Sequence record: PP418986.1
Source of the DNA: Escherichia phage UPWr_E2
Direction: 5' to 3' (one strand)
Length of the DNA stretch: 64,000 nucleotides
Part shown: positions 1 to 64,000 of the stretch, piece by piece
Layout of the letters: every line of letters starts with the position of its first letter
How positions within the stretch are numbered: the stretch's first letter is position 1
The notes under the pieces: model-generated
Told to the model about the DNA's origin: nothing
Seen by the model: only the letters and a program-made list of their open reading frames with translations
Databases searched by the model: none
Program-made: the position numbers and the translations under genes

Positions 1-735
1 AAGATCGACGGCAGTTACAAACCCTTGATTGGTGATTACACTTCTTCCTTTGAGAATCGGATAATAACAATCCTGTGAAACATAACCATGATCGACGAAT
101 ATTGGTGCTTCTACTCGCCATTGGTTGCCCCAATCACCCGGTTGTCTAGCAATCCATCCAGAACCGTTAATGTGTACACGATCGCGGTTAACGTTAACCA
201 TTGCGATATTTTGTGGATTTAGCGAAATCTCACCATTGTTTGTGATATGTACTGCCGCCTGAGTAGCATAGCTATAAAATGCTAGCGAATTATCAGCACC
301 ACCCTTACCAATATACCAGTTACCACTCCCGTCTACGTCACCACGAATATGCAAAGCATTACCAGCAGTTGTTGATAATACAATAGAATCACCCGGACGT
401 TTAATAATCAATCTACCTTCGGATTCAATTTCACCAAAAAATTTAGTCTTAATTGCACCAGTCGCTAAAGTACGTTCAGTGGAAAAATGAACGCCTTTGC
501 TGTCTTCTAACTGAATAATGTTATCGCGCGCATTATTACTATCACCCCAATGATTAAACCGGAAATAATCACGTGATTGCTTACCACCCGCTTCAAACGT
601 CAGCGTACCTTTACTTAAATTAACATCACCGCTAAAGGTAGCAGCAAGAGAATCACGTTCTAATTTTAAAACGTTAGCACCACTAGTACCACCTAAAGTA
701 ACATCACCAGTTCTCAATTCATAACGGAAAGGTCT
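1..735 (-). CDS. 37: long tail fibre distal subunit gp37, C-terminal coding portion (partial; runs off window start; out of frame with the upstream gp37 ORF because of the 349-bp duplication)
   Basis: minus-strand frame open 735->1 with no stop; re-reads the repeat unit then ...RPGDSIVLSTTAGNALHIRGDVDGSGNWYIGKG...; no ATG inside the repeat unit. Confidence 0.5.
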
Positions 736-1084
736 AATCACCCGGACGTTTAATAATCAATCTACCTTCGGATTCAATTTCACCAAAAAATTTAGTCTTA
801 ATTGCACCAGTCGCTAAAGTACGTTCAGTGGAAAAATGAACGCCTTTGCTGTCTTCTAACTGAATAATGTTATCGCGCGCATTATTACTATCACCCCAAT
901 GATTAAACCGGAAATAATCACGTGATTGCTTACCACCCGCTTCAAACGTCAGCGTACCTTTACTTAAATTAACATCACCGCTAAAGGTAGCAGCAAGAGA
1001 ATCACGTTCTAATTTTAAAACGTTAGCACCACTAGTACCACCTAAAGTAACATCACCAGTTCTCAATTCATAACGGAAAGGTCT
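387..1084. repeat. perfect tandem direct duplication, 2 x 349 bp (387-735 and 736-1084)
   Basis: units identical at every position compared; flanking bases differ (386 vs 735; 737 vs 1086). Confidence 0.95.
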
Positions 1085-2833
1085 ATTTGTATTATAGTTT
1101 CCATTTTGATCATCTTCGTTGGTGGAAAGAATATAAAGATTCTCTCCATAAGTACGGAAAATTGTACCAAAATTTCCGGCATACATACGGAATGCATTAG
1201 ATGAGCGAAATTTAACTTCTGTTTTAAAAGTGGTAGTGTTATTAAGGTTAACAGTAGAGTTAAAATTGGTAGGAGCACCGAAGTTAACAGCACCATTAAA
1301 ATCTTGTTGAGCTGTCCATGTGTGGCAACCATCTTCAAGAACAACACGGCGGACTGTGCAAGTTCTATTTCCAGAATTACCGAACACACTAACGACAAAA
1401 TAACGGTAGTTTGTCTGGGATACAGTACCACGCCAAACCTGAACAGTACGTCCTGTGCTAGTGTGCTCGCTAGGACCAACAGAAAACATAATTAAGTTTC
1501 CGTCAATCGTACCCCAATCCATATTAGCTGGCATGTTCTTTATTTTGTTCAAAGGAACGCTAAACATACTACCAGGAACAAAATCAAATGTTTGCCAGTC
1601 TAACTCTGCTAAGTTAGATTTAATACCACCCATACCCAAAGTAATTGGAAGAGAGTAAGATGTATATACTTCGTTCCATGTACCCCAAACACCGCCGGTA
1701 TATGCACGCTCAAAAATACGATCGCGGGTAGTTGCACCTGTTCCGGCAGTAGTAAATTTTTGGAAAATAGCACCACCAGAAGCACGCTGTTTAACTTCCA
1801 GCAAACCAACAATAACGGTTGGTAAACCTTCACCTGTAGGACAGTTAATAACGGCATCAGTGCCTAAAATGTTATATAACCCAGGAGCTTTAAAATCATT
1901 CAGGTCTCCGTCATAGAAAGTCGCCGGTGTGACATTACCGACTTGTTGCCACGGTCCCCATTTAGGCGCAGATGCATCCCATGCAGCAGCAAGACAGCGA
2001 GTATAAACAACACCAAATCTGGTCGTATATCTCTGTGTGCGAGAATAGTTTCCACCTTCATATACTTCTAAAAGTCCTTGAGCTGACAATCCTTCTTCTG
2101 GGAAATTTCTGTCAAAGGTAGCAATGGAATTTGAACCATTTCGCCACAAACCAAGGTGTTCAGCGCCTCCTAGATCATTAAGATCAATCGTTGTTGACAG
2201 TGGACGAGTACCAGATTGAATATTTCGCCACGCACTCCACGGACCGTTTACTCCGTTCCATGTAGCAGTCAAGGAACGAATATAAACATTTCCGTATCTA
2301 GTTGTATATCTCTGAGTACCAGCAAATTGACCGGCCACAAATACTTCTAGAACACCTACAGCATTTTCTTCTGGAAATTTATTTGCTGGTTGAGCGTTGG
2401 TTGAAGTTGTTTTCGACCAAACTCCAAGATATTCTTCAACAGGCCCATACTCATCTAAATTAGCATCAACAGGTAATTCGCCGTTATTTTTTATAAACGT
2501 TGTGCTATTGACATTTATGTCAGATGGAGTTAGCGTGATATCTTTTGACCCATCAAAGGATATACCATTAATTTTTCGTGCTGTTTTTAATTTCGTTGCA
2601 GTTGCAGCGTTACCTGTTAAATTTCCAATTATGTTTCCATTAACAGTTAAAGAACCATCAATTGTTCCTCCATATTTTAAACCTAATTCTATAACACTAC
2701 CTGAGTCATCTTTTGTGAAAATTGTTTTATCTTTTAAGTTTATAGCCAATTCACCTTCGGCTAATACTGAAGCAGCAGGACGTTGACCTGCAGTTTTGCT
2801 TCTTTTAAATTGTATTTGTTTTAAAGTAGCCAT
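734..2833 (-). CDS. 37: long tail fibre distal subunit gp37, N-terminal ORF (699 aa, ends at a TAG formed at the duplication junction)
   Basis: N-terminus [13 protein letters not shown] typical of T-even gp37; directly downstream of gene 36; body differs from my memory of T4 gp37. Confidence 0.85.
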
Positions 2834-2841
2834 AAGTCCTC

Positions 2842-3492
2842 TTAATAATAGCCGAAATCTTGAACAGAATCCTTAATTACGATTTGGTCAAATCGTGGAA
2901 CGTGTGAAGGTTGAGATGCAGGATTCTGTGAAAAAAGGTTTGGCGCAGTTAAATTTCCTGTCATAGTGTCTCCAGAGCGTAATACCCTAGAGTTTGCATT
3001 TGCTGTAACAGTATTTATTGCTCCATCAACATAATCTTTACGAGTAACATCAGATGCTGCGGAAGGAGTAGATGTAACAGTTACAGATGGAGCCGTTACA
3101 GCTTTGGTAAATGTTGTCAAACCTTCTGGCGTAATCGTAATTTGTCCAGTAGTGATTTCACTACCTGCTGGTCTAAAACTAATACCGCCAGAAGAGCCAC
3201 CAACTACAAGAGTATTACCAGTGCCGCCACCAGAACGAATTCGGATGGGGGTTTCATTATTACTTAATTGAAGATAACTATTTACCCCGTAATTAATAGT
3301 AATTGGACCGGTGTAAGTACCACCATTAGCTTTAGAAACGAAATCGTTATCAGCTGCCTGCGGTTTATTATATTCTGAATATATTTTAAATGATTTGTAG
3401 AGTACATCGTCACCGGCTGAATTCAATGGAAAATTTCCTTGATGCCAAATGACAGATCCACCCACAGTTGAACCTACTTTTAAATCAGCCAT
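2842..3492 (-). CDS. 36: long tail fibre distal connector gp36
   Basis: 216 aa; N- and C-terminal thirds match my memory of T4 gp36 (MADLKVGST..., ...[17 protein letters not shown]); synteny. Confidence 0.9.
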
Positions 3493-3515
3493 TATATGCC
3501 CCTTTATTTTAATAT

Positions 3516-3523
3516 TATTTATA
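3516..3523 (-). promoter_or_regulatory. late promoter box TATAAATA (minus strand) for gene 36
   Basis: plus-strand tatttata 24 nt upstream of gene 36 start codon. Confidence 0.6.
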
Positions 3524-3552
3524 AAGAAAAAGGGAACCCGAAGGCTCCCTCA
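3524..3552 (-). terminator. stem-loop plus U-run after gene 35
   Basis: minus-strand agggagcc-ttcg-ggttccct followed by tttttcttt; stem pairs fully only as minus-strand RNA (G-U). Confidence 0.55.
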
Positions 3553-3554
3553 GT

Positions 3555-4670
3555 TTAAACTTCTCTAAATTCCTGTCCAAACACTTTGCCAGTTTTAGAA
3601 GAGGCTTGTGTAGGAAGTACCATTATATCTGGAGGTGAAGCCGATTCACAGACATAATTAACGCGAATACCGTTGACGCCAAATTCGGCAGGTTTTGAAA
3701 TGCCGCCATTTCTTGATACTTCAGAAAAACTTAAATTTCTCATGCCGCCTTGACCTGCTTGAGCAGTTCTTTGTGCATATATCGTAAATCCTACTGCATT
3801 TTCAGGAACAACTACATAATCTTCTTTTAATTCCCAAGACCCAGCTTGCCCAGTAAACTCAGCTTGGGTCGAGGAAATATATCCATTTGATGCATCATAA
3901 AAACGAATAGATATATTTGTAGTTCCAAGATCAAGTAAATCAGCATCAGCATATAGTTGTGCTTTAAGATAAAGAACATCACCAGGAATTAAATTGTAGT
4001 CAGAAAGTTTACTTATAGCAGCTGAAGTTGGCAATCGCGCAATTTCATTATTAGTTCCTCCAACCGCAGACATAAATTGCTCAACGCTTTCGTATGTTCT
4101 TTTAGGAAATCCTGTAGCTCCGACGTCTTCTAAACTATCAAATACAACATCTAAAATAGTTTGATAATCATCTGTGCTTTTTCTATTACTTAGTTTAACA
4201 TGCTCTAATGCAATAACTCTTTTAGAAGAAGTATAAAAAGCAGCATATGACACGTCAAATCTTGACAATACTGAATCTGATGGAAAAACTGAAGTTCCTG
4301 CTCCCCTTAACCAAGATACCACTTCAGGAGGAAAATTAACCTTTCCGCTAGTTAATATAGCAACAAGTCTATTGTTTGACAAAGAATTCATGAAACTGAC
4401 AAAAGCGGCAGATGTTGTATCGTTTGAAGCAGAAAAAGCATATGACTTGCTATCAACTAATGCTCCCGTAGAAGGGTCAAAAACTCTTAAATGAAGACCT
4501 GCACTAAATGTTTGATTTCCAACGGGATTATCCTGAAATTTAACATATGGCCCCGCAGTAGAAAGCGGGCAAGAACCCGCTATGCTTATTTTATATCTTA
4601 CTGAATTGCTTTCCGATAAAAATGGCGTTTGGACATATCCTTGTCCAAACTCTGCCATAAATTTTTCCAT
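3555..4670 (-). CDS. 35: long tail fibre hinge connector gp35
   Basis: 371 aa; MEKFMAEFGQGYVQTPFLSESNSVRYKISIAG... matches T4 gp35 from memory. Confidence 0.9.
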   Translation of the reverse strand: MEKFMAEFGQGYVQTPFLSESNSVRYKISIAGSCPLSTAGPYVKFQDNPVGNQTFSAGLHLRVFDPSTGALVDSKSYAFSASNDTTSAAFVSFMNSLSNNRLVAILTSGKVNFPPEVVSWLRGAGTSVFPSDSVLSRFDVSYAAFYTSSKRVIALEHVKLSNRKSTDDYQTILDVVFDSLEDVGATGFPKRTYESVEQFMSAVGGTNNEIARLPTSAAISKLSDYNLIPGDVLYLKAQLYADADLLDLGTTNISIRFYDASNGYISSTQAEFTGQAGSWELKEDYVVVPENAVGFTIYAQRTAQAGQGGMRNLSFSEVSRNGGISKPAEFGVNGIRVNYVCESASPPDIMVLPTQASSKTGKVFGQEFREV

Positions 4671-4678
4671 AATACCTC

Positions 4679-7600
4679 TTATTCAATCCACTCAAATTTA
4701 ACAGTTTTATTCACTGGGTCAGGAATAATGCGAACATTACCAATTCGCAAGAAATCGCGAATAGTAAGATTACCTATTATTCCATTATCAGATGGGATCG
4801 CTCCTATATCTGAAGGTTGAGGAGGGTTACCTCCGTCAAATACCTGAACAAAACTTGACCAAGAGTTTTTGGTTTTCTGCCATGTACGTGTCCAGCGAGT
4901 GGTACGTGCTTCTGGGGTCGTTGGATAAGTAATCCAATCTTGGTAAAGTGAATCAAGTGTGTTACCAAACTGAGTCAATGTACCAGGAGATTTAACTTCT
5001 TCACCACGTTCTAAGTATGGAAGTCCAGTCACTTCATTAGTTTTTTCAACCATTTTAAAATAACCCGGGAACTGGTTATAAGTGGCTGAATCATTAATAT
5101 CGATTGACCAGAATCCTACTGTATCAGATGTTGGCGCACGGGTATATAAATCAGAGGTTTTAGTACCCTGAGAACGAATTCTCGAGTTAACAGTCAAACC
5201 ACCCGAACTTATAGTAGCACCTTTTGCAATGATTAAGCTTTCACCAATCGTTACTTGGCCAGATGCATTATTAATAGCTAAAGGACGCAATCCATTAAAT
5301 CCGCCAGTTTGATCACCCGATGCAGTAAGCATAAAATTCGTTACTGACCCGTCATTGCGAACAATGAAACCATAATTTCCGCTAATAGCACGGAAAGCAT
5401 TTGCGCTTCGAGAAATAATTTCACCAGTTGCAGTGACTGAATTACCAAATGTTGCTACACCATTTGCATTCAATGTTCCTGAAGCATTAACATTTATCGG
5501 TGTTACTGTACCGTTGATATTAAATGTTATATTTCCAGCTTTATTACGCTGAGAATAAAAATGACTAGACGTTTCATCACTAACTTCAAATACGGTAGAA
5601 CGTGTTGTGTCTGATTCCCCACTAAACTGATTTCCCCACACTCTGACTGTCATCGTTTGAGCTGGGTTTGTTCCAGTTTGAGGTCCTTTCTCAAAAATCA
5701 GACGAGTTGCCGTTCCAGTATTAGAAATAGTTAATGTACTATTTGCTGAAACTGATCCACCGAATGTAGCAGTACTAGATGATACAAGAGGGGCACTCAG
5801 ATTCGTTTGTTGGGTTAAGGTTAGTGAACCATTAACTGTTTGTGCAATGTCCCTACGAATGAACTGGAGCGAATCTAGACCATCTAATAAATTACTATCT
5901 ACAGCTTTTGCTTTTAATGGCAAATAATTTGCTAATACGCGATTTAATTCATATGGTGATACTGCATAACCATTTTTCTCATATGATTCTAATGGCTGTG
6001 TTGAACCTACCGTATCATTACCAACAAACGTTAATGAACCAGAAGAAGTTTTAACAAACCCTCTTATCAGAGTAGTTGCTGCCCAAGTTGGTTCACTCTG
6101 CACAATCCATTTTAAATTTTTTGGAGATACAGCAGTATTTGCTGACGTTCCAGTCACAGTTTCAGACTGAGTTGCAACTTTAATAACACCTTCTTGCGAT
6201 TCGGTAGATTTAGTACCTAAAAGCTTTTTAGGAGTTATTAAAACATTATCTAATGTTCCTGCAGCAGCTTCAACTTGTGTAGCTACACGAAGTGTACCAC
6301 GCTGTGTCTCATTTGCTTCAAGAATATTAAGGGTATAATGGTCCCAGAGAGTTCCTGATTCAACTAATCCAGATAGAGCAACAACAGAAGTACGATCAGT
6401 ACTATTAAATCTGGTTTTAATTTTTAATGGTGTAGAGATACGAGTATCGTCGACGCCTGCGTCGAATTCAACCTGTGTAGCAATTTCAGCTATACCACTT
6501 AAACTTTCAGTTGCTCTACGGTCATTTAAAGTTTTAGGAGTGACTGCACGAGTATAGTCAGTTCCTGTATTAACTTCACTTTGCGTAGCAATTTCAATTA
6601 AACCAATTCTTCCATCAGTTGATGTCTTTTTATGTAACGTTTCTGGCGTTACAACCGCATTTGCCCATCCTTCTTGGCTTTGTCCAGCAATTACTTCACT
6701 TTCAACTGCTAAAATTACTGCGCCTTGTTGCGTTGGAGTAGCTTTATACTGATCCAAAGCTTTAGGTGAAACAACTAAATTATTAGTGTTTTTATTATAA
6801 ACATTCGTACCATTTAATTCACGACTAGAAGCTGGAGTAGCTCCTGCGGTAGATACAAAAGTTACAATACCCGATAATGTTTCAGAACCTTGACGAGCTT
6901 GAAGCTTTTTAGGAGTGATGATTGTAGTATCATCAGTACCTGTATTAGTTTCCTGCTGCGTAGCAATTTCAGCGACACCTCTGCGAGTTTCTGTAGCAGT
7001 TCTTTCATTCAGCTTTTTAGGAGTGATGATAAGGTCATCTGCAAAAGAGAATGTGGTGTTCTGATTCACTTGAGCAGTAGTTGCTATTCTTGCAATACCT
7101 CTGCGAGTTTCTGTAGCAGTACGATTAGCTAACGTTTCTGGAGTAATTGCCAATTCTTTTTGCGGAGAATTTTCTAAATCAGCATTTGCTTGAGCTTGTG
7201 TAGCTAAAGCAATTACGCCTAATCTTGCTCTAGTAGAATTATTTAAAGAATCGACTCTTTCAACTGTTGGAACGTTTTGCTGTACAACCCAGTATTTTCC
7301 ATCAGAATCTTCTATATAAGCAAGTTGCAAAACTGGTACATAATTAGTTTCACCATTAAAAACTAATTCTTGAACTGTTACCCATTCAGCTTCAGGCGGA
7401 TATTCTGAACGTTTTGGGAATTGCAGCAATTGAACTGAAGAAGCAATTTTATCTTCACCGGCAGCTTTGATTTTAACTGTTTGTCCTTTTCTCATGTAAT
7501 TCATGGAAATTTTAACAGTATCACCAACAGAAATATCAGTCGGAAGCTGAAGTTCAATTGTTTGGGTTGTTCCATTATTCGCGCCAAATACCATGACTTC

Positions 7601-8548
7601 TTCATTTGGACGAATATTTGAATTAGTTGTTATAATGCGTAAACGTGCTTTACTATCCCCGTCAAACAATCTCCACAATTTCTCATTATCGTCAAACATC
7701 AAGAAACCGTCAATCGATGTACGGCCTTCAATGGAATGAGTTCCAACTTCTTGTACTGAAGTCGTTTCATCGTATGTAGTAACAATTGTATGATAAAGTG
7801 GATTCAGTTTATCTAAATCAACGAAATTAATAATATCGCCATGATTAGCAAATCTCGGAAGTTTAACATTAATTGGTGCAGCAGAAGTAAATCTACGTAC
7901 GATAAAATCATTAGATTGTGCTTGATATGCAGTCGATGGAGTAACAATCGCAGCTTCTCTGCTATAATCAGCAATATACATTTGCCACAAACGATTATTA
8001 AAAATGAATACCATCTGTGACTTTGGATGAGTCATTAAAACTGAACGTACCTGTTCACCTCTAAAATTGACAATACTCTGATTTGAAGAATTTATTTTAA
8101 CCTGATTTATGCCAGGTTTTCCACCGATATCTTGAATTATTACGGTTTCTCCATCAAGCGGAGAAGGTGGTAAAGTAAACTCAATGTCATTGCCAACTGA
8201 TGTATCTACTGAAATTGCTTCTCCGGATTTTAATTGATATGGTCCAGATGATACGGTTGTATATACGGCATCAGTACGTAATGCTTTCCAACGAATTCTA
8301 TTAAAATTTCCAGCAGGTTTTGGAATATTATCCGTTGCTGCCCAAAAACGATTATTATAAATGATTACAAAATCTTTTAAATATCCACGAGTTGGGTCAT
8401 ATTGCTGAACTGTGTTTTCTTGAATTAAGTAATCAACGTTAACACCGTCAGTTCCTACGGTACGATCAGCTAAAGCTACGTTGATTATTTTATCGCCACC
8501 TGCGTCCAGACCATCTTCTGCTCTGAACTTTCTTTTAATCTCGGCCAT
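4679..8548 (-). CDS. 34: long tail fibre proximal subunit gp34
   Basis: 1289 aa, same length as T4 gp34; synteny upstream of 35-36-37. Confidence 0.92.
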   Translation of the reverse strand: MAEIKRKFRAEDGLDAGGDKIINVALADRTVGTDGVNVDYLIQENTVQQYDPTRGYLKDFVIIYNNRFWAATDNIPKPAGNFNRIRWKALRTDAVYTTVSSGPYQLKSGEAISVDTSVGNDIEFTLPPSPLDGETVIIQDIGGKPGINQVKINSSNQSIVNFRGEQVRSVLMTHPKSQMVFIFNNRLWQMYIADYSREAAIVTPSTAYQAQSNDFIVRRFTSAAPINVKLPRFANHGDIINFVDLDKLNPLYHTIVTTYDETTSVQEVGTHSIEGRTSIDGFLMFDDNEKLWRLFDGDSKARLRIITTNSNIRPNEEVMVFGANNGTTQTIELQLPTDISVGDTVKISMNYMRKGQTVKIKAAGEDKIASSVQLLQFPKRSEYPPEAEWVTVQELVFNGETNYVPVLQLAYIEDSDGKYWVVQQNVPTVERVDSLNNSTRARLGVIALATQAQANADLENSPQKELAITPETLANRTATETRRGIARIATTAQVNQNTTFSFADDLIITPKKLNERTATETRRGVAEIATQQETNTGTDDTTIITPKKLQARQGSETLSGIVTFVSTAGATPASSRELNGTNVYNKNTNNLVVSPKALDQYKATPTQQGAVILAVESEVIAGQSQEGWANAVVTPETLHKKTSTDGRIGLIEIATQSEVNTGTDYTRAVTPKTLNDRRATESLSGIAEIATQVEFDAGVDDTRISTPLKIKTRFNSTDRTSVVALSGLVESGTLWDHYTLNILEANETQRGTLRVATQVEAAAGTLDNVLITPKKLLGTKSTESQEGVIKVATQSETVTGTSANTAVSPKNLKWIVQSEPTWAATTLIRGFVKTSSGSLTFVGNDTVGSTQPLESYEKNGYAVSPYELNRVLANYLPLKAKAVDSNLLDGLDSLQFIRRDIAQTVNGSLTLTQQTNLSAPLVSSSTATFGGSVSANSTLTISNTGTATRLIFEKGPQTGTNPAQTMTVRVWGNQFSGESDTTRSTVFEVSDETSSHFYSQRNKAGNITFNINGTVTPINVNASGTLNANGVATFGNSVTATGEIISRSANAFRAISGNYGFIVRNDGSVTNFMLTASGDQTGGFNGLRPLAINNASGQVTIGESLIIAKGATISSGGLTVNSRIRSQGTKTSDLYTRAPTSDTVGFWSIDINDSATYNQFPGYFKMVEKTNEVTGLPYLERGEEVKSPGTLTQFGNTLDSLYQDWITYPTTPEARTTRWTRTWQKTKNSWSSFVQVFDGGNPPQPSDIGAIPSDNGIIGNLTIRDFLRIGNVRIIPDPVNKTVKFEWIE

Positions 8549-8582
8549 TCTCCCGGGCTCCTATTGTGTTTTCAATAATAAG

Positions 8583-8590
8583 TATTTATA
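8583..8590 (-). promoter_or_regulatory. late promoter box TATAAATA (minus strand) for gene 34
   Basis: plus-strand tatttata 35 nt upstream of gene 34 ATG. Confidence 0.6.
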
Positions 8591-8593
8591 CCT

Positions 8594-8623
8594 GTTTACT
8601 TTAAGATTTAGATAGTATATAAT
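8594..8623 (+). promoter_or_regulatory. sigma70-type early promoter for rnh
   Basis: -35 gtttac (8594-8599), 18-nt spacer, -10 tataat (8618-8623). Confidence 0.5.
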
Positions 8624-8652
8624 AGAAATCTCACTAATTGAACGAGGTTCAT

Positions 8653-9570
8653 ATGGATTTAGAAATGATGCTGGATGAAGATTACAAAGAAGGAATTTGC
8701 TTTATTGACTTTAGTCAAATTGCTCTTTCAACTGCTCTGGTAAACTTCCCAGATAAAGAAAAAATTAATTTATCAATGGTTCGTCATTTGATATTGAACT
8801 CAATTAAGTTTAATGTCAAAAAAGCAAAAACGCTTGGATACACTAAAATTGTGCTGTGTATTGATAACGCGAAATCTGGATACTGGCGTCGTGATTTTGC
8901 TTATTATTATAAGAAAAACCGTGGAAAAGCACGAGAAGAATCTACTTGGGACTGGGAAGGTTATTTTGAATCCAGCCATAAAGTTATAGATGAATTGAAA
9001 GCTTATATGCCATACATTGTTATGGATATTGATAAGTATGAAGCAGATGACCATATTGCTGTTCTTGTTAAAAAGTTCTCTTTAGAAGGACACAAGATTT
9101 TAATCATTTCGTCGGATGGTGACTTTACACAGCTTCACAAATATCCAAATGTTAAGCAATGGTCACCGATGCATAAGAAATGGGTTAAAATTAAAAGCGG
9201 TTCTGCTGAAATTGACTGTATGACTAAAATCCTTAAAGGCGACAAAAAGGATAACGTTGCTTCAGTTAAAGTACGATCTGACTTTTGGTTTACCAGAGTT
9301 GAAGGTGAACGAACTCCTTCAATGAAAACTTCAATCGTTGAAGCTATTGCTAATGACCGTGAGCAAGCTAAGGTGCTTCTCTCAGAATCTGAGTATAATC
9401 GTTATAAAGAAAATTTAGTTCTAATTGATTTTGATTATATTCCTGATAATATTGCTTCAAACATTGTGAATTACTATAATTCATATAAATTACCACCGCG
9501 TGGCAAAATTTATTCATATTTTGTAAAAGCGGGTCTTTCTAAATTAACTAATAGCATTAATGAATTTTGA
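8653..9570 (+). CDS. rnh: RNase H (5'-3' exonuclease/flap endonuclease)
   Basis: 305 aa from ATG 8653 (SD gagg 7 nt upstream); MDLEMMLDEDYKEG... matches T4 RNase H; the 8638 start in the ORF track is TTG. Confidence 0.9.
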   Translation: MDLEMMLDEDYKEGICFIDFSQIALSTALVNFPDKEKINLSMVRHLILNSIKFNVKKAKTLGYTKIVLCIDNAKSGYWRRDFAYYYKKNRGKAREESTWDWEGYFESSHKVIDELKAYMPYIVMDIDKYEADDHIAVLVKKFSLEGHKILIISSDGDFTQLHKYPNVKQWSPMHKKWVKIKSGSAEIDCMTKILKGDKKDNVASVKVRSDFWFTRVEGERTPSMKTSIVEAIANDREQAKVLLSESEYNRYKENLVLIDFDYIPDNIASNIVNYYNSYKLPPRGKIYSYFVKAGLSKLTNSINEF

Positions 9571-9578
9571 GGTGAATA

Positions 9579-9848
9579 ATGGCTAAAAAAGAAATGGTTG
9601 AATTTGATGAAGCTATCCATGGCGAAGACTTGGCTAAATTTATTAAAGAAGCATCTGATCATAAACTGAAAATTTCCGGTTATAATGAATTGATTAAAGA
9701 TATTCGAATTCGTGCCAAAGATGAACTTGGCGTTGATGGTAAGATGTTTAATCGTCTATTAGCTTTGTATCATAAAGATAACCGTGATGTGTTTGAAGCT
9801 GAAACTGAAGAGGTAGTTGAACTTTATGACACAGTTTTCTCTAAATGA
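9579..9848 (+). CDS. dsbA: dsDNA-binding protein DsbA (late transcription accessory)
   Basis: 89 aa, position between rnh and 33 as in T4. Confidence 0.85.
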   Translation: MAKKEMVEFDEAIHGEDLAKFIKEASDHKLKISGYNELIKDIRIRAKDELGVDGKMFNRLLALYHKDNRDVFEAETEEVVELYDTVFSK

Positions 9849-10164
9849 CATTCGTCCGGTCGATGAGACCGGTCTTTCAGAAAAAGAACTTTCAATCAAG
9901 AAAGAAAAGGATGAAATAGCAAAGCTTCTTGATCGTCAAGAAAATGGATTTATTATTGAAAAAATGGTAGAAGAGTTTGGAATGAGTTATCTTGAAGCTA
10001 CAACAGCATTCTTAGAAGAAAACTCTATTCCTGAAACTCAATTTGCTAAATTTATTCCTTCGGGTATAATTGAAAAAATTCAGTCAGAAGCCATTGACGA
10101 AAATCTTTTACGTCCTTCTGTTGTTCGTTGTGAAAAAACTAATACATTAGATTTTCTGCTATGA
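9826..10164 (+). CDS. 33: late transcription co-activator gp33
   Basis: 112 aa from ATG 9826 (MTQFSLNDIRP...), SD gagg upstream; overlaps dsbA 3' end. Confidence 0.85.
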   Translation: MTQFSLNDIRPVDETGLSEKELSIKKEKDEIAKLLDRQENGFIIEKMVEEFGMSYLEATTAFLEENSIPETQFAKFIPSGIIEKIQSEAIDENLLRPSVVRCEKTNTLDFLL

Positions 10165-10814
10165 TTAAACTCCGCATGCCTGCTGGTGGTGAAAGATACA
10201 TTGATGGTAAATCAGTTTATAAATTATACTTAATGATAAAACAACATATGAATGGAAAGTATGATGTTATTAAGTATAATTGGTGCATGCGGGTGTCTGA
10301 TGCCGCTTATCAAAAGCGAAGGGATAAGTATTTTTTCCAGAAGTTATCAGAAAAATATAAATTAAAGGAACTTGCTTTAATCTTTATAAGCAATCTTGTT
10401 GCTAACCAGGATGCTTGGATTGGCGACATCTCTGACGCTGATGCACTTGTGTTTTATCGTGAATATATCGGACGCTTAAAGCAAATTAAATTTAAGTTTG
10501 AAGAAGATATTCGCAACATTTATTATTTTAGTAAGAAAGTTGAAGTTTCTGCTTTTAAAGAAATCTTTGAGTATAATCCAAAAGTTCAATCAAGTTATAT
10601 TTTTAAACTACTTCAATCGAATATAATTTCGTTTGAAACGTTTATCTTGCTTGATTCGTTTTTAAATATAATTGATAAACACGATGAACAGACTGATAAT
10701 TTAGTCTGGAATAATTATTCTATAAAGTTAAAGGCTTATAGAAAAATTTTAAATATTGATTCACAGAAAGCTAAAAATGTTTTCATTGAAACTGTGAAAT
10801 CTTGCAAGTATTGA
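10161..10814 (+). CDS. 59: helicase loader gp59
   Basis: 217 aa, T4 gp59 length and position. Confidence 0.88.
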   Translation: MIKLRMPAGGERYIDGKSVYKLYLMIKQHMNGKYDVIKYNWCMRVSDAAYQKRRDKYFFQKLSEKYKLKELALIFISNLVANQDAWIGDISDADALVFYREYIGRLKQIKFKFEEDIRNIYYFSKKVEVSAFKEIFEYNPKVQSSYIFKLLQSNIISFETFILLDSFLNIIDKHDEQTDNLVWNNYSIKLKAYRKILNIDSQKAKNVFIETVKSCKY

Positions 10815-10815
10815 T

Positions 10816-11448
10816 ATGAATATAGTATATTGGTTTACATTTGAAGACCGTGTCAAAAATAAGACTCCGCCATACTATTATATCGGTAGTAAATTAAATT
10901 GCTCATTTGAGAACGGAATAATATATGACTCTTCCGGAAAGGAATACTGGAGCTCATGTAAACAAAAAAGATTTTTGAATGCGCTAATGCTTCAAAAACC
11001 GAGCGTTAAAATAATTCAAATTGATGATGACTTGGATGTTATTGAAGCAGAACGAAAATACCAACTTGAAGTAAATGCCAGAGATAATCCAGACTATTTT
11101 AATCTGGTATATGCTGGTGGTGGATTTGGTGTGAGTGGTGAAACTCATCCAGCCAAAGACCCGGAAGTTAGAGAGCATATGAGATTGGCTAATTATATGA
11201 ACCGTGACGATTTTAGACCTTGGAAAACATCACGAGCTAATATAGAGTCTTGGAAATTATCTCATATTGCTTACGAGAATTATGTGTTATTATTATCCTC
11301 TAATCTGTACGGTAAAACTCCTGGATGGCGAAGAGTTAAAGGTAATATAAATATAACTGATACAACTGCTAAATCGATGGTAAAGTATTTCAACTCAGGT
11401 TGGATACCTCTCGAAGACCCAGAGTATTGCGAATTATGCCAGCTATGA
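10816..11448 (+). CDS. segG: free-standing GIY-YIG homing endonuclease, SegG-like
   Basis: 210 aa; N-terminal IVYWFTF...YYYIGSK GIY-YIG motif; sits between 59 and 32 where T4 segG lies. Confidence 0.75.
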   Translation: MNIVYWFTFEDRVKNKTPPYYYIGSKLNCSFENGIIYDSSGKEYWSSCKQKRFLNALMLQKPSVKIIQIDDDLDVIEAERKYQLEVNARDNPDYFNLVYAGGGFGVSGETHPAKDPEVREHMRLANYMNRDDFRPWKTSRANIESWKLSHIAYENYVLLLSSNLYGKTPGWRRVKGNINITDTTAKSMVKYFNSGWIPLEDPEYCELCQL

Positions 11449-11507
11449 GGTAAAGTGTCATAGCACCAACTGTTAATTAAATTAAATTAAATTAAAAAGG
11501 AAATAAA
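11442..11507 (+). promoter_or_regulatory. gene 32 translational operator: hairpin/pseudoknot stem plus unstructured UUAAA repeats
   Basis: gctatga...tcatagc hairpin then ttaattaaattaaattaaattaaaaaggaaataaaATG, the gp32 autoregulatory site in T4. Confidence 0.7.
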
Positions 11508-12413
11508 ATGTTTAAACGTAAATCTACTGCTGAACTTGCTGCACAAATGGCTAAACTGAATGGCAATAAAGGTTTTTCTTCTGAAGATAAAGGCGAGTGG
11601 AAACTGAAACTCGATAATGCGGGTAACGGTCAAGCAGTAATTCGTTTTCTTCCGTCTAAAAATGATGAACAAGCACCATTCGCAATTCTTGTAAATCACG
11701 GTTTCAAGAAAAATGGTAAATGGTATATTGAAACATGTTCATCTACCCATGGTGATTACGATTCTTGCCCAGTATGTCAGTACATCAGTAAAAATGATCT
11801 GTACAACACTGGCAATAAAGAGTACAGTCTTGTTAAACGTAAAACTTCTTACTGGGCTAATATTCTTGTTGTAAAAGACCCAGCTGCTCCAGAAAATGAA
11901 GGTAAAGTATTTAAATATCGTTTCGGTAAGAAAATCTGGGATAAAATCAACGCGATGATTGCGGTTGATGTTGAAATGGGTGAAACTCCGGTTGATGTAA
12001 CTTGTCCGTGGGAAGGTGCTAACTTTGTACTGAAAGTTAAACAAGTTTCCGGATTTAGTAACTACGACGAATCTAAATTCCTGAATCAATCTGCGATTCC
12101 AAACATTGATGATGAATCTTTCCAGAAAGAACTGTTCGAACAAATGGTTGACCTTTCTGAAATGACTTCTAAAGATAAATTCAAATCATTTGAAGAACTG
12201 AATACTAAATTCGGTCAAGTTATGGGAACTGCTGTGATGGGCGGTGCCGCTGCAACTGCTGCTAAGAAAGCTGATAAAGTTGCTGATGATTTGGATGCAT
12301 TCAATGTTGATGACTTCAATACAAAAACTGAAGATGATTTTATGAGCTCAAGCTCTGGCAGTTCATCTAGTGCTGATGACACGGACCTGGATGACCTTTT
12401 GAATGACCTTTAA
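11508..12413 (+). CDS. 32: ssDNA-binding protein gp32
   Basis: 301 aa, sequence matches T4 gp32 from memory including the acidic Ser/Asp-rich C-terminus. Confidence 0.97.
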
Positions 12414-12435
12414 TAGATTATATTACTAATTAATT

Positions 12436-12464
12436 GGGGACCTCTAGGGTCCCCTTTTTTATTT
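12436..12464 (+). terminator. rho-independent terminator after gene 32
   Basis: ggggacc-tcta-ggtcccc followed by ttttttattt. Confidence 0.8.
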
Positions 12465-12484
12465 CAAAATTTTTTCACAAAACT

Positions 12485-12514
12485 GTTTACATCCTTGTCC
12501 TTCTATGGTACTAT
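12485..12514 (+). promoter_or_regulatory. early promoter
   Basis: -35 gtttac, 18-nt spacer, -10 tactat preceded by tgg. Confidence 0.5.
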
Positions 12515-12557
12515 ACAACTATTGGCAATACTGCTGATGATTAAAGAGGAAAATAAT

Positions 12558-12785
12558 ATGGCTAAAGTTGATATTGACATCGTTGATTTTGAATATATTG
12601 AAGAGATTATTCGTAATCGTTATCCTGAACTTAGTATCACAAGCGTGCAAGATTCTAAGTTTTGGAGTATTCAAATCGTTATTGAAGGTCCTCTTGAAGA
12701 CCTCACCCGCTTTATGGCTAATGAATATTGTGATGGTATGGATGCTGAAGACACAGAATTTTACATGGGAATGATTGAACAATAA
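12558..12785 (+). CDS. hypothetical protein (75 aa)
   Basis: ATG 12558 with SD aagagga; the track start 12495 is an upstream extension. Confidence 0.6.
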
Positions 12786-12830
12786 TTATCAAGGGGCTAT
12801 TAAGCCCCTATTAAAATGAGGAAAATCAAA

Positions 12831-13217
12831 ATGGAAATCGGCAAAAAATACGAGTTAAATCCACACCGTATTAAATCTTTCATTGATATTAGTTCATCAA
12901 ATGCTAATATGGTCGGCATCATTCAAGAAAATGGTGGTTGGTTTGAAGTTAAATCAATATCAAGTTTAGATGGCTTTGATTATGTAACCGAAATCATTTG
13001 TGCTAATGGTGAAATCTATAATGATGATGGTATGGGTGATGATTATTTTGAACTTAGTGAAGAAGAGTTTTATTGTTTCCGCGAATATAAAGAACCGACT
13101 TCTGAAGAAGATGAAGTCAAAGACAAGGTTTCTGGCGTAACAAAAATTCACTGCATTGTTGACGAAAACAATGTAGATGAAATCATTGAACTTTTGCGAA
13201 AAACTTTCAAAAAGTAG
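12831..13217 (+). CDS. hypothetical acidic protein (128 aa)
   Basis: SD gagga 8 nt upstream of ATG 12831; ATG 12816 lies inside the SD. Confidence 0.6.
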   Translation: MEIGKKYELNPHRIKSFIDISSSNANMVGIIQENGGWFEVKSISSLDGFDYVTEIICANGEIYNDDGMGDDYFELSEEEFYCFREYKEPTSEEDEVKDKVSGVTKIHCIVDENNVDEIIELLRKTFKK

Positions 13218-13246
13218 TTTACAGAAGGGTAGTAGTGTGATACTAT
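13217..13246 (+). promoter_or_regulatory. early promoter overlapping a hairpin
   Basis: -35 gtttac, 18-nt spacer, -10 tactat; gggtagta...tattaccc inverted repeat around the -10. Confidence 0.45.
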
Positions 13247-13276
13247 TACCCTATCAAAATTAATGGAGAAAAGAAA

Positions 13277-13345
13277 ATGTTCGCACCTTATATTATGGCA
13301 GCAGTTATGTTGGTCTGTTTATATCTTTTGATTAAAGCTTGCTAA
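13277..13345 (+). CDS. possible 22-aa hydrophobic peptide (MFAPYIMAAVMLVCLYLLIKAC)
   Basis: SD ggaga 8 nt upstream of ATG; single predicted TM-like segment; below the ORF-track size cut-off. Confidence 0.3.
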   Translation: MFAPYIMAAVMLVCLYLLIKAC

Positions 13346-13355
13346 GGAGAATAAA

Positions 13356-13598
13356 ATGAGATTACAACGCCAGAGCATCAAAGATTCAGAAGTTAGAGGT
13401 AAATGGTATTTTAATATCATCGGTAAAGATTCTGAACTTGTTGAAAAAGCTGAACATCTTTTACGTGGCATGGGATGGGAAGATGAATGTGATGGATGCC
13501 CTCTTTATGAGGATGGAGAAAGCGCAGGATTTTGGATTTACCATTCTGACGTCGAGCAGTTTAAAGCTGATTGGAAAATTGTGAAAAAGTCTGTTTAA
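13356..13598 (+). CDS. hypothetical protein (80 aa)
   Basis: SD aaggag upstream of ATG. Confidence 0.6.
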   Translation: MRLQRQSIKDSEVRGKWYFNIIGKDSELVEKAEHLLRGMGWEDECDGCPLYEDGESAGFWIYHSDVEQFKADWKIVKKSV

Positions 13599-13608
13599 GG
13601 AAAATAAT

Positions 13609-14637
<1,029 letters not shown>

Positions 14638-14638
<1 letters not shown>

Positions 14639-15186
14639 TGAAACAATACCAATTTTTAATTAAAGATATCCTGGAAAATGGCTACGAAACCGATGACCGA
14701 ACAGGCACAGGAACAATTGCTTTGTTCGGTACTAAATTACGCTGGGATTTAACTAAAGGTTTTCCTGCAGTAACAACTAAGAAGCTCGCCTGGAAAGCTT
14801 GCATTGCTGAGCTGCTTTGGTTTTTATCGGGAAGCACAAATGTCAATGATTTGCGATTAATTCAACATGATTCGTTAATCCAAGGCAAAACAGTTTGGGA
14901 TGAAAATTACGAAAATCAAGCAAAAGATTTAGGATACCATAGCGGTGAACTTGGTCCAATTTATGGAAAACAGTGGCGTGATTTTGGTGGCGTAGACCAA
15001 ATTATAGAAGTTATTGATCGTATTAAAAAATTGCCAAATGATAGGCGTCAAATTGTTTCAGCATGGAATCCAGCTGAACTCAAGCAGATGGCATTACCGC
15101 CTTGTCATATGTTCTATCAGTTTAATGTGCGTAATGGCTATTTGGATTTGCAGTGGTATCAACGATCAGTAGATGTTTTCTTGGGT
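14638..15186 (+). CDS. td: thymidylate synthase, exon 1
   Basis: MKQYQFLIKDILENGYETDDRTGTGT...VDVFLG then in-frame TAA at intron start; 183 codons. Confidence 0.92.
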
Positions 15187-15506
15187 TAATTGAGGCCTGA
15201 GTATAAGGTGACTTATACTTGTAATCTATCTAAACGGGGAACCTCTCTAGTAGACAATCCCGTGCTAAATTGTAGGACTACCCTTTAATAATTTCATCAG
15301 GATTAGTTACTTATCGTGTAAAATCTGATAAATGGAATTGGTTCTACATAAATGCCTAACGACTATCCCTTTGGGGAGTAGGGTCAAGTGACTCGAAACG
15401 ATAGACAACTTGCTTTAACAAGTTGGAGATATAGTCTGATCTGCATGGTGACATGCAGCTGGATATAATTCCGGGGTAAGATTAACGACCTTATCTGAAC
15501 ATAATG
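15187..15506 (+). other. group I self-splicing intron in td, without the I-TevI ORF (320 nt)
   Basis: 5' junction ttgggt|taattgaggcctgagtataagg and 3' junction ...ttatctgaacataatg|ct match the T4 td intron core; only the last ~22 codons of I-TevI remain. Confidence 0.88.
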
Positions 15507-15818
15507 CTTCCATTTAATATTGCATCATATGCTACGTTAGTTCATATTGTAGCTAAGATGTGTAATCTTATTCCGGGAGATTTGATATTTTCCGGTGGTA
15601 ATACTCATATCTATATGAATCACGTAGAACAATGTAAAGAAATTTTGCGTCGTGAACCTAAAGAGCTTTGTGAACTGGTAATAGGCGGATTGCCTTATAA
15701 ATTCCGCTATCTTTCTACTAAAGAACAATTGGAATACATTCTTAAACTCAGGCCTAAAGATTTCGTTCTCAAAGATTATCAGTCCCACGGCGTCTTGAAA
15801 GGAAAAATGGCGGTGTAA
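15507..15818 (+). CDS. td: thymidylate synthase, exon 2
   Basis: continues LPFNIASYATLVHIVAKM...; exon 1 + exon 2 = 286 aa, T4 Td length. Confidence 0.92.
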   Translation, partial: LPFNIASYATLVHIVAKMCNLIPGDLIFSGGNTHIYMNHVEQCKEILRREPKELCELVIGGLPYKFRYLSTKEQLEYILKLRPKDFVLKDYQSHGVLKGKMAV

Positions 15819-15841
15819 TTTTAATTTAATTGTGAGGATTT

Positions 15842-16105
15842 ATGATTTTACGATTTAAAGATACTTCTGGTGTAGTTCTTTTTACACTTCCTAACCCAAG
15901 TGAGTTAGAAGTTCCAGGACCAAATCAGCCTATTATCATTTATGGCAAAAAATATTATACTCATAAAATGACTCGTGAGTATTTTGATAATAAAATTTCC
16001 ACAGTTAAAACTTCTTCTGACTGTTACTACGATATTACTGTTTTAACGGAAAAACAATATGCCGAATTATCACCGCGCGGGCCGTCTATGTCGGGTAGTG
16101 AATAA
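15842..16105 (+). CDS. hypothetical protein (87 aa)
   Basis: SD gagga upstream of ATG. Confidence 0.55.
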
Positions 16106-16385
16106 ATACAAATCCGACTTTGATGTTAATATTCACCGTGGTACATTTTGGGGAAATTACGTCGGTAAAGATGCTGGCAGCCGGGAGGCTGCCATTGAAT
16201 TATTCAAAAAAGATTTTATACGTCGAATTAAATCCGGAGAAATAACTAAAGCACATTTAGAGCCTTTACGTGGAATGAGGCTAGGATGCACATGTAAACC
16301 AAAGCCGTGTCATGGTGATATAATAGCTCATATAGTTAACCGACTGTTTAAAGACGATTTTCAAGTTGAGGACTTATGCAATTAA
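16059..16385 (+). CDS. hypothetical protein with [11 protein letters not shown] motif (108 aa; start uncertain)
   Basis: conserved-looking Cys/His motif; overlaps previous ORF by 47 nt. Confidence 0.5.
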
Positions 16386-18640
16386 TTAATGTTATCAAAA
16401 GTAGTGGTGTTTCTCAGAGCTTTGACCCGCAAAAAATTATTAAAGTTTTATCTTGGGCATCTGAGGGAACATCAGTAGATCCTTATGAATTATATGAAAA
16501 TATTAAATCATATCTCCGTGATGGAATGACAACTGATGACATTCAGACTATTGTCATTAAGGCTGCTGCGAATTCTATTTCGGTTGAAGAGCCTGATTAT
16601 CAATATGTAGCTGCACGCTGTTTAATGTTCGCTCTTCGTAAGCATGTTTATGGGCAGTATGAACCACGTTCATTTATTGACCATATTTCTTACTGTGTAA
16701 ATGAAGGTAAATATGACCCTGAATTATTGTCAAAATATTCAGCAGAAGAAATTACATTTTTAGAATCAAAAATTAAGCACGAGCGGGATATGGAATTTAC
16801 TTATTCCGGGGCGATGCAATTAAAAGAAAAATATCTAGTTAAAGATAAAACCACTGGTCAAATTTATGAAACTCCGCAGTTTGCATTTATGACTATTGGA
16901 ATGGCATTGCATCAAGATGAACCTGTTGATAGATTAAAACATGTTATTCGTTTTTATGAAGCAGTATCTACTCGACAGATTTCATTACCAACTCCTATTA
17001 TGGCTGGTTGCCGTACTCCAACTCGGCAGTTTAGTTCATGCGTTGTTATTGAGGCAGGCGATTCACTGAAGTCTATCAATAAGGCTTCTGCTTCAATTGT
17101 TGAATATATCTCTAAACGCGCTGGAATTGGTATTAACGTTGGTATGATTCGTGCTGAAGGTTCTAAGATTGGCATGGGTGAAGTGCGTCATACTGGTGTT
17201 ATTCCTTTTTGGAAACATTTTCAGACTGCTGTTAAATCATGCTCACAGGGTGGAATTCGTGGCGGCGCTGCTACTGCTTATTATCCTATTTGGCATTTGG
17301 AAGTTGAAAATCTTCTCGTTTTGAAAAATAACAAAGGCGTAGAAGAAAACCGCATTCGTCATATGGATTATGGTGTTCAGCTGAATGATTTGATGATGGA
17401 ACGATTCGGAAAGAACGATTACATTACTTTGTTCAGTCCGCATGAAATGGGTGGCGAGCTTTATTATTCTTATTTTAAAGACCAAAACCGTTTCCGTGAA
17501 TTATACGAAGCAGCAGAAAAAGACCCTAATATTCGTAAAAAGCGTATTAAAGCCCGTGAACTATTTGAATTGCTCATGACTGAACGTTCAGGAACCGCAA
17601 GGATTTATGTGCAGTTCATTGATAATACGAATAACTATACTCCGTTTATTCGTGAAAAGGCGCCTATTCGTCAGAGTAACTTGTGTTGTGAAATTGCTAT
17701 TCCAACAAATGATGTGAATAGTCCTGATGCTGAAATTGGATTGTGTACTCTCTCTGCATTCGTACTAGATAATTTTGACTGGCAAGACCAAGATAAAATT
17801 AATGAATTGGCAGAAGTTCAAGTTCGTGCTCTTGATAATCTGTTGGATTACCAAGGATATCCAGTTCCTGAAGCAGAAAAAGCTAAAAAGCGTCGTAACC
17901 TCGGTGTAGGTGTTACCAACTATGCAGCTTGGCTGGCAAGTAACTTTGCTTCTTATGAAGATGCTAATGATTTAACACATGAACTATTTGAGAGATTACA
18001 GTATGGACTCATTAAAGCATCCATTAAGCTCGCCAAAGAAAAAGGACCTTGCGAATATTATTCAGACACTCGTTGGTCTCGAGGCGAATTACCTATCGAC
18101 TGGTACAATAAAAAGATTGACCAAATCGCAGCTCCAAAATACGTTTGTGACTGGTCGGCGCTGCGGGAAGACCTTAAGCTCTTTGGCATCCGTAATAGCA
18201 CATTATCAGCACTTATGCCATGTGAGTCATCTTCCCAAGTTTCTAACAGTACAAACGGTATCGAGCCTCCACGTGGACCAGTCTCTGTTAAAGAATCAAA
18301 AGAGGGTTCCTTTAATCAAGTCGTGCCCAATATTGAACATAACATAGACCTATATGATTATACATGGAAATTAGCTAAGAAAGGTAATAAACCTTATCTT
18401 ACGCAGGTAGCTATTATGCTGAAATGGGTATGTCAATCAGCTTCAGCGAATACATATTATGACCCGCAGATTTTTCCAAAAGGAAAGGTTCCAATGTCAA
18501 TAATGATTGATGACATGCTATACGGATGGTATTATGGCATTAAAAACTTCTATTATCATAATACTCGTGATGGTTCCGGTACTGATGATTATGAAATAGA
18601 AACTCCAAAAGCCGATGATTGCGCAGCGTGTAAATTGTAA
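16376..18640 (+). CDS. nrdA: ribonucleotide reductase large subunit
   Basis: 754 aa, matches T4 NrdA from memory. Confidence 0.95.
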   Translation: MQLINVIKSSGVSQSFDPQKIIKVLSWASEGTSVDPYELYENIKSYLRDGMTTDDIQTIVIKAAANSISVEEPDYQYVAARCLMFALRKHVYGQYEPRSFIDHISYCVNEGKYDPELLSKYSAEEITFLESKIKHERDMEFTYSGAMQLKEKYLVKDKTTGQIYETPQFAFMTIGMALHQDEPVDRLKHVIRFYEAVSTRQISLPTPIMAGCRTPTRQFSSCVVIEAGDSLKSINKASASIVEYISKRAGIGINVGMIRAEGSKIGMGEVRHTGVIPFWKHFQTAVKSCSQGGIRGGAATAYYPIWHLEVENLLVLKNNKGVEENRIRHMDYGVQLNDLMMERFGKNDYITLFSPHEMGGELYYSYFKDQNRFRELYEAAEKDPNIRKKRIKARELFELLMTERSGTARIYVQFIDNTNNYTPFIREKAPIRQSNLCCEIAIPTNDVNSPDAEIGLCTLSAFVLDNFDWQDQDKINELAEVQVRALDNLLDYQGYPVPEAEKAKKRRNLGVGVTNYAAWLASNFASYEDANDLTHELFERLQYGLIKASIKLAKEKGPCEYYSDTRWSRGELPIDWYNKKIDQIAAPKYVCDWSALREDLKLFGIRNSTLSALMPCESSSQVSNSTNGIEPPRGPVSVKESKEGSFNQVVPNIEHNIDLYDYTWKLAKKGNKPYLTQVAIMLKWVCQSASANTYYDPQIFPKGKVPMSIMIDDMLYGWYYGIKNFYYHNTRDGSGTDDYEIETPKADDCAACKL

Positions 18641-19371
18641 TGAATTATCAAAAAATCTATAACGACCTAATTTCCCGAGCTCAGGCTCGGGAATCTTTAC
18701 TAGAATATAAAGAGACACATCATATAATCCCTAAATGTATGGGAGGTTCTGATGATAAGGAAAATTTAGTTGAATTAACAGCCAGAGAACATTTTATAGC
18801 TCATCTATTACTATGTAAGATAAATGAAGGCCATTTTGGTCTTGCCTCTGCGTTAACGTTGATGGCAACAGATAAAGCTGGCAATAGAATTAATAACAGA
18901 TTGTACAGCTTACACAGAAAATTATTTGCTAAAGCTAATTCTGAGTTCTTTAAGAAATATTGGAAAAATAATCCTCATCCTAAAGGGATGCTAGGCAAGC
19001 ATCATAAAAACGAAACTAAACAGCATGTATCTAACGTGAATAGATATGCGTGCCCATCTGTAGAAATACATAAATTCTCATTAGATGGGGATTTCATAGA
19101 AACCTTTCACTCTATTGCGGCAGCGTCCCGGTCAGTTAATGGAAACGGGTCAAATATCAAATATTGTGCCGAGGGTAAATTTCAATATGCTTATGGATTT
19201 AGATGGTCATATCAACTTGATGCAAAGTTTGACAAAATAAAACCAAGAGATTATAAAGGAATCCGCGGTAAGAAATGGATTAATAATGGAAGTGAATGCA
19301 CGCTTATAGGTAAAGATGATATTATACCGCCAGGTTGGAAACGCGGCAGAATTTTAAAGAGGAAAAATTAA
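18640..19371 (+). CDS. mobE: free-standing HNH homing endonuclease, MobE-like
   Basis: 243 aa; HHIIPKCMGGSDDKENLVELTAREH HNH motif; between nrdA and nrdB; TAATG overlaps at both ends. Confidence 0.8.
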   Translation: MNYQKIYNDLISRAQARESLLEYKETHHIIPKCMGGSDDKENLVELTAREHFIAHLLLCKINEGHFGLASALTLMATDKAGNRINNRLYSLHRKLFAKANSEFFKKYWKNNPHPKGMLGKHHKNETKQHVSNVNRYACPSVEIHKFSLDGDFIETFHSIAAASRSVNGNGSNIKYCAEGKFQYAYGFRWSYQLDAKFDKIKPRDYKGIRGKKWINNGSECTLIGKDDIIPPGWKRGRILKRKN

Positions 19372-20549
19372 TGTCTACAGTTTTTAATACAAATCCAGTT
19401 GATGTTTTAAAAGAACCTATGTTTTTTGGTTCAGGTCTTGGTATTGCGCGTTATGATATTCAACGTCATAAAGTTTTTGAAGATTTAACCGAAAAGCAGT
19501 TGTCATTTTTCTGGCGTCCTGAAGAAGTAAACTTAATGATGGATGCTGCACAGTTTAATAAGCTTCCTCAGTACCAGCAAAATATTTTTACTAACAACCT
19601 GAAGTATCAATCACTTTTAGATAGCATTCAGGGTCGTGCGCCGTCTGCTGTACTTATGTCATTAATTTCAGACCCAAGTCTTGATACATGGGTTGCTACA
19701 TGGACTTTTAGTGAAACTATTCACAGTCGTTCATATACTCATATCATGCGAAATCTTTATACTGATCCATCGAAGGTATTTGATGAGATTGTATTAGATG
19801 AAGCTATTATGAAACGTGCTGAATCCATTGGACGTTATTATGATGATGTTCTGATTAAAACTCGTTATTGGGAAAACGCTAAAGCTGATATCGAATACCA
19901 AAAAGAAATTAATGCAGACGAAGACGTTATTGAAGATGCTATTGAGCATGAGACATATTGGAAGCGTGAGCTAATGAAATCTCTTTACCTCTGTTTGCAT
20001 GTAATCAACGCATTGGAAGCTATTCGTTTTTATGTATCTTTTGCATGTACCTTTAACTTCCATAAGAACATGGAAATCATGGAAGGTAATGCCAAGATTA
20101 TGAAGTTCATTGCACGCGATGAACAGCTTCACCTTAAAGGCACCCAATATATTATTCGTCAACTTCAACTTGGCACTGACGGCGATGAATGGGTTAAAAT
20201 TGCTCAAGAGTGCGAGCAAGAAGCAGTTGATATTTTCATGGAAGTTAACCGCCAAGAAAAAGATTGGGCAGTTCATTTATTTAAAGATGGCGATGTTCCT
20301 GGATTAAATACAAATAGCATGTGGAGCTTTATTGATTACTTAACTGTATCTCGTATGAAACAGTGTGGTCTTCCATGCCCGATTACCGATGCTCCGGTTA
20401 AACATCCATATCCTTGGATTCGTGAATACCTTAATTCTGATAATGTTCAATCCGCGCCGCAAGAAGTAGAACTGTCATCTTATCTTGTTGCACAGATTGA
20501 TAATGATGTTGATGATAAAGTTATGATGAGTTTTAAAAAATACTTTTAA
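19371..20549 (+). CDS. nrdB: ribonucleotide reductase small subunit (uninterrupted)
   Basis: continuous 392-aa ORF from MSTVFNTNPV...; track ORF starts 12 codons earlier at a non-ATG codon. Confidence 0.92.
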   Translation: MSTVFNTNPVDVLKEPMFFGSGLGIARYDIQRHKVFEDLTEKQLSFFWRPEEVNLMMDAAQFNKLPQYQQNIFTNNLKYQSLLDSIQGRAPSAVLMSLISDPSLDTWVATWTFSETIHSRSYTHIMRNLYTDPSKVFDEIVLDEAIMKRAESIGRYYDDVLIKTRYWENAKADIEYQKEINADEDVIEDAIEHETYWKRELMKSLYLCLHVINALEAIRFYVSFACTFNFHKNMEIMEGNAKIMKFIARDEQLHLKGTQYIIRQLQLGTDGDEWVKIAQECEQEAVDIFMEVNRQEKDWAVHLFKDGDVPGLNTNSMWSFIDYLTVSRMKQCGLPCPITDAPVKHPYPWIREYLNSDNVQSAPQEVELSSYLVAQIDNDVDDKVMMSFKKYF

Positions 20550-20553
20550 GGAG

Positions 20554-20576
20554 TGGGCCGCAAGGCCCATTTTATT
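20554..20576 (+). terminator. hairpin with GCAA tetraloop plus U-run after nrdB
   Basis: tgggcc-gcaa-ggccca then ttttatt. Confidence 0.65.
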
Positions 20577-22164
<1,588 letters not shown>

Positions 22165-22167
22165 GCT

Positions 22168-22221
22168 GTTTACAAGTCCCTCGTGTTGTGTTATAGTAGT
22201 CTTACTGACATAACATGAGGA
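22168..22221 (+). promoter_or_regulatory. early promoter/leader cassette, copy 1 of an identical 54-bp repeat
   Basis: gtttac -35, tatagt -10, SD gagga; identical to 38098-38151. Confidence 0.55.
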
Positions 22222-22228
22222 CTTTATG

Positions 22229-22732
22229 ATGGATTTGCAGCTTATTACTACTGAAATGGTCGTTGAAGCATACGGTGATACTACAGATGGGATTTCTGTA
22301 TTTAAAGGAAATCGTCGAGTTGGATATATCACCGATCTTAAGAAAGATTTAGCTAAGCAAGTCAAGCGGAAAACGACCATTAAAGAATATCGAAATCGTC
22401 GTCTTGAGCAAGCCCGTGATATGCTTCCTGATGCGGTTGAGGAGATGAAAGTCTTTTTAGAAAATCAGCTTGCGAAATATGATTGCGATGTGTTCATTAA
22501 TCAGACTCAACCTAATGTTCATATTAACAACTGTAAATGCTATATCATCGTTAATCCTTTAACGGGAAAACATCGTCTTGGAATTAGTAATCCAAATCGT
22601 AGCGCATCGGATATGGCAGAAGATGTTGAGGCATGCTTTAAAATTTCTAAATCTCCGGCTGAACATCATATTTTAATTAACGGTCTTTCTCAAGACGATA
22701 TTATAGAGGTTATTAAAACTTTATGCAATTAA
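22229..22732 (+). CDS. alc: Alc-like protein (shuts off transcription of cytosine-containing DNA)
   Basis: 167 aa from second ATG; position between rnlA and spanins/pseT as in T4. Confidence 0.7.
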   Translation: MDLQLITTEMVVEAYGDTTDGISVFKGNRRVGYITDLKKDLAKQVKRKTTIKEYRNRRLEQARDMLPDAVEEMKVFLENQLAKYDCDVFINQTQPNVHINNCKCYIIVNPLTGKHRLGISNPNRSASDMAEDVEACFKISKSPAEHHILINGLSQDDIIEVIKTLCN

Positions 22733-23076
22733 GTAATACGACAGCAGGTTTGCTATTAATTGTAATTGCATTAGGCGGAACTTCTTTAATTTTAAAAAAT
22801 AAAATTGAAAGATTAGAAACGTCTGTTGTAGAAATTACAAAAACGGCCAATGAAAACGCCTTAGCATTAAATAATTTGCGAATTCAGTATAATTATATTG
22901 ATGCGATGAATAATAAAAATCGTGAGGCGATTGCTGCTATTGAGCGTGAAAATGAAAAACTGCGCAAAGATGCAAAGAAGGCGGATGTGGTGGCTCGTAA
23001 GCCAGGATTGGTTGAAAAACAAATCAACAACTCCTTCAACAAGTTCGCAGAAGACATCCAGGACCTTTCTAAATGA
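22723..23076 (+). CDS. pseT.3: inner-membrane spanin (Rz-like)
   Basis: 117 aa; N-terminal TM segment then coiled-coil; paired with downstream lipoprotein. Confidence 0.7.
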   Translation: MQLSNTTAGLLLIVIALGGTSLILKNKIERLETSVVEITKTANENALALNNLRIQYNYIDAMNNKNREAIAAIERENEKLRKDAKKADVVARKPGLVEKQINNSFNKFAEDIQDLSK

Positions 23077-23372
23077 TTAGACTATCAGCAGTAATATTAT
23101 CTATCGGTCTTCTAGCTGGTTGTTCGACAAAGCCTCTAGAAGTAAAGAAAGAAACAGTTCATCCTAATTGGCCTGTACAGATAAAGTCATATGATGAAGC
23201 TAAACTATCTTGGCAAGTTAAAGTTATTGATGGTAAAGCTTGGGTCGGTATGCCATTTGAAGATTCCCAGGAATTTCGTATTTGGCTTAATGATGTAAAA
23301 CGATATGTACATGACCAAAAAACTATGATATGTTATTATCGTCAAGAGTTAAAAGAGGATAAATGTAAATGA
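23073..23372 (+). CDS. pseT.2: outer-membrane lipoprotein spanin (Rz1-like)
   Basis: 99 aa; signal peptide with lipobox LLAGC; overlaps upstream ORF. Confidence 0.75.
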   Translation: MIRLSAVILSIGLLAGCSTKPLEVKKETVHPNWPVQIKSYDEAKLSWQVKVIDGKAWVGMPFEDSQEFRIWLNDVKRYVHDQKTMICYYRQELKEDKCK

Positions 23373-23595
23373 TTTCATGGCATCAATTTGAACATCTCAA
23401 AGGATTGATTTATGAATCCGAGATGGCTGCAATGATTTATGGACGCCAGATTCAGCGGTTAGAATCTTTACCTCCAACTAATGATGTTTTATTAGCTCAA
23501 TCCCGTGCTAATCTCAAAAATGAATATCAAAATAAGTGGGGTAAAGCATCTAAAGACCTGCATGATTATATTCAATCATTAGTTGAGAAAAATAA

Positions 23596-23599
<4 letters not shown>
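23369..23599 (+). CDS. hypothetical protein (76 aa)
   Basis: translationally coupled (ATGA overlap). Confidence 0.55.
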
Positions 23600-24817
<1,218 letters not shown>

Positions 24818-24818
<1 letters not shown>

Positions 24819-25015
24819 TGGCTTGGCACCATGAAACTTGGGCTATTGTTATTGTAAATAGCGGTTTAGTTGGTACTAGTAATGGGCAATTTTGTGTATT
24901 TACTAGTGAAAATAGAGCATGGGAGGAATGCCTTAAATTAAGAGAAAAGAATCCTGATGTTGAACTAGTAGTAAAGAAAACTAAACTGCCTTTACCATGG
25001 AAAACGTATGAATAA
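24818..25015 (+). CDS. hypothetical protein (65 aa)
   Basis: ATG overlaps pseT stop (TAATG). Confidence 0.5.
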
Positions 25016-25208
25016 CCTAGAAAAGATTTATCGTCTTTGTGATAAAATTGAAAAAGAAAAGAAATATCTATTTTGTCTATGGCCTATTGTTGACGGAAGA
25101 GTAGGCCTAGATGTTCTTGATTATGAAACAGAAGACAAAGTAGATGGCGCAACTTTTGATAACGCTTTGGATGTTATTGATTGGCTTGAAGAAAATTATG
25201 TGAGGTAA
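25008..25208 (+). CDS. hypothetical acidic protein (66 aa)
   Basis: ORF in same-strand array. Confidence 0.5.
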   Translation: MNNLEKIYRLCDKIEKEKKYLFCLWPIVDGRVGLDVLDYETEDKVDGATFDNALDVIDWLEENYVR

Positions 25209-25210
25209 AT

Positions 25211-25486
25211 ATGTTTCCGACTTACTCTAAAATCGTAGAAGTAGTGTTTAGCCAAATTATCGCTAATAATATGTTTGAAAAACTTGATAACGCAGCTGAG
25301 CTTCGAATCCATGCTCAAGTGACTCATGTATTGAACACTTTGCTTCCAGACCAGGTGGATTCTGTTGCCATCACGTTGTATCCAGGTTCCGCGCATATCA
25401 TTGTCGTATTCGGTCTTGATGCTGAGCTAGTCATCAAAGGCGATATTCGCTTTGAATCACAGACATCAGAATTCAAAGCAATTTAA
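25211..25486 (+). CDS. hypothetical protein (91 aa)
   Basis: SD gaggt upstream. Confidence 0.55.
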   Translation: MFPTYSKIVEVVFSQIIANNMFEKLDNAAELRIHAQVTHVLNTLLPDQVDSVAITLYPGSAHIIVVFGLDAELVIKGDIRFESQTSEFKAI

Positions 25487-25487
25487 A

Positions 25488-25526
25488 GTTTACTTTACGG
25501 TAGAGTTGTGATATTATAGCTCTACC
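25488..25526 (+). promoter_or_regulatory. early promoter with -10 inside a hairpin loop
   Basis: gtttac -35, tattat -10; ggtagag/ctctacc stem flanks the -10. Confidence 0.45.
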
Positions 25527-25547
25527 AAAACAAACGAGGAAATTGAA

Positions 25548-26075
25548 ATGAGCGAATGGTTTGAAGAAGATAAGGTTTATCGCTTTAAAACTGGGTATAA
25601 AGATATTTTTAATGAAACTTGCGGGGCTAATAAACGAATTGCCCAGTTTATTGGGGAAAATTCATTTAAAGTAAAAATAGATCCTGCGAAAAATGTTATT
25701 AGCATTAAACGCGAAATTGATGACTGCTGGTATAAAGCTGTTGATGTAATGGGCGAATCCTATAAAGTTAGCCCGTTATTTTCAATTGCTTATATGTTAG
25801 AATATTCTTTTTTCGAAGAAGTTCAAAAAGATGATTCTGCCAGTAAATTTGAAATTAAAACTGATAAAGAAATTAAGTGGAAAGTAGTAGGTATTACTGG
25901 TTGTATGTTTTATATCTATGCTCAAACTGATACGAAGGAAGAAGCTAAAAATAAAGCTCTAGAATATCTTGAAGAGTATGAAGAAGGTCCGGTAATGATT
26001 ACTCAAGATGCTGAATTAGTTTCTGTCAAATTAGTTAAAAACGTTGAAAGTAAGGAGCTGGGATCAACATGCTAA
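25548..26075 (+). CDS. hypothetical protein (175 aa)
   Basis: SD gagga upstream. Confidence 0.6.
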   Translation: MSEWFEEDKVYRFKTGYKDIFNETCGANKRIAQFIGENSFKVKIDPAKNVISIKREIDDCWYKAVDVMGESYKVSPLFSIAYMLEYSFFEEVQKDDSASKFEIKTDKEIKWKVVGITGCMFYIYAQTDTKEEAKNKALEYLEEYEEGPVMITQDAELVSVKLVKNVESKELGSTC

Positions 26076-26305
26076 GTGAAAAACCAATTACTGTTAAAGA
26101 ATTCCAAGAAAAAGTTAAACTATTTGCACAGGAATTAGTAAATAAGGTTTCTGAACGATTTCCTGAAACGTCGGTTCGTGTTATTACCGAAACTCCTCGT
26201 TCAGTATTAGTAATTGTGAATCCAGGTGATGGCGATCAAATATCGCATCTTAAACTGGATTTTGATGGATTAGTTGAAGCACAAAGGGTGTATGGCGTAC
26301 TATGA
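26069..26305 (+). CDS. hypothetical protein (78 aa)
   Basis: SD aaggag upstream. Confidence 0.5.
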   Translation: MLSEKPITVKEFQEKVKLFAQELVNKVSERFPETSVRVITETPRSVLVIVNPGDGDQISHLKLDFDGLVEAQRVYGVL

Positions 26306-26640
26306 TGAATTTAACTGATATAATTGATAATTGTCTTGAAAATGATACTGGCGATCATAGAGCGCTTGACTCTGAAACAGCACAGTTCATTAGAATAACT
26401 TTAATGAATGACACTCTAGTGAATAGTATTCATCCTTCTGTGTATGATGCTATTATTGTGACGAAGTATCCAGTTGAGCTTCACAAAAAGATGGTTGGCG
26501 CAATTTTTATTGATAAGAAAAACCGCTTTAAAGATGGGCAGAATATAATTAGTTCTGTTATTAAAAGTATAACTAAACTTCGTCACGAAATTTATCGTGT
26601 TGAAACTGCTAAATCTGCTTATCTGGTGATTATGAAATGA
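26302..26640 (+). CDS. hypothetical protein (112 aa)
   Basis: translationally coupled. Confidence 0.55.
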   Translation: MMNLTDIIDNCLENDTGDHRALDSETAQFIRITLMNDTLVNSIHPSVYDAIIVTKYPVELHKKMVGAIFIDKKNRFKDGQNIISSVIKSITKLRHEIYRVETAKSAYLVIMK

Positions 26641-27218
26641 AAGCGAGTACAGTACTTCAAATTGCATATTTAGTATCACAAGAATCAAAATGTTGCTCCT
26701 GGAAGGTAGGAGCAGTAATTGAAAAGAATGGACGTATTATTTCTACTGGGTATAATGGTTCACCCGCAGGGGGTGTGAACTGTTGTGATTATGCTGCTGA
26801 GCAAGGTTGGTTATTGAATAAGCCTAAACATACTATCATTCAAGGTCATAAGCCTGAATGCGTATCATTTGGTTCAACTGATCGTTTTGTCTTGGCGAAA
26901 GAACATCGTAGTGCTCACTCGGAATGGTCATCTAAAAATGAAATTCATGCTGAACTAAATGCGATTTTGTTTGCTGCACGAAATGGCTCTTCTATTGAAG
27001 GTGCTACTATGTATGTAACACTTTCTCCTTGTCCAGATTGTGCAAAAGCGATAGCTCAATCTGGTATTAAAAAGCTGGTTTATTGCGAAACATATGATAA
27101 AAATAAACCTGGCTGGGATGATATTCTGCGAAATGCAGGTATTGAAGTGTTTAATGTTCCTAAGAAAAACTTGAATAAGTTAAACTGGGAAAATATCAAC
27201 GAATTCTGTGGTGAATAA
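26637..27218 (+). CDS. cd: dCMP deaminase
   Basis: 193 aa; HAELNAI and PCPDCAKAI zinc-binding deaminase motifs. Confidence 0.92.
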   Translation: MKASTVLQIAYLVSQESKCCSWKVGAVIEKNGRIISTGYNGSPAGGVNCCDYAAEQGWLLNKPKHTIIQGHKPECVSFGSTDRFVLAKEHRSAHSEWSSKNEIHAELNAILFAARNGSSIEGATMYVTLSPCPDCAKAIAQSGIKKLVYCETYDKNKPGWDDILRNAGIEVFNVPKKNLNKLNWENINEFCGE

Positions 27219-27454
27219 TGAAATTTCGTTTGGTACAACTCACAGCAATTAGTTCTTATTCCAACGAGAACATTTCATTTGCTGTAGAGTATAAGAAATA
27301 TTTTTTCTCTAAATGGAAGCAGTATTATAAGTCAGAATGGGTTTGTATTGATAGACCATATAGTTGGAAATCTGATTTAGAAAAATGCCAAAAATTACTT
27401 TCCACCCTTAAAGAACGTGGAACAACTCATATTAAAACTGTAATAGGTAAATAA
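27218..27454 (+). CDS. hypothetical protein (78 aa)
   Basis: translationally coupled to cd. Confidence 0.5.
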   Translation: MKFRLVQLTAISSYSNENISFAVEYKKYFFSKWKQYYKSEWVCIDRPYSWKSDLEKCQKLLSTLKERGTTHIKTVIGK

Positions 27455-27763
27455 ATGAAACTGACAACTGAGCAGAAAGTAGCAATTCGTGAAATTTTGA
27501 AAACTAAATTGTCCATGGGTGTTTCAAACGTAGTTTTTGAAAAGTCTGACGGTACTATTCGTGTTATGAAAGGTACTCGCGATGCTGACTTTATGCCAAC
27601 CATGCAAACTGGTAAATTGACTGAATCTACTCGGAAAGAATCTACTGATATGATTCCAGTATTTGATGTTGAACTTGGTGCATGGCGAGGTTTTTCTATT
27701 GACAAATTGATTTCCGTTAATGGTATGAAAGTTGAGCATTTGCTCCAATTTATTGGTAAATAA
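27455..27763 (+). CDS. hypothetical protein (102 aa)
   Basis: ORF in same-strand array. Confidence 0.55.
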   Translation: MKLTTEQKVAIREILKTKLSMGVSNVVFEKSDGTIRVMKGTRDADFMPTMQTGKLTESTRKESTDMIPVFDVELGAWRGFSIDKLISVNGMKVEHLLQFIGK

Positions 27764-27819
27764 ATGCTTTAAGAATTATTTGTTATTATTAATTCATCTG
27801 TTAACAAAAAGGAAAAACG

Positions 27820-28155
27820 ATGTCTGAAGTACAACAGCTACCAATTCGTGCTGTCGGTGAATATGTTATTTTAGTTTCTGAACCTGCACAAGCCGGTGAT
27901 GAAGAAGTTACAGAATCAGGACTTATTATCGGTAAACGTGTTCAAGGTGAAGTTCCTGAACTGTGTGTAGTTCACTCTGTCGGTCCTGATGTTCCTGAAG
28001 GTTTCTGTGAAGTTGGTGATTTGACTTCTCTTCCAGTTGGTCAAATTCGAAATGTTCCGCATCCTTTTGTAGCTCTGGGTCTTAAGCAGCCAAAAGAAAT
28101 TAAACAAAAATTCGTTACTTGTCACTATAAAGCTATTCCGTGTCTTTATAAGTGA
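27820..28155 (+). CDS. 31: co-chaperonin gp31 (GroES analogue for capsid folding)
   Basis: 111 aa; [29 protein letters not shown]... matches T4 gp31. Confidence 0.92.
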
Positions 28156-28163
28156 TATAAATA
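28156..28163 (+). promoter_or_regulatory. late promoter box TATAAATA
   Basis: exact tataaata immediately after gp31 stop, 140 nt upstream of rIII. Confidence 0.4.
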
Positions 28164-28302
28164 ATAATATGAATTGGGTGTCGGAATAATAAGTTAACCG
28201 AACAATTCTATGTGGTAGTCTACAACTGAGAGATCTGTCGAAAGAAGATGAAATTCAGAAGAACGTGACTACCGAGTTTTAATCTCTAACGAGAATTTTT
28301 AA

Positions 28303-28551
28303 ATGATTAAACAATTACAACACGCTCTTGAACTGCAACGAAACGCATGGAATAATGGTCACGAAAACTATGGCGCATCTATTGATGTTGAAGCCGAAGC
28401 TCTTGAAATCCTGCGTTATTTCAAACATCTGAATCCTGCTCAAACTGCATTAGCTGCTGAGCTTCAGGAAAAAGATGAACTTAAATATGCTAAGCCTCTG
28501 GCTTCTGCTGCACGAAAAGCAGTTCGTCACTTTGTGGTAACACTGAAGTAA
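28303..28551 (+). CDS. rIII: lysis inhibition accessory protein rIII
   Basis: 82 aa; MIKQLQHALELQRNAWNNGHENYG... Confidence 0.85.
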   Translation: MIKQLQHALELQRNAWNNGHENYGASIDVEAEALEILRYFKHLNPAQTALAAELQEKDELKYAKPLASAARKAVRHFVVTLK

Positions 28552-28949
28552 TTTATTGGAGAGTCACTGCCTTAGTGTGAAGTTAAAACGAGGAGCCGTC
28601 GAACTGTCTGATTAATGATTTGCGAATCATTATAGTTTTAAGACCCCGGCAGTTTTACGGTGTACCTCTTGAATGTTATTCTTATAGCGGCAAGTGCATG
28701 CTACCCCGAGGTGATGGCCAATCGGGAGTACGCCTCAAGGCCTATATATCCATCAGTATATATCTTATCCTCGAGAAATCGAACCCGGAACCTTTAAGCT
28801 AACGGTGTGCAACAGATAAGAGCTATAAGGTATGATGACGGGTTTATAGTTATCCTGGTCGTTAAATATCCAAAAACTTATGTTCCCCTTGAGGGCTTGC
28901 GCAGGCAATGCCAATAAGTCCTGCATTTTCATTTAAAAGAGAATTTATA

Positions 28950-29126
28950 ATGGCAAAACAAGCTAAAGCAAAGAAAGCAGTTGAAAAGAAAGTTGGTGAT
29001 TCTAAACGCGCTGGCTACAAGCGTGGGTCGAACTCTCGTATCAATCAAACTGTTGAGAAGATCATGCGCCGAGCACGTGCGGTTCTTCGAGATGATGCTT
29101 CTCGTTTTGGTAAGCAGAAAGCATAA
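28950..29126 (+). CDS. hypothetical small basic protein (58 aa)
   Basis: MAKQAKAKKAVEKK..., Lys/Arg-rich; followed by strong terminator. Confidence 0.5.
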   Translation: MAKQAKAKKAVEKKVGDSKRAGYKRGSNSRINQTVEKIMRRARAVLRDDASRFGKQKA

Positions 29127-29130
29127 GTTG

Positions 29131-29160
29131 AGGACTCCTTCGGGAGTCCTTTTTTATTTT
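29131..29160 (+). terminator. rho-independent terminator
   Basis: aggactcc-ttcg-ggagtcct then tttttatttt. Confidence 0.8.
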
Positions 29161-29179
29161 CCAAAGATTGCATAAAGTT

Positions 29180-29209
29180 GTTTACAGTATGGTTCCTTTG
29201 TGATAGTAT
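29180..29209 (+). promoter_or_regulatory. early promoter
   Basis: -35 gtttac, 18-nt spacer, -10 tagtat preceded by tga. Confidence 0.5.
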
Positions 29210-29236
29210 TATCTTACACAAACAAAGGAGAATAAA

Positions 29237-29560
29237 ATGAAAACGATTAATCTGAACGCTGCAGTTAAAACTAAATGCTTCAATGGTAAATATGATGAAA
29301 CTATGTGGTTCTTAATGGCAGTTGAAGGTGATATTATTGAAGTAGAAACAACAGAAGGTATGGGAACAGATTTCACCTTTACAATTCAAGTTCATAATTT
29401 CTTTACTGGTTGGATTTATGAATTGAATACAGTAATCGTTGGAAAAATTGAACAAAATGAATTAGGTGAATGGTATTATGTTACAGCTCGCCAACGTGCC
29501 GAACGCTTAATTGAGAAGATGAAAAAGTTGGTAAACTTGACATGCAGCATTGGAAAGTAG
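29237..29560 (+). CDS. hypothetical protein (107 aa)
   Basis: SD aaggag upstream. Confidence 0.55.
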   Translation: MKTINLNAAVKTKCFNGKYDETMWFLMAVEGDIIEVETTEGMGTDFTFTIQVHNFFTGWIYELNTVIVGKIEQNELGEWYYVTARQRAERLIEKMKKLVNLTCSIGK

Positions 29561-29570
29561 TAAAATAATT

Positions 29571-29610
29571 GTTTACTTTGGTACAGGATATGATATTATA
29601 TACCTGTACC
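29571..29610 (+). promoter_or_regulatory. early promoter with -10 inside a hairpin loop
   Basis: gtttac -35, 17-nt spacer, tattat -10; 8-bp stem ggtacagg/cctgtacc flanks the -10. Confidence 0.45.
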
Positions 29611-29635
29611 GCAATTAAACATCTTGGAGAATAAA

Positions 29636-30001
29636 ATGAACTACATCAACTTTGAACGTAAATATGTTTCTAATGGTATTGCAGGTTCTATTGATACTAT
29701 TTGCCTTTGGAAACATCAAAATGGATCAGTATGCGAAATTGAGCAGTATATGACTCCTAATTACGTTTATATGCGATTTGAAAACGGTATCACGGTTTCA
29801 ATCACGATGGAAGGTTCCAACTTTAAAATCGCTCTGGATGATGATTTCCGTGAACGCGATTTAGGGACTCATCCTTGCTGGAATGGCGTTAATCGCAAGC
29901 TTTTGGTTAAAACTTGGATTCGTCATATTCTGAGTAACAGAGCTAAACCTGAGCATCTTGAAGCAATCTTTGATGTAGTTCTTAACGAATTTGATATTTA
30001 A
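29636..30001 (+). CDS. hypothetical protein (121 aa)
   Basis: SD ggaga upstream of ATG 29636; track start 29624 is TTG. Confidence 0.55.
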   Translation: MNYINFERKYVSNGIAGSIDTICLWKHQNGSVCEIEQYMTPNYVYMRFENGITVSITMEGSNFKIALDDDFRERDLGTHPCWNGVNRKLLVKTWIRHILSNRAKPEHLEAIFDVVLNEFDI

Positions 30002-30041
30002 AATAAATGAGGGGCTTTGGCCCCTTACTGAGGAAAATGTT

Positions 30042-30329
30042 ATGTTTATGACTACTTATTTTGATACCCGTAAAAACTTCTGCGAAGTAGTTTTCTCAAA
30101 GGCGCCTAAAGACCTTCCTGCACATTTGCAACCTACCAGTGAATCGATTAAAAACTACGTTAATGTAGTCTGCCCTTTAGAGTTCCGTACTGTAAATGGG
30201 CGCGATACTTTAGCTATCACTAAACTCAATCGTGAAATTGACATTGACCCTTCAATTGCGCGCGAAATTAATATTTCTGATATTGGTGGAGGTAATGTTA
30301 AATCGCATGGTTTTCAGATGAGGTTCTAA
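30042..30329 (+). CDS. hypothetical protein (95 aa)
   Basis: SD gagga upstream of ATG 30042, preceded by hairpin aggggc-tttg-gcccct. Confidence 0.5.
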   Translation: MFMTTYFDTRKNFCEVVFSKAPKDLPAHLQPTSESIKNYVNVVCPLEFRTVNGRDTLAITKLNREIDIDPSIAREINISDIGGGNVKSHGFQMRF

Positions 30330-30526
30330 TGAAATTCTTTTTAGATCAAACCGTTGAATTAAAGGGAGTTGGTATACCTGGATTAATTTCTAAGGTTTTA
30401 CCTGCATTTAAATTGGGAGATGTTCAAGTAAAAGAGGCTTATATTGTTTCTTGGGTAGATGGAAATGAAGACCTTCGTATGGGTGATGAATTATCTCCTA
30501 TCTACGGATTAAAGGAATTAGTATGA
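30329..30526 (+). CDS. hypothetical protein (65 aa)
   Basis: SD gaggt upstream. Confidence 0.45.
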   Translation: MKFFLDQTVELKGVGIPGLISKVLPAFKLGDVQVKEAYIVSWVDGNEDLRMGDELSPIYGLKELV

Positions 30527-30729
30527 ATATAATTAATAAGATTTTTGGAATTCAGTACATTAAGGTCACATATAAAGTAACAGATAAAAATCCATATACC
30601 GATGAACATGAAGAACCACAAATTGAGTCTATTATATTAGAAAAAGGCAGTGACTGGCCAGTTGAATTTCGTCTACCAAACTATGGTCATTGGGCTGATG
30701 TTGAAATTATAAGCATTGAAAATGTCTGA
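30523..30729 (+). CDS. hypothetical protein (68 aa)
   Basis: SD aagga upstream. Confidence 0.45.
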   Translation: MNIINKIFGIQYIKVTYKVTDKNPYTDEHEEPQIESIILEKGSDWPVEFRLPNYGHWADVEIISIENV

Positions 30730-31180
30730 GTTAGAGATTAGAAGTAATTTTAGGTGGCCATCATGTGCATTAAGTAATTTCGCCCATTGGCCTTTCGTTA
30801 TGGATGGTATTCAATTTGGAGGTCTTGAAGGATTCCTCCAAGGATGCAAGGTGAAAAACGTTGAACAACAACGTCGTATATTTGGGTTATCCGGGCTTGC
30901 CGCTCAACAAGCTGGAAGGTCTTATGCTAGAGCTCAGGACCGTGGGACCCTCTTCTGGCTTGGAGTTCCATTTTCAAGATACTCCCCGGCGTGGAAAGAA
31001 TTATGCACAAATGCATATTTTGAAGCAGCGATTCAAAACAAGGGCTTTCGTGATGCATTACAAGCCTCGAAAGGAAAAGTTTTGAAGCACAGCATGGCTA
31101 GTGGTCTAACAAAAGATGATACAATACTAACCGAAGCTGAATTTATTGATGTGTTAAACCTATTAAGAGACTCTCTATGA
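30722..31180 (+). CDS. NADAR/YbiA-like protein (putative ADP-ribose or N-glycoside processing)
   Basis: 152 aa from ATG 30722; SNFAHWPFVMDGIQFGGLEGFLQ resembles the YbiA/NADAR N-terminal motif (from memory). Confidence 0.55.
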   Translation: MSELEIRSNFRWPSCALSNFAHWPFVMDGIQFGGLEGFLQGCKVKNVEQQRRIFGLSGLAAQQAGRSYARAQDRGTLFWLGVPFSRYSPAWKELCTNAYFEAAIQNKGFRDALQASKGKVLKHSMASGLTKDDTILTEAEFIDVLNLLRDSL

Positions 31181-32016
31181 AGCCTACTATTTTAACTGAT
31201 ATTGATGGAGTATGTTTAAGCTGGCAATCAGGTCTTCCTTATTTTGCTCAGAAATATAATCTTCCGTTAGAACATATTTTAAAAATGATCCAGGATGAGA
31301 AATTTATTTCTCCAGGTAAACTCTTTAATTGTGACGAAGAACTTGGCGTCAAGCTAATTGAAAAATACAATCGTTCAGATTTTATTCGTTACTTGTCTCC
31401 ATATAAAGATGCTCTGTGTGTAATTAACAAATTAAAAGAAGATTATAATTTTGTAGCTGTTACAGCATTGGGTGATTCTATTGACGCTCTGCTGAATCGT
31501 CAATTTAATTTGAACGCTCTTTTTCCTGGTGCCTTCTCAGAAGTACTGATGTGTGGTCATGATTCTTCAAAAGAAGAGTTGTTTAAAAAGGCAAAAGAGA
31601 AATATAACGTGATTTGTTATATTGACGATCTCGCTCACCATTGCGATCATGCGAGTGAAATATTAAATGTTCCTGTTTATTGGATGGCTCGAGGAGAGCG
31701 TGACAATATTCCAAAAACTGCTCAGCGAGTTTATACATGGAATGATGTAGAAAATAAGCTTTTTCCATCGAAGGAAAATAAAGAAAGTTTTGATAGTGAA
31801 AAATCTATAAAAGATGTAATTGAAAAGATGATTAAAAACGATTCTTTTCCTTGGAACACTACCTGGAGAACTCCTGGATTTAATCCTTATAATCATCTAT
31901 ATCATCCATATCAGACGCATCCGTTTCAGACATGGAACTATATTAAACCCGGTGGCATAGAGTATTTGTATAATAGACCTACTGGTGCTAATAATATTTT
32001 CCAAGGAGCATTCTAA
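31177..32016 (+). CDS. HAD-superfamily hydrolase-like protein
   Basis: 279 aa; N-terminal TDIDGV motif (DxDx[TV]). Confidence 0.55.
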   Translation: MKPTILTDIDGVCLSWQSGLPYFAQKYNLPLEHILKMIQDEKFISPGKLFNCDEELGVKLIEKYNRSDFIRYLSPYKDALCVINKLKEDYNFVAVTALGDSIDALLNRQFNLNALFPGAFSEVLMCGHDSSKEELFKKAKEKYNVICYIDDLAHHCDHASEILNVPVYWMARGERDNIPKTAQRVYTWNDVENKLFPSKENKESFDSEKSIKDVIEKMIKNDSFPWNTTWRTPGFNPYNHLYHPYQTHPFQTWNYIKPGGIEYLYNRPTGANNIFQGAF

Positions 32017-32285
32017 TGTTTGTTGTTCACACTATTTATGAAAATGAAGGTAATACTACACGTGATTACGGTCACGTAAATCAATTTTTTAGATGCAATC
32101 CAGAATTCCGAGCTCAAAAAGACGAACGAATTTTTAAAAAATGCGTAGAGCAAGGTTTCATTTACGTCAAGCACTGGATGCAAGGAAATAAAGTTAGAAC
32201 CACGTACCACAGGTCTTTGGCTGAGCTTAATGATGAATTGATTTATAATAGAGCTGTAAACCAAACTCTAAAGGATGAACAATGA
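32016..32285 (+). CDS. hypothetical protein (89 aa)
   Basis: SD aaggag upstream. Confidence 0.5.
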   Translation: MFVVHTIYENEGNTTRDYGHVNQFFRCNPEFRAQKDERIFKKCVEQGFIYVKHWMQGNKVRTTYHRSLAELNDELIYNRAVNQTLKDEQ

Positions 32286-33745
32286 TTCTTAAAATTCTGA
32301 ACGAAATAGCATCTATTGGTTCAACTAAGCAGAAGCAAGCAATTCTTGAAAAGAATAAAGATAATGAATTGCTTAAACGAGTATATCGTCTGACTTATTC
32401 TCGTGGGTTACAGTATTATATCAAGAAATGGCCTAAACCTGGTATTGCTACCCAGAGTTTTGGAATGCTGACTATTACTGATATGCTTGACTTCATTGAA
32501 TTTACATTAGCTACTCGAAAATTGACCGGAAATGCGGCAATTGAGGAATTAGTAGGTTATATTACTGACGGTAAAAAAGATGATGTTGAAGTTTTGCGTC
32601 GAGTGATGATGCGAGACCTTGAATGTGGTGCTTCAGTATCTATTGCAAACAAAGTTTGGCCAGGTTTAATTCCTGAACAACCTCAAATGCTCGCAAGTTC
32701 TTATGATGAAAAAGGCATTAATAAGAATATCAAATTTCCAGCCTTTGCCCAGTTAAAAGCTGATGGAGCTCGGTGTTTTGCTGAAGTTAGAGGTGATGAA
32801 TTAGATGATGTTCGTCTTTTATCACGAGCTGGTAATGAATATCTAGGATTAGATCTTCTTAAGGAAGAATTAATCAAAATGACCGCTGAAGCCCGCCAGA
32901 TTCATCCAGAAGGCGTGTTAATTGATGGCGAATTGGTATACCATGAGCAAGTTAAAAAGGAGCCAGAAGGCCTAGATTTTCTTTTTGATGCTTATCCTGA
33001 AATTAGTAAAGCTAAAGAATTCGCCGAAGTAGCTGAATCACGTACTGCATCTAATGGCATCGCCAATAAATCTTTAAAGGGAACCATTTCTGAAAAAGAA
33101 GCTCAATGCATGAAGTTTCAGGTCTGGGATTATGTCCCGTTGGTAGAAATATACGGTCTTCCTGCATTTCGTTTGAAATATGATGTACGTTTTTCTAAAC
33201 TAGAACAAATGACATCAGGTTATGATAAAGTAATTTTAATTGAAAACCAGGTAGTAAATAACCTAGATGAAGCTAAGGTAATTTATAAAAAGTATATTGA
33301 TCAAGGTCTTGAAGGTATTATTCTCAAAAATACCGATGGATTATGGGAAAATGCTCGTTCAAAAAATCTCTATAAATTTAAAGAAGTAATTGATGTTGAT
33401 TTAAAAATTGTAGGAATTTATCCTCACCGTAAAGACCCTACTAAAGCAGGTGGATTTATTCTTGAGTCAGAGTGTGGAAAAATTAAGGTAAATGCTGGTT
33501 CAGGCTTAAAAGACAAAGCCGGCGTAAAATCACATGAACTTGACCGTACTCGTATTATGGAAAACCAAAATTATTATATTGGAAAAATTCTAGAGTGCGA
33601 ATGCAACGGTTGGTTAAAATCTGATGGCCGCACTGATTACGTTAAATTATTTCTTCCGATTGCGATTCGTTTACGTGAAGATAAAACTAAAGCTAATACA
33701 TTCGAGGATGTATTTGGTGATTTTCATGAGGTAACTGGTTTATGA
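32282..33745 (+). CDS. 30: ATP-dependent DNA ligase
   Basis: 487 aa; MILKILNEIASIGSTKQKQAILEKNKDNELLKRVYRL... matches T4 DNA ligase. Confidence 0.95.
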   Translation: MILKILNEIASIGSTKQKQAILEKNKDNELLKRVYRLTYSRGLQYYIKKWPKPGIATQSFGMLTITDMLDFIEFTLATRKLTGNAAIEELVGYITDGKKDDVEVLRRVMMRDLECGASVSIANKVWPGLIPEQPQMLASSYDEKGINKNIKFPAFAQLKADGARCFAEVRGDELDDVRLLSRAGNEYLGLDLLKEELIKMTAEARQIHPEGVLIDGELVYHEQVKKEPEGLDFLFDAYPEISKAKEFAEVAESRTASNGIANKSLKGTISEKEAQCMKFQVWDYVPLVEIYGLPAFRLKYDVRFSKLEQMTSGYDKVILIENQVVNNLDEAKVIYKKYIDQGLEGIILKNTDGLWENARSKNLYKFKEVIDVDLKIVGIYPHRKDPTKAGGFILESECGKIKVNAGSGLKDKAGVKSHELDRTRIMENQNYYIGKILECECNGWLKSDGRTDYVKLFLPIAIRLREDKTKANTFEDVFGDFHEVTGL

Positions 33746-33930
33746 AAGCTTACTTAGAAACAATTGTCATTGCTCAAAAAGAAGGTGGAGATGTTTCTAC
33801 TTCTGTATCACAAGTCATTCTCGAATTTGTAGATGCATACGCTTATAATAAATTTACAGAAACATTTGATGCCTATGAAAAAGGACCAAAGTTTGAAATA
33901 TATCGTACTCTCTTACCACTAGATTACTAA
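33742..33930 (+). CDS. hypothetical protein (62 aa)
   Basis: SD gaggt upstream. Confidence 0.5.
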   Translation: MKAYLETIVIAQKEGGDVSTSVSQVILEFVDAYAYNKFTETFDAYEKGPKFEIYRTLLPLDY

Positions 33931-33955
33931 AGGCCTTCGGGCCTTTAATTTTATA
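33931..33955 (+). terminator. hairpin plus U-rich tract
   Basis: aggcc-ttcg-ggcct then ttaatttta. Confidence 0.55.
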
Positions 33956-33959
33956 AATA
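33952..33959 (+). promoter_or_regulatory. late promoter box TATAAATA upstream of the Alt-like genes
   Basis: exact tataaata 21 nt upstream of ATG 33980. Confidence 0.5.
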
Positions 33960-33979
33960 GAATAAACACTAGAGAGGCT

Positions 33980-36037
33980 ATGATGGAACTTATTACAGAA
34001 TTATTTGACGAAGATACTACTCTTCCGATTACAAACTTAAATCCAAAGAAGAAAATACCGCAAATTTTTTCAGTTCATGTTGATGATGCAATTGAACAAC
34101 CAGGCTTTCGTTTATGTACCTATACATCTGGAGGTGATACTAATCGCGATTTAAAAATGGGCGATAAAATGATGCATATTGTTCCTTTTACATTAACTGC
34201 TAAAGGTTCAATTGCTAAATTAAAAGGTCTTGGTCCAAGCCCAATTAATTATATCAATTCAGTTTTTACTGTTGCAATGCAAACAATGCGTCAGTATAAA
34301 ATTGATGCTTGTATGCTTCGTATTCTTAAGTCTAAAACCGCTGGTCAAGCTCGACAAATTCAAGTTATTGCTGATAGACTTATCCGTAGTCGTTCAGGTG
34401 GCAGATACGTCCTTCTTAAGGAACTCTGGGATTACGATAAAAAGTATGCATATATTCTTATACATCGCAAAAATGTATCACTAGAAGACATTCCGGGAGT
34501 TCCGGAAATTAGTACTGAGCTCTTTACTAAAGTTGAATCGAAGGTCGGTGATGTTTATATCAATAAAGATACTGGAGCTCAAGTAACTAAAAATGAGGCA
34601 ATTGCAGCATCTATTGCGCAAGAAAATGATAAACGTTCTGACCAAGCTGTAATCGTTAAAGTTAAAATTTCCCGTAGAGCAATTGCGCAAAGTCAATCAT
34701 TGGAATCTTCTAGATTTGAAACGCCGATGTTTCAAAAATTTGAGGCTTCAGCAGCAGAATTAAATAAACCTGCTGACGCTCCTTTAATTTCTGACGCTAA
34801 TGAATTAACTGTTATTTCTACTTCAGGATTTGCATTAGAGAATGCTCTTAGTAGTGTTACAGCTGGAATGGCATTCAGAGAAGCTTCTATAATTCCTGAA
34901 GATAAAGAATCTGATGTTAATGCAGAAATAAAAAATAAAGCTTTAGAAAGATTACGAAAAGAATCTATTACTTCAATAAAAACTTTAGAAACTATTGCTT
35001 CTATAGTTGATGATACTTTAGAAAAATATAAAGGTGCTTGGTTAGAAAGAAACATTAACAAGCATTCGCATTTAAATCAAGATGCTGCGAATGAGTTAGT
35101 ACAAAATTCTTGGAATGCAATAAAAACAAAGATTATTCGAAGAGAATTGCGTGGATATGCTCTTACCGCTGGATGGTCACTACATCCTATAGTCGAAAAT
35201 AAAGATTCATCTAAATACACACCGGCACAAAAACGCGGAATTCGTGAATACGTAAGTTCAGGATATGTAGACATAAATAACGCTCTTTTGGGATTATATA
35301 ATCCAGATGAGCGTACAAGTATTTTGACAGCATCTGATATAGAAAAAGCTATTGATAATTTAGATTCTGCCTTTAAAAATGGTGAACGATTACCAAAAGG
35401 TATTACTTTGTATCGTTCACAACGAATGTTACCTTCAATATATGAAGCACTGGTAAAAAATCGAGTTTTTTATTTTAGAAATTTTGTGTCAACATCATTA
35501 TATCCAAATATTTTTGGTACCTGGATGACTGATTCATCTGTGGGTGTTTTACCAGACGAAAAGCGTTTAAGTGTTTCTATTGATAAAACTGATGAAGGAC
35601 TAGTAAATTCTAGCGATAATTTAGTTGGAATTGGATGGGTTATTACTGGGGCTGATAAAGTCAATGTTGTTTTACCAGGTGGAAGTTTAGCACCTTCAAA
35701 TGAAATGGAAGTCATTTTGCCACGTGGATTAATGGTCAAAGTTAATAAAATAACCGATGCATCTTACAATGATGGAACAGTTAAAACTAACAACAAGCTT
35801 ATTCAAGCTGAAGTTATGACCACAGAAGAACTCACCGAATCGGTAATTTATGACGGTGACCGTCTAATGGAAACCGGCGAAGTAGTTACAATGACAGGTG
35901 ATATTGAAATAGAAGACAGAGTTGATTTTGCATCATTTGTTTCATCAAATGTTAAACAGAAAGTAGAATCATCTCTTGGAATTATTGCGTCTTGTATAGA
36001 TATTGCAAACATGCCTTACAAGTTCGTTCAAGGATAA
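33980..36037 (+). CDS. alt: Alt-like mono-ADP-ribosyltransferase, paralog A
   Basis: 685 aa; Arg (TLYRSQR), STS (FVSTSL) and ExE (EMEVILPRG) ART motifs; N-terminus MELITELFD. Confidence 0.8.
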   Translation: MMELITELFDEDTTLPITNLNPKKKIPQIFSVHVDDAIEQPGFRLCTYTSGGDTNRDLKMGDKMMHIVPFTLTAKGSIAKLKGLGPSPINYINSVFTVAMQTMRQYKIDACMLRILKSKTAGQARQIQVIADRLIRSRSGGRYVLLKELWDYDKKYAYILIHRKNVSLEDIPGVPEISTELFTKVESKVGDVYINKDTGAQVTKNEAIAASIAQENDKRSDQAVIVKVKISRRAIAQSQSLESSRFETPMFQKFEASAAELNKPADAPLISDANELTVISTSGFALENALSSVTAGMAFREASIIPEDKESDVNAEIKNKALERLRKESITSIKTLETIASIVDDTLEKYKGAWLERNINKHSHLNQDAANELVQNSWNAIKTKIIRRELRGYALTAGWSLHPIVENKDSSKYTPAQKRGIREYVSSGYVDINNALLGLYNPDERTSILTASDIEKAIDNLDSAFKNGERLPKGITLYRSQRMLPSIYEALVKNRVFYFRNFVSTSLYPNIFGTWMTDSSVGVLPDEKRLSVSIDKTDEGLVNSSDNLVGIGWVITGADKVNVVLPGGSLAPSNEMEVILPRGLMVKVNKITDASYNDGTVKTNNKLIQAEVMTTEELTESVIYDGDRLMETGEVVTMTGDIEIEDRVDFASFVSSNVKQKVESSLGIIASCIDIANMPYKFVQG

Positions 36038-36040
36038 ATC

Positions 36041-38098
36041 ATGGAACTTATTACAGAATTATTTGACGGCGCTTCGGCGCCGGTTGTTAACTTAAATCCT
36101 AAGCATAAAATACCACAAATTTTTGCTATTCAAGCCGGCGAAGAAAGCGTGCTTCCTGGATTTAGATTTTGTACATACACCTCTGGTGGTGATACGAATA
36201 AAAACGTTAAGCCAGGCGATAAAATGATGCATATCGTAATGATAGGTGTTAATGAGAAACTATCATTAGTTAAGCTTAAAAACTTGGGTGGAAATCCAAT
36301 TGGTGTCATTAATGCCGTTTTTGATACTGCTCTTCAAACAATGAAACAGTATAAAATCGACGCATGCCTATTCCGCGTACTAAAAAGTAAAACAAATGGC
36401 GCTGCTCGTCAAATGCAAGTTATTGCTGACCGTTTAGTACGTACTAAAGGAGCAGGTCGATATGTTCTTTTAAAGGAAATCTGGGACTATGATAAAAAGT
36501 ATGCATATATTATGGTTTACCGTAAAAATGCCAATTTAGAAGACATTCCAGGTGTACCTCCTATTTCAACCGAGTTATTCACAAAAGTTGAATCGAAGGT
36601 CGGTGATGTTTATGTAGATGTTAAAACAGGTAATGCTGTTCCTAAAGCTGTCGCTGTTGCTGCTTCTATTGCTTTAGAAAATGATAAGCGCACGGATCAA
36701 GCGGTTATTCAAAAAACTAAAATTAGTCGTCGATTAGCAGCACAAGCTCAATATTCTACTGTTGATGCTTCACTTCAGGGTGATAGCTTCGCTGCTAAGA
36801 AATATCAAGAGTTTGAATCTAAAGTTCCGGTGTATAAAGCAGAAGGACCAATGAACTCTGGCGTTATTCAAATTGGTTCAAACTTCAGCAAAGGAGCTAT
36901 AGGCGGTATGAGAAGCGCTTCTCGTTTTAAATCTAGTGATTATGAACTCGAAAGCTTCCGAAATCATATTGCATTAGCCCATGCACGTTTACGTGATCCA
37001 TCTATCAAGTTACAGAGCGATATAACATATCAAGGTTCTCAAGAATATTTAAAGAATAAAGAATTCTTTGATTATAAGACTGATAAAATTTTAAGCGATC
37101 TTGCTGATATTAATATTTCTAATAGCTTTGATGTTATTAAGAAAATTATCAATGATTTGGTTAAAGGTTCTAAAGCTACGCCAGATGAAAAGACAGCTAT
37201 TATTCAATTTGTCATGAATGGCATTTATAAATTGATTAATGAATCTGCTGCTCAGGCATATGAATACGCAAGCACTGAAGTAACTCCAAAAGGATTAACT
37301 CAAGCTGAATCTGATGTAATTGAAGATTATTGTGCAGATTCATATGTTGAAATGAACTCGTTCCTTTTGGGTAAACCAGATTCTACCCGTGAAGAATATA
37401 TGGAACGAGCTATTAAACATATTGAGACGCTTGATTCTGCATTCGCTAAAGGTTCAGTTCTTCCTCCAGGAACTACACTTTACCGTGGACAAGAAGTTAC
37501 CTTTAAAACTTTGCGTCATAACATTGAAAATAAAATGTTCTATTTCAAGAACTTCGTATCCACATCGCTTAAACCAAATATCTTCGGTGAGCATGGTAAA
37601 AACTATATGGCTCTAGATGATTCCGGCGCAGTATTTTCTGGTGAAGGAGAAGGTTCCGTTGATGCAGAAGATTTGATGCATATGGGTAGTCATTCTACAT
37701 ATGCTAATGAAGATGCTGAAACTAGCGTGGGTATGGTAATTAAAGGAGCTGAGCGAATCAAAGTTATCGTTCCGGGTCATTTATCAGGATTTCCGTCAGA
37801 AGCTGAAGTTATTCTACCACGTGGAATTTTACTGAAGATTAATAAAGTAAGTACTTACTTTATGAAAGAAACTGCTTATAACAAGTATCTAATCGAAGGT
37901 ACAATCGTTCCTCCTTCTGAACAATTAGAAGAATCAGTATATGATGGCGACCATCTAATGGAAACTGGTGAAGTTCGTCCAATGGCTGGATTTAATCAAT
38001 TCCTTGTAGAAGAATCAAAAGAAGAGGAAAGCGAAGTTTCTCAAATCTTAGCTTCTTTGGTTAACATCAACGGAATGTCTAAAAAGTTCAAAATGTAG
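36041..38098 (+). CDS. Alt-like mono-ADP-ribosyltransferase, paralog B
   Basis: 685 aa; TLYRGQE, FVSTSL, EAEVILPRG motifs; N-terminal ~230 aa similar to paralog A, centre divergent. Confidence 0.8.
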   Translation: MELITELFDGASAPVVNLNPKHKIPQIFAIQAGEESVLPGFRFCTYTSGGDTNKNVKPGDKMMHIVMIGVNEKLSLVKLKNLGGNPIGVINAVFDTALQTMKQYKIDACLFRVLKSKTNGAARQMQVIADRLVRTKGAGRYVLLKEIWDYDKKYAYIMVYRKNANLEDIPGVPPISTELFTKVESKVGDVYVDVKTGNAVPKAVAVAASIALENDKRTDQAVIQKTKISRRLAAQAQYSTVDASLQGDSFAAKKYQEFESKVPVYKAEGPMNSGVIQIGSNFSKGAIGGMRSASRFKSSDYELESFRNHIALAHARLRDPSIKLQSDITYQGSQEYLKNKEFFDYKTDKILSDLADINISNSFDVIKKIINDLVKGSKATPDEKTAIIQFVMNGIYKLINESAAQAYEYASTEVTPKGLTQAESDVIEDYCADSYVEMNSFLLGKPDSTREEYMERAIKHIETLDSAFAKGSVLPPGTTLYRGQEVTFKTLRHNIENKMFYFKNFVSTSLKPNIFGEHGKNYMALDDSGAVFSGEGEGSVDAEDLMHMGSHSTYANEDAETSVGMVIKGAERIKVIVPGHLSGFPSEAEVILPRGILLKINKVSTYFMKETAYNKYLIEGTIVPPSEQLEESVYDGDHLMETGEVRPMAGFNQFLVEESKEEESEVSQILASLVNINGMSKKFKM

Positions 38099-38151
38099 TT
38101 TACAAGTCCCTCGTGTTGTGTTATAGTAGTCTTACTGACATAACATGAGGA
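38098..38151 (+). promoter_or_regulatory. early promoter/leader cassette, copy 2 of the identical 54-bp repeat
   Basis: identical to 22168-22221. Confidence 0.55.
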
Positions 38152-38158
38152 ACACAAA

Positions 38159-38449
38159 ATGAAATCTTCTTTGCGCTTTTTAGGTCAAGAACTTGTAGTT
38201 GAAGGAGTTATTCCTGCTGATAATGCTTTTAATGAAGCAGTTTACGATGAATTTATCAAAATTTTTGGAACAGATAAAAAGTTCGGAATTTTTCCTTCTG
38301 AAAATTTTTCAAAGCCAGAACAGACTGAAAGTATTTTCCAAGGTGTAGTAACAGGTAAATTTGAGTCAGAAGCTCCGGTAAAAATTGAAGTTTATATTGA
38401 AGACAGTTTAGTTGCTTCAGTTTCTGCTTTCATTTCATTCCGTAAATAA
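38159..38449 (+). CDS. hypothetical protein (96 aa)
   Basis: SD gagga upstream. Confidence 0.55.
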   Translation: MKSSLRFLGQELVVEGVIPADNAFNEAVYDEFIKIFGTDKKFGIFPSENFSKPEQTESIFQGVVTGKFESEAPVKIEVYIEDSLVASVSAFISFRK

Positions 38450-38454
38450 AAATA

Positions 38455-38474
38455 TGGGGACCGAAAGGTCCCCA
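38455..38474. terminator. bidirectional hairpin between convergent genes
   Basis: tggggacc-gaaa-ggtcccca with T-rich flanks on both strands. Confidence 0.6.
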
Positions 38475-38477
38475 TTG

Positions 38478-39443
38478 TTATATTGCTCCTAATATTTTAC
38501 TCTGCGAATTGACAATTCCTGTCATAGTATTAATATTTGAAATGCTTCCTGCAGTTCCCCCTAATCTACTAAGTCGTGAAAGCGAATTAGATAGTCCAGT
38601 AACACCTCCACTATTTCCGAGAACGCTTTGAATACCATTTATAGTAGCAGATTCAAGCCATTCAATGGCAGCTTGTCTATCAACTGCTCCAGCCTGCATC
38701 ACTCTATACGCAAAAGTAACATCAAATGTAGTTATTTGGTTATCTCCATCATATGATAACTCAGGAGCGCTTACGGACACTGGAATGCATCCAGTGAACA
38801 TCACCGCAGTATGTGGTAATCCATTGCGAGAATGAAGATTAACCTGAATATCTGCCTCGACATCTTGCGGCAAAGCACGCAATCCAGTTACTGGGTCTTG
38901 AACAGCGTTAACCCAGTCTTGCATTGCACGATAGTTACAAGCTTCTGAATCCATTCTGAATGAAATAACCAAAGGGTCTAATTCTCTCCCAGTTATACGA
39001 ATATTAGGAGAATTATAGTTCCAGTCAGTTTCATAGGATAATCTATTCTCTGGCATTTTTACAGAGTATATCATCAATCCAGATGAGTTATATGCCATGT
39101 TAAAGAAGTCAATTAAATATGTACCAACTGTAAATGAGCCTAATAAACTTTGAACTGTACGTTGACTCATGGCACCAATAAGATATTTACTAACCCCTGA
39201 TTTTCTTATCAGTTTTTGTGTGCCAGCTGTAATTAGCGTAGTAATTCCCTGATTAATATCGCCTTGAGTTAATCCTAACCAATCTGAATTTAGGCCCAAG
39301 TTATTATAAGAAAAGTTGCTAATTGAACTTATCAACGAAGAGCTTTTAGTTGATGGAGTTGTAGCAAAAACACAGCTGAACATATTATTACGTTGGAAAT
39401 CTGCGTTTATTGCTTGATTATTAAATTCCTCTAAAGAATACAT
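38478..39443 (-). CDS. 54: baseplate tail tube initiator gp54
   Basis: 321 aa; MYSLEEFNNQAINADFQRNNMFSCVFATTP... matches T4 gp54. Confidence 0.92.
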   Translation of the reverse strand: MYSLEEFNNQAINADFQRNNMFSCVFATTPSTKSSSLISSISNFSYNNLGLNSDWLGLTQGDINQGITTLITAGTQKLIRKSGVSKYLIGAMSQRTVQSLLGSFTVGTYLIDFFNMAYNSSGLMIYSVKMPENRLSYETDWNYNSPNIRITGRELDPLVISFRMDSEACNYRAMQDWVNAVQDPVTGLRALPQDVEADIQVNLHSRNGLPHTAVMFTGCIPVSVSAPELSYDGDNQITTFDVTFAYRVMQAGAVDRQAAIEWLESATINGIQSVLGNSGGVTGLSNSLSRLSRLGGTAGSISNINTMTGIVNSQSKILGAI

Positions 39444-40537
39444 TAAAAAGTCCCCGCATATAAAGAAGCACGGTTTAACGTGATAATTTCTCTCATAGTA
39501 ATCTCGAGAGTAAATGTACTAGGGAGATTTGGAGCAATAGCTAATCCGTTAAAGTTACCATTAGGTGTTTTATCAAATCTGATACTCTGGATTTGACATG
39601 GACCGAATATTTCCGTTTTTCCATCAAACTTAGATGTTGCACCAAAGTTTTTCACCATCCAAATTGTCGGGTTTGAAACTACAAGAACGTTAGTTAAACT
39701 CGATGTCATTTTCTCAAATAACGTCTTATTTTTAACTGCATCTTCTGGAGTTAACGGCTCAATAAAAGTAGAACGGTACCACTCATCTAGATATCCTTTT
39801 ATTTCAGCAGCATATTGAGATTTACCAGTTTCACCGTAAGAAAAATAGTTAAAATACTGATAGATATTAATAATAGCCATTAAATCTTCTGTTGAGCGCG
39901 GAGTCAAATCCCAAGTGAACACTTTAGTTCTATTTTCAGCACCGCCGTACATGCTTCTGGCTGTCGTATAAATCTGTTCATTATTATCAGCCATTATACC
40001 TTGTGTTATACTTTCCAGCGCTCCAAATACTGCGGTTGAAGCCATATTGCTTAGCACACCAGTAGCAGTACCTCCACCTTTTGTAATAAGACTATCTTGA
40101 ACATCATTAAATCTATGTGATGACGTATCGACGTCAGATTTAGATCTAGGTAAAAGAATATTTGCAACAGGAACTTTACTTATTGTTCCTGAATTATTAT
40201 CTGATATTAGTCCATTTGATAGTTTTGATACTGTATTACTGATAGTGTTTCTGGCTGTACGTAAAATACTCGAAGATGAAGAAGAGTAGTTAGATCTCAT
40301 CGTTCTAAGACTTCCAGAATCCCTAGATGACATATTGTATGCAGTAAATAATAATCCATTCTTATATAGATCTGTTACCTGGAAGTCCCCTGTAGTGTCA
40401 TTACCACTAGCACGCCCAGTTGGAAACTGGGCTGTGTATGTTTTAGTTCCTACTTCTGATTTAGTACTCTGTCCGGCTGAAATTTTCTCACCGGACTTTT
40501 TAATTAAATCAGCAGTTATTTCTTTAACAATTGCCAT
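39443..40537 (-). CDS. 48: baseplate tail tube cap gp48
   Basis: 364 aa; MAIVKEITADLIKKSGEKISAG... matches T4 gp48. Confidence 0.92.
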   Translation of the reverse strand: MAIVKEITADLIKKSGEKISAGQSTKSEVGTKTYTAQFPTGRASGNDTTGDFQVTDLYKNGLLFTAYNMSSRDSGSLRTMRSNYSSSSSSILRTARNTISNTVSKLSNGLISDNNSGTISKVPVANILLPRSKSDVDTSSHRFNDVQDSLITKGGGTATGVLSNMASTAVFGALESITQGIMADNNEQIYTTARSMYGGAENRTKVFTWDLTPRSTEDLMAIINIYQYFNYFSYGETGKSQYAAEIKGYLDEWYRSTFIEPLTPEDAVKNKTLFEKMTSSLTNVLVVSNPTIWMVKNFGATSKFDGKTEIFGPCQIQSIRFDKTPNGNFNGLAIAPNLPSTFTLEITMREIITLNRASLYAGTF

Positions 40538-40545
40538 ATTATTCC

Positions 40546-42318
40546 TTAATTAACTCCCGTCGCACCAAATACACCAGGAGCAGTTGTGCTTGTGACAGGT
40601 GTCATATTATGAACGACAGTATTTTTCTTAATAACATTATTAGTATTATTGATTGAAGGAGATGCTTGTTGAACAGGAGCTTGTTGTGCTTTGTTCTTTT
40701 CAATCACCTGGACCTGTTTTGCTTCTGGTGATTTAGCAGAAGTTTCAGGTTTTGCTTCAGGTTGATTTTTCTTGAGCTCTTGATAAGTGGCATCAATTTT
40801 AGCAAATCTAGAAGCAAGTTCTTTTTTAACTGCTGGTGAATTATTTAAATCCGGATCATTCATTCGTTTTTTAAGGTCTTCATGAGCAGCTTCAATTGAT
40901 TTAACTGTCGAGTCTTTGCTCATATCAGCTGAATCAGCATATTTTTCAAAACGAATCATCGCAGCACGAGCTTCATTAGCTTTCATTAAAGCATTTTTTC
41001 TTTCTTCCGGTGAAAGTTGTTTTAATTTTTCTTCTTCTGCTGCACGTTCTTCGTCAGTAGTCAATGCTTCTTTATTATCTACACCACGAATCCAGTTAGA
41101 TGCACGAGTTTTCCAGTTCGCAATTTTGTCTAATCCTTTTGCTATTGGGCCAAGATCATCATTCATTCGTTTATCTTGATAATTTGCTACTTTTTCTTGG
41201 TCTTCTTTATTAAGAGATGCTCCAGTAGAATTTTGGAAATTTTCTAATGCTCTTCCTTCTACTTCATCAGCAGTATCCTTCATGCCAGGAATGACTCGAA
41301 GAATTGCTGCAGATAATTTAGCCATACCTAATTGAATAAGCTCTCCTAAATTATAAAGAACACTTCCAAGCCCTTCAACAATAGCTACTGTTAATCCGCC
41401 CCAATCTCCAGCTTCCCAGAACTTTTTAATTTCATCAATAGATTCAAAGATGCTTTGTAATAAAGGGCCCCAAGTTCCTGTTTCGCTTGAGAAAGTTTTA
41501 AAATCAGTGCTAAATAAATCCCAGGCTTTTGAAAATTTATCTGACCAGTATTTAAAATGAACCATCAGCAGGTCTATTCCAATAACAACAGCCATTATCA
41601 ATGCAACCATTTTAGCAGCTTCAATAGCAGCACTGACGGTATACTTAAATAGCATGCTAGATATTTTATCAGTAATTGAAATAGATTTCTTAAATCCGAA
41701 ATCAACTGTCTTTGTTAATTTATCTAAAGCTTGAGATAATTTTAAGTTAAATGCGTCTCTTTTTTGCTTCTCTTCTGGAGACTCTTGTTTTGGTTCAATT
41801 GGCTGAGGAGTAGGGAAAAAATCAGCATCAGGATCATTATTAACTGCTTCAGGAGCCGGTAATAAAGGACCCACAGATTCAGCTGTATCATCCTCGACGA
41901 CTTTAACAGGAATAGCATTTTCGACTACTGCTAAACTCGTTCCAGTCTGTTGAATTCCAGCTGTTTGAATTTTTTGTTCTAATAAACTCGTTAATTTATC
42001 TAATTTGCTTCCGAGTGATTCGCCTATTTCTTTATTGATATTATTGCCAATTTCAACAGTCTCGGCAATTAACTCAGAACCGGCAGTAGTATCACTCACT
42101 GCGCTTTCAACGTTATCAATTGCTCCAACTATTTCATTTGATTTTTCTTCAACAGTCTGAGCTATTAATTCAGAGGCAGCTTGAGCATCATCTAATTTTG
42201 TAGAAATGTCATTAAGACCAGATAAAGTATTAGAAGCGGATTTAGCCGCTTCCTGTGTTGGTTTATTATCTGAAATAACTTTTCTACGCATCGTTTGCAT
42301 TTCTTGTGGCTTTTTCAT
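40546..42318 (-). CDS. 29: baseplate hub subunit / tail length determinator gp29
   Basis: 590 aa, T4 gp29 length and position. Confidence 0.9.
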   Translation of the reverse strand: MKKPQEMQTMRRKVISDNKPTQEAAKSASNTLSGLNDISTKLDDAQAASELIAQTVEEKSNEIVGAIDNVESAVSDTTAGSELIAETVEIGNNINKEIGESLGSKLDKLTSLLEQKIQTAGIQQTGTSLAVVENAIPVKVVEDDTAESVGPLLPAPEAVNNDPDADFFPTPQPIEPKQESPEEKQKRDAFNLKLSQALDKLTKTVDFGFKKSISITDKISSMLFKYTVSAAIEAAKMVALIMAVVIGIDLLMVHFKYWSDKFSKAWDLFSTDFKTFSSETGTWGPLLQSIFESIDEIKKFWEAGDWGGLTVAIVEGLGSVLYNLGELIQLGMAKLSAAILRVIPGMKDTADEVEGRALENFQNSTGASLNKEDQEKVANYQDKRMNDDLGPIAKGLDKIANWKTRASNWIRGVDNKEALTTDEERAAEEEKLKQLSPEERKNALMKANEARAAMIRFEKYADSADMSKDSTVKSIEAAHEDLKKRMNDPDLNNSPAVKKELASRFAKIDATYQELKKNQPEAKPETSAKSPEAKQVQVIEKNKAQQAPVQQASPSINNTNNVIKKNTVVHNMTPVTSTTAPGVFGATGVN

Positions 42319-42848
42319 TCAAATAATCCAATAATATTGCCAATTCCGGTTATTGGACCATTAGGGCCAGGAATTGCTAAAGTTGTAGAAATATCATTTG
42401 CCCATTTTAAAACAAATGCTGGCATCTCAAGAAAATTAATTTCTTTAACTTCATCATTGACCTTAAGCAAGCATTTGGATAACATATCGCTTACAGTTAA
42501 AAATTGTTCAAATTTTCCAGGAGGTCTAAAATAAAATGTATTTCCTTGGTATTGAAATTCCAATCTTTGACATACATAAACGTCATTAATATCATAAGTA
42601 TAACCATCTATTTCTTTACGAGATTTAATCTTTCCATTAAATTCCAATAAATGAATAGAAACGAAATCAACTTCTGCCGGTGATAAATTCGGACAAATAG
42701 AATCAATAAGAAGTTTTAAATTTTCATCAGGACCTTTAACATCTTTTAAAATGTTATAATGTTTAAGACCCATCTTAGGAATAGAAACTTCTTTATTACT
42801 TATTGGAAGAACTACTTTCTTCAGTGGTAGTATCAGATTTAAATTCAT
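42315..42848 (-). CDS. 28: baseplate hub distal subunit gp28
   Basis: 177 aa, synteny. Confidence 0.85.
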
Positions 42849-43968
42849 TTTTAACCTTAACTGGGTCTATTGTTTCCAGTTTCGTCGCATTAGTGAACAT
42901 ATATAGATGAGTTACTGAATTATTATTTGATAATTCATGGATAACTTCATCAACGTAAAATTCTGTTTTAAATTGGTTTTTACTATCATTAAAAATAATT
43001 TTAACACCAGGAGTCAAGTTAAAATTACCGACAGTAGAACATTTAGCATAGCCATCATATTGCGCCATAGTTTGAAGACGAATAGCTTCTTCATAGCCAT
43101 TTCTATAAGTCATTTCAGAATAAGCACCTGACCTTGACACTACAATAGAGTTTTCACCCTTTCCTGTAGTAATCATTGGCAGTGAAGAATCTAAAAACGA
43201 ATGAGCATAGATAGTAGCATTTTTCATTGGATCACGTTTATGCGGGTTTGATTTAGTCAACCAAACAAAATCATATGCTAATGGATATTTCAATTCTTGG
43301 ACGAATTGACCTATTAAAGTTGGCTCACCTACAATCATTGGATATGGTTCTTGATTTATCATCATATCATAGTCCATCATGTTAACTCCCATGATGTCTT
43401 GCCATACAAATACGAACTTATCGCTTCCTACCGCTAGAGCAACTTCTCTTACATAGGACAAATAATTTTCAAATGTACTAGTCCATGGAATATCAGGAAC
43501 ATAAGCATTTATAGCATTTATTGCTGGAGTTAATAATGTGCGGTCTTGATAAATGACACCAAGCATTTCTTTTATAGATTCACCTGCATCAGGGAAAAAT
43601 GGTCTACCAAATTTAAGATTTTCTATAGAATGAATAGTTCCCAATTCAATAGCAATGATGTTATCGCCTTTTGAATCTACTGACACGGAAAAATGTTTGC
43701 ATCCATAAATTCGTGTTTTAACATTATTAATATCGTTTGCATTAGCTACAGAAATTTGAATTATTTCATTTCCATCCATTTTTGTATGAATGTTTTTAGA
43801 ATCATAAAATTGTAGCATTCCTTCATTTCGACCATAAAGAGAGTCACGCATAGTTAATGTGGTAATAGTAGCAGCTAATTCAACAAATCTATTATTACTC
43901 CAAGCGTCATAACTCTCAAATAATTTAACGCTGAGATTTGGATATCCAGGACGTTGTAACATACTCAT
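42796..43968 (-). CDS. 27: baseplate hub subunit gp27
   Basis: 390 aa, synteny. Confidence 0.9.
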
Positions 43969-44717
43969 TGATGTTTATCCTTCTCAATCAGTTTTAATAC
44001 GAATCCGCGTTCGGCAGGAATCATTTTCATTATTGAATTTAAGCTATAATTACTTTTTACAAGCGTGTGATTAATTTGATAAAAAGTAAATATCTCATCT
44101 GGATTAACTAATAGCTTAAACACATCTACTATATCAGTGTATTTTTTAATGTACTTATCACAACACGACATGTGCAATGTTAAATTAATAGGATTCATTG
44201 CATCGAGAATTTTTTCTAATGTTTCTATCTCGATGGCGTCAACTAGTTCTATTTGACTGGACTCGCTAATTTCCTTCCAATCATACCATATTTCATCTAC
44301 TTGAACAGAATGAATATTTTCAGTAATCATCTTTGCTTTATTTTCATAAAACTCAGAAGGAAACTTTAATTTAATTTTAACATTAGCTACATCAAAAACA
44401 GGTTCCTTTAATTCTTTTTGATATATTTCAAATGGAACTGTCTTTTCTTTTTTACATTTTGGACATACAAATGTGACCGGTACTTTAGTTTTACCTATTG
44501 AACCTACAAATACCTGCAAAAATATAAATGGTTGCCAAGTCTTTGGATAGTCTCCAAAATAATCAGCAATTAAATCAGCAATTACTTCTTTTTGTTCTTG
44601 TGGTGACCGATGTTCTATATCGTTTCGAACTAACAAAAAATCTCGATAATCTTCTACCGTAAATGGTTTAAAACGATGAACACCATCTGGTAATTTACAA
44701 CGAATAATGTTTGCCAT
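43965..44717 (-). CDS. 51: baseplate hub assembly catalyst gp51
   Basis: 250 aa, synteny. Confidence 0.85.
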
Positions 44718-44734
44718 AGATGCTCCTTTTATTC

Positions 44735-44742
44735 TATTTATA
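44735..44742 (-). promoter_or_regulatory. late promoter box TATAAATA (minus strand) for gene 51
   Basis: part of self-complementary tatttataaata, 18 nt upstream of gene 51 ATG. Confidence 0.6.
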
Positions 44743-44746
44743 AATA
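44739..44746 (+). promoter_or_regulatory. late promoter box TATAAATA (plus strand) for gene 26
   Basis: same palindrome, 21 nt upstream of gene 26 ATG. Confidence 0.6.
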
Positions 44747-44767
44747 TGATAAATAAAGGAGCTAAAT

Positions 44768-45394
44768 ATGTATGAATACAAATTTGATGTGAGAGTTGGT
44801 TCTAAAATAATCAACTGTCGCGCATTTACTCTTAAAGAATATCTAGAACTTATTACTGCTAAAAAGAATGGTTCAGTAGAAGAGATTGTTAAAAAGCTAA
44901 TCAAAGACTGTACAAATGCAAAAGATTTAAACCGCCAAGAATCAGAACTATTACTGATTCATTTATGGGCGCATTCTCTTGGAGAAGTTAATCACGAAAA
45001 CTCCTGGAAGTGCACCTGTGGAACTGAAATACCAACCCATATAAATCTATTACATACACAAATAGATGCACCAGAAGACCTCTGGTATACACTGGGTGAC
45101 ATTAAAATTAAATTCCATTACCCTAAAATTTTTGATGATAAAAATATAGCCCACATGATAGTATCATGTATAGAAACGATTCATGCTAACGGTGAAAGCA
45201 TTCCAGTTGAAGACTTAAATGAAAAAGAACTGGAAGATTTATATTCTATCATCACAGAGTCAGATATTGTAGCTATAAAAGATATGCTTTTAAAGCCTAC
45301 TGTTTATTTGGCTGTTCCAATTAAATGTCCAGAGTGTGGAAAAACTCACGCTCATGTAATAAGAGGACTCAAAGAATTCTTTGAGCTATTGTAA
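44768..45394 (+). CDS. 26: baseplate hub subunit gp26
   Basis: 208 aa, synteny. Confidence 0.88.
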
Positions 45395-45792
45395 TGGCAA
45401 ATATTAATAAGCTTTATTCTGATATTGACCCAGAGATGAAAATGGATTGGAACAAAGACGTTTCAAGATCACTTGGATTAAGGTCAATTAAAAATAGTCT
45501 TTTAGGAATTATTACAACAAGAAAAGGTTCAAGACCGTTTGACACTGAATTTGGATGCGATTTATCTGACCAACTTTTTGAGAATATGACTCCTCTTACT
45601 GCTGACACGGTTGAGCGTAATATCGAAAGCGCAGTAAGAAACTATGAGCCACGTATTGATAAATTAGCAGTTAATGTAATACCGGTTTATGATGATTATA
45701 CTTTGATAGTAGAAATACGCTTTTCAGTCATCGATAACCCTGATGATATTGAGCAGATAAAACTACAACTGGCTTCCAGTAATAGAGTATAA
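45394..45792 (+). CDS. 25: baseplate wedge subunit gp25
   Basis: 132 aa; [29 protein letters not shown]... matches T4 gp25. Confidence 0.9.
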   Translation: MANINKLYSDIDPEMKMDWNKDVSRSLGLRSIKNSLLGIITTRKGSRPFDTEFGCDLSDQLFENMTPLTADTVERNIESAVRNYEPRIDKLAVNVIPVYDDYTLIVEIRFSVIDNPDDIEQIKLQLASSNRV

Positions 45793-45818
45793 TGCTTCAC
45801 GTATAAACGTGGTATAAT
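45792..45818 (+). promoter_or_regulatory. MotA-dependent middle promoter for uvsY
   Basis: MotA box aTGCTTcA about 30 nt upstream of inferred start; -10 tataat (45813-45818). Confidence 0.5.
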
Positions 45819-45858
45819 GAATCTAAGTCCATCCAATAACAATTGAATAGAGAACAAT

Positions 45859-46272
45859 ATGAGATTAGAAGATCTTCAAGAAGAATTGAAGAAAGATGTG
45901 TTTATAGATTCGACTAAATTACAGTATGAAGCAGCTAATAATGTGATGTTATATAGTAAATGGCTTAATAAGCATTCAAGTATTAAAAAGGAAATGCTTA
46001 GAATTGATGCACAGAAAAAAGTTGCTCTTAAAGCTAAATTAGACTACTACTCGGGACGAGGAGATGGTGATGAATTTAGTATGGATCGTTACGAGAAATC
46101 AGAAATGAAGACAGTTCTATCAGCTGATAAGGATGTTTTAAAGGTTGATACCTCGTTGCAGTATTGGGGGATTTTATTAGATTTCTGTAGCGGAGCTCTT
46201 GATGCTATTAAATCACGTGGATTTGCTATTAAGCATATTCAAGACATGCGGGCATTTGAGGCTGGAAAATAA
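45859..46272 (+). CDS. uvsY: recombination mediator UvsY
   Basis: 137 aa; MRLEDLQEELKKDVFIDSTKLQYEAANNVM... matches T4 UvsY. Confidence 0.92.
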   Translation: MRLEDLQEELKKDVFIDSTKLQYEAANNVMLYSKWLNKHSSIKKEMLRIDAQKKVALKAKLDYYSGRGDGDEFSMDRYEKSEMKTVLSADKDVLKVDTSLQYWGILLDFCSGALDAIKSRGFAIKHIQDMRAFEAGK

Positions 46273-46496
46273 TGAGATATAGCATTGATGATGCTTTTAA
46301 TTATGAAGAAGAATTTGAAACGGAAATTCAATTCTTAATGAAAAAGTATAATCTCAAGCGTCAGGATATTCGTATCCTGGCCGATCACCCGTGTGGTGAA
46401 GATGTCCTTTATATTAAAGGAAAATTTGCCGGATATCTTGATGAATATTTTTATTCTAAAGATATGGGCATTGATATGCATATGAGAGTTGTATAA
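46272..46496 (+). CDS. hypothetical protein (74 aa)
   Basis: ATGA overlap with uvsY; SD gagg upstream. Confidence 0.55.
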   Translation: MRYSIDDAFNYEEEFETEIQFLMKKYNLKRQDIRILADHPCGEDVLYIKGKFAGYLDEYFYSKDMGIDMHMRVV

Positions 46497-46499
46497 ATA
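46492..46499 (+). promoter_or_regulatory. late promoter box TATAAATA
   Basis: exact tataaata 25 nt upstream of ATG 46525. Confidence 0.45.
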
Positions 46500-46524
46500 G
46501 ATATATAATTCAGAGGAGACAATC

Positions 46525-46692
46525 ATGTCAGATAAGATTTGTGTTGTCTGTAAAACTCCAATCGATTCTGCATTGGTTGTTGAAACAGACAAAGGTCCTG
46601 TACATCCTGGGCCTTGCTATAATTACATTAAAGAACTACCAGTTTCAGAAAGTTCGGAAGAACAATTAAATGAAACGCAACTTTTGCTATAG
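46525..46692 (+). CDS. small putative zinc-ribbon protein (55 aa)
   Basis: SD gaggag upstream; CVVC...H-x3-C arrangement; below track size cut-off. Confidence 0.45.
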   Translation: MSDKICVVCKTPIDSALVVETDKGPVHPGPCYNYIKELPVSESSEEQLNETQLLL

Positions 46693-46715
46693 TGTGACCT
46701 TTAGTCTATAGTTTT

Positions 46716-46746
46716 GGCCCTTCCTTTTTGGTTGGGCCTTTTTTAA
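46716..46746 (+). terminator. hairpin plus U-run
   Basis: ggccc...gggcc stem then tttttt. Confidence 0.5.
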
Positions 46747-46747
46747 T

Positions 46748-46990
46748 TTAAAAGCTTTCTTCTACTTCATCGTCTGAATCTTCTAATTCAGCTCTTTTTC
46801 CTGCCAAAGCATCTCTGACTGAGATGTCATCAGTATCTTTTAATTCAGTTTCTTTAACTCTTTTCTTATAATAAGCTTCAAGTTCTTCTAAACCTTCTAA
46901 TGTTTGACAAGAGGCAATTTTACCCATAAATTCATCAATAGAAGCTTCATAAAGAAATTGTTTAAATTCTAGTAACATCTTTTTCTCCAA
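46748..46990 (-). CDS. UvsW.1-like small acidic protein
   Basis: 80 aa immediately downstream of uvsW on the same strand. Confidence 0.6.
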   Translation of the reverse strand: MEKKMLLEFKQFLYEASIDEFMGKIASCQTLEGLEELEAYYKKRVKETELKDTDDISVRDALAGKRAELEDSDDEVEESF

Positions 46991-47003
46991 AGGGCCGAAG
47001 CCC

Positions 47004-48515
47004 TTATAAATTAACTGTTTTCATTACGTAATTAAATTTTTCATCTGCGTAGCGCTGAATACGATCAATGCCGTGTTTTAAAAGATAGTTCAAGTGAACA
47101 TATTTCTTTTTAGTATTAGCAGATTTTGGCTTGACACCACAGTCATCTATGAGGTCCCAGACTGTTGCGATTGTTTTAGAACCATGTTTACGTAATACGC
47201 GACCTATTGTTTGTAATACAATGATTTTTGATTTAACACCGTGCGCTAAAACAACGTGATGCAGATTTTTAACTGAAATACCAGTAGAAAATACACCATA
47301 ACTAGCTACTATAATTATTCCTTTACCATTTTCAGCTAAGGTTTTCATTATATTGCGGGTTTCGGTATCAACTTCCCCTGATACGTAATAAACTTTATCG
47401 TATTCATTTTTAATTAAATCGAAAATAGCTTTACCATGCGATACATGTTTAAACATGACAAAAGCGTTTTCATCTTTTTGCGCAAGCTTAATAGCTAATT
47501 TAGCGATCCATTTATTTCTTTTACTAAGCCCAGTAATAATTTTTATTTCTTCTTGATAAGTTTTTCCCTTTAATTTAGTAGTGAACTCATCGGGATAGCG
47601 AAGAAAAATACTATTAATTTTTAACTCAGTTACTTGTCCATCTTCCATTAATTTAGAGGTCGTTACTGGCTTAAATATTTCACCGAACATTCCAACATAC
47701 TGCATGATATTGGCTTTGCCATCACGTAATGAACCAGACAAACCGAATTTGAACATGCAGTTATTTAAACCTGATATGATAGATGAAATACTTTTTCCTG
47801 TAGCAAGATGACATTCATCATTCATCATCATTCCAAACTGTGAGAACCATTCTTTCGGTTGTTTTACTACAGTTTGCCATGTACCAACAACGACCGGTGC
47901 ATCATTTTTATATTTATCATCTTTTGATGCTCCACCACCGATTTTCTTTATCATTGCATGACTGAATAAACGATAGTCAACAAAGTCATCAGCCATCTGA
48001 GTTGTCAGAGCAGTTGTTGGAACAATGATAAGAATTTTACCTTCATAATTTTCCAAATAATATCGCGCAAGCAAAGCTTGAATTAACGATTTACCAGCGG
48101 ATGTTGGAAGATTAAGAATTCTACGACGATTAACTAATCCTTCGAACACTGCATCTTTTTGATACCAGTGTGGTTCAATTCTTTTATTTCCTGAATAGAT
48201 TTCTAATTTAGAAAGCCATTCATCAAAATCTTTTCTTGATAATTCTTCTTTTTCGTTAATTTGTGGGTCAATCCAGGCTTTATAGCCAAAGTTATCACAG
48301 AACTTTTTAATTTGCCCGACTAAGCCGAATGGAAGAAGACGATTATAATCTAACAGACGGATTCGTCCATCCCAGTGGCCATATCTGTACTTCGGATTAA
48401 AACGATACCCATCAGCTTCAAAGCTAAAGAAATCACGGAGTTCATGAAATGTACTTTCTTCACAATCAATTCTCACGTGACTAAAATCATAAAAATGTAC
48501 TTTAATGTCAGTCAT
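47004..48515 (-). CDS. uvsW: UvsW RNA-DNA/DNA-DNA helicase
   Basis: 503 aa; SF2 helicase motifs (PTSAGKS Walker A, DECH). Confidence 0.92.
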   Translation of the reverse strand: MTDIKVHFYDFSHVRIDCEESTFHELRDFFSFEADGYRFNPKYRYGHWDGRIRLLDYNRLLPFGLVGQIKKFCDNFGYKAWIDPQINEKEELSRKDFDEWLSKLEIYSGNKRIEPHWYQKDAVFEGLVNRRRILNLPTSAGKSLIQALLARYYLENYEGKILIIVPTTALTTQMADDFVDYRLFSHAMIKKIGGGASKDDKYKNDAPVVVGTWQTVVKQPKEWFSQFGMMMNDECHLATGKSISSIISGLNNCMFKFGLSGSLRDGKANIMQYVGMFGEIFKPVTTSKLMEDGQVTELKINSIFLRYPDEFTTKLKGKTYQEEIKIITGLSKRNKWIAKLAIKLAQKDENAFVMFKHVSHGKAIFDLIKNEYDKVYYVSGEVDTETRNIMKTLAENGKGIIIVASYGVFSTGISVKNLHHVVLAHGVKSKIIVLQTIGRVLRKHGSKTIATVWDLIDDCGVKPKSANTKKKYVHLNYLLKHGIDRIQRYADEKFNYVMKTVNL

Positions 48516-48544
48516 GTCTAAATACCATGTAATAAATATATCTA

Positions 48545-48552
48545 TATTTATA
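48545..48552 (-). promoter_or_regulatory. late promoter box TATAAATA (minus strand) for uvsW
   Basis: plus-strand tatttata 30 nt upstream of uvsW ATG. Confidence 0.5.
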
Positions 48553-48565
48553 CTGAGGAAATATT

Positions 48566-49246
48566 ATGATAGATAAAGATTATATTGCAGAGCTGAAGGC
48601 TCTTGATGATAACAAAGAAGCTAAAGCTAAATTAGCTGAATATGCTGAACAGTTTGGTATAAAGGTCAAAAAGAATAAATCTTTTGATAATATCGTTGTT
48701 GATATTGAAGAAGCCCTCCAGAAGCTCGCTAGTGAACCTATGCCGGAGACTGATGGGTTATCTATTAAAGACTTAATTGATGCTGCTGATGCTGCAGAGG
48801 GGTTAAAATATGACGATGAAGAAGTCAATCCAGAAGCAGCACTTTTGATTGATTCTCCGGTTAAATCTGACATTAAAATTGAAGTAGTAGAAACAGATAA
48901 AATTCCTGAAAATACCACTGTTTTAATTGAAGATACTCCTTTTGTTGAAGAAAAATTCGAACAGGCTGTAGCTGAGATTATTGAATCTGAAAAGCCGTCT
49001 GTATTTACTCTTCCGGAAAACTTTAGCCCGAATCTTCAGTTGATTGGAAAAAATCCAGGATTCTGTACTGTTCCTTGGTGGATTTATCAATGGATTGCTG
49101 AAACTCCTGATTGGAAATCTCACCCAACTAGTTTTGAACATGCGTCAGCACACCAAACTTTATTTAGCTTAATTTATTACATTAACCGTGACGGATCAGT
49201 TTTAATTCGTGAAACACGCAACTCTTCTTTCGTAACATTAAAATAA
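48566..49246 (+). CDS. inh: Inh-like inhibitor of prohead protease
   Basis: 226 aa; position upstream of hoc as in T4. Confidence 0.8.
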   Translation: MIDKDYIAELKALDDNKEAKAKLAEYAEQFGIKVKKNKSFDNIVVDIEEALQKLASEPMPETDGLSIKDLIDAADAAEGLKYDDEEVNPEAALLIDSPVKSDIKIEVVETDKIPENTTVLIEDTPFVEEKFEQAVAEIIESEKPSVFTLPENFSPNLQLIGKNPGFCTVPWWIYQWIAETPDWKSHPTSFEHASAHQTLFSLIYYINRDGSVLIRETRNSSFVTLK

Positions 49247-49255
49247 GGATAACTT

Positions 49256-50673
49256 ATGGCTTTTACAGTTGATATAACTCCTAAAACACCGACAGGGGTT
49301 ATTGATGAAACTAAGCAGTTTACTGCTACACCCAGTGGTGAAACTGGAGGCGGAACTATTACATATGCTTGGACTGTAGATGATGCTCCACAAGATGGAG
49401 CTGAAGCAACTTTTGATTATGTATTAAAAGGACCTGCTGGACAAAAGACTATTAAAGTAGTTGCAACAAATACAGTTCCAGATACTGATGCTGAAACAGC
49501 AGAAGCTACTACAACTATCACAGTTCAAAATAAGACACAAACGACCACCTTAGCTGTAACTCCTAATAGCCCTGACGCTGGAGTAATTGGAACAGCTGTT
49601 CAATTTACTGCTGCCTTAGATTCGCAGCCACCAGGCGCATCGGCTACGTATCAATGGTACGTTGACGGTTCTCCTGCGGGCGAAGCAACTTCTGCTACAT
49701 TCAATTACACTCCTGACACAAGCGGAGTTAAAAAATCAAGTGTGTAGCTCAAGTAACCGCGACAGATTATGATACAAAGGAAGTTACTTCGAATGAAGTA
49801 TCACTGACTGTTAATAAAAAGGAGCAGACAACTACTTTGGCAGTAACTCCTGATAGTCCTCCAGCGGGAGTAATCGGAACCCCAGTTCAATTTACTGCTG
49901 CCTTAGCTTCTCAACCTGATGGAGCGTCTGCTACGTATCAGTGGTATGTAGATGATTCACAAGTTGGTGGAGAAACTAACTCTACATTTAGCTATACTCC
50001 AACTACAAGTGGAGTAAAAAGAATTAAATGCGTAGCCCAAGTAACTGCTGAAAATTACAATGAAAAGGAAGTTACTTCTAATGAAGTATCATTGACAGTT
50101 AATAAGAAGACAATGAATCCACAGGTTACATTGACTCCTCCTTCTATTAATGTTCAGCAAGATGCTTCGGCTACATTTACGGCTAATGTTACGGGTGCTC
50201 CAGAAGAAGCACAAATTACTTACTCATGGAAGAAAGATTCTTCTCCTGTAGAAGGGTCAACTAACGTATATACTGTCGATACCTCATCTGTTGGAAGTCA
50301 AACTATTGAAGTTACTGCTGTCGTTACTGCAACTGATTACGATAGCAAAACTATTACAGCAGAAGGTCAAGTTCAGGTAACTGATAAAGTTGCTCCAGAA
50401 CCAGAAGGTGAACTACCTTATGTTCATCCTCTTCCACATCGTACTTCAGCTTATATCTGGTGCGGTTGGTGGGTTATGGATGAAATCCAAAAAATGACCG
50501 AAGAAGGTAAAGATTGGAAAACTGACGACCCAGATAGTAAATATTACCTACATCGTTACACTCTTCAGAAGATGATGAAAGACTATCCAGAAGTTGATGT
50601 TCAAGAATCGCGTAATGGATACATCATTCATAAAACTGCTTTAGAAACTGGTATCATCTATACCTATCCATAA
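49256..50673 (+). CDS. hoc: Hoc outer capsid decoration protein, interrupted by a -1 frameshift in an A6 run (49730-49735); four Ig-like domains
   Basis: ORF 49256-49747 and ORF 49837-50673 together read as Hoc if one A is added to the run; C-terminal ...YVHPLPHRTSAYIWCGWWVMDEIQK... matches T4 Hoc. Confidence 0.8.
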
Positions 50674-50684
50674 TCATAATCATA

Positions 50685-50712
50685 AGGGGCTTCGGCCCCT
50701 TTCTTCATTTTG
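50685..50712 (+). terminator. rho-independent terminator after hoc
   Basis: aggggc-ttcg-gcccct then ttcttcatttt. Confidence 0.75.
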
Positions 50713-50768
50713 AAAGCACACAAAACATACTCAGAAAATGATGTATATAATGGCATCAACTCGATAAC

Positions 50769-50984
50769 ATGAGATTGATTATGAGAACTGAGGTTGTGGT
50801 GTTTACTCTTCATGAGTCTGGAAAGTCATTCATTGAAATTGCTCGTGAATTAAACTTACAGGCAAAAGAAGTGGCTGTATTATGGGCTCGAGCTATGACT
50901 GCTAAGAATAAATTTGAAACTCGAGAAAAAGTCGTCTATAGAAAAAGACATATCAATAAAAAGGTGAAAAATGGAACAGTATGA
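50769..50984 (+). CDS. hypothetical small protein, possible helix-turn-helix
   Basis: 71 aa; SGKSFIEIARELNLQAKEVAVLWARA resembles an HTH. Confidence 0.45.
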   Translation: MRLIMRTEVVVFTLHESGKSFIEIARELNLQAKEVAVLWARAMTAKNKFETREKVVYRKRHINKKVKNGTV

Positions 50985-51249
50985 TCTTTATGAAAATGAA
51001 TCTTTTGCTAATCGATTACGCGAAAAAGCACTTAAAAGTAAACAGTTTAAGCTAGAGTGTTTTATTAAAGATTTTTCGGAACTTGCTAATAAAGCAGCTG
51101 AACAAGGTAAAACATATTTTAGTTATTATTGTACTGCTCGCGATAAATTGATTACTGAAGAAATTGGTGATTGGCTGAGAAAAGAAGGATTTAGCTTTAA
51201 AGTCAATAGTGATCAGCGTGATGGTGATTGGTTAGAAATTACATTTTGA
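50971..51249 (+). CDS. hypothetical protein (92 aa)
   Basis: SD aaggtga upstream. Confidence 0.5.
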   Translation: MEQYDLYENESFANRLREKALKSKQFKLECFIKDFSELANKAAEQGKTYFSYYCTARDKLITEEIGDWLRKEGFSFKVNSDQRDGDWLEITF

Positions 51250-51258
51250 GGATTAATT

Positions 51259-52263
51259 ATGTTTAAAAAGTATAGCAGTCTTGAAAATCATTACAACTCT
51301 AAATTTATTGAAAAACTTTATAGCTTGGGATTGACTGGTGGGGAGTGGGTAGCTCGTGAAAAGATTCACGGCACAAATTTCTCATTGATTATTGAGCGTG
51401 ATAAAGTAACTTGCGCTAAACGCACTGGTCCTATTCTTCCTGCTGAAGATTTCTTTGGGTATGAAATTATTTTGAAGAATTACTCTGATTCCATTAAAGC
51501 AGTACAAGATATTATGGAAACTTCAGCGGTTGTATCTTATCAAGTTTTTGGCGAATTCGCTGGACCTGGCATTCAGAAGAATGTCGATTATGGCGATAAA
51601 GATTTTTATGTATTTGACATTATTGTTACTACAGAAAGTGGTGATGTGACTTATGTCGATGATTATATGATGGAATCATTCTGCAATACATTTAAATTTA
51701 AAATGGCTCCACTTTTGGGTCGCGGTAAATTTGAAGAACTTATTAAATTGCCAAATGATTTAGATTCTGTCGTCCAGGATTATAATTTTACGGTAGACCA
51801 TGCTGGATTAGTTGATGCAAATAAATGCGTTTGGAATGCTGAAGTAAAAGGCGAAGTATTTACCGCTGAAGGATATGTATTGAAACCTTGTTATCCTTCT
51901 TGGATGCCTAATGGCAATCGCGTAGCTATCAAATGCAAGAACTCTAAATTTAGTGAAAAGAAAAAGTCTGATAAGCCTATTAAAGCTAAAGTTGAACTGT
52001 CAGAAGCTGATAACAAATTGGTTGGAATTTTAGCTTGTTACGTTACACTGAACCGAGTAAATAACGTTATTTCTAAAATTGGTGAAATTGGTCCAAAAGA
52101 TTTTGGAAAGGTGATGGGGCTAACTGTTCAAGATATTTTGGAAGAAACTTCTCGTGAAGGTATTACTCTAACTCAAGCGGATAATCCTTCTTTGATTAAG
52201 AAGGAATTAGTTAAAATGGTACAAGATGTACTTCGTCCGGCTTGGATTGAATTGGTAAGTTAA
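51259..52263 (+). CDS. rnlB: RNA ligase 2
   Basis: 334 aa; [42 protein letters not shown] (ligase KxHG motif) matches T4 Rnl2. Confidence 0.92.
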
Positions 52264-52269
52264 ATAAAA

Positions 52270-52297
52270 AGGGACCTTTCGGTCCCTTTGTTTTATT
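52270..52297. terminator. bidirectional terminator between rnlB and gene 24
   Basis: agggacc-tttc-ggtccct flanked by A-run upstream and T-run downstream. Confidence 0.7.
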
Positions 52298-53576
52298 CAT
52301 CAATGATAATTTTTGGTAGCTTAACACCTAATAAAACAGACAAATCTGAACGACCCGCCATTTTATCCATATCTCCACCATCAATTACTCTTGCTTCTTT
52401 TTCATCTTTTGCTACAGTGTAAGGATTTGCAGATAAAGCATATCTAACTAATAAACCGATAGATGGCTGCAAACTTTCTGGATCAACTACAACTTTAAAT
52501 GCACCTACATGTTCAGGGTCATCTAAGTCAAGACCTTCTGTATACGGAGCATAGAAAATTGATCCAACAATTTCTTTTTCACCAATATTTTCTACTACGC
52601 CAACGATTACATAATCTAATGGACTGTTGGTATCGCAATAAAGCGGTAAACCATTAGCTAAGAACCCGTAGGCATTTTGTGAAAGATATTTGTCATCTTC
52701 TGGTTTATGTTTTAACCAACCTGATGCAGCAAGAATCGCAGCGGCACGAGCTGAAGCAACACAGAACGTTGCTGTATAAGTTGATTCTTTCTGGATATGT
52801 GAAACCATTTCACACACCATTCGGTATAATGAACGACCAGCTTCAGGTGCAGATGCATAACTCAAATCAATGAATCCAGTATCAGTAATTCCTGTAACTT
52901 TATAGCGTTTTGACACTGTAATCAAAGACTGCAGAATATCTTTATTGATTTCATCTGCCATTTCAGTTGCAAGCAAATCTTCCAAGAAATTAGGAGCATC
53001 GAATCCATTTGCTTCTAAATCTTGTGCTAATTCAACTGTGATACCAGTTTTAAGTTTACGAGATTTAACTGCGGTTTGCCATTTATTAATCTGAAATCTA
53101 GCATCCGCAATTTCACTATCAGAGCTTTCAAATTTGCTTGTTGACGCTGCGTCAGAAAATAGACGAACCTTTAAAAGAACGATTGCAATCTGAAGAGCTA
53201 ATTCTAAATCGCTTTCTTCAATATCAGCAAATGGTGTATCTTCTAATACTTTATAAACGATATTATTATATTTGAATAAATCGCCTTTATTGAGAGTTAA
53301 TTTAGACTCTTCTGTTAATTCTGTGATTTGTTCTCGGTCTACATACCCAGCTTCGCCAGCGTAAGTAGCACCAGTTTTAAATGTAAATTCGTTATCCGGG
53401 TTAAGGTATTTGATACCATAAAAAGCAGCAACAGGTTGATTAGTTCTTTGCGTTGCTACAATGTCAGAATATATTAATTTAGTGGTAGCGCGAGTCAAAG
53501 CAACGAGATTTGGGCGACCGATTGAGTTGCTATTCGTTGTGGTTGATTCGCGCAGAAGTTCGTTGATTTTAGCCAT
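52293..53576 (-). CDS. 24: head vertex protein gp24
   Basis: 427 aa, synteny, gp23-like fold. Confidence 0.92.
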   Translation of the reverse strand: MAKINELLRESTTTNSNSIGRPNLVALTRATTKLIYSDIVATQRTNQPVAAFYGIKYLNPDNEFTFKTGATYAGEAGYVDREQITELTEESKLTLNKGDLFKYNNIVYKVLEDTPFADIEESDLELALQIAIVLLKVRLFSDAASTSKFESSDSEIADARFQINKWQTAVKSRKLKTGITVELAQDLEANGFDAPNFLEDLLATEMADEINKDILQSLITVSKRYKVTGITDTGFIDLSYASAPEAGRSLYRMVCEMVSHIQKESTYTATFCVASARAAAILAASGWLKHKPEDDKYLSQNAYGFLANGLPLYCDTNSPLDYVIVGVVENIGEKEIVGSIFYAPYTEGLDLDDPEHVGAFKVVVDPESLQPSIGLLVRYALSANPYTVAKDEKEARVIDGGDMDKMAGRSDLSVLLGVKLPKIIIDE

Positions 53577-53603
53577 TGCGCTTTCCTTTCAGTTTATATG
53601 ATT

Positions 53604-53611
53604 TATTTATA
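53604..53611 (-). promoter_or_regulatory. late promoter box TATAAATA (minus strand) for gene 24
   Basis: plus-strand tatttata 28 nt upstream of gene 24 ATG. Confidence 0.6.
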
Positions 53612-53644
53612 CCATAAAAACAACTAAAGGGACCCGAAGGTCCC
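53612..53644 (-). terminator. hairpin plus U-run after gene 23
   Basis: minus-strand gggacc-ttcg-ggtccc then T-rich tract. Confidence 0.6.
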
Positions 53645-53659
53645 TTAAATCGTCAAAGA

Positions 53660-55225
53660 TTAGATACCTTTAACATATACACGGCGGAAGTAAGCGTTTT
53701 TACCAAGGCTATTCAGAATAGAAGGCATACCGCTCTGGATGCGAGAAGCCGGAGCCTGAGCAGCGGATTCTGCAAATGGGTTGATACCGATACCGTAACG
53801 AGTTTTGAATCCCATTACCGGTTGGAAGTTCTTCGGATCGGAACCACGCAGCGGAGTCAGAGCTACATATGGAGCATAGTAAATACCAGCATCCATTTCG
53901 TTCGGACCTTTATAACCTACGGTGAAATAATCCTGTTTAGCATACTGGTCGATATATACACGGTATTTACCACCCAGAACACCAGCAAATACTGACTTGG
54001 TAGTATCAGTGTTAAAGCCAGTAGCCAGACCTTGTGCAGCATAAGAAATGCCGGTATCAACTGAAGCCAGAACGTTAACTACGTTACGGGAAGCGATAAT
54101 GAAGTTACCTTCGCCGCGACCAGTCTGACGAGCAATTTCAACTGCTTCTTTGTCAATCTGGAACAACAGAGCTTTAAAGGATTCACCTGCCCAGCGAGCA
54201 CCACGAATATCGATTGGGTCCTGGAAGTCAAATACACCAGCTTTAGAACCCGGAGTCAGGGTCATACCAGATTTACCAACCTGAGCGGAGTAGTTAATCC
54301 AATCAACAACTTCGCGGTTGATTTCCAGCATAATTTCGGTAGCCAGAATACCAGACAGTTCAGCATCAGCATCCATACCGTGAACAGCGCGAAGGTCTTG
54401 TGCTAATTCAATAGAGTAAGCAGCTTTCAGCTGACGAGATTTAGCTTCGATAACTTGCTTATCGATACGGAAGCCCATTTCATTCCATGGGTTATCGGTA
54501 GAACCGTTAAAACCTTCCTGAAGTTCAGCGATAGAAGTAGCCATACCTTCAGCGATTTCTACCAGTACACCAGCTTCCATTTGTTTCTTAATTTCAGCAT
54601 CTAATTTGTCTGCGTCAGATGCGCCTGAATCAATTTGTTTAACTTCTGTAGCTTGCAGATATACTGTACCAGTTTCCTGGAAGAAGTGAGTGTAAATAGT
54701 TCCGACTTCAAGAGTATCACTTGCTTTCAAAGCAGCGAATTTCTTAGCAGCACCCTGACCAGAGAACATTGCATCTGGACCATACATTGGGTGGAATGCT
54801 TCTTTAGCACCGGAAGCGATTGGGTCTTTACCATATACTGCGCGCAGTGCGAATACTTGGCCAGTCGGGCTGTTCATTGGCTGAACACCACAAATATCGA
54901 AAGCAATCAGGTTAGGAATAGCACGACGTACCATACCCATAACAGCTGGGCCAATCTGAGTTACTGCTCCAGAAGTCTGACCTGCAGCGATGTTGGTAGC
55001 ATTGTAACCGTGGTCACCACCGATTTCAGCTTCTGTTAAGAAAGAACCGAATGCCTGAGCAATTTTTTCGTCTTTATATTCCGGAGCTGTCTGGAAATCT
55101 TTTTCCTGGTTTTCAAAGATTTTAGCGATAATCGCTTGTTTGCTATTAGCAATTTCCGGTAAACCTTCACCTTCCAGTAATGGCTTCCATTTGTTCAAAA
55201 GTTCAGCTTTAGTTTTGATAGTCAT
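53660..55225 (-). CDS. 23: major capsid protein gp23
   Basis: 521 aa, matches T4 gp23 from memory. Confidence 0.97.
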   Translation of the reverse strand: MTIKTKAELLNKWKPLLEGEGLPEIANSKQAIIAKIFENQEKDFQTAPEYKDEKIAQAFGSFLTEAEIGGDHGYNATNIAAGQTSGAVTQIGPAVMGMVRRAIPNLIAFDICGVQPMNSPTGQVFALRAVYGKDPIASGAKEAFHPMYGPDAMFSGQGAAKKFAALKASDTLEVGTIYTHFFQETGTVYLQATEVKQIDSGASDADKLDAEIKKQMEAGVLVEIAEGMATSIAELQEGFNGSTDNPWNEMGFRIDKQVIEAKSRQLKAAYSIELAQDLRAVHGMDADAELSGILATEIMLEINREVVDWINYSAQVGKSGMTLTPGSKAGVFDFQDPIDIRGARWAGESFKALLFQIDKEAVEIARQTGRGEGNFIIASRNVVNVLASVDTGISYAAQGLATGFNTDTTKSVFAGVLGGKYRVYIDQYAKQDYFTVGYKGPNEMDAGIYYAPYVALTPLRGSDPKNFQPVMGFKTRYGIGINPFAESAAQAPASRIQSGMPSILNSLGKNAYFRRVYVKGI

Positions 55226-55243
55226 TTGTGTTAACCTTTAAAA

Positions 55244-56053
55244 TTAGAAACGAGATGCGACTTTCGCATATACACTTACAATATCTTCTGCACCTTGTGC
55301 AGATTTATCTTCTACAGCTTCAGTGACGAAATTCAGTCCGGCTGCTTCAGTATCAGGAGTATTTATACTCTCAGTAATAGTGCTTTCATCTTTATTAGAT
55401 TTCTTCACCATTTCTACGATTGCACTCAATTTACTTGAGAATGCATCTGAATAATCCATACCTTCGACCAGAGCAGAGACTTTTTCTTTTTGAGACTCAG
55501 TCAGATCTTTAGTACTTTCGCTCAATGCCACTTCACGCTGCACATAATTGATATATGCGTCACGCTTATTGAGTTCTTCGAACAGACGAGCTGATTCTTC
55601 TTTATGTTCTTGCAGTTCTTCTTCCATTTCAGCTACAACATCAACTGATTCTTCTGGAACAACAACGTTGTGTTCAACGAAGAGCTCTTTCAATCCACCA
55701 AGCATGGATTCAAACAGTTCGGCTTTGATACCTTTATCTACTGCTAATTTATTTTCAGTGAGCCATTCTTTTGCAAGATGGTCAAGGAATTTAGAAGCTT
55801 GCTCAGCGATTTTCTTCTCAGCTTTTTCTTCTGCTTCTTCTTTATTTTTTTCTACTTCTTCTTCTGCTTTTTCAGCAATTTTAGCGATATGAGATTCAGC
55901 TAATTTAACGGCGTGCTGCTTGACGGTAGCTTCGAATACAGTGCCGAAAGTTTCTTTTGCTTCCGGAGAAATATTAACTGATTCGAAAATACTATCAAGA
56001 GCAACGGAAGCATCAATTTTTTGCGCTTCAGCAATCAGTTGTTCTTTAAGCAT
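55244..56053 (-). CDS. 22: prohead core scaffold protein gp22
   Basis: 269 aa, Glu/Lys-rich coiled-coil. Confidence 0.9.
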   Translation of the reverse strand: MLKEQLIAEAQKIDASVALDSIFESVNISPEAKETFGTVFEATVKQHAVKLAESHIAKIAEKAEEEVEKNKEEAEEKAEKKIAEQASKFLDHLAKEWLTENKLAVDKGIKAELFESMLGGLKELFVEHNVVVPEESVDVVAEMEEELQEHKEESARLFEELNKRDAYINYVQREVALSESTKDLTESQKEKVSALVEGMDYSDAFSSKLSAIVEMVKKSNKDESTITESINTPDTEAAGLNFVTEAVEDKSAQGAEDIVSVYAKVASRF

Positions 56054-56080
56054 TTTGTAGTCCTGTTGTTTAGATAATAA

Positions 56081-56088
56081 TATTTATA
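56081..56088 (-). promoter_or_regulatory. late promoter box TATAAATA (minus strand) for gene 22
   Basis: plus-strand tatttata 28 nt upstream of gene 22 ATG, inside gene 21 3' end. Confidence 0.55.
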
Positions 56089-56722
56089 ACGCTTTTTTCA
56101 TGGCCTCTGCGAGAGCCATATAGGCGTCATCGGCACTTGTATCGGCTTCCGCCGTCTGTGATTCGGTAATTTCCTTAGGAGTTACCCATGCATCTGGAGC
56201 ACTTGGACCCCATACTGCATCAACACCTACAGTTAATTTGAATCCTTCGTTTACGATACGATAACCTTTATTTGTGTCAGTCAATGAACCTAATCCACGA
56301 GAAGAAACTCCTGGAATCCATCCGGCACGAATATTAGCTGCTAATTTATCTCCAGGACCGTGGTCACCTTCAATAACACGAGCTCGTCCGTATACGTCAT
56401 TTCCTTTCCACCACATATCTTCTATAATGATAGCGGCTTGCATCGGGTCAACATTAGCGCGTGGAGGATGATTTAATTCTCCGAGAGCTTGTTTAGTTAA
56501 AACTTGCTCATTAATATAGTCTTTTACCGCTTTTTCTAATATACGTTTTGGATAAAGACGTTTATTTCTATTGACGACTTCCGCTTGCATGAATATTCCT
56601 TCGATGTATAAACCCGGTTTTAAACCTAAGTCTTTTCCATCATGAGATTCAAGCATTGGTACGCCATCAATAATTTCGCCAGGTTGACCCCAAGTTTCAA
56701 TTAGTAATTGGGGTTCATTCAT
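56084..56722 (-). CDS. 21: prohead core protease gp21
   Basis: 212 aa; [20 protein letters not shown]... matches T4 gp21. Confidence 0.92.
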   Translation of the reverse strand: MNEPQLLIETWGQPGEIIDGVPMLESHDGKDLGLKPGLYIEGIFMQAEVVNRNKRLYPKRILEKAVKDYINEQVLTKQALGELNHPPRANVDPMQAAIIIEDMWWKGNDVYGRARVIEGDHGPGDKLAANIRAGWIPGVSSRGLGSLTDTNKGYRIVNEGFKLTVGVDAVWGPSAPDAWVTPKEITESQTAEADTSADDAYMALAEAMKKAL

Positions 56723-57147
56723 TAGCTTAATCCTAATGCTTTACGGCGTTTAAGAGCTTTTTTACGCTTACGCTGAGCACGAGATTGACCTGCTGGATTG
56801 GCAATCTTCGTTTTGGTAGCTTTACGAGCAATTTGTCTACGTTTTGCTTTAGACAACCCGGTAGTTTGAAATGCATTACGTTCGCGGGTTTTGCGATCTT
56901 TAGTGCGAGTAATTTCACCACGGGCAGAAACATGTTTAACGATAAATTCATTTAACGGCATATTTTCATTAATAGAAGCTAATGCAACCGCTAAATCAGT
57001 TTCATCATCAAGCATATTCTCGACAATTGTATTTATATCGTCTTTATTTAAAGCAGAAGACAATTCGTCAAAGCGACCCTGTGCTTCAGGAATAAGTGCT
57101 TCGACATTCTCGAGAACTAATTCATGAGTTTCAGGGATCAGAAGCAT
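56722..57147 (-). CDS. 68: prohead core protein gp68
   Basis: 141 aa, synteny. Confidence 0.8.
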
Positions 57148-57385
57148 TATTCATCATCCTCGTCTTCGTCAGAGTCTTTGTCTTTTTTGTCGTCTTTATC
57201 ATCACTATCTTCGTCTTCGTCATCATCCTCGTCATCAGGTTCTTCACCTTCGATTAAGAAATTACGAGCGATAGCGATTTTTTCTTCTTTAATTAAATCA
57301 ATCGTTCTTGCAGCCATGGCTTCAGCAAATAATTTACGAGCGGCTACGAGGTCGTTTGATTTAATAGCTTCAATTAAACCTTCCA

Positions 57386-57386
<1 letters not shown>
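57147..57386 (-). CDS. 67: prohead core protein gp67
   Basis: 79 aa with poly-Asp/Glu tail. Confidence 0.8.
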
Positions 57387-59011
<1,625 letters not shown>

Positions 59012-59043
59012 TTAAGCAGGATGGGGATTTCTCCCCATTCATT

Positions 59044-59535
59044 TTATTCCCAATAATCGAGAGCAAGAGTTACTTCAAAGGTTTGGATTTCATTGTTTGA
59101 ATCCCAATCTAATTGAAGTTCACCCACGTTAGTAGGCCACAGACCTTTAATTTCAATTTCTTTTGTTACTGTTTTAGCATCACGAGCATATTGACGAACA
59201 ATAGCGCTCTTTTTATACTCTGCAGGTTTTCCACCAGTAATTTCGTTTCCTTGACCAGCAGCAATGCTTTGCCAATCAACAAACTTCTGGCGAGCATCAT
59301 GAGCTTCATCGTTCATTACTGTAACAGTCCAGTCATCGAATGTACGATCGCCTGCTACGTTAATTTTACGGTTCATAAATCCGACTGGAATTTTTTCTAC
59401 AATACCAGCTGGTAAAGCAGTGGCTTTACATTGGAATGTAAAATTTTGTCCAAGATAAGAAATTTCTACTTGGAATAAGTTAGGTCGAGCAAAATCACCA
59501 GATTCAAACGCTCGTGTTACATCATCTACAAACAT
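59044..59535 (-). CDS. 19: tail tube protein gp19
   Basis: 163 aa, synteny. Confidence 0.92.
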   Translation of the reverse strand: MFVDDVTRAFESGDFARPNLFQVEISYLGQNFTFQCKATALPAGIVEKIPVGFMNRKINVAGDRTFDDWTVTVMNDEAHDARQKFVDWQSIAAGQGNEITGGKPAEYKKSAIVRQYARDAKTVTKEIEIKGLWPTNVGELQLDWDSNNEIQTFEVTLALDYWE

Positions 59536-59549
59536 ATTAGCCTCTGTAG

Positions 59550-59557
59550 TATTTATA
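59550..59557 (-). promoter_or_regulatory. late promoter box TATAAATA (minus strand) for gene 19
   Basis: plus-strand tatttata 15 nt upstream of gene 19 ATG. Confidence 0.6.
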
Positions 59558-59608
59558 TCCCTATGTTTAACCTAGGGCATATAGAATTAAAGAATTAAGG
59601 ATATAGTG

Positions 59609-59616
59609 TATTTATA
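59609..59616 (-). promoter_or_regulatory. second late promoter box TATAAATA (minus strand)
   Basis: plus-strand tatttata directly downstream of the gene 18 stem-loop. Confidence 0.45.
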
Positions 59617-59617
59617 T

Positions 59618-59635
59618 GGCCTGCCGAAACAGGCC
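59618..59635 (-). terminator. stem-loop after gene 18
   Basis: ggcctg-ccgaaa-caggcc; no clear U-run. Confidence 0.4.
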
Positions 59636-59651
59636 TTTAGAATGCACCGTA

Positions 59652-61631
59652 TTAACCAGCAAGACCAGTTAACTCATCGAAATCTGCACCAGTAGCAGTT
59701 GCTACGAAGTTCAAGGTAATGTAGTTAATGCTTCTAGCCGGTTGAATGTAGAATGTTGCAACAAACTCATTTCTATCAATTACTGACGGAGTGTTATTTG
59801 TTGTATCGCAAACTACACGATATTCATAAATTCCACCGAGAGCTTTAATTCCCTGTAAGTATTGGGCAGTTTCTGTGCGGAATGATGAACGAGTAAACGC
59901 GTTGTTTAATTCGAACAAACGATATTTTGAACTACGTCCGATATTCGTTTTCAACATATTAAACAGACGACGAACGTTAATACGATCAAATGGAGAAGGA
60001 ACAGAAGTAGCTGTTTTATCACCATACAATACGTAACCATCACCACCTGTACCAGTTACTGGGTTGATAGCTTCTTGATATAAACGGTCGCGCTGAGCTT
60101 GGCGAGTTTCAATAGCAAGTTTAATAACGTTAAGAATCTGACCACGATTATAACCAGCTGGAGACATCCAAGTCTGAGAAACGTTATCAGTTCTCGCGCA
60201 TAAACCAGCAATGTCAGCTGCTAATGGAACCCAACGATTTACATCATTATATTTGTCATACTGATATTTGTAGTTACCATCAATTGCTGCGTAGGTTGAA
60301 CTAATATTAAAGTTATTATCAGTATATGAACCTGCCGCAGTTCTCCAGTTAACTAAATTATCTACTGCACGAGTTACAGGAATTCCAACAACAGTTTCAC
60401 GCGGTGGTGAGCACAATACTAAGCAATCTTGGCGAGCATCTCCAATTGAAACGACGTGTTTTTGGACAGTAGATGCTGTTTCTAAAGATTCACCGGCACA
60501 AGAACCCGCAATAAACAACTGAACGTCAACAGATTCGCGGTCAGCAAAGAAGTCCCAAGCTTCCATCAAATCTCCTGCTGTTACTTCAGCATTTGATGAT
60601 AATCCACCAGACAGAGTTAAAATTCCAGAGAAGCCTTCTGGCCAGTTTTGCGCAGTTGCGAAAATATATTCTGAACCACCTTTTGCGAAAAAGTCATCAA
60701 TATAGATGTTACTATCGTAAATATCTTTTTCACCACGCTTAGTTGAAAGAACAACGCTTTGAACAATAGCATCATTTCGACGAACTATAATAGCGTACTG
60801 TGAGTCAGTCTGCGGCCCATATCCAAATACTGCCTTGGCAGTAGATGCACGAGTACCACCACCTGGATAAATTGGCAGTAATGCAGAAGCGCCTTTCGCA
60901 TAGTCAGCTTTAGATACGATTTCAATTTCAATTTTATCGCCTAATTCGCCTGGATAGAGAGCTACTACTCCTGGAATTCCATATTTTTCAAGATTTGCCT
61001 GAAAATCAACTGCTGTCATAGCAGTTTCAGCGCTCTCGATTTCAGCTAATAAAATACCGGAATCAGTAATAATTTTTCCAAGAGTTATTACTGCAGCTAA
61101 ACCGGAAGAAGATGAAGAAATTTCTGCAGTCCAGTTAGAACCTAATGTTGGGTATTCGCCAACTTCTTTAGCTTTAGCAATAATTTTTGCAGTAGGAATA
61201 TTAATTTTCTTAATTTTTCCATCAGCATCTACTTCGGTAATTTTACCTTCTGTTTCAACATCTTCTGAAACATATTTGACCGTGATTTTATCTCCAACCG
61301 CGTAGTTACTACCTGGGGTAGAAATTGTGTATTCAATATTACCAGCAATCGGAGATGAGTTTTTAGCGGTATCTCTATCGACAGCGCGCACAACTCGCAA
61401 ATCATTTCCATATTGTAAGAAATTCATTACAGACATAAAATAGTCAGCAGTTTCAGCTGTAGGTTGACCAAAAGTATTAACTAAATCTACTTCGTTTGTA
61501 ACCTGTTTAATCTGAAAAGCAGGACCCCACTGGAATTTACCGGCCAAAGCTGCTGTACCAGTAGAGTTATTAACCACGGTGCTTTGAACCGTAGTTTCTT
61601 TGAGCTCAATGCCCGGAGATAATAAAGTCAT
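59652..61631 (-). CDS. 18: tail sheath protein gp18
   Basis: 659 aa, T4 gp18 length. Confidence 0.95.
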   Translation of the reverse strand: MTLLSPGIELKETTVQSTVVNNSTGTAALAGKFQWGPAFQIKQVTNEVDLVNTFGQPTAETADYFMSVMNFLQYGNDLRVVRAVDRDTAKNSSPIAGNIEYTISTPGSNYAVGDKITVKYVSEDVETEGKITEVDADGKIKKINIPTAKIIAKAKEVGEYPTLGSNWTAEISSSSSGLAAVITLGKIITDSGILLAEIESAETAMTAVDFQANLEKYGIPGVVALYPGELGDKIEIEIVSKADYAKGASALLPIYPGGGTRASTAKAVFGYGPQTDSQYAIIVRRNDAIVQSVVLSTKRGEKDIYDSNIYIDDFFAKGGSEYIFATAQNWPEGFSGILTLSGGLSSNAEVTAGDLMEAWDFFADRESVDVQLFIAGSCAGESLETASTVQKHVVSIGDARQDCLVLCSPPRETVVGIPVTRAVDNLVNWRTAAGSYTDNNFNISSTYAAIDGNYKYQYDKYNDVNRWVPLAADIAGLCARTDNVSQTWMSPAGYNRGQILNVIKLAIETRQAQRDRLYQEAINPVTGTGGDGYVLYGDKTATSVPSPFDRINVRRLFNMLKTNIGRSSKYRLFELNNAFTRSSFRTETAQYLQGIKALGGIYEYRVVCDTTNNTPSVIDRNEFVATFYIQPARSINYITLNFVATATGADFDELTGLAG

Positions 61632-61660
61632 TTTTAATCCTCTTTAATATGCTTTAATAT

Positions 61661-64000
<2,340 letters not shown>

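Follow-up and report, generated by a model that had tools for sequence, protein, structure and literature searches.

The 152-aa protein encoded at positions 30722 to 31180 is very probably a DNA ADP-ribosylglycohydrolase of the T4 type that acts against the DarTG1 defense system. Sequence comparison identifies its gene as the ortholog of T4 gene 30.3, adfN ("anti-DarT factor NADAR"), in the 64,000-nucleotide stretch of the Escherichia phage UPWr_E2 genome (PP418986.1) that was analyzed here and that we call the window. This function is already known and published down to the catalytic residues, and is not a new idea: for T4 gene 30.3, a NADAR domain was predicted in 2023, in vitro activity was described in 2024, and the anti-DarTG1 role of AdfN followed in 2024-2025. 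The practical value lies in the confident annotation of a gene that is mostly recorded as hypothetical, and whose function is missed by standard single-sequence scans (Pfam NADAR, NCBIfam, and PADLOC). The phage is a candidate therapeutic-type Tequatrovirus, and an intact adfN allele would predict its resistance to DarTG1-carrying hosts. Gene identity, the predicted NADAR fold, intact catalytic residues and C terminus, and synteny are established in this analysis; that the present allele, with its three substitutions, behaves as T4 AdfN is what we infer from orthology and 98% identity.

The open reading frame that a sequence-only reading had proposed is borne out by the ORF and its translation, from the ATG at its first position through the stop codon (Table 1). 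An in-frame TTG at 30716, two codons before this ATG, is a possible alternative start; the T4 and phage Shinka annotations both use the ATG for gene 30.3. On the opposite strand of this region there is no open frame, and stops are numerous. A tblastn search recovered the gene from 1510 phage records; T4-like phages whose hosts are Escherichia, Klebsiella, Shigella, Aeromonas, Acinetobacter, and Vibrio predominate. This distribution, together with a Pfam PF08010 score of 230.9 bits, argues that adfN is a genuine conserved gene. Its label is "hypothetical protein" in most of these records; a single one, that of phage Shinka, names the product "NADAR domain containing protein."

The match to PF08010 (Phage_30_3, "Bacteriophage protein GP30.3") has an E value of 5e-69 and spans profile positions 1 to 138 of 138, against a gathering cutoff of 36 bits. 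The product is also assigned to PHROG 652, which carries no functional assignment. Alignment with T4 gp30.3 (NP_049816) gave 149 identical residues out of 152 (98%) at equal length and without gaps, and at the DNA level the two genes are separated by zero indels. The allele differs from T4 AdfN by Q22H, Y95C, and I125M, all of which lie outside the invariant and nearly invariant columns of a 57-member family alignment, and M125 is the family consensus residue. Phage JB75 encodes a protein identical to the one described here. As in T4, adfN is situated between genes 30.4 and 30.2 and upstream of the ligase and alt genes, its start and stop overlap the flanking genes in the same way, and residues E36, K43, and H123 are shared.

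Table 1. Positions in the window of adfN, its functional elements, and neighboring features
Feature	Positions	Strand	Basis or remark
adfN (gene 30.3) CDS, 152 aa plus stop	30722..31180	+	ORF and translation, Pfam, T4 alignment
NADAR signature, residues 18-40, SNFAHWPFVMDGIQFGGLEGFLQ	30773..30841	+	Family alignment, YbiA match
Glu36 codon (GAA), catalytic glutamate by T4 mutant data	30827..30829	+	Invariant in 57 homologs
Lys43 codon (AAG), catalytic lysine by T4 mutant data	30848..30850	+	Conserved in at least 90% of 57 homologs
His123 codon (CAC), phage-type NADAR marker	31088..31090	+	Invariant in 57 homologs
C-terminal helix, residues 138-151, intact	31133..31174	+	High-confidence prediction; no frameshift relative to T4
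Gene 30.4, 68 aa	30523..30729	+	End overlaps adfN start by 8 nt; PHROG 2042, no function assigned
Gene 30.2, 279 aa, predicted HAD-fold hydrolase	31177..32016	+	ATG overlaps adfN stop (ATGA); same operon
DNA ligase, ATP-dependent	32282-33745	+	Between adfN and alt
alt, full-length Alt-like ADP-ribosyltransferase, 685 aa	33980-36037	+	2.8 kb downstream of adfN
ORF 30.3', 75 aa in T4	30858-31085	+	Other frame inside gene 30.3
72-aa ORF at the 30.9 position	28908-29126	+	
Sigma-70-like site (TTGACA, 18 nt, TAAAAT)	29537-29566	+	Near consensus; just 5' of gene 30.7
GC-rich hairpins with T-runs, terminator-like	29130-29151, 33928-33947	+	Flank the 30.8-to-alt.1 block that holds adfN

The genome region is that of a Tequatrovirus. 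The 3 kb around adfN are 100% identical to Yersinia phage PYps55T, which was isolated on Yersinia pseudotuberculosis, whereas T4 was isolated on E. coli, and are 98 to 99.6% identical to many Escherichia and Yersinia Tequatroviruses. Gene order is that of T4 (31, rIII, 30.9 to 30.4, 30.3, 30.2, 30.1, the DNA ligase gene 30, alt.1, and alt), in keeping with the earlier description of adfN as part of a cluster of small genes. Because its start and stop overlap both flanking genes, adfN is part of a compact operon whose genes all run on one strand, and the overlap with gene 30.4 reads as probable translational coupling. Farther downstream, an enzyme that adds ADP-ribose (Alt) is encoded near one that would remove it, with the ligase between them; the Alt encoded here is 98.6% identical to T4 Alt over its first 502 residues, the portion covered by the T4 locus that we compared. 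Acinetobacter phage KARL-1 keeps this neighborhood of NADAR gene, ligase, and alt, and there alt is encoded on the other strand.

That the product is a NADAR/YbiA-like protein had been proposed from signature-like residues, with an HMM search and structure prediction suggested as checks. The results of these checks were divided. Pfam treats gp30.3 as a family separate from NADAR, and a scan of the AdfN sequence alone against Pfam returned only Phage_30_3, with no match to NADAR PF08719 (formerly DUF1768) even at E<=10. An NCBIfam scan and the PADLOC defense and antitoxin models likewise gave no match to this sequence, and phmmer against PDB sequences returned only noise. Positive results, in contrast, came from the family profile, the predicted structure, and the fold search. 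A profile built from 57 full-length homologs (35 to 98% identity) had E. coli YbiA (2b3w) as its top match among PDB sequences, with an E value of 0.005 over the signature region, and 8 of the 57 family members matched PF08719 individually (best, 1.5e-7). An AlphaFold2 model of AdfN, run on the family alignment without the T4 row, had a pLDDT of 93.2 and a pTM of 0.88. The top three Foldseek matches of this model in the PDB were YbiA, the Phytophthora nicotianae NADAR-ADP-ribose complex (8bau), and the DarT1-linked NADAR of Geobacter lovleyi (8bat); every match beyond these had an E value above 2. The profile matches, the confident model, and the Foldseek top three together confirm the predicted NADAR fold independently of the literature. 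As the single-sequence scans came back empty, sequence-level membership of AdfN in the NADAR group rests on its relatives and on structure. The sequence-only reading had named the absence of any significant HMM or structural match as the outcome that would speak against it, and this was narrowly avoided, by way of the match of the predicted structure.

The N-terminal segment SNFAHWPFVMDGIQFGGLEGFLQ had been read as resembling a NADAR signature, and correctly so. In the search of the family profile against the PDB, the signature region aligns to "SNFAAWPIKVDG...SEHYFQAQKF" of YbiA, pairing the SNFA...DG motif with its YbiA counterpart and the Glu and Lys of "EGFLQ..K" with those of "SEHYFQAQKF." S18, N19, F20, F25, E36, G37, F38, and Q40 are invariant across the 57 family members. 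In NADARs, a Glu and a Lys 7 residues apart contact ADP-ribose (E88 and K95 in the E. coli C7 NADAR; PMC11543638), and the spacing between Glu36 and Lys43 is the same. His123 closes the last predicted beta-strand (residues 120 to 123 of the model). The residue in this strand differs by subfamily, being Glu in YbiA-type proteins, Asp in DarT1-linked NADARs, and His in phage NADARs (PMC11543638 and PMC12945103).

The case for function comes from published work on the T4 protein and its relatives. NADARs were described as guanine-specific DNA ADP-ribosylglycohydrolases that serve as antitoxins to DarT1, with a phage subfamily bearing His noted at the time (Schuller et al. 2023, PMC11543638). Purified T4 gp30.3 hydrolyzes guanosine-ADPr, and not thymidine-ADPr, in vitro, and its expression in cells gave no rescue from DarT1 toxicity (Toxins 2024, PMC11125620). 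Phage crosses then identified gene 30.3, renamed adfN, as the determinant of DarTG1 resistance in T-even phages (Johannesman et al., bioRxiv 2024, PMC11257639; also published as Nat Commun 2025, 16:1598, as cited in PMC12945103). According to that work, deletion of adfN from T4 or T2 reduces plaquing on DarTG1 cells by ~4 logs, adfN supplied in trans fully rescues RB69 on a DarTG1 host, and the gene is necessary and sufficient for DarTG1 resistance in T-even phages. In RB69, whose allele is inactive, one extra nucleotide at position 411 of the gene removes the last 15 residues (PMC11257639); there is no indel at that site in the adfN described here. Phages JN02 and UFV09 were considered as carriers of similarly truncated alleles, as their matches covered residues 1 to 144 only; both have full-length 459-nt genes with divergent C termini.

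E36A and K43A each abolish T4 AdfN function, and the purified protein strips ADP-ribose from DarT1-modified DNA, shows no interaction with DarT1 in a two-hybrid assay, and has no effect against DarTG2 (PMC11257639). In a separate transposon screen, adfN insertions were wholly depleted on a DarTG1 host (bioRxiv 10.1101/2025.11.20.689424). The T4 enzyme has since been used as the representative of phage NADARs in a study in which all NADARs tested hydrolyzed guanosine-ADPr (2026, PMC12945103). The activity of T4 AdfN is also restricted in setting: it works in T-even infection, is of little benefit to phages whose DNA is unmodified, and does not rescue uninfected cells from DarT1, the last being a published negative outcome of the rescue test that the sequence-only reading had proposed (PMC11257639 and PMC11125620). 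The published options for this restriction are a preference for hydroxymethyl-cytosine DNA and a missing phage cofactor.

Given a 98%-identical T4 protein with experimentally demonstrated anti-DarTG1 activity, the proposed removal of ADP-ribose from guanine and countering of a DarT-type toxin are well supported. In our best explanation, AdfN would be an early-expressed ADP-ribosylglycohydrolase with a NADAR fold, reduced to a single minimal domain. On infection of a DarTG1 host, the DarT1 toxin would ADP-ribosylate guanine (at N2) in phage DNA and so block its replication. AdfN would hydrolyze the N-glycosidic bond of guanine N2-ADP-ribose by means of Glu36, Lys43, and the last-strand His123, and replication would proceed on the cleaned phage DNA. 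The protein would do so without binding the toxin, as a phage-borne "orphan antitoxin."

AdfN differs in several respects from the DarG1 antitoxins, exemplified by the E. coli C7 NADAR and the G. lovleyi NADAR. These are toxin-linked, whereas no DarT1 toxin gene was found beside adfN, which is flanked by 30.4 and 30.2; the nearest ADP-ribosyltransferase gene is alt, whose product, unlike DarT1, is a protein-targeting enzyme. DarG1 also has an N-terminal extension and a catalytic Asp in the last strand, whereas AdfN consists of the core domain only and has a His in that strand. With no adjacent DarT1, no such extension, and no such Asp, AdfN appears from sequence and gene setting to fall outside the DarG1 group, and T4 AdfN cannot substitute for DarG1 in uninfected cells. 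Other anti-DarT factors of T-even phages, AdfA (gp61.2) and AdfM (Tk.4), belong to the same arms race against DarTG. AdfA(R164H) lacks any recognizable enzymatic domain and gives a two-hybrid interaction with DarT1, and AdfM is a macrodomain protein directed against DarTG2 (thymine-ADPr). AdfN is enzymatic, guanine-specific, and, on the T4 data, inactive against DarTG2.

It is conceivable, although we consider it unlikely, that AdfN has a further or ancestral function on RNA, for example the clearing of guanosine-ADP-ribose that host toxins attach to tRNA or mRNA, or that its restriction to T-even infection depends on a co-transcribed partner, for example gp30.2, rather than on a preference for hydroxymethyl-cytosine. 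The gp30.2 protein has no Pfam match even at E<=10 and belongs to a PHROG of unknown function. Its sequence contains HAD motif I (TDIDGV), with D8, D10, K132, D150, and D151 invariant, and its family profile has a 5'(3')-deoxyribonucleotidase as best PDB match (E = 0.013). The model of gp30.2, with pLDDT above 90 for residues 1 to 190, matches many HAD hydrolases and phosphatases, among them cytosolic and mitochondrial deoxyribonucleotidases with target-normalized TM scores of 0.64 to 0.71; the last ~80 residues, rich in Tyr, Pro, and Asn, are modeled with low confidence or disordered. These features predict a deoxyribonucleotidase-like hydrolase of the HAD fold. In favor of a cofactor role, gp30.2 is start/stop-coupled to adfN and, in both KARL-1 and RB43, has the NADAR gene on one side and the ligase on the other. 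On the other side, it is absent within 4 kb of the homolog in four more distant phages (Aeromonas 31.2, CcrColossus, Vibrio K566, and RSP15), and gene 30.2 receives no mention in the DarTG1 transposon-screen paper (bioRxiv 10.1101/2025.11.20.689424). Among the homolog loci compared, gp30.4 is confined to close relatives. Either protein as an obligatory AdfN partner in general was rejected, as 30.4 occurs only in close relatives and 30.2 is missing from the four distant phages, and the linkage of gp30.2 to adfN suggests nothing beyond a shared operon history.

Some distant homologs of gp30.3 occur in other surroundings. In Aeromonas phage 31.2 and Ralstonia phage RSP15, the homolog (4001-4460 of each locus) lies inside tRNA gene arrays, and in Caulobacter phage CcrColossus (4001-4460 of the locus) an RNA ligase is encoded two genes away from it; in all three, the NADAR gene is away from the DNA ligase and alt. 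The tRNA arrays and RNA ligase hint at an RNA-related context for some members of the family. It has been suggested from comparative genomics, before the experiments were done, that phage NADARs act on small soluble ADP-ribose derivatives, such as immune signals or toxins of the cADPR type and by-products of RNA repair, rather than in cleaning DNA (PMC9503650). The distant loci would be compatible with such a role, as would the removal of guanosine-ADPr from RNA by NADARs in vitro (PMC12945103). As the main role of AdfN we regard this as very unlikely, because the T4 protein has a DarTG1 phenotype, dead catalytic mutants, and direct ADP-ribose removal from DNA, and no soluble substrate has been demonstrated for it. 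Because of the contexts of the distant homologs and the in vitro activity on RNA, a soluble-ADPr or RNA-repair role keeps some life as a secondary function beside the anti-DarTG1 activity.

Alt and the Mod proteins modify arginine in proteins. The co-location and co-expression of adfN with alt in T4-like phages could suggest that AdfN reverses or tunes the ADP-ribosylation carried out by the phage's own Alt and ModA/ModB, and this we hold to be extremely unlikely: with arginine in proteins as the Alt and Mod target, all NADAR activity tested concerns N-glycosidic bonds to bases (guanine and, in some families, cytidine), the phenotype of the T4 enzyme is directed at a host toxin, and in distant phages the gene is no longer linked to alt. 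For cytidine-ADPr, the summary table of PMC12945103 lists erasers in the NADAR and YbiA-type families only. There is next to no chance that AdfN serves a housekeeping role as a YbiA-type N-glycosidase of riboflavin-pathway intermediates, since YbiA, while among the best profile and structural matches, shares only 18 to 20% identity with AdfN (as does the P. nicotianae NADAR), the Glu in the last strand that defines the YbiA-type proteins of riboflavin metabolism is replaced by His, YbiA gives no protection against DarT1 in cells (PMC11125620), and a phage has no evident need for such an enzyme where the published phenotype is anti-defense.

Several minor features of the region were noted as well. 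Early expression of gene 30.3 is taken from the literature; within 27500-34200, a promoter scan found 22 sigma-70-like sites compared with 23.6 expected by chance from shuffled sequence, which is no excess, and one near-consensus site precedes gene 30.7 (Table 1). Terminator-like hairpins stand on either side of the 30.8-to-alt.1 block. The region of ORF 30.3', nested in another frame of gene 30.3, matches its own Pfam family, DUF2883 (E = 7e-51). The T4 ATG of 30.3' is ACG (30858-30860) here and in Shinka, a change that is synonymous in adfN, and only a TTG at 30861 remains as a start candidate, which weakens the case for 30.3' as a real gene, as judged from these start codons. Finally, the ORF at the 30.9 position carries the label "1,4-alpha-glucan branching enzyme, GH-13-type" in Shinka; because the protein has only 72 aa and no Pfam match, this label is implausible, probably a mistaken annotation that has spread through public records.

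Follow-up and report, generated by a model that had tools for sequence, protein, structure and literature searches.

Two adjacent Alt-like reading frames occupy positions 33980 to 38098 of a 64,000-nt stretch of DNA from Escherichia phage UPWr_E2 (record PP418986.1; the whole stretch is referred to here as the window). The question raised by this locus is whether the second gene encodes an injected effector with targets of its own, a duplicate of the first or a relic. The Alt protein of phage T4 is the textbook capsid-carried phage enzyme, present at about 40 copies per T4 head and rewiring the host within seconds of infection.

The alt-alt2 locus and its promoter

The ORF list contained two reading frames on the + strand, 33980..36037 (ORF1) and 36041..38098 (ORF2), of 685 aa each. 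The original prediction of two adjacent 685-aa ORFs was in agreement with this list but required adjustment for the first protein, whose start is most likely the second ATG at 33983 (MELITE..., 684 aa) rather than the alternative ATG upstream at 33980. This start was preferred because a Shine-Dalgarno element read from the sequence, GAGAGG (33972..33977, + strand), is located 5 nt before ATG 33983, as opposed to 2 nt before ATG 33980, and because the same start is annotated in the records of T4 and of Yersinia phage PYps55T, a Tequatrovirus with 100% identity to the window. As judged from 672 identical residues out of 682 (98.5%) in a comparison with T4 Alt (NP_049811), ORF1 (alt, 33983..36037, + strand) is the ortholog of this ADP-ribosyltransferase. 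ORF2 (alt2, 36041..38098, + strand) encodes a full-length Alt paralog of 685 aa and begins 3 nt past the ORF1 stop; its orthologs are labeled alt.-2 in RB14, "Alt2" in the records of the BASEL phages and "Alt-like" in related records. Both ORFs lie between gene 30/alt.1 and alt.-3/gene 54, a conserved position, and the same gene order was detected in CM8, KarlGJung and L004. Hundreds of public genomes already carry annotations of the alt/alt2 pair; the observation is correct, not new.

A late box had been predicted upstream of the first ORF, and a T4-type late promoter box, TATAAATA, was confirmed at 33952..33959 (+ strand), ending 20 nt before ATG 33980. Just upstream of this box, a terminator scan identified a terminator-like, G+C-rich hairpin followed by a T-run (33928..33947, + strand), which closes the gene 30 (ligase)/alt.1 unit. 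The same hairpin is present upstream of T4 alt, where a conserved terminator has been reported (Nolan 2006, PMC1524935), and the T4 layout of hairpin, TATAAATA and ATGATGG is identical. As the window contains 17 copies of TATAAATA versus 8.2 expected by chance, the box alone is weak evidence; late expression, seen in both transcriptome and proteome data (PMC9697503), is known for T4 alt only. The copy at 33952-33959 is the sole one between 28163 and 44735, indicating that ORF2 does not have its own late box and that this one serves both ORFs. No terminator was detected between ORF1 and ORF2 by the scan.

Domain organization, processing sites and catalytic motifs

Both proteins were divided into five parts, all encoded on the + strand. 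In ORF1, the N-terminal propeptide MELITE (33983..34000), ending at the ITE-6 site published for T4 Alt (PMC5694885), is followed by a basic N-domain (aa 7-238, 34001..34696; pI 9.5) with an alpha/beta fold and the family signature, a central helical region (aa 239-405, 34697..35197; seven helices predicted, with a pLDDT of about 90), an ADP-ribosyltransferase domain (aa 406-619, 35198..35839) ending at LTE-619 and an acidic C-terminal propeptide of 65 aa (35840..36034; pI 4.2) containing YDGDxLMETGEV. ORF2 starts with the same hexapeptide (36041..36058), after whose E6 a gp21 cut is predicted, and continues with an N-domain (aa 7-238, 36059..36754; pI 9.7) that is 68% identical to that of ORF1, a central helical region (aa 239-415, 36755..37285; eight helices predicted), an ADP-ribosyltransferase domain (aa 416-631, 37286..37933) ending at LEE-631 and a putative acidic C-terminal propeptide of 54 aa (37934..38095; pI 4.6), placed by alignment to T4 Alt. 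The structure model of ORF2 was of moderate confidence (pLDDT 73), and confidence was low for its loops at 517-554 and 629-663.

The I-T-E motif, at residues 4-6 of both proteins, had been suggested to resemble a prohead-protease site. It is exactly the gp21 cleavage site ITE-6 of T4 Alt, which was mapped by mass spectrometry together with LTE-619, the site at which 63 C-terminal residues are removed (PMC5694885). ORF2 had ITE-6 and LEE-631 at the positions aligned with these two sites, such that each protein combined ITE-6 with an L-x-E motif approximately 60 aa from its end. E6 and E631 were invariant among 16 aligned sequences, and their conservation was at least 90% in larger alignments. 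The mass computed for mature ORF1 was 68.1 kDa versus a published value of 68.2 kDa. The suggestion of packaging and injection agrees with what is known for the product of T4 alt, a late gene (PMC9697503; PMC2988021) whose ortholog is ORF1, and mass spectrometry has revealed an Alt homolog in virions of Morganella phage MP1 (PMC5384007). The ORF1 N-domain would act as a head-core/packaging module, and Alt2 is presumed to be packaged, cleaved and active, with a distinct target set.

The predicted R / S-T-S / E-x-E motifs were recovered in both proteins, as R478 (within LYR), S503-T-S505 and E574-M-E576 in ORF1 and as R482, S507-T-S509 and E587-A-E589 in ORF2. The catalytic arginine, both serines and both glutamates were invariant in a 61-sequence family alignment. 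Matches to Pfam family PF03496 (ADPrib_exo_Tox) were well above the gathering cut-off of 23.4 bits (ORF1, 5.6e-35 and 120.9 bits; ORF2, 5.9e-20 and 71.9 bits), phrog_802 was matched end to end (ORF1 residues 1-683, 9.6e-262; ORF2 residues 1-685, 1.6e-256) and the ADP-ribosyltransferase beta-sandwich fold was found. These results supported the assignment of both ORFs to the Alt-family R-S-E ADP-ribosyltransferases. PF03496 was the only family returned for ORF1 and ORF2 by a search of a local copy of Pfam; PF26846 (Tevenvirinae_ADPRT), the family of the N-domain, is carried by proteins near-identical to ORF1, being recorded for P0001, which is 99% identical, and for relatives of that protein. 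Both enzymes would be arginine specific, given the presence of E-x-E as opposed to Q-x-E and the analogy to T4 Alt, and the near-identity of ORF1 to T4 Alt leads to the expectation that it ADP-ribosylates Arg265 of RNA polymerase alpha. A comparison with ModA and ModB, proposed with the original prediction, failed to reveal any similarity for either ORF (BLASTP, E of ≥1; phmmer, no match).

The Alt N-domain is rare: within a set of 1.84 billion proteins, it occurred in only 69 cluster representatives. Of 60 members scanned, 58 combined it with an ADP-ribosyltransferase domain. The possibility that this domain is a second, degenerate ADP-ribosyltransferase fold, of the type present in VIP2, iota Ia and CDTa, was considered and rejected because no more than approximately 160 to 200 residues aligned; for the two-domain toxins, the aligned stretch was about 180 to 200 residues, equivalent to one domain.

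Divergence, maintenance and loss of alt2

Pairwise alignment of the two proteins (BLASTP, E of 7e-159; 41% identity overall) bore out the predicted conservation of the N-terminal ∼230 aa, as residues 1-238 were 67.6% identical. The centers had been described as completely different over ∼200 aa. Sequence similarity between ORF1 239-405 and ORF2 239-415 was indeed not significant (E of 2.1), but the region is shorter, at ∼170 aa, and structure prediction gave all-helical centers of similar length in both proteins, with seven versus eight helices. The catalytic domain was also strongly diverged (37% identity), as were the C-terminal tails (38% identity), and differences were present in the ARTT loop (GGSLAPSNEME versus GHLSGFPSEAE) and in an acidic insertion. 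Target specificity need not, therefore, reside in the center, since the catalytic domain and ARTT loop differ too.

The reading that we consider quite likely is that alt and alt2 form a late operon of two genes for two head-packaged, injected mono-ADP-ribosyltransferases of the T4 Alt family, with the Alt2 part extrapolated from Alt. Both genes would be transcribed from the TATAAATA late promoter at 33952-33959, and translation of ORF2 is probably coupled to that of ORF1 due to the 3-nt gap and the location of the ORF2 Shine-Dalgarno sequence, AAGGA, inside the 3′ end of ORF1. Each product would comprise a MELITE propeptide, a basic N-domain of ∼230 aa responsible for placement in the prohead core, a ∼170-aa helical region, the R-S-E domain and an acidic C-propeptide of 54 to 65 aa. 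[quoted passage not shown] Given the differences in the helical region, catalytic domain and ARTT loop, the target set of Alt2 is most likely different from, or only partly overlapping with, that of Alt. This reading combines homology, motifs, fold, synteny, promoter layout, purifying selection and population distribution from the present analysis with late expression, packaging, cleavage sites and injection from the T4 Alt literature.

The histories of the two genes bear on a rather unlikely alternative, namely that ORF2 is a redundant back-up of Alt that shares its targets (RNA polymerase alpha Arg265 among others) and simply increases the amount of enzyme injected. Sequence comparison identified T4 alt.-1/alt.-2 as the remnant of an ORF2 ortholog that has been inactivated by a 1-nt deletion, causing a frameshift, and by a 1699-bp deletion between copies of a 9-bp direct repeat, CTAAAAAGT, whose left and right copies, the endpoints of the deletion, are located at 36380..36388 and 38079..38087 (+ strand) of the window. 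In the T4 record, alt.-1/alt.-2 are attributed to an old duplication of the initial part of alt, an origin rejected on the basis of this comparison in favor of a truncated full-length paralog. The junction of the T4 deletion was present in 91 phage records, whereas ECML-134 has a single hybrid gene without the Alt effector part. Either gene can, therefore, be lost, indicating that Alt and Alt2 may be partly redundant. The survival of natural lineages with one of the two effector parts is consistent with a back-up role, as are the domain order, catalytic triad and arginine-type E-x-E motif common to both proteins, the single late promoter and the non-essential nature of T4 Alt itself (PMC9026906). 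However, the duplication is old (dS of about 1.3 between ORF1 and ORF2) and purifying selection on both copies is strong (dN/dS of 0.02 to 0.05 inside each Alt type), which is unusual for pure redundancy. The unalignable helical regions, the divergence of catalytic domains, ARTT loops and acidic insertion and the existence at position 1, the first gene, of two old alternative effector cassettes in the population, with T2 having a version absent from T4, also argue against a simple back-up.

It is improbable that ORF2 is an active but unpackaged ADP-ribosyltransferase acting late in the producing cell. Expression from a late promoter would fit such a role, and the literature searched contained no paper addressing Alt2 in virions, by proteomics or otherwise, or its cleavage, activity or targets. 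Against this, ORF2 retains the N-domain, ITE-6, the C-terminal L-x-E and the C-propeptide, and an Alt N-domain is joined to an Alt2 body, with the gene intact, both in ECML-134 and in hybrid contigs derived from sequencing data, indicating that the N-domains are interchangeable. That ORF2 is a decaying, functionless duplicate like T4 alt.-1/alt.-2 is strongly disfavored, since its loss in T4 and about 90 related records and its annotation as a hypothetical protein in the PYps55T record are set against an intact full-length ORF in 401 phage records (including T2, RB10, RB14 and AR1), a dN/dS of 0.02 to 0.03 in every module at a dS of 0.14 to 0.20, invariant catalytic residues and retention of the ortholog pair in the much more distant phage contig L004. 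As judged by these substitution patterns, ORF2 is an old paralog that has been functionally maintained.

Returning to two injected enzymes, a more far-reaching interpretation is plausible but advanced tentatively: Alt2 would be a second injected effector of the T-even phages with targets unlike those of Alt, and the alt locus a platform for effector swapping. The propeptide, basic N-domain and acidic C-propeptide would form a conserved packaging frame in which helical-plus-catalytic cassettes of at least three old types (T4-type Alt, CM8/T2-type Alt and Alt2) could replace one another, and the combination of cassettes would shape the hosts or defense backgrounds that a phage can take over. Alt2 may then have been missed experimentally because T4, the phage used as the model, has lost alt2 by a natural deletion. 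The original suggestion of an effector arms race is upheld with respect to old, discrete effector cassettes exchanged by recombination but not with respect to ongoing fast evolution, which is absent given the low dN/dS inside each Alt type.

Comparison with known systems

Almost all knowledge of Alt comes from T4, which this comparison makes the exception, as most relatives in the phage collection have a second, intact and strongly conserved Alt-type enzyme. The T4 literature appears to understate the repertoire of injected ADP-ribosyltransferases in T-even phages. Alt2 is a candidate host-takeover or counter-defense factor that is easily testable, and the practical value of the pair is as a pointer.

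The closest known system is T4 Alt itself, a packaged and injected NAD+:arginine mono-ADP-ribosyltransferase whose gene occupies the same position as ORF1, between alt.1/gene 30 and gene 54. ORF2 resembles T4 Alt in length, domain order, catalytic motifs, gp21 site motifs and late-operon position but differs in its 41% overall identity, unalignable helical region of ∼170 aa, 37%-identical catalytic domain and ARTT loop. T4 alt.-1/alt.-2 (NP_049810 and NP_049809; phrog_23015 and phrog_15247) correspond to the 5′-terminal ∼350 nt of the ORF2 ortholog, with nearly identical DNA and a better match to ORF2 than to ORF1; the gene is destroyed in T4 and intact here. ModA and ModB of T4 are also phage R-S-E ADP-ribosyltransferases acting on host transcription or translation proteins but, unlike Alt, are about 200 aa in length, expressed early and not packaged.

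The bacterial R-S-E toxins (Vis, C3bot/C3stau, VIP2, the iota-like CPILE-a, Certhrax, SpvB and ExoS) are delivered by secretion or by a binary-toxin B component, whereas delivery of Alt is by head packaging and co-injection with the DNA, as known for T4 Alt and presumed for Alt2. The Alt proteins resemble the T4 internal proteins IPI-III, which reside in the head core, have a short, capsid-targeting N-terminal propeptide that is cut by gp21 after Glu and are ejected into the host (PMC9026906). Unlike IPI-III, the Alt proteins are large enzymes that also have a conserved 230-aa N-domain and lose a C-terminal propeptide by cleavage.

Two adjacent genes of the Alt family

Two adjacent Alt-like ADP-ribosyltransferase paralogs had been proposed for this part of the UPWr_E2 genome, and comparison with family databases and with T4 bore this out. 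In a mechanical ORF list, ORF1 (33980..36037, + strand; 685 amino acids [aa] from the first ATG) is adjoined by ORF2 (36041..38098, + strand; 685 aa). Read from position 33983, the product of ORF1 is identical to T4 Alt at 672/682 residues, and BLASTP aligned ORF2 with ORF1 at 41% identity (E, 7e-159), indicating that ORF2 is a paralog of ORF1. Both proteins matched PF03496 (ADPrib_exo_Tox) far over the gathering score and, from end to end, the PHROG family "Alt-like RNA polymerase ADP-ribosyltransferase" (1e-262 for ORF1 and 1e-256 for ORF2). The catalytic motifs are R478, S503-T-S505, and E574-x-E576 in ORF1 and R482, S507-T-S509, and E587-x-E589 in ORF2, and the motif residues were invariant in a 61-sequence family alignment. 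Taken together, these matches, motifs, and family-wide invariance place both proteins in the Alt family. No similarity to T4 ModA or ModB was detectable for either protein, ruling out ORF2 as a Mod-type enzyme. In a PDB sequence search for solved relatives, CdtA was the one match to ORF1, and a weak one (E, 0.008), and ORF2 had none; an NCBIfam search matched no family.

The proteins had also been described as sharing an N terminus and differing in their centers, the latter over some 200 residues. The N-terminal regions (residues 1-238 of each) are 67.6% identical, and identity is undetectable between the centers (ORF1 residues 239-405 and ORF2 residues 239-415; E, 2.1). This part of the description stood, with the corrections that the center spans ~170 aa and that the catalytic domain (ORF1 406-620 and ORF2 416-632) is also much diverged, at 37% identity. 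The C-terminal tails (ORF1 621-684 and ORF2 633-685) are 38% identical. In predicted models, both proteins comprised an alpha/beta N-domain (residues ~15-215), a helical center, an ADP-ribosyltransferase domain, and a poorly ordered tail; the centers were all helical and of like length, with seven helices in ORF1 and eight in ORF2. Compared with the structure predicted for an Alt homolog from phage SP18 (32% identity), the ORF2 model could be aligned from end to end (645 columns; TM, 0.69). The shared model architecture and this full-length alignment suggest that the two centers, though different in sequence, probably share a fold. In both proteins the N-domain is basic (computed pI, 9.5 to 9.7) and the C-terminal tail acidic (computed pI, 4.2 to 4.6). 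No convincing solved structural relative of the N-domain or center was found, and structure comparison led to rejection of the N-domain as a second ADP-ribosyltransferase fold.

Locus organization and predicted expression and head packaging

A 4.8-kb region around ORF1 and ORF2 is 100% identical to the reverse strand of the Yersinia phage PYps55T record (MT515756, Tequatrovirus). The pair is flanked on one side by DNA ligase (gene 30) and the small alt.1 and on the other by an alt.-3 homolog and the convergent tail genes 54 and 48; these surroundings are the T4 alt neighborhood. The 5' end of ORF1 reads ATGATGG, and the second ATG, at 33983, is likely to be the start codon because a GAGAGG Shine-Dalgarno sequence lies 5 nt upstream of it, because T4, with the same ATGATGG, has MELITE annotated as the start, and because the published numbering of the ITE-6 cleavage site presupposes it. 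A terminator-like hairpin (33928-33947) is followed immediately by TATAAATA (33952-33959), the sole late box to precede either gene. T4 has this order of hairpin, box, and ATGATGG, too, and transcriptome and proteome time courses of T4 showed late expression of alt (PMC9697503). A scan of the gene junction found no separate promoter or terminator between ORF1 and ORF2. As ORF2 starts 3 nt past the ORF1 stop codon and an AAGGA sequence lies within the 3' end of ORF1, cotranscription of the two genes is very likely and translational coupling of ORF2 to ORF1 is plausible.

Some features of the flanking genes were also recorded. The alt.1 homolog (33742-33930, + strand; 62 aa, phrog_1976) has a start overlapping the ligase stop codon, and its homologs in related contigs belong to Pfam PF24647 ("Phage_blade"). 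The T4 alt.-3 homolog (38159-38449, + strand; 96 aa, DUF5498, phrog_1739) is preceded by an early-type promoter-like site (TTTACA-17-TATAGT, 38099-38127) and has a bidirectional terminator-like hairpin (38454-38475) at its end. Mutants of T4 Alt.-3 with C-terminal extensions block the degradation of CmdA and thereby evade the CmdTAC defense system (PMC11618068).

An I-T-E motif that had been flagged as resembling a prohead protease site turned out to be the known T4 Alt site of gp21, the T4 prohead protease (PMC5694885). Mass spectrometry of T4 Alt detected removal of six residues at ITE-6 and of 63 C-terminal residues at LTE-619, which leaves a mature protein of 68.2 kDa (PMC5694885; also PMC9958956 and PMC9026906). 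ORF1 carries both ITE-6 and LTE-619, with a computed mature mass of 68.1 kDa. ORF2 carries ITE-6 and has LEE-631 aligned with LTE-619 of Alt; its mature protein is predicted to be 69.1 kDa. The Glu at each of the two gp21 sites was invariant or nearly so across the family, and conservation of the C-propeptide motif YDGDxLMETGEV exceeded that of most of the catalytic domain. Mainly on the basis of these conserved Glu residues and this motif, we infer that Alt2, the ORF2 product, would be packaged and processed as Alt is. The acidic C-terminal propeptides, encoded at 35840-36034 (ORF1) and 37934-38095 (ORF2), end in a K-F motif; they could have roles in targeting, in tethering, or in holding the enzyme inactive until packaging.

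Maintenance, exchange, and loss of effector modules

Several observations indicated that ORF2 is being maintained rather than decaying as a duplicate. The ORF2-specific 1.7 kb was intact in 401 phage-collection records, including T2, RB10, RB14, AR1, and phiD1. The counterpart in RB14 is named alt.-2, RefSeq relatives have both genes annotated as "Alt-like RNA polymerase ADP-ribosyltransferase," and the BASEL phage KarlGJung has the pair labeled "Alt" and "Alt2." Comparison of ORF2 with its orthologs in Shigella phage CM8 and KarlGJung gave dN/dS values of 0.02 to 0.03 in every module (dS, 0.14 to 0.20). A far more divergent contig (L004) likewise has an Alt/Alt2 pair, with N-domains 89 to 93% and effector parts 27 to 70% identical to those of the window. 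ORF2 is labeled "hypothetical protein" in MT515756.1 (CDS PYps55T_031; window 36041-38098) and in many sister records. The terminal ~300 nt of the 32-kb Staphylococcus phage SAJK-IND record (MG010123.1, 31813-32172) are 95 to 96% identical to the T-even ORF2 3' end and the region upstream of alt.-3, probably due to contamination or chimeric assembly.

The divergent centers had been read as a sign of different host targets, in the manner of an effector arms race. Within each paralog type, dN/dS was 0.02 to 0.07, leading to rejection of ongoing positive selection within each paralog. The first alt gene (position 1) of CM8 (L005 1045-3138), KarlGJung (L006 1042-3138), and T2 is 100% identical to ORF1 in the N-domain and 94 to 98% identical in the C-terminal tail, with 34% identity in the center and 62% in the catalytic domain (window 34697-35839). 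Between these alternative alleles, dS was ~0.1 in the N-domain, 0.05 in the tail, and ~1.0 in the cassette formed by the center and catalytic domain. This 10-fold excess over the flanks indicates that the cassette is an old alternative version exchanged by recombination, its divergence having been imported rather than generated by rapid local evolution. The complete CM8/T2-type cassette was found in 344 records and the T4-type cassette in 174.

Exchange between the two genes was apparent in Escherichia phage ECML-134 (NC_025449, L009 3102-5162) and SCS4, which have a single hybrid gene that is Alt type to nt ~453 to 475 and Alt2 type thereafter. The ECML-134 gene stands alone between alt.1 and alt.-3 and joins the Alt N-domain to the center, catalytic domain, and tail of Alt2; 238 of its 245 informative sites fit one crossover. 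This single-crossover hybrid is real in an isolate and implies that the tandem paralogs have recombined unequally. Three contigs assembled from sequencing runs and metagenomes (L003, L007, and L008) had other crossover points. The junctions of the L007 and L008 hybrids were not found at high identity in isolate genomes; hence, these two may be assembly collapses or artifacts.

Among 1.84 billion representative proteins, no more than 69 clusters contain the N-domain; nearly all of its carriers are 600 to 712 aa, and usually only residues 1-250 align. The N-domain was paired with PF03496 in 58 of 60 scanned members (drawn from the 69 cluster representatives) and no other domain family was seen, so that a general packaging module on other effector types was rejected. 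The picture suggested by these comparisons is of a conserved packaging frame carrying one or another of a few effector modules that are old and interchangeable. This picture fits selection for effector diversity but is not evidence of different targets.

The T4 genes alt.-1 and alt.-2 (L002 3066-3451) can be aligned nucleotide by nucleotide with the 5'-terminal ~350 nt of ORF2. Relative to intact ORF2, T4 lacks one nucleotide of an A-run (near window position 36200) and has lost 1,699 bp between the two copies of CTAAAAAGT (window 36380-36388 and 38079-38087). A 151-nt probe across this junction was matched completely in 91 records, among them stocks of T4 and independently isolated phages (JEP6, ACG-C40, Lv5cm, and pSe_SNUABM_01, for example); the loss of alt2 is, therefore, a natural, lineage-wide deletion. 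The T4 record explains alt.-1/alt.-2 as an ancient duplication of the 5' part of alt, but the comparison shows the stump of a full-length paralog.

Proposed roles of Alt and Alt2 and relation to known phages

There is a high probability that the locus forms a late operon encoding two arginine ADP-ribosyltransferases, both packaged in the head, processed by gp21, and injected. A target set for Alt2 different from that of Alt is plausible and, on balance, slightly favored, as the center, catalytic domain, ARTT loop, and an acidic insertion differ and both genes have long been retained together. Natural lineages have lost one effector or the other, which favors redundancy, at least in part, where viability is concerned. 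A literature search found nothing specific on Alt2 function, virion presence, or experimental work.

The T4 deletion mechanism, the alternative position 1 cassette, and the hybrid genes add modestly to the record and are perhaps already known to specialists. Public annotation already includes the tandem pair, which the literature, too, covers in outline: Nolan et al. (2006) listed alt.-1/alt.-2 as alt paralogs and described phage 44RR as having a full-length duplicate of alt (PMC1524935).

Follow-up and report, generated by a model that had tools for sequence, protein, structure and literature searches.

Why does a phage genome carry the same 54 bp in front of two genes, and what does this sequence do there? 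We addressed the question in a stretch of 64,000 nucleotides from Escherichia phage UPWr_E2 (PP418986.1; hereafter the window), which is that of a Tequatrovirus (T4-like phage).

Identity, extent and distribution of the 54-bp repeat

The 54-mer, GTTTACAAGTCCCTCGTGTTGTGTTATAGTAGTCTTACTGACATAACATGAGGA, occurs at 22168-22221 and 38098-38151, on the + strand and with 100% identity, in agreement with a preliminary description of this DNA. No third copy was present in the window even at 3 mismatches, where 0 chance matches are expected. Copy 1 lies between rnlA and alc, whereas copy 2 follows the second Alt paralog and precedes alt.-3 (DUF5498) (Table 1). The TAG stop codon of the 685-aa ORF (36041-38098) contributes its G as the first base of copy 2, and 7 nt separate the end of copy 2 from the ATG of the 96-aa ORF (38159-38449). 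On the left, GTTTAC is preceded by aagct in copy 1 (22168) and by atgta in copy 2 (38098); on the right, GAGGA is followed by ctttatg and acacaaa, respectively. The repeat is exactly 54 bp long because the adjoining bases differ on both sides, and this abrupt change of flanks, which the preliminary description had also reported, points to a short patch copy rather than to a segmental duplication.

The 54-mer recurs at 94-100% identity in 499 phage records, among them those of T4, T6 and PST, with two occurrences per genome (997 places in all), so that an assembly artefact peculiar to this one genome is ruled out. Identity between the two copies is 100% not only here but also in other genomes, with a single mismatch in T4; across 10 Tequatrovirus genomes, copy 1 and copy 2 differed at 0-5 positions. 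The idea of a "mobile regulatory cassette", put forward in the preliminary description, holds in part. The repeat matches the published PeSL class, the promoter-early stem-loop cassettes of T4-type phages (Arbiol et al. 2010, PMC2839356; Comeau et al. 2014, PMC4122927), but it is not currently mobile, because the pair sits at the same two positions in about 500 Tequatrovirus genomes, T4 included. Comparison of the flanking genes in relatives showed that genera differ in how many alt paralogs precede copy 2, with no breakpoint at the cassette; T4 alt.-1 and alt.-2 are remnants of the second Alt paralog (altB), and the T4 deletion lies within that gene. IMG/VR scans with the Alc and Alt.-3 proteins yielded 6 and 5 close Tequatrovirus loci, useful within the genus only, and distant relatives were reached by tblastn against a phage collection. 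Annotators should treat the cassette pair neither as a mobile element nor as a mis-assembly.

Table 1. Coordinates of the two cassettes, their elements and neighboring features in the window
Feature	Position	Strand	Remarks
rnlA (RNA ligase 1, gp63)	21040..22164	+	transcripts inferred to read into copy 1
Copy 1 of 54-bp cassette, upstream of alc	22168..22221	+	-35 22169-22174; -10 22192-22197; predicted hairpin 22179-22220; SD 22217-22221
alc (inhibitor of host transcription), gene served by copy 1	22229..22732	+	Pfam PF17527, E 4e-91; start as annotated in T4
Third early-promoter cassette, before 107-aa ORF starting at 29237	29180..29239	+	spacer pairs with SD (CCUUUG/CAAAGG, predicted); opening 10.1 vs 0.5 kcal/mol; 47 bits with model R1
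T4 late promoter motif TATAAATA upstream of alt genes	33952..33959	+	inferred source of late read-through RNA crossing copy 2
Second Alt-like ADP-ribosyltransferase paralog (altB, 685 aa)	36041..38098	+	ADP-ribosyltransferase domain; TAG overlaps first base of copy 2
Copy 2 of 54-bp cassette (early promoter, leader, SD), upstream of alt.-3	38098..38151	+	exact repeat; locus occupied in all sampled Tequatrovirus genomes
Sigma-70-type T4 early promoter, copy 2	38099..38127	+	-35 TTTACA 38099-38104; 17-nt spacer; TGn 38119-38121; -10 TATAGT 38122-38127; predicted +1 near 38134
RNA hairpin, copy 2 (predicted)	38109..38150	+	5' arm 38109-38122 (spacer and first -10 base); inner stem 38125-38128/38133-38136; loop 38129-38132; 3' arm 38137-38150, ending in SD
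Shine-Dalgarno GAGGA of alt.-3	38147..38151	+	7 nt before ATG; paired with spacer CCUC in read-through RNA (predicted)
alt.-3 (DUF5498, 96 aa), gene served by copy 2	38159..38449	+	Pfam PF17602, E 5e-64; T4 annotation
Bidirectional terminator hairpin, alt.-3/gene 54 interval	38454..38475	.	terminator scan; first terminator-like site downstream of alt late promoter

The repeat contains an early promoter and a ribosome site

The -35 element, the extended -10 element and the Shine-Dalgarno (SD) sequence all fall inside the 54 bp, and the depositors of phage Lutter annotated the first 30 nt as a promoter; the earlier reading of the repeat as a promoter and leader cassette is thus borne out. The promoter scan of copy 2 gave 10 of 12 matches with TG, and against the PST/T4 PeSL consensus TTTACW-N17-TAYWAT copy 2 matched at 11 of 12 positions, the mismatch being the fifth base of TATAGT. 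The putative +1 follows from a spacing rule (7 nt downstream of the -10 box). The spacing from GAGGA to the ATG is 7 nt at both copies, and the late promoter motif TATAAATA is absent from the cassette. According to T4 omics data, the downstream genes alc and alt.-3 are early in RNA and in protein, alt is late, and rnlA is early in RNA but late in protein. The terminator scan detected no terminator-like site between the late promoter motif upstream of the alt genes and 38454.

The promoter spacer is predicted to pair with the Shine-Dalgarno sequence

The main feature of the repeat, which the preliminary description did not mention, is a predicted 18-bp hairpin in the sense RNA that would bury the SD. 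It has a folding energy of -22 kcal/mol (z -5.4), and none of 200 shuffles was as stable. The promoter spacer pairs with the SD in this predicted fold and the -10 box is enclosed, while the predicted +1 lies inside the hairpin, 3' of the whole 5' arm. The antisense strand folds at only -12.8 kcal/mol, with three G.U pairs, so that the sense strand is favored; this asymmetry between the strands disfavors a DNA cruciform or an antisense RNA.

We compared the cost of opening the ribosome site (-14 to +3) in an RNA that reads through from upstream with that in an RNA initiated at the promoter. The predicted cost for copy 2 was 14.5 kcal/mol in the read-through RNA against 4.7 kcal/mol in the promoter-initiated RNA, and for copy 1 it was 16.3 against 3.7 kcal/mol. 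The Tequatrovirus alt.-3 cassettes gave 14.5-17 kcal/mol and about 4.6 kcal/mol, respectively, and 15 of 18 alc cassettes gave 8-18 and 1-4 kcal/mol. Opening energies were used for alt.-3 instead of the mean unpaired probability of the SD, which is misleading there because the promoter-initiated RNA keeps a weak local SD hairpin (-2.2 kcal/mol) that dominates the short-RNA ensemble.

A U-run after the hairpin is lacking in both copies and in the other genera, and the terminator scan made no call there. The sequence after the stem is ACACAAAAUG in copy 2 and CUUUAUGAUG in copy 1, and the combination of a GC-rich stem and a U run that marks an intrinsic terminator was not found; we rejected an intrinsic terminator for this reason. 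A RegB, RegA or Rfam element was likewise rejected, as the leader holds no RegB GGAG site and no family matched: the Rfam search returned only sub-threshold chance matches in 37900-38500. The sole Rfam match in the whole window was a group I intron located elsewhere.

Conservation of the predicted hairpin across genera

The predicted hairpin at alc is conserved in at least nine genera, with co-varying arms. The same alc architecture, built from different arm sequences, was found in Dhaka-, Marfa-, Kanagawa-, Gelderland-, Roskilde-, Jiaoda-, Braga- and Winklervirus, where the fold z-scores ranged from -3.1 to -5.8, and across the 9 genera the 3' arm at alc is always the SD. Duplexes of cognate 5' and 3' arms averaged -19.8 kcal/mol compared to -10.5 kcal/mol for non-cognate ones, and none of 100,000 permutations did as well; the cognate partner was best in every row, and in every column except that of Roskildevirus. 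The MAFFT alignment (A1) set the helices of different genera in different registers, and the loci were then aligned without gaps with model R1. Since the register problem makes column-wise pair counts understate pairing, we gave more weight to the alignment-free duplex test. In the model-fitted alignment, 71.8% of the cells were paired compared to 64.3% in shuffles, and the covariation score was 0.31 compared to 0.21 (0 of 500 shuffles reached either value), with changes on both sides in 9 of 14 pairs.

At alt.-3 this hairpin is confined to Tequatrovirus. Among the Tequatrovirus alt.-3 copies we observed compensatory C-G to U.G to U-A changes; within the genus, 6 of 14 changes at paired positions break a pair. 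A promoter is present at both loci in other genera too. Nine of the 10 sampled non-Tequatrovirus alt.-3 cassettes (7 genera and one unplaced phage) differ in that the palindrome lies within the spacer and the SD is open, a classification that rests on structure, as ungapped spacer identity fails to separate alc-type from alt.-3-type promoters. The alc cassette of Mosigvirus is without the canonical spacer-SD hairpin, with opening still at 8.8 kcal/mol in the read-through RNA and 0.8 kcal/mol in the promoter-initiated RNA, and the relatives from Providencia, Acinetobacter and Aeromonas showed no difference in opening cost between the two RNAs, suggesting that the gate proposed below is dispensable in some lineages.

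A proposed gate that depends on where the transcript starts

We consider it rather probable that the 54-mer is a T4-type immediate-early promoter cassette of the PeSL class with a built-in translational gate, and that the alc version was copied to alt.-3. The 17-nt spacer holds the anti-SD sequence CCCUCGUGUUGUGU. In + strand RNA arriving from upstream, CCCUCGUGUUGUGU would pair with the leader and SD, ACAUAACAUGAGG, forming the 18-bp hairpin around the -10 box. The RNA from the cassette's own promoter would start about 7 nt after the -10 box, within the loop and 3' half, and its SD would be free because such an RNA is without the 5' arm. Read-through RNA would thus hide the SD and promoter-initiated RNA would expose it, so that alc and alt.-3 would be translated only from their own early promoters. 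The putative silent read-through RNAs are those from rnlA and the upstream genes at copy 1 and the late alt transcripts at copy 2, and the expected outcome is that synthesis of Alc and Alt.-3 is tied to the early period. The timing in T4 supports such silencing indirectly, as Alc and Alt.-3 are early proteins there even though transcription of the genes upstream comes later. The hairpin could also, or instead, act as an attenuator or as a stabilizer of RNA 3' ends, as the PeSL papers proposed.

Comparison with known systems

The 54-mer resembles the PeSLs in its AT-rich upstream region, its sigma-70-like early promoter with -35 and -10 about 17 nt apart (TTTACA-17-TATAGT with TGn), its stem-loop over the -10 box and the SD and start codon at its 3' end. 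Further similarities are the intergenic location between same-strand genes, the presence of several similar copies per genome and the short-patch exchange between copies. It differs in that both copies are positionally fixed across the genus, outside the small-ORF hyperplastic clusters and with no indel end-point at the cassette, and in that its stem-loop is without a U-run and always includes the SD. Neither PeSL paper deals with translation; a count of 'translation' and of 'ribosome' in PMC2839356 gave 0 for both words.

Established SD-sequestering hairpins with a promoter inside are those of T4 e (lysozyme), soc, 49 and I-TevI (PMC3014915). As in these genes, the SD is paired in the long read-through RNA (here by predicted fold and covariation), the embedded promoter would start its transcript in the helix, without the 5' strand, and expression would be confined to one temporal class. 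Those genes rely on late promoters (TATAAATA), and it is their early and middle RNA that is silent, whereas the promoter of the 54-mer is an early sigma-70 promoter; the logic would therefore be reversed, with early-only expression and silent later or read-through RNA. The 5' arm of the 54-mer hairpin is, in addition, the promoter spacer, unlike in those genes. We thus view the 54-mer as probably working like the e/soc/49/I-TevI family without being a strict member of it. Like intrinsic (Rho-independent) terminators, it has a stable hairpin where an upstream gene ends, but it has no U-tract, its stem is AU- and GU-rich and its 3' arm is a ribosome binding site. No description of an SD hairpin embedded in an early promoter was found in the literature searched, which is not proof of novelty.

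Alternative explanations

The repeat might be an ordinary PeSL, in which the stem-loop is a terminator or attenuator that insulates the early gene, the cassette is mainly a recombination linker for module shuffling and the pairing of the SD is incidental. Transcription termination has been demonstrated in RB49 and phi1 for PeSL stem-loops that overlap the -10 box or lie in the -35/-10 interval; an inverted repeat surrounds the -10 box in every early promoter of the window, and it is just upstream of copy 2 that the number of alt paralogs varies. We nevertheless regard this explanation as unlikely in view of the missing U-run and the silence of the terminator scan, and a terminator does not need a 3' arm that is the SD, with co-varying partners, in all 9 genera at alc. 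The fixed loci in about 500 genomes, the lack of an indel end-point at the cassette and the loss of T4 altB within the gene also speak against this explanation.

The identity of the two copies here and in other genomes, with the one-base difference in T4, would also be expected if a protein or RNA acting in trans recognized a common sequence or hairpin and co-regulated alc and alt.-3, or if ongoing gene conversion homogenized the copies, and the two loci of Dhakavirus VR5 fit the same picture with their identical 3' halves through the ATG. This is improbable in our assessment: two copies sharing a genome differed about as much as copies taken from separate genomes (2.3 vs 2.6 differences, p 0.11, 10 genomes), leaving concerted evolution within Tequatrovirus unsupported, and no known T4 operator motif was found in the leader. 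The two promoters are of different types in other genera, so a common regulation of alc and alt.-3 is not ancestral. Translational coupling, in which a ribosome terminating at the upstream stop melts the base of the stem and enables alc or alt.-3 on the polycistronic RNA, appears highly improbable. The upstream stop is only 11-14 nt before the anti-SD (the altB TAG overlaps the cassette and the rnlA TAA is 3 nt before it), and the pairing partner of the SD is the outermost stretch of the 5' arm; by geometry, however, a ribosome stalled at either stop reaches at most the first bp of the 18-bp stem, and the timing in T4 (alt late and alt.-3 early, rnlA protein late and Alc early) is the opposite of the coupling pattern.

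Origin of the second copy

Comparison of the cassettes implies a one-off copying from alc to alt.-3, bounded by microhomology. The direction is suggested by the intra-spacer palindrome and open SD in 9 of the 10 alt.-3 cassettes of other genera, and was assigned by parsimony over these 10 loci rather than from a rooted tree. The alc version would be ancestral and would have overwritten an older alt.-3 promoter once, in the Tequatrovirus ancestor, by a short ectopic gene conversion bounded by promoter sequence that was already shared, GTTTACAA on the left and AACAUGAGGA on the right; both copies would then have drifted independently under constraint. The identical 3' half of the VR5 loci suggests a second, independent conversion in that Dhakavirus. 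The alc/alt.-3 pair may thus offer a clean, datable case of gene-to-gene copying of a regulatory module, with a patch of about 36-54 bp.

Significance for T4-type phages

The cassette at 29180 has a different sequence from the 54-mer and the same design. More generally, T4-subfamily early promoters may carry an anti-SD in the spacer that makes translation depend on where the mRNA starts, an arrangement ancient at alc, recurring at 29180, at Melville 14428 and at the Kanagawavirus alt.-3, and copyable by microhomology-bounded gene conversion; we see the chances of this wider proposal as evenly balanced. When T4 early promoters are reused in engineering, their spacers may switch off a downstream SD on RNA that reads through.

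T4 is the reference system for timed phage gene expression, and the shut-off of its early protein synthesis is, according to reviews, not fully explained (PMC3014915, PMC2988021). An early-only ribosome-site hairpin, if it operates as proposed, would contribute to early shut-off in a simple, cis-acting way and would mirror the late-only gates known from e, soc, 49 and I-TevI, and the PeSL stem-loops would gain a function besides termination. If the wider proposal is true, it would help explain how the synthesis of some early proteins ends after the early promoters are shut off, despite persisting read-through RNA.

An identical 54-bp cassette upstream of alc and alt.-3

The 54-mer GTTTACAAGTCCCTCGTGTTGTGTTATAGTAGTCTTACTGACATAACATGAGGA was found on the + strand at two places, and the copies are identical as the preliminary description had stated; no third copy with up to three mismatches is present in the window, and none would be expected by chance. 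The window is from a Tequatrovirus (T4-like), and over 1 kb both loci match Yersinia phage PYps55T at 100% identity and hundreds of T4-genus phages at 95-99%. Copy 2, correctly placed between the stop codon of the second Alt-like paralog and a 96-aa ORF, ends 7 nt upstream of that ORF's start codon (ATG); the ORF is T4 alt.-3 (DUF5498). In T4 the alc copy is the same as the window 54-mer and the alt.-3 copy has a one-base difference (U.G to U-A). A blastn search with the 54-mer gave 997 places in 499 phage records, two per genome, with 94-100% identity and all in Tequatrovirus-type phages, so the cassette pair is a fixed feature of the genus.

Features of the cassette and its surroundings
Feature	Position	Strand	Remark
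Copy 1	22168-22221	+	within the 64-bp rnlA (gp63)-alc gap
Copy 2	38098-38151	+	first base doubles as the final stop-codon base of the second Alt paralog
-35 box TTTACA, copy 2	38099-38104	+	
-10 box TATAGT, copy 2	38122-38127	+	
Shine-Dalgarno (SD) GAGGA, copy 2	38147-38151	+	after a short leader
Hairpin 5' arm	38109-38122	+	promoter spacer; predicted fold
Hairpin 3' arm	38137-38150	+	leader and GAGG of SD; predicted fold
SD-burying early-promoter cassette of different sequence	29180-29239		107-aa ORF, ATG at 29237; spacer/SD pairing CCUUUG/CAAAGG
Hairpin terminator	33928-33947		directly before the late-promoter motif
T4 late-promoter motif TATAAATA	33952-33959		20 nt before the first alt gene
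Tandem full-length Alt-like ADP-ribosyltransferase paralogs	33980-36037 and 36041-38098		685 aa each

The second alt paralog survives in T4 only as the remnants alt.-1 and alt.-2; Mosigvirus and Marfavirus have one paralog and Dhakavirus two. Elsewhere in the window, the gene for the distal long tail fibre (gp37-like ORF 734..2833, minus strand) contains an exact tandem duplication of period 349 bp (387-1035; copies 387-686 and 736-1035). The duplicated unit is single in close relatives, where 801 nt of query align to 452 nt; since 349 is not divisible by 3 and the ORF ends at the junction, the duplication means either a truncated fibre gene or an assembly artefact. There are also a group I intron in the td/nrd region (15177-15458, +; Rfam RF00028, 66.9 bits) and diverged tandem repeats at 49520-50109, with units of about 288 nt and 72-80% identity.

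Promoter and predicted hairpin

The proposal of a promoter/leader cassette was borne out, as -35 box, -10 box, leader and SD are all present. The promoter, with a 17-nt spacer ending in TGn, agrees at 11 of 12 positions with the T4/PST early-promoter consensus TTTACW-N17-TAYWAT quoted for promoter-early stem-loop (PeSL) cassettes, departing from it at the fifth base of TATAGT, and the first 30 nt carry a promoter annotation from one GenBank depositor. The sense RNA of the 54-mer is predicted to form an 18-bp hairpin (-22 kcal/mol, z -5.4; 0/200 shuffles equally stable), with the -10 box in its bulge, inner stem and loop. The antisense fold is much weaker (-12.8 kcal/mol, z -2.3) because three of the hairpin pairs are G.U, and this asymmetry in the modeled folds points to a + strand RNA structure rather than a DNA cruciform. 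Transcription from the cassette would start about 7 nt past the -10 box, near 38134 and 3' of the whole 5' arm, so RNA initiated at its own promoter should be unable to form the hairpin; the fold predicted for 38134-38175 is only -2.2 kcal/mol.

Conservation of the hairpin

We compared the 95 nt upstream of alc and alt.-3 at 24 loci from Tequatrovirus and about 15 other genera. At alc, nine genera have an early promoter with a spacer that can pair with the promoter's own SD: Tequatro-, Dhaka-, Marfa-, Kanagawa-, Gelderland-, Roskilde-, Jiaoda-, Braga- and Winklervirus. Their cassettes have fold z-scores of -3.1 to -5.8 and arm sequences that vary by genus (UCUCCUCAUG/CAUGAGGAGA, CCUCGUUUGUU/AACAAACGAGG, UCUCCGUUUAGUU/AACUAAACGGAGA and ACCUCUCAUUUUU/GAAAAUGAGAGGU, for example); this arrangement is missing at alc from Mosigvirus, Providencia phage PSTCR6 and the relatives in Acinetobacter and Aeromonas. 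A test that needs no alignment combined each genus's alc spacer with the leaders of all the genera. Cognate duplexes averaged -19.8 kcal/mol compared to -10.5 for non-cognate ones, and the cognate partner was best in every row and in every column except that of Roskildevirus, a result equaled in 0/100,000 permutations.

A model-fitted alignment of 20 cassettes had 71.8% paired cells versus 64.3% in shuffles and a covariation score of 0.31 versus 0.21, neither reached in any of 500 shuffles; the score clearly exceeded all slid controls, and nine of the 14 hairpin pairs had changes on both sides. These figures are conservative, since the alignment is ungapped and some genera are mis-registered. 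The Tequatrovirus alt.-3 copies hold a complete compensatory series (C-G, U.G, U-A); some changes within the genus disrupt pairs, one of which improves the -10 box to TATAAT. Both the promoter identity and a conserved, co-varying hairpin are well supported.

Accessibility of the ribosome-binding site

Accessibility was taken as the ensemble cost of keeping -14 to +3 single-stranded. For 15 of 18 alc cassettes the cost was 8-18 kcal/mol in read-through RNA, which enters from upstream genes, versus 1-4 in promoter-initiated RNA; the Tequatrovirus alt.-3 values were 14.5-17 versus about 4.6 kcal/mol. Nine of the ten non-Tequatrovirus alt.-3 cassettes sampled gave only about 3-7 versus 2-5 kcal/mol. 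From these costs we infer that read-through RNA is translationally silenced at the cassette.

The window has six other early-promoter cassettes, each with an inverted repeat around the -10 box; of these, only the one at 29180 buries the SD as well (10.1 kcal/mol in read-through RNA versus 0.5 in its own transcript). The + strand GTTTAC-type promoters at 8595, 12486, 13218, 25489 and 29572 have a free SD, a repeat enclosing the -10 box (such as GGGTAGTAG...CTATTACCC, GGTAGAG...CTCTACC and GGTACAGG...CCTGTACC) and a common leader motif, CTTACACAAAC. Strong SD-burying hairpins were also seen in an early-promoter cassette elsewhere in Salmonella phage Melville (locus L021, 14428-14498; -21.4 kcal/mol) and at alt.-3 of Kanagawavirus IME523 (locus L020, 19941-20003; 14.7 versus 1.7 kcal/mol), which suggests that the design is recurrent across the subfamily.

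A mini-ORF (AUG AGG nnn nnn nnA UGA; 22215-22232 and 38145-38162) begins within cAUGAGGA and terminates at the AUGA of the main start codon. It also occurs at alt.-3 of five other genera and probably arises incidentally from AUGAGGA combined with the 7-nt spacing and the A at +4.

Origin of the alt.-3 copy

The preliminary description favored a mobile cassette over a segmental duplication. The flanks do differ from the first outside base on both sides, so the repeat is a patch of 54 bp with no larger duplication behind it, but a pair fixed in 499 records is not currently mobile; that description's phrase 'mobile regulatory cassette' corresponds to the concept that gives the PeSL work its title (PMC2839356, PMC4122927). 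The other sampled genera all have another type of alt.-3 promoter, in which the SD is open and the spacer carries a conserved palindrome (e.g. ACACCACAAGGAUGUGG in Dhaka-, Marfa- and Kagamiyamavirus), with the partial exception of Kanagawavirus, where a differently placed hairpin buries the SD. The palindrome, CCACA-N4-TGTGG and variants, lies wholly within the 17-nt spacer (relatives' loci L014, 19943-20003; L016, 19940-20003; L031, L035 and others) and is conserved in seven genera plus one unplaced phage.

At alc it is the anti-SD spacer that is conserved, so by parsimony we infer a single event in the ancestor of Tequatrovirus in which the alc cassette replaced the promoter of alt.-3. At its two ends the 54-bp tract has motifs common to both promoter types (GTTTACAA left, AACAUGAGGA right), both seen in other genera; such a tract is what one would expect from short ectopic gene conversion or template switching, and it also agrees with the reported PeSL exchange zones (-10 box to SD or ATG). 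Dhakavirus VR5 has an identical 3' half at both loci, through the ATG, probably from an independent event. Ongoing homogenisation is not supported by ten Tequatrovirus genomes, in which the copies differ at 0-5 sites and are no more alike within than between genomes.

Relation to known systems and timing of expression

The cassette has the structural elements that define PeSLs (PMC2839356, PMC4122927), namely a promoter, a stem-loop over the -10 box and an SD with ATG, but it is positionally fixed, lacks a U-run and always includes the SD. In those papers the stem-loop is regarded as a terminator, and translation is not discussed at all. Closest in mechanism are the hairpins of T4 e, soc, 49 and I-TevI, where a promoter within the SD-sequestering helix limits translation to one transcript class (PMC3014915). 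The embedded promoter is late in that family and early in the cassette, inverting the temporal logic; since the late-promoter feature was looked for in the cassette and was absent, we class it as a non-member that works like the family. No Rfam family matched the cassette, and no early-promoter gate of its kind was found described in the searchable literature.

The terminator and late-promoter motif before the first alt gene form a compact junction (33928-33959) on the 'early' strand. The next + strand terminator-like site past the motif is behind alt.-3 (38454-38475), so late alt transcripts should cross copy 2. In T4 time-course omics (PMC9697503), alt is late in RNA and protein, alt.-1 and alt.-2 are middle in RNA and not classified (NA) in protein, alt.-3 and alc are early in both, and rnlA is early in RNA and late in protein. 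These classes fit active early promoters in both cassettes and, without proving it, silent read-through RNA. The best-supported reading is that the cassette is an early promoter with a built-in anti-SD hairpin, which would restrict translation of alc and alt.-3 to the early period.

What the first reader, a model, noticed from the sequence alone, without database searches (positions are those of the whole stretch)
49256..50673. hoc interrupted by a single-A frameshift in an A6 run, and carrying an extra Ig-like domain
The Hoc reading frame runs 49256-49747 (ends TAG) and resumes in the -1 frame from 49732 to 50673. Adding one A to the run at 49730-49735 gives gtt aaa aaa atc aag tgt... and a continuous ~471-aa Hoc. 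Relative to T4 Hoc (376 aa from memory) there is one extra ~96-aa Ig-like repeat (QTTTLAVTP...SLTVNKK occurs twice, about 80 percent identical at DNA level). The frameshift may be a homopolymer sequencing error, a genuine hoc-null allele (hoc is dispensable) or a ribosomal slippage site.
Basis: partly seen in the sequence, partly recalled or inferred. Interest (0 to 1): 0.5.

Follow-up and report, generated by a model that had tools for sequence, protein, structure and literature searches.

The report
Broken hoc gene at a slippery A-run
The capsid-decoration gene hoc of this T4-like phage (almost certainly Escherichia phage UPWr_E2) is cut short by loss of one A from a seven-A run, and that same run is found shortened or lengthened in many other T-even phages including phage T2, so it is most likely an ordinary knockout at a mutation hotspot in a dispensable gene rather than a programmed recoding signal.

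Summary
Adding one A gives a 472-aa Hoc identical to that of the nearest relative, Yersinia phage PYps55T, which has A7. The extra Ig domain is real but common. The window is Escherichia phage UPWr_E2. The tract GGAGTT-A7-TCAAGTG is a recurrent frameshift site. It is A6 in phage T2 (2238/2238 Illumina reads), CE1, PM107/PM108/101117BS1 and several ENA/Logan contigs. It is A8 in ACG-C40 and other Logan/ENA contigs. T6 has a +1 change at the homologous position. In each complete Logan/ENA locus checked at DNA level this is the only lesion. A same-length T7 run in rnlA is contracted in 0/413 deposited genomes, against 11/149 for hoc, so generic miscalling does not explain the pattern. There is no frameshift-stimulating structure and no conservation of the shifted state. 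Best reading: a real replication-slippage hoc-null allele (about 0.6). A homopolymer miscall remains plausible (about 0.3), because the record also has a second A-run contraction and a 349-nt duplication that breaks essential gene 37. Programmed recoding is unlikely.

The parts
49245..49249 (+). Shine-Dalgarno-like AAGGA, 6 nt upstream of the hoc ATG
   Evidence: Read from the sequence. SV76 annotates a ribosome-binding site at the equivalent place.
49256..49747 (+). hoc 5' reading frame: Ig domain 1 and most of Ig domain 2, then four out-of-frame codons (K S S V) and TAG. The product is 163 aa and lacks the capsid-binding domain.
   Evidence: 100% identical to WWT37036.1 of Escherichia phage UPWr_E2. 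Weak Pfam PKD hit.
49730..49735 (+). A6 homopolymer tract, the lesion. It is A7 in the nearest relative and in most hoc genes that carry this segment.
   Evidence: A7 in PYps55T, UPWr_E4, two IMG/VR contigs and 4 metagenome loci.
49732..50673 (+). Remainder of hoc in the -1 frame: end of Ig domain 2, Ig domains 3 and 4, and the C-terminal capsid-binding domain. Stop TAA at 50671-50673.
   Evidence: The repaired protein matches T4 Hoc residues 95-376 over its residues 191-472. PKD, Ig_3 and I-set hits.
49538..49824 (+). Ig repeat 1 (Hoc residues 95-190, numbered on the repaired protein). It contains the A tract. This repeat and the next are a tandem pair, and T4 has one of them.
   Evidence: 76/96 aa, about 74% nt identity to repeat 2. 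Alignment with T4.
49825..50109 (+). Ig repeat 2 (residues 191-285)
50011..50031 (+). Paralogous site in repeat 2, GGAGTAAAAAGAATTAAATGC (S G V K R I K C). The run is interrupted by G and is in frame here. The homologous site is frameshifted (+1) in T6 and (-1) in PM105.
49819..49839 (+). AAGGAG (49819-49824) followed 12 nt later by TTG (49837). This is the only start codon in the downstream frame before 49900, and a possible weak restart giving a 278-aa C-terminal fragment.
   Evidence: Whether it is used is inference only.
50686..50709 (+). GGGGC-TTCG-GCCCC hairpin followed by a T-rich stretch: the likely intrinsic terminator after hoc
   Evidence: Read from the sequence. A terminator is annotated at the same place in SV76 and in G8-type records.

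Best explanation
This is a loss-of-function allele of hoc made by replication slippage. An ancestral run of seven A's in the codons Val-Lys-Lys-Ile of the second Ig domain lost one A. Translation leaves the hoc frame, reads K-S-S-V and stops. The result is a 163-aa N-terminal fragment without the C-terminal capsid-binding domain, so virions should carry little or no Hoc. Hoc is dispensable for growth, so the phage stays viable. The tract is a hotspot that changes length in both directions in many T-even phages. The window shows its OFF state, not a programmed recoding site. Shown: the lesion, its derived status, its recurrence elsewhere, and the absence of recoding signals. Inferred: that the A6 is in the phage DNA and not only in the assembly, and that virions lack Hoc.
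For: (1) Derived state. The window differs from PYps55T (Illumina/SPAdes) by 56 substitutions and 2 indels in about 63 kb, and hoc differs only by this A. (2) The same allele is real elsewhere. All 8 T2/SV76 records are identical across hoc and carry GGAGTT-A6-TCAAGTG. In the Gomez et al. preprint, Supplemental Table 5, the run at nt 337-342 of the 354-nt Hoc-like CDS shows 6 bases in 2238/2238 Illumina reads. (3) Recurrence in both directions, in different hoc backgrounds. A6: CE1, PM107/PM108/101117BS1, Logan SRR29423813, three ENA contig sets. A8: Logan SRR8865578 plus ENA ERZ28496081, a further ENA contig (P0053), Logan ERR3531242, Logan SRR34396944, ACG-C40. T6 has a +1 change at the homologous position in two independent genome projects. 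In each complete Logan/ENA locus checked at DNA level the tract change is the only lesion. (4) Controls against generic miscalling. A same-length T7 run in rnlA is contracted in 0 of 413 deposited genomes, against 11 of 149 for hoc. Fisher p = 3e-7 by record and 0.016 after collapsing lineages. For the essential gene 22 A7 run, the large protein collection holds 2 independent contraction cases and none from an NCBI genome, against 8 Logan/ENA plus at least 6 NCBI cases for hoc. (5) UPWr_E4, from the same laboratory, has this tract as A7 and an intact 472-aa Hoc. (6) Both indels in the window lie where a frameshift is tolerated: hoc, and the last 13 codons of 30.8. Random errors would do this with p of about 0.31. 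(7) Homopolymer runs of 6 or more in T2/T4/T6 show +/-1 variants at about 3e-4 per run and revert at high frequency. Hoc dispensability is established T4 genetics and is restated.
Against: No reads are available, and the sequencing platform of UPWr_E2 could not be found. The same record has a perfect 349-nt tandem duplication that truncates essential gene 37, so it contains at least one probable assembly artefact. Both indels relative to PYps55T are one-A deletions in A runs, which is also the signature of long-read or flow-based under-calling. Some supporting cases are themselves doubtful. PM105 has an odd +1/-1 pair. ACG-C40 also has a split rnlB. One ENA contig has about 1x coverage. The four true hoc loci found in metagenomes are all A7. 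If the non-T2 deposits count as one event and T2 is excluded, the rnlA contrast is not significant (p = 0.25).
Confidence: 0.62

Rival explanations
1. Sequencing or assembly artefact. The phage really has A7 and an intact 472-aa Hoc, and the consensus under-called one A in the homopolymer.
For: Both indels relative to the Illumina-sequenced nearest relative are single-A deletions in A runs. At the second site the window's A5 is shared by only 3 of 433 records. The record carries a 349-nt perfect tandem duplication that breaks essential gene 37, so it is not error-free. The essential gene 22 A7 run is also found contracted in a few raw assemblies, which shows that such errors do occur. The hoc tract would be one of only three runs of 7 or more in the 64 kb.
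Against: The two other 7-base runs in the window are intact. The sibling phage UPWr_E4 from the same laboratory has this tract as A7. Across deposited genomes a same-length run in rnlA is never contracted, 0/413, so the per-run error rate is below about 1%, while out-of-frame hoc tracts are several per cent. T2 proves that the identical allele exists in real DNA. Both indels fall in dispensable sequence.
Confidence: 0.33
2. Programmed recoding. The A6 genome is the functional state, and full-length Hoc is made by -1 ribosomal frameshifting or transcriptional slippage on the A run, as in dnaX or phage tail chaperone genes.
For: A -1 slip of tRNA-Lys anywhere in AAA AAA would restore exactly the ancestral V-K-K-I-K-C reading (sequence). 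Lys codons in A runs are known to be slippery in E. coli (general knowledge, not tested here). The downstream frame has no further lesion.
Against: The 0-frame motif is U AAA AAA, not a full X XXY YYZ heptamer. The 80 nt downstream fold no better than shuffled sequence (z = -0.76). The upstream GGAG is just the conserved Ser-Gly codons and is also present in the in-frame paralogue. The shifted arrangement is not conserved: most relatives are in-frame A7, and other alleles are A8, which would need the opposite shift. T2, with the same A6, has two further frame-breaking deletions, as expected of a dead gene.
Confidence: 0.03

Closest known systems
T4 Hoc (highly immunogenic outer capsid protein; PDB 5vf3, 8t1x and others)
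   Same: Same locus between inh and 24.3/rnlB. Same C-terminal capsid-binding domain and same string of Ig-like domains. The repaired protein matches T4 Hoc at E = 4e-222.
   Different: One additional Ig domain (472 aa against 376 aa), and the reading frame is interrupted. T4 has GTA AAA AGA ATT at this position, so it lacks the A7 tract.
472-aa five-domain Hoc of PYps55T, UPWr_E4 and many other Tequatrovirus phages
   Same: Identical to PYps55T Hoc apart from the missing base. In one search, 53 of the 60 best hoc matches span 1418-1421 nt, the five-domain form.
   Different: Those genes carry A7 and are intact.
hoc pseudogene of phage T2 (and the broken hoc of T6)
   Same: T2 carries the identical GGAGTT-A6-TCAAGTGTGTAG allele, verified by deep Illumina reads. 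T6 is frameshifted at the homologous codon position.
   Different: T2 hoc has the four-domain layout and two further deletions (11 nt and 2 nt), so it is decayed. T6 has a +1 change in an AAAAAG context. The window's gene has a single lesion.
Homopolymer 'contingency loci' of T-even phages (agt, rIIA; Gomez, Barrick and Waters, bioRxiv 10.1101/2025.10.21.683753) and classical Streisinger slippage hotspots
   Same: A run of 6 or more identical bases inside a non-essential gene, with +/-1 length changes that switch the gene off. T4 30.8, the site of the window's other indel, is on their list of putative loci.
   Different: That study demonstrated high-frequency reversion and a fitness trade-off for agt and rIIA. 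Neither has been measured for hoc. I found no description of this hoc tract in the searchable literature.
Programmed -1 frameshift sites (E. coli dnaX, phage tail assembly chaperones)
   Same: A run of A's encoding Lys-Lys at the frame junction.
   Different: No full heptamer, no stimulatory structure, no conservation of the shifted arrangement, and an in-frame ancestor.

Membership tests
Hoc family (T4-type capsid decoration protein) | C-terminal capsid-binding domain homologous to T4 Hoc residues about 281-376 | tested here: met
   The repaired protein's residues 191-472 align to T4 Hoc 95-376 (5vf3_Z, E = 4e-222). The C-terminal DNA is nearly identical to T4.
Hoc family (T4-type capsid decoration protein) | N-terminal string of Ig-like domains | tested here: met
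   Pfam PKD (38.5 bits, cutoff 23.5), Ig_3 and I-set hits. Four tandem units of about 95 aa, against three in T4. Variable domain number is described for the family (PMC10385173).
Hoc family (T4-type capsid decoration protein) | Conserved position between inh and 24.3/24.2/rnlB | tested here: met
Hoc family (T4-type capsid decoration protein) | Single uninterrupted ORF giving a protein present on the capsid | tested here: not met
   The frame is broken at 49730-49747. Presence on virions cannot be tested with these tools.
Programmed -1 ribosomal frameshift site | Slippery heptamer X XXY YYZ in the upstream frame | tested here: not met
   The 0-frame reads GUU AAA AAA UCA, that is U AAA AAA. 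Only the A-site codon can re-pair perfectly.
Programmed -1 ribosomal frameshift site | Stimulatory downstream structure or correctly spaced upstream SD | tested here: not met
   Fold of 49736-49815: -14.7 kcal/mol, z = -0.76, and 43/200 shuffles fold as well.
Programmed -1 ribosomal frameshift site | The shifted arrangement is conserved among relatives | tested here: not met
   In-frame A7 in PYps55T, UPWr_E4 and the IMG/VR and metagenome loci. About 138 of 149 INPHARED records with this segment are not A6. Other alleles are A8.
Simple-sequence contingency locus (phase-variable gene) | Homopolymer tract of 6 or more inside the coding sequence, where +/-1 changes switch the gene off or on | tested here: met
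   A7 is in frame, and A6 and A8 are out of frame.
Simple-sequence contingency locus (phase-variable gene) | Independent +/-1 variants in otherwise intact genes across lineages | tested here: met
   At least 8 A6 and at least 5 A8 backgrounds. In the complete Logan/ENA loci checked at DNA level the tract change is the only lesion. Some of these cases may be assembly errors.
Simple-sequence contingency locus (phase-variable gene) | Elevated and reversible switching measured within a population | not testable with these tools
   It needs deep sequencing or a genetic assay. The only read-level datum is T2's A6 run with 0 variant reads of 2238 in one population.
Simple-sequence contingency locus (phase-variable gene) | Fitness trade-off between the ON and OFF states | not tested
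Homopolymer base-calling artefact | Indel confined to a homopolymer, with other anomalies in the same assembly | tested here: met
   Second A-run contraction at 29522-29526, and a 349-nt duplication breaking gene 37.
Homopolymer base-calling artefact | Reads disagree with the consensus, or support is strand- or platform-biased | not testable with these tools
   No reads are available and the genome paper is not held.

The most novel reading that the evidence does not exclude
The poly-A tract in the second Ig domain of hoc is a true contingency locus. It switches Hoc display on and off reversibly (A7 to and from A6 or A8) at high frequency. T-even phage populations would then always contain decorated and undecorated virions, a bet-hedge between mucus or surface adherence and, for example, immune visibility or aggregation behaviour. 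T2, T6 and UPWr_E2 would be lineages caught or fixed in the OFF state.
Probability: 0.2. Interest if true: 0.7.

Novelty: new member of a known kind. Interest (0 to 1): 0.4.

Why it matters
For this genome, it means UPWr_E2, a phage used in poultry biocontrol cocktails, probably makes virions without Hoc. Hoc is the most immunogenic and mucus- and surface-interacting capsid protein, so this could change the phage's persistence and antigenicity. The record also needs checking at three places. More generally, the survey suggests that one short A-run makes hoc unusually prone to switching off and possibly back on across T-even phages. The classical strains T2 and T6 both carry a broken hoc at this position. 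That gives a concrete, testable candidate for phase-variable capsid decoration. It is also a practical warning for people who use hoc as a display or insertion site, as.

Tried and rejected
- The exact-sequence lookup of the 163-aa product in assemblies found nothing, although the clustered protein collection did hold it.
- An exact-pattern scan of IMG/VR gave one A7 hit.
- Protein-guided IMG/VR loci were mostly too divergent to contain the tract.
- The metagenome pattern scan returned 46 loci. Only 4 were hoc (all A7), and every A6-length match was a chance hit in an unrelated contig.
- I guessed the window might be a sibling PYps phage. PYps32T, 35T and 47T are in the collection with intact hoc, and none is the window.
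- The seed-spanning megablast method cannot count runs of 7 or more, or the gene 22 run, because the low-complexity filter masks them. I verified this locally. The A7 denominator therefore came from a 67-nt query, and the essential-gene control had to be done at protein level.
- The UPWr genome paper (Vet Microbiol 301:110363) is not held, so the sequencing platform is unknown.
- The 'hoc' hit in the main text of the contingency-locus preprint was only the surname Hochhauser. The useful data were in its supplementary tables.
- I considered whether T2's 11-nt deletion and its A6 compensate each other. They do not: the three lesions total 14 nt, and the gene is annotated in three or four pieces.
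- I rejected feature counts as a proxy for assembly quality in the PM phages, because the annotation pipelines differ.

Full report
**What is in the window**

The region lies in a T4-type late-gene block: uvsW (47004-48515, minus strand), inh (48566-49246), hoc, 24.3, 24.2, rnlB. hoc starts at ATG 49256 and is read for 159 native codons. It then reaches the run AAAAAA at 49730-49735, reads K-S-S-V and stops at TAG 49745-49747, giving 163 aa. The -1 frame is open from 49732 to TAA 50671-50673. Inserting one A gives GTT AAA AAA ATC AAG TGT and a 1419-nt, 472-aa ORF.

**Identity of the sequence**

Over about 63 kb the window differs from Yersinia phage PYps55T (MT515756) by 56 substitutions, 44 of them clustered at 61130-63920, and by only two indels. 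Both indels are losses of one A from an A run. One is A5 against A6 at 29522-29526, near the end of T4 gene 30.8. The other is A6 against A7 in hoc.

The 163-aa product is 100% identical to WWT37036.1, 'capsid and scaffold protein' of Escherichia phage UPWr_E2, on a 168,127-bp genome. That phage is a Wroclaw wastewater isolate used in poultry biocontrol cocktails. The window is therefore almost certainly UPWr_E2. Its genome paper is not held, so I could not find the sequencing platform.

**The extra Ig domain**

The repaired protein aligns to T4 Hoc over residues 191-472 against 95-376 (PDB 5vf3_Z, E = 4e-222). It has PKD, Ig_3 and I-set hits. T4 has one such unit.

This form is not unusual. 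In one search, 53 of the 60 best hoc matches span 1418-1421 nt. The database also holds in-frame Hoc variants of 164, 224 and 280-283 aa and a probable six-domain form. A published survey describes Hoc homologues with up to ten Ig domains (PMC10385173).

**The tract is a recurrent frameshift site**

I used a 46-nt megablast query in which every 28-mer seed must span the whole A6 run, so only A6 alleles can seed. About 149 records carry this segment.

T2 hoc is a decayed gene with an 11-nt deletion, this A6, and a 2-nt deletion. All T2/SV76 records are identical there. In the supplementary read tables of Gomez, Barrick and Waters (bioRxiv 10.1101/2025.10.21.683753), the run at nt 337-342 of the 354-nt Hoc-like CDS is 6 bases in 2238 of 2238 Illumina reads. 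The identical allele therefore exists in real DNA.

T6 is frameshifted at the homologous codon position by +1 (GTT AAA AAG AAT TAA against T4's GTA AAA AGA ATT AAA). This is seen in two independent genome projects.

A search of the 5.8-billion-protein collection with the truncated product found many more N-terminal Hoc fragments ending exactly here:

- A6 type (...SGVKKSSV or ...KKLSV): CE1, one Logan contig and three ENA contig sets.
- A8 type (...SGVKKNQVCSSSNCGRL or ...KKN): three Logan runs, two ENA assemblies and ACG-C40.

DNA retrieved for six of them confirmed A6 or A8. In every complete locus the tract change was the only lesion. FriedrichMiescher's 'Hoc part 1' ends in the G run just before the second repeat's homologous site.

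**Error or biology**

Miscalls do not depend on whether a gene matters, so I used other runs as controls.

- *rnlA control.* The T7 run in rnlA (window 21094-21100) occurs in 413 deposited genomes, and its contracted form occurs in none. For hoc the figure is 11 of 149. Fisher p = 3e-7 by record and 0.016 after collapsing to three lineages. It is 0.25 if T2 is set aside and the non-T2 deposits count as one event.
- *Gene 22 control.* For the A7 run of essential gene 22, the protein collection holds two independent contraction cases. One is from two Logan runs of a single project and one is from an ENA contig. None is from an NCBI genome. That sets a non-zero error or defective-genome background in raw assemblies. 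The hoc tract has eight Logan/ENA cases and at least six NCBI phages or lineages, although only about a fifth of hoc genes carry it.
- *Same laboratory.* UPWr_E4 has this tract as A7 and an intact 472-aa Hoc.
- *Location of the indels.* Both window indels fall where a frameshift is tolerated. Two random errors among runs of 6 or more would do that with p of about 0.31.
- *Known slippage rates.* Homopolymer runs of 6 or more in T2/T4/T6 show +/-1 variants at about 3e-4 per run and revert at high frequency. T4 30.8 is on the preprint's list of putative loci.

**Evidence pointing to an artefact**

The same record has a perfect tandem duplication of 349 nt (387-736 and 736-1085) that cuts the essential distal tail-fibre gene 37 to 699 aa, against 995 aa in PYps55T. 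A viable phage cannot have that, so the assembly contains at least one probable artefact. Two A-run deletions are also what long-read or flow-based consensus errors look like. At 30.8 the window's A5 is shared by only 3 of 433 records.

Some supporting cases are weak. PM105 has an odd +1/-1 pair at the two homologous sites. ACG-C40 also has a split rnlB. One ENA contig has about 1x coverage. The four true hoc loci from metagenomes are all A7.

**Recoding**

A -1 slip on the Lys codons would restore the ancestral reading, so some leaky full-length product is conceivable. The other evidence is against a designed signal:

- The 0-frame motif is U AAA AAA, not a full slippery heptamer.
- The downstream 80 nt fold no better than shuffled sequence (z = -0.76).
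- The shifted state is not conserved, and the in-frame A7 is the common and ancestral form.
- Other alleles are A8, which would need the opposite shift.
- T2 went on to accumulate more lesions.

The only start codon in the downstream frame before 49900 is TTG 49837, 12 nt after AAGGAG. A restart product is possible but untested.

**Verdict**

The frameshift and the extra domain are real features of the sequence. The extra domain is ordinary. The break is a one-base contraction of a slippage-prone A7 tract that is a recurrent, bidirectional frameshift site in hoc of T-even phages. I put about 0.62 on a genuine hoc-null allele in UPWr_E2, about 0.33 on a homopolymer miscall, and about 0.03 on programmed recoding. 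I did not find this tract's behaviour described in the literature I could search. It fits the recently proposed class of phage contingency loci, but reversibility and any benefit are unmeasured.

Noticed in passing
window 387-1085: Perfect tandem duplication of 349 nt (387-736 and 736-1085), absent from PYps55T, inside gene 37 (distal long tail fibre). Because 349 is not a multiple of 3, the ORF is cut to 699 aa against 995 aa. This is probably an assembly artefact, for example an untrimmed contig-end overlap.
   Followed up: partly
window 29522-29526: The second A-run contraction relative to PYps55T (A5 against A6), in the last 13 codons of T4 gene 30.8. It changes the C-terminus (107 aa against 110 aa). 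430 deposited genomes have A6. Only P922 and KAW1E185 share A5.
   Followed up: yes
window 61130-63920: 44 of the 56 substitutions relative to PYps55T cluster here, in the gene 18/17/16 region. It looks like a recombination patch from another Tequatrovirus.
   Followed up: no
L030 1550-2666 (T2, AP018813); L036 1204-2335 (T6, NC_054907): Both classical phages T2 and T6 carry a broken hoc. T2 has three lesions. T6 has a single +1 change at the homologous Ser-Gly-Val-Lys site. A 2026 reporter-phage study used the T6 fragment as a 'Hoc-like' insertion locus without noting that the gene is split.
   Followed up: yes
L004 1969-1990 and 2258-2277 (PM105, MZ234041): hoc has an extra base at the repeat 1 site (the same sequence as T6) and a missing G at the repeat 2 site, as if a G had moved between the two repeats. 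Either this is a consensus error between about 75%-identical repeats, or it is gene conversion.
   Followed up: partly
P0054 (FriedrichMiescher), P0005/P0006 and others (283 aa), P0049 (224 aa), P0042 (164 aa), L061: Hoc domain number varies widely by in-frame gain or loss of repeats. Variants range from 164 to 283 aa, and L061 is a probable six-domain form. FriedrichMiescher's 'Hoc part 1' stops in a G run just before the second-repeat site.
   Followed up: partly
L092 1656-1680, L093 240-264 (Logan ERR4622923/ERR4622921); P0063 (ENA): The A7 run of essential scaffold gene 22 is A6 in these assemblies. This cannot be a viable genome, so it gives an estimate of homopolymer error or defective genomes in raw public assemblies.
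   Followed up: partly
L095 532-1536 (ACG-C40, JN986846): rnlB is annotated in two pieces in the same genome that has the A8 hoc tract. That suggests several homopolymer errors in this older record.
   Followed up: no
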